From IMG/VR virus record IMGVR_UViG_2529293151_000012: a DNA stretch of 5,865 nucleotides. One strand, written 5' to 3'. This stretch comes from a virus (lineage: Duplodnaviria > Heunggongvirae > Uroviricota > Caudoviricetes). The notes beneath the pieces were generated by a model. That model saw only the letters and a program-made list of their open reading frames with translations, was not told where the DNA came from and did not search any database. Positions 1 to 5,865 of the stretch are shown piece by piece. Every line of letters starts with the position of its first letter. Positions within the stretch are counted from its first letter, which is position 1. A program made the position numbers and the translations under genes.

Positions 1-1553
<1,553 letters not shown>

Positions 1554-1572
1554 AATTTTATAACCCATAAAG

Positions 1573-1599
1573 GGCGTCAGAAATGACGCCTTTTTTATT
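1573..1599 (+). terminator. Rho-independent terminator downstream of J
   Basis: Perfect 7-bp stem GGCGTCA (1573-1579) / TGACGCC (1584-1590) with GAAA loop, followed by the T-run TTTTTTATT (1591-1599). Confidence 0.75.
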
Positions 1600-1620
1600 G
1601 CAGAAAAGCGAGAGGTAATT

Positions 1621-2220
1621 ATGCGTAAACTTTATGCCGCCATTTTGTCCGCAGCCATTTGTCTGGCCGTATCCGGTGCGCCTGCATGGGCGTCTGAACA
1701 TCAGTCCACGCTGAGCGCGGGGTATCTTCATGCCTCGACGAACGTTCCCGGCAGCGATGATCTGAACGGGATTAACGTGAAATACCGTTATGAGTTTACG
1801 GACACACTGGGGATGGTGACGTCATTCAGCTATGCAGGAGACAAGAATCGCCAGCTGACCCGTTACAGCGATACCCGCTGGCATGAAGATTCCGTGCGTA
1901 ACCGCTGGTTCAGCGTGATGGCGGGGCCGTCTGTGCGCGTGAATGAATGGTTCAGCGCGTATGCGATGGCGGGTGTGGCTTACAGCCGTGTGTCGACTTT
2001 CTCCGGGGATTATCTCCGCGTAACTGACAACAAGGGGAAAACGCACGATGTGCTGACCGGAAGTGATGACGGTCGCCACAGCAACACGTCTCTGGCGTGG
2101 GGAGCTGGCGTGCAGTTTAACCCGACCGAATCCGTGGCCATTGATATTGCTTATGAAGGCTCCGGCAGTGGCGACTGGCGCACTGACGGTTTCATCGTGG
2201 GTGTCGGTTATAAATTCTGA
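1621..2220 (+). CDS. lom: Lom outer-membrane protein, Ail/Lom/OmpX/PagC family 8-stranded beta-barrel; lysogenic-conversion 'moron' gene
   Basis: 199-codon ORF with a Shine-Dalgarno sequence GAGAGGT (1610-1616) 4 nt upstream of the ATG. N-terminal signal peptide MRKLYAAILSAAICLAVSGAPAWA with an AWA-SEH signal peptidase I site. C-terminal ...VGVGYKF ends in Phe, typical of outer-membrane beta-barrels. The protein is near-identical, from memory, to lambda Lom. Confidence 0.95.
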   Translation: MRKLYAAILSAAICLAVSGAPAWASEHQSTLSAGYLHASTNVPGSDDLNGINVKYRYEFTDTLGMVTSFSYAGDKNRQLTRYSDTRWHEDSVRNRWFSVMAGPSVRVNEWFSAYAMAGVAYSRVSTFSGDYLRVTDNKGKTHDVLTGSDDGRHSNTSLAWGAGVQFNPTESVAIDIAYEGSGSGDWRTDGFIVGVGYKF

Positions 2221-2247
2221 TTAGCCAGGTAACACAGTGTTATGACA

Positions 2248-2273
2248 GCCCGCCGGTTCAGGCGGGCTTTTTT
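2248..2273 (+). terminator. Rho-independent terminator downstream of lom
   Basis: GC-rich 7-bp stem GCCCGCC (2248-2254) / GGCGGGC (2261-2267) with GGTTCA loop, followed by TTTTTT (2268-2273). Confidence 0.8.
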
Positions 2274-2284
2274 GTGGGGTGAAT

Positions 2285-5200
2285 ATGGCAGTAAAGATTT
2301 CAGGTGTACTGAAAGACGGCACAGGAAAACCGGTACAGAACTGCACAATCCAGCTGAAAGCAAAACGTAACAGCACCGCGGTGGTGGTGAACACGCTGGC
2401 CTCAGAAAATCCGGATGAAGCCGGGCGTTACAGCATGGACGTTGAGTACGGTCAGTACAGCGTTATTCTGTTGGTGGAAGGATTCCCGCCGTCACATGCC
2501 GGGACCATCACCGTGTATGAAGATTCTCAACCCGGTACGCTGAATGATTTTCTCGGTGCCATGACGGAGGATGATGCCCGTCCGGAGGCACTGCGCCGTT
2601 TTGAACTGATGGTGGAAGAGGTGGCGCGTAACGCGTCCGCGGTGGCACAGAACACGGCAGCCGCGAAGAAGTCAGCCGGCGATGCCGGCACATCTGCCCG
2701 TGAGGCGGCAACCCATGCGACTGATGCTGCAGGCTCAGCACGCGCAGCCAGCACGTCAGCCGGACAGGCCGCTTCGTCGGCTCAGTCAGCGTCTTCCAGC
2801 GCAGGAACGGCATCAACAAAGGCCACTGAAGCCTCAAAAAGTGCTGCCGCTGCAGAGTCCTCAAAAAGCGCGGCAGCTACCAGTGCCGGTGCGGCGAAAA
2901 CGTCAGAAACGAATGCTGCAGCGTCACAACAATCAGCAGCCACTTCTGCATCCACCGCGACCACGAAAGCGTCAGAAGCTGCCACCTCAGCCCGGGATGC
3001 GTCGGCTTCAAAAGAGGCAGCGAAATCATCAGAAACGAACGCATCCTCGAGCGCCAGTAGCGCAGCTTCCTCGGCAACGGCGGCAGCAAATTCCGCGAAG
3101 GCGGCAAAAACGTCCGAGACGAACGCCAGGTCTTCTGAGACGGCAGCGGGACAGAGCGCCTCAGCTGCGGCAGGCTCAAAAACAGCGGCTGCGTCGTCTG
3201 CCAGTGCCGCGTCAACAAGTGCCGGGCAGGCCTCAGCCAGTGCCACCGCCGCCGGAAAATCGGCAGAAAGTGCTGCATCGTCCGCTTCAACAGCCACAAC
3301 GAAGGCTGGCGAAGCCGCTGTACAGGCCAGCGCAGCAGCGAGGTCTGCTTCCGCAGCGAAGACATCCGAAACGAATGCGAAAGCGTCGGAAACCCGTGCA
3401 GAATCCTCAAAAACGGCAGCCGCATCGTCCGCCAGTTCGGCAGCGTCATCGGCATCATCTGCGTCTGCTTCAAAAGATGAGGCGACCAGACAGGCGTCAG
3501 CAGCGAAGGGCAGCGCCACGACGGCATCCACGAAAGCAACAGAGGCGGCAGGCAGTGCGACGGCGGCATCTCAGAGCAAAACTACTGCTGAATCCGCTGC
3601 GACCCGTGCGGAAGCTGCTGCTGATCGTGCTGAAGAGATTGCCGGTGCAGTTGCGATGGAAGACGCAAGCCTTACAACTAAAGGTGTTGTGAAACTTAGC
3701 AGTGCTGTTGATAGCACCAGTGAATCGCTGGCGGCAACGCCAAAGGCAGTAAAATCAGCCTATGACAATGCAGAGAAACGTCTGCAGAAAGACCAGAACG
3801 GCGCTGATATACCCGATAAGGGACGCTTCCTGAACAACATTAACGCGGTCAGTAAAACAGACTTTGCTGATAAGCGTGGTATGCGTTATGTGCGGGTTAA
3901 CGCTCCTGCAGGTGCAACATCTGGAAAATATTACCCTGTTGTTGTTATGCGTTCTGCTGGCTCAGTAAGCGAACTGGCATCAAGGGTCATTATCACCACG
4001 GCAACGCGAACCGCAGGCGATCCGATGAATAACTGCGAGTTTAACGGATTTGTTATGCCTGGTGGCTGGACTGACAGGGGGCGTTATGCTTATGGAATGT
4101 TCTGGCAATATCAAAACAATGAACGAGCCATCCACTCAATAATGATGAGTAATAAGGGCGATGATTTGCGCTCTGTGTTCTATGTTGATGGCGCTGCTTT
4201 CCCTGTTTTTGCGTTTATCGAAGATGGCCTGTCAATATCCGCACCTGGTGCTGATCTCGTTGTTAATGATACGACCTATAAGTTTGGGGCAACAAATCCG
4301 GCGACTGAATGTATCGCGGCGGACGTTATCCTTGATTTTAAGAGTGGGCGTGGTTTTTATGAGTCTCATTCGTTAATCGTTAACGATAACTTGTCGTGCA
4401 AAAAACTTTTTGCCACAGACGAAATTGTAGCGCGTGGTGGTAATCAGATTCGAATGATAGGTGGGGAGTATGGGGCATTATGGCGTAATGATGGCGCTAA
4501 AACTTACCTGCTGCTTACCAATCAAGGTGATGTTTATGGTGGCTGGAATACATTAAGACCGTTTGCTATTGATAACGCAACCGGCGAACTGGTTATTGGA
4601 ACCAAACTGTCCGCAAGTCTGAACGGTAATGCATTAACAGCAACAAAGCTGCAAACGCCAAGACGGGTTTCTGGTGTTGAGTTTGATGGTTCCAAAGATA
4701 TTACTTTAACCGCCGCGCATGTGGCTGCTTTTGCCAGAAGGGCAACGGATACATATGCCGATGCGGATGGTGGCGTTCCCTGGAATGCCGAATCAGGCGC
4801 TTACAATGTCACCCGCTCTGGCGACAGCTATATTCTGGTTAACTTCTATACCGGAGTCGGAAGTTGCCGGACCCTGCAGATGAAGGCGCATTACAGAAAT
4901 GGTGGTCTGTTCTACCGTTCTTCAAGAGATGGCTATGGTTTTGAGGAAGACTGGGCAGAAGTTTATACCTCGAAAAATCTTCCACCAGAAAGCTACCCAG
5001 TCGGCGCACCAATCCCGTGGCCATCAGATACCGTTCCGTCTGGTTATGCCCTGATGCAGGGGCAGACTTTTGACAAATCTGCCTACCCGAAACTTGCTGC
5101 CGCTTATCCGTCAGGCGTGATCCCTGATTTGCGTGGCTGGACGATTAAGGGCAAGCCCGCCAGTGGTCGTGCCGTATTGTCTCAGGAACAGGACGGCATT

Positions 5201-5683
5201 AAATCGCATACCCACAGCGCCAGCGCATCCAGTACGGATTTGGGGACGAAAACCACATCGTCGTTTGATTACGGCACTAAATCCACGAATAACACTGGTG
5301 CGCATACCCATAGTTTAAGTGGCAGCACGAATGCAGCTGGTAATCACAGCCATAGAGATGGCCGTCGATTTAACCCCAGTGTTTTTAAAGATACTTATCA
5401 ATATGGTTATACAAGCTCAGGTCAAAATACCTGGGGTGTACAAGGCTCAGTAGGTATGTCTACGGGGTGGTTAGCGAATACCAGTACAGATGGTAATCAT
5501 AGCCATTCACTGTCCGGCACAGCAGCATCTGCAGGTGCACACGCGCATACTGTCGGTATTGGTGCTCATACGCACTCCGTTGCGATTGGTTCACATGGAC
5601 ACACCATCACCGTTAACGCTGCTGGTAACGCGGAAAACACCGTCAAAAACATCGCATTTAACTATATTGTGAGGCTTGCATAA
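2285..5683 (+). CDS. stf: Side tail fibre protein Stf, long mosaic form (about 1132 aa from the ATG at 2285; the track ORF starts 2 codons earlier at GTG 2279)
   Basis: Single uninterrupted frame of 3.4 kb. The N-terminus [30 protein letters not shown] and the C-terminus ...[31 protein letters not shown] match, from memory, lambda Stf (Ur-lambda form) and the T4 gp37 distal tip family. Conserved fibre motif LAATPKAVK at 3728-3754. Shine-Dalgarno-like GGGGTGA 3-9 nt upstream of the ATG at 2285. Stop TAA at 5681-5683. Confidence 0.95.
2630..3650 (+). repeat. In-frame Ser/Ala/Thr-rich periodic tract inside stf (heptad / 21-nt period, with a 42-nt higher-order repeat encoding AAKTSETNA-like units)
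   Basis: The protein from about aa 118 to 457 parses into roughly 48 consecutive heptads of the form S-A-x-x-A-A/S-T/S (for example [28 protein letters not shown]) with no stutter. At DNA level, near-identical 20-mers (aaaacgtcagaaacgaatgc and variants) occur at 2897, 3023, 3107 and 3359, with spacings of 126, 84 and 252 nt, all multiples of 42. Confidence 0.7.
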
Positions 5684-5865
5684 TGGCATTCAGAATGAGT
5701 GAACAACCACGGACCATAAAAATTTATAATCTGCTGGCCGGAACTAATGAATTTATTGGTGAAGGTGACGCATATATTCCGCCTCATACAGGTCTGCCAG
5801 CAAACAGTACCGATATTGCACCACCAGATATTCCTGCTGGCTTTGTGGCTGTTTTCAACAGTGAT
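5683..5865 (+). CDS. tfa: Tail fibre assembly protein Tfa (chaperone for Stf), 3'-partial; continues beyond the window
   Basis: ATG at 5683-5685 overlaps the stf stop (TAATG). Shine-Dalgarno GAGG at 5671-5674, 8 nt upstream. Translation [61 protein letters not shown] matches, from memory, the N-terminus of lambda Tfa. Frame is open to the window end. Confidence 0.9.

Follow-up and report, generated by a model that had tools for sequence, protein, structure and literature searches.

The side tail fibre gene stf in the 5,865-nucleotide stretch of phage DNA analysed here (the window) contains about 1 kb with a 21-nucleotide periodicity, which raises the question of whether the periodicity belongs to the fibre protein, to the DNA itself or to a second gene read in another frame. 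The sequence-only reading had placed the tract at positions 2630-3650, which lie inside stf and encode residues 118-458. The tract is very probably the proximal shaft of a lambdoid Stf, a long trimeric Ala/Ser coiled coil that acts as a rigid spacer, with the periodicity of the DNA as a by-product. Within our analysis, this reading is based on the periodicity, the continuity of the register, column conservation, in-phase insertions and deletions, the predicted helix, and homology with lambda Stf and with fibres of the PF08400 type. We infer the trimeric, parallel state from published work on homologues (SEC-MALLS of PfN-PCoil and cryo-EM of Ur-lambda Stf), which also points to the spacer role. 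The domain itself is already known: it is the coiled-coil shaft published for side tail fibres of the lambda type.

Layout of the fibre gene and its heptad tract

The genes of the window are ordered J - lom - stf - tfa, with J domains at 22-1553 and Ail/Lom at 1621-2220 (Table 1). The TAA stop codon of stf overlaps the ATG of tfa by one base, at 5683, and the open reading frame starting there is a tail fibre assembly protein according to the annotation of matching phages. The Pfam matches in Stf are PF08400 (E 2.1e-71, residues 3-136), Gp34_trimer and Collar, and the "side tail fiber protein" of phage PhiR34_1 is 96.5% identical to Stf over its full length. The N-terminal domain matches a 94-residue chain in PDB entries 9e7m and 9mgh (chain Ta in 9e7m; phmmer E 3.1e-51), and the collar of Stf has been described as residues 1-94, also given as 1-91 (Yu 2025, PMC12617516). 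Judged by its N-terminal domain, the gene order and the gp37-type tip, the gene is that of a lambdoid side tail fibre of the PF08400 type. The KGVVKLSS...ATPKAVK module that follows the coil is present twice in one homologue (L115).

Table 1 Features of stf and its heptad tract, in window coordinates
Feature	Position	Strand	Details and evidence
stf, side tail fibre gene	2279-5683	+	1134 aa, GTG start; ORF list, Pfam
N-terminal collar domain, predicted to dock the fibre on the tail tip	2285-2566	+	aa 3-96; phmmer, PDB match
Heptad tract, predicted trimeric coiled-coil shaft	2582-3673	+	aa ~102-465, ~52 heptads, ~54 nm; 7-residue rows, column statistics, Viterbi, AF2
Strict Ala ladder	2663-3631	+	aa 129-451, Ala at column 3 in 47 consecutive heptads; rows of 7, column counts
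Spurious alternative-frame ORF	2682-3692	+	336 aa, Arg/Pro/Gln-rich
Spurious antisense ORF	2782-3531	-	249 aa
Spurious antisense ORF	2877-3569	-	230 aa
D3 repeat, copy 1	2891-2916	+	26 nt, AAK[TS]SETNA; other copies 85% identical to copy 1; repeat search, translation
D3 repeat, copy 2	3017-3042	+	left crossover site of the 336-nt deletion that occurs naturally in L116
D3 repeat, copy 3	3101-3126	+	repeat search
D3 repeat, copy 4	3353-3378	+	right crossover site of the L116 deletion
Segment absent from lambda stf	3193-3507	+	315 nt, 105 aa, 15 heptads; DNA and protein alignments to lambda
Coil end, hinge and conserved KGVVKLSS...ATPKAVK module	3644-3847	+	aa 456-523; phmmer to Mu tail fibre S, 5yvq residues 105-172
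T4 gp34-like trimerisation domain	4271-4615	+	aa 665-779; PF21446 E 3.4e-27; PDB 4uxe, 5nxf
T4 gp37-like receptor-binding tip, HxH repeats	4988-5680	+	aa 904-1134; phmmer E 1.6e-84 to 2xgf; Collar PF07484

The tract was arranged in rows of seven residues starting at residue 99. Column 3 is occupied by Ala in 47 of the 52 heptads, all of them consecutive; this run is preceded in the same register by F108, V115 and V122 and followed by V458 and L465. Column 6 is Ser in 37 of the 52 rows, and column 7 is Ala in 35, Lys in six and Glu in six. The strict seven-residue periodicity without skips, claimed earlier from the letters, extends over ~52 uninterrupted heptads (residues ~102-465), and a register-tracking Viterbi path contains no register shift across residues 114-459. 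The claimed dominance of Ala, Ser and Thr was also borne out, with 134, 80 and 40 of these residues, respectively, among the 364 at positions 99-462 (~70% together). The remaining residues are mostly E, K, G, R, Q, D and N. Large hydrophobic residues are nearly absent, and the sole Pro is at residue 102.

The columns differ in conservation. Among 56 homologues of the same length, the amino-acid diversity of columns 3, 6 and 7 is 0.008, 0.011 and 0.011, compared with 0.047-0.085 in the other four, so that conservation is 4-10 times stronger in these three columns. Nucleotide diversity in the stf frame is 0.158 at codon position 3, compared with 0.051 at position 1 and 0.046 at position 2. The substitution pattern indicates that the stf frame is under purifying selection.

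DNA periodicity and length variation

Of the two autocorrelation lags that the sequence-only reading had proposed to check, 21 and 42 nucleotides, the shorter is raised and the longer does not form a period of its own. Nucleotide identity at lag 21 is 0.444, compared with 0.363 +/- 0.013 in codon shuffles (z 6.5), and identity is raised at every multiple of 21 up to 168 and at no other multiple of 3. Because shuffles of synonymous codons retain the lag-21 identity (0.435 +/- 0.009; z 1.0 for the observed value), the DNA periodicity is fully explained by the protein: the 21-nucleotide period comes entirely from the heptad. Identity at lag 42 (0.416) is lower than at lags 21, 63 and 84. Compared with shuffles of whole 21-nucleotide units, it gives z -0.01, and the difference between even and odd multiples of the heptad gives z -0.63. 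Self-identity of the protein at lag 14 (0.371) is below that at lag 7 (0.415), lag 28 and lag 35. A 42-nucleotide higher-order repeat in this window is thereby rejected; a tandem 14-residue unit exists in a sister clade, only in homologues L101, L102, L118 and L124. The 20-mers at 2897, 3023, 3107 and 3359, from which the higher-order repeat had been deduced as near-identical copies, agree at 16-17 of 20 positions and at 22-28 of 42 when extended to 42 nucleotides. They encode K[TS]SETNA.

At the DNA level, the tract does not qualify as a conventional tandem repeat. Tandem Repeats Finder (TRF), run on the whole window, reported no tandem repeat in the tract, and the longest exact direct repeat there is 11 nucleotides, compared with 12.7 +/- 2.0 in synonymous shuffles. 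An excess of repeats over the level imposed by the protein, as expected of recent duplication, was rejected on this comparison. The converse idea, a depletion of repeats by selection against recombination, was also rejected, since the longest repeat is 11 nucleotides or shorter in 32% of the synonymous shuffles.

Tract length was compared in a census of 188 unique homologous proteins, which were retrieved as loci; a search for homologues of the N-terminal domain listed only fragments of up to 237 residues, mostly partial and unsuited to the measurement of tract length. Many database copies of the protein are partial, perhaps because assemblies break within the gene or close to it. Coils come in a small set of fixed lengths of about 124, 224, 241 and 346 residues, one per fibre architecture, and the register is unbroken in 186 of the 188 proteins. 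The two exceptions are a deletion of three residues (-3) and an insertion of four (+4), each corresponding to a classic coiled-coil stutter. Apart from these, the length differences between alleles (105 and 112 residues) are multiples of seven. A coil of identical length, 346 residues, is present in 55 of the 58 unique proteins that share the downstream context of the window. Of 5426 complete E. coli genomes, 4727 contain a match to the tract, with stfR of K-12 among the matches, and each of the 19 sampled E. coli rows that had full coverage in a single piece is exactly 1221 nucleotides long, as is the query. In-phase variants exist, but length is nearly constant within each architecture. Across the segment missing from lambda stf, identity to lambda drops from 0.88 to 0.68, and homologue L034 likewise lacks 105 residues (315 nucleotides). 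In L116, from E. coli EC24, an in-phase deletion of 336 nucleotides removes 112 residues, or 16 heptads, and has its crossover inside two copies of the K[TS]SETNA repeat that are 85% identical. E. coli variants longer by 132 nucleotides (H50 type) were considered as a further heptad change and rejected, as the extra 44 residues duplicate the hinge module, which lies outside the coil.

These observations bear on whether the tract is primarily a substrate of DNA recombination or slippage, a contingency-type repeat that generates variants of fibre length. Such a function is improbable. The L116 crossover inside 26-nucleotide repeat copies, the 315 nucleotides missing from lambda and L034, and the spacing of ten of the 15 repeated 10-mers at multiples of 21 nucleotides speak for it. 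However, the repeat content equals that of a random synonymous coding of the same protein, and the same codon is used at a lag of seven residues in 25% of cases, no more often than at out-of-phase lags. Neither high-identity head-to-tail repeats nor frequent copy-number polymorphism, which characterize contingency tracts, were found. The earlier suggestion that slipped or unequal recombination could alter fibre length among related phages finds weak support: the L116 event is in its favour, and the shortness of the exact repeats, their lack of excess and the near-constant length are against it.

Fold of the shaft and related fibres

A close relative with an experimentally characterized coil is Stf of Ur-lambda, encoded by an orthologous gene at the same locus, J-lom-stf-tfa. 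Its Ala/Ser heptad and register are as in the window, and the architecture of collar, linker, trimeric coil, hinge and gp37-like distal part matches. Lambda stf is 87.7% identical in nucleotides to window positions 2279-3192, which cover the N-terminal domain and the first ~200 coil residues. The window Stf differs from that of Ur-lambda, which is 774 residues long, by the 15 additional heptads and by a different and longer distal region. In the published description of Ur-lambda Stf, the collar (residues 1-91) is followed by a linker, the proximal coiled coil (102-393), a hinge and the distal domain; cryo-EM showed a trimeric bundle, and a rod is visible by cryo-ET (Yu 2025, Sci Adv, PMC12617516). 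StfR of the Rac prophage in K-12 is 91.6% identical over window positions 2540-3760, with a tract of exactly equal length. StfR and the RefSeq entries named "prophage tail fiber N-terminal domain-containing protein" differ from the window Stf by alleles and C-terminal modules only.

The collagen-like fibres EPclA and EPclB of E. coli O157 prophages also have a PF08400 N-terminal domain followed by an Ala/Ser-rich heptad region, PCoil, and this architecture recurs in homologue L100 and the 124-residue class of the census. PCoil is shorter, with ~116-124 residues compared with ~360 here, richer in Glu and described as only loosely periodic, and it continues into a collagen triple helix where Stf has the gpS-, gp34- and gp37-like modules. 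For the PfN-PCoil fragment of EPclA, CD showed an alpha-helical structure, SEC-MALLS a trimer and EM a rod; PCoil melts cooperatively near 49-52 C and varies in length by multiples of seven (Ghosh 2012, PMC3368898). T7 gp17 resembles Stf in being a phage fibre whose N-terminal domain attaches to the tail and precedes a helical shaft, but its shaft is much shorter and has another core composition. It was the only PDB sequence found similar to the tract (E 4.7e-4 when all of Stf was searched, and a marginal 0.13 in the search with the tract alone); the similarity is composition-driven, and none of the tests run supports gp17 as a homologue of the tract. Honeybee silk fibroins are coiled coils with a core dominated by Ala instead of Leu or Ile. 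They are an analogy only, as they are unrelated proteins lack the Ser layer and are described as heterotetrameric.

The single-sequence AF2 monomer is helical at residues 100-390 and 400-479, with a mean pLDDT of 72.7. It folds back on itself, with breaks of low pLDDT around residues 256-262 and 386-399, and was left out of fold searches. Stable coiled coils do not typically have a core of Ala and Ser, and to our knowledge there is no atomic structure of an Ala/Ser-core coil of this kind. A fold-back was also produced by AF3 for Yu et al., who judged it inconsistent with cryo-ET (PMC12617516). The predicted helix, the conserved core columns, the in-phase indels and the restriction of register breaks to stutters support the long, regular, Ala-based trimeric coiled-coil shaft that had been put forward for the tract.

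Two other structures were weighed for the tract. With 70% Ala, Ser and Thr, hardly any large hydrophobic residues and only moderate AF2 confidence, the tract could be an intrinsically disordered low-complexity linker whose periodicity is a relic of ancient duplications. This is very unlikely, as the signal of duplication has been erased from the DNA and yet the register is perfect, three columns are selectively conserved, and indels respect the heptad; moreover, the homologous PCoil is a cooperatively melting helical trimer, and the rod of Ur-lambda has been imaged. Still less probable is a repetitive non-helical fold, such as a triple beta-helix or beta-spiral with a seven-residue repeat. Beta-structured shafts are frequent among phage fibres, and the distal part of Stf matches the beta-rich domains of gp34 and gp37, but the tract is Ala-rich with its one Pro at the very start, is predicted to be helical throughout, tolerates discontinuities of the coiled-coil stutter type and has an alpha-helical homologue by CD.

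In the coiled-coil reading, three parallel copies of residues ~102-465 would form a single long left-handed alpha-helical coiled coil whose core would consist of small residues, with Ala at 'a', Ser at 'd', and Ala, Lys or Glu at 'e' (equivalently g-a-d). At 0.1485 nm per residue, the rod would be ~15 heptads (~16 nm) longer than that of lambda Stf. The collar domain would clamp on the tail tip and continue through the rod and the hinge into a mosaic distal part with Mu gpS-like and T4 gp34-like modules and the T4 gp37-like receptor-binding tip. A stiff spacer of this kind would keep the tip far from the tail, so that the fibre would be the first to touch the cell surface. Selection would act on the heptad register of the protein and leave the 21-nucleotide periodicity of the DNA as a by-product. 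The register must be kept, and natural length changes would therefore be whole heptads, rarely a stutter. We speculate, as a long shot, that the ~37 Ser 'd' and 47 Ala 'a' layers over ~52 heptads could define a distinct class of ultra-thin trimeric coiled coils whose core is polar and perhaps hydrated or lined with ions, and that the length classes are perhaps quantised by functional tuning of the rod, which might match, for example, how deep the O-antigen or capsule is or how far the central J fibre reaches.

The tract carries little weight as a discovery, since the domain has been published and many E. coli prophages have this allele, stfR of Rac in K-12 among them. The N-terminal domain and coil together are the constant adaptor for exchangeable receptor-binding tips, in nature and in engineered delivery particles; residues 1-393 of lambda STF joined to foreign tips give functional fibres (PMC11338833). 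For designs that alter fibre length, the restriction to whole heptads or a stutter is a useful guide.

Open reading frames in other frames

Long open reading frames overlap the tract on both strands, as had been noted from the sequence and ascribed to its compositional bias. That one of the three listed in Table 1 is a real gene that constrains the sequence is hardly credible. In favour of a gene, the open runs reach 351, 262 and 234 codons, and the one in the -2 frame exceeds those in all 500 simple codon shuffles. Under shuffles of 21-nucleotide units, which keep the local codon context, all five frames are however within or close to the null distribution. The +1 frame gives P 0.041, uncorrected for five frames, and the apparent anomaly of the -2 frame disappears (P 0.071). 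Stop counts differ among homologues, for example 0-4 in the -2 frame and 1-3 in the +1 frame, and diversity is concentrated at the third positions of stf codons. The shuffles, the variable stops and the third-position diversity agree in supporting the earlier view of these frames as spurious ORF calls to which the tract gives rise.

Layout of the distal tail locus and of Stf

Within a lambda-like prophage, the window corresponds to the distal tail region, and the side tail fibre protein Stf that it encodes is a mosaic. Over its whole length, stf shares 96.5% identity with the phage PhiR34_1 'side tail fiber protein'. Residues 3–96 match a solved 94-residue tail-fibre chain (PDB 9e7m/9mgh, E 3e-51), which we take to be the collar of Ur-lambda Stf (PMC12617516). 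At window positions 5681–5685, the sequence TAATG joins the stf stop and tfa start codons with an overlap of one base, and the shared base suggests that translation of the fibre is coupled to that of its assembly chaperone. In T4 gp37, H-x-H motifs of the needle domain coordinate iron ions. Such motifs (SHTHS, AHTHS, NHSHR, NHSHS, AHAHT, AHTHS, and SHGHT) recur in the gp37-like tip of Stf at 5219–5650 (aa ~981–1124), and most of them are preserved in the alignment to 2xgf.

Features of the window and modules of Stf
Feature	Position	Strand	Remark
J, 3' part	22-1553
lom	1621-2220
stf	2279-5683	+	1134 aa
tfa	start at 5683
PF08400 N-domain	Stf aa 3-136
Mu gpS-like module	Stf aa 456-523
T4 gp34-like trimerisation domain	Stf aa 665-779
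T4 gp37-like tip	Stf aa 904-1134		E 1.6e-84 to 2xgf
Long open frame	2682-3692	+
Long open frame	2782-3531	-
Long open frame	2877-3569	-

J is broken into two overlapping ORFs (22–837 and 810–1553) by a 1-nt deletion at 789/790, where the window reads CATTAT-TCGCGGG and all 95 homologous loci aligning over at least 110 nt read CATTATGTCGCGGG. The split either reflects a sequencing error or makes J a pseudogene, in which case the prophage would be defective; stf is intact despite it. The sole tandem repeat that TRF reports in the window also lies inside J, at 1086–1128 (19-nt unit x2.3, GTCAGATTAAGGAGAAACT, 84% matches).

Heptad periodicity and its protein-level origin

Written seven residues to a row starting at aa 99, the stf tract follows the pattern [T/S]-A-A-[A/S]-[T/S]-S-A, in agreement with the consensus S-A-x-x-A-A-T proposed by the sequence-only reading. 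Column 3 is Ala in 47 successive heptads (aa 129–451), with F108, V115, and V122 ahead of the run and V458 and L465 beyond it continuing the register. Ser occupies column 6 in 37 of the 52 heptads, and column 7 is mostly Ala (35), with six Lys and six Glu. A register-tracking Viterbi model finds no shift between aa 114 and 459, as expected of a periodicity without skips. At lag 21, nucleotide identity reaches 0.444, compared with 0.363 +/- 0.013 in codon shuffles (z 6.5), and it is raised at every multiple of 21 up to 168 and at no other multiple of 3. The unbroken register and the lag-21 excess show that the core observation is real; it had been partly mis-described. The 20-mers at 2897, 3023, 3107, and 3359, described as near-identical, share just 16–17 of 20 positions, and the proposed 42-nt superperiod is absent when whole 21-nt units are shuffled as the null (lag 42, z -0.01; even minus odd multiples, z -0.63).

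The motif K[TS]SETNA encoded at these sites is part of a 14-residue unit ending in [AS]S[EQ], copies of which are dispersed in the window. In a sister clade of four loci (L101, L102, L118, and L124), this unit is repeated in tandem in near-perfect copies at aa ~130–350, and lags 14, 28, and 42 of the coil exceed lags 21 and 35. The sister-clade tandem is the higher-order repeat that had been placed in the window. The four loci carry Stf of the E. ruysiae / Escherichia sp. type.

The periodicity of the DNA is a passive result of constraint on the protein, since permuting codons between like residues leaves a lag-21 identity of 0.435 +/- 0.009 (observed value at z 1.0) and DNA repeats are not in excess. 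No excess over this synonymous shuffle stands out at any multiple of 21. Identical residues one heptad apart use the same codon in 25% of cases, which is not above out-of-phase lags. TRF reports no tandem repeat in the tract, and the longest exact direct repeat in its 1.1 kb is 11 nt, neither above nor below synonymous shuffles (12.7 +/- 2.0). Duplication history, if any, is erased at synonymous sites.

The long alternative-frame ORFs in the tract are compositional artefacts, as had been supposed. Shuffles preserving local codon context largely reproduce them, the +1 frame coming closest to the tail of the null (P 0.041, uncorrected for five frames). The stop content of the alternative frames differs among homologues, whose variation is concentrated at stf third positions.

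A predicted trimeric coiled-coil rod

In 56 homologues of equal length, columns 3, 6, and 7 have amino-acid diversities of 0.008, 0.011, and 0.011, and the other four have 0.047–0.085. The three conserved columns form one contiguous stripe on the heptad wheel (d-a-e, equivalently g-a-d). Codon position 3 is about three times as diverse as positions 1 and 2. A single-sequence monomer prediction by AF2 is helical at aa 100–390 and 400–479 (mean pLDDT 72.7), with low-confidence breaks where the lone chain folds back, an artefact also met with AF3 by Yu et al. (PMC12617516). In 186 of 188 unique complete Stf-like proteins, from loci fetched with three different N-domain queries, the register runs unbroken through 17 to 49 heptads. 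The other two proteins carry a 3-aa deletion (locus L070) and a 4-aa insertion (L033), each equivalent to a classic coiled-coil stutter. Where alleles share homologous flanks, their true differences in length keep the heptad phase (105 aa for lambda and L034, 112 aa for L116). Column conservation, the AF2 helix, and in-phase indels support the Ala-based coiled-coil alternative in the initial reading of a long, regular trimeric shaft. The tract most likely forms a parallel trimer of ~52 heptads. At the textbook coiled-coil rise of 0.1485 nm per residue, the predicted rod would be ~54 nm long and probably serves as a stiff spacer from the tail-tip collar to the hinged, receptor-binding distal half.

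Both the feature and its structural interpretation were known before, the latter from published work. Ghosh et al. 2012 described an Ala/Ser-rich 'PCoil' after the PF08400 domain of O157 prophage fibre proteins, which is α-helical (CD), trimeric (SEC-MALLS), and forms a ~16 nm rod (EM), with lengths varying by multiples of seven (PMC3368898). Ur-lambda Stf consists of a collar (1–91), linker (92–101), proximal coiled coil (102–393), hinge, and distal domain, and cryo-EM shows a trimeric bundle linked to three collar domains (Yu et al. 2025, PMC12617516). Lambda STF 1–393 fused to foreign tips gives functional fibres (Brodel et al. 2024, PMC11338833), and therefore the N-domain and coil constitute a modular adaptor.

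Length variation and spread of the coil

The rod of the window is 15 heptads (~16 nm) longer than that of lambda. The extra 315 nt lie at 3193–3507, and because identity to lambda falls from 0.88 to 0.68 across them, this point is also a mosaic boundary. The idea that the repeats are a recombination substrate is supported by one clear natural case. Locus L116 (E. coli EC24) lacks 336 nt (16 heptads) and switches from the left-copy to the right-copy match inside the 26-nt repeats at 3017–3042 and 3353–3378, two of the four sites named by the sequence-only reading. Such events are rare, however, and coil length is essentially fixed for each downstream context: 346 aa in 55 of 58 proteins with that of the window, 241 aa in 55/55 with the EPYK context, and 124 aa in 49 of 54 of the collagen type. 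The other five were called at 119 aa because the Viterbi model starts their coil at 119, not 114. All 19 sampled full-coverage, single-piece E. coli matches span the exact query length. Exchange of distal modules makes total Stf length vary between 654 and 1178 aa; fibre diversity therefore arises mainly from swapping post-coil modules, not from changing heptad number.

In L115 (E. coli 'numer 3', NZ_CP141863.1), stf starts at locus position 1246 and carries a pseudogene annotation. Within the heptad tract, at ~aa 216, a Q codon is replaced by an in-frame stop, and directly after the coil the hinge module is duplicated in tandem (44 aa). The same +132-nt span occurs in E. coli genome matches H52, H56, H57, and H67.

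The stf allele of the window is common. The tract with its flanks (2540–3760) matches 4727 of 5426 complete E. coli genomes, and K-12 Rac stfR has identical length and 91.6% identity over this span. When aa 127–454 were run in a full HMMER scan against 1.84 billion representative proteins, 910 clusters matched at E <= 1e-3, including giant proteins of 2000–6200 aa with many short Ala/Ser heptad segments between globular domains. Such segments thus occur beyond PF08400-type fibres too, for example in P0144. Five database proteins of 2800–6200 aa (P0144, P0146, P0150, P0169, and P0178) contain 6–16 separate tract-matching stretches at 41–51% identity. P0144 has J-like Pfam domains (FNIII-A_GpJ, Phage-tail_3), and its runs of about ten Ala/Ser heptads alternate with non-repetitive segments; P0150 has no Pfam match.

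Contig SFGJ01000067.1 (L100), from a 'Clostridiales' MAG, carries an stf-like ORF from 2522 with the same N-domain as the window, ~17 Ala/Ser/Glu heptads, and directly thereafter an extended collagen-like Gly-X-Y tract, an arrangement that Ghosh 2012 described for EPcl (PMC3368898). It is probably an enterobacterial phage contig that was wrongly binned. Lambda-stf-like sequences on short contigs (L083–L099, L103, L105, L107, L110, and L112) have N-domains ~90% identical to that of the window; several contig names give coverage near 1, and the assemblies are labelled Pseudomonas, Shewanella, Desulfosporosinus, Kitasatospora, Bradyrhizobium, Vibrio, and others. They most likely represent contamination with lambda control DNA. 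A single genome can have the gene at as many as 13 sites. The best 120 database proteins sharing the N-domain (P0001–P0120) are all fragments of <=237 aa, mostly labelled partial, possibly because assemblies break in or near stf. Several of them are misnamed, for example as 'short-chain fatty acid transporter' or 'peptidase S74'.
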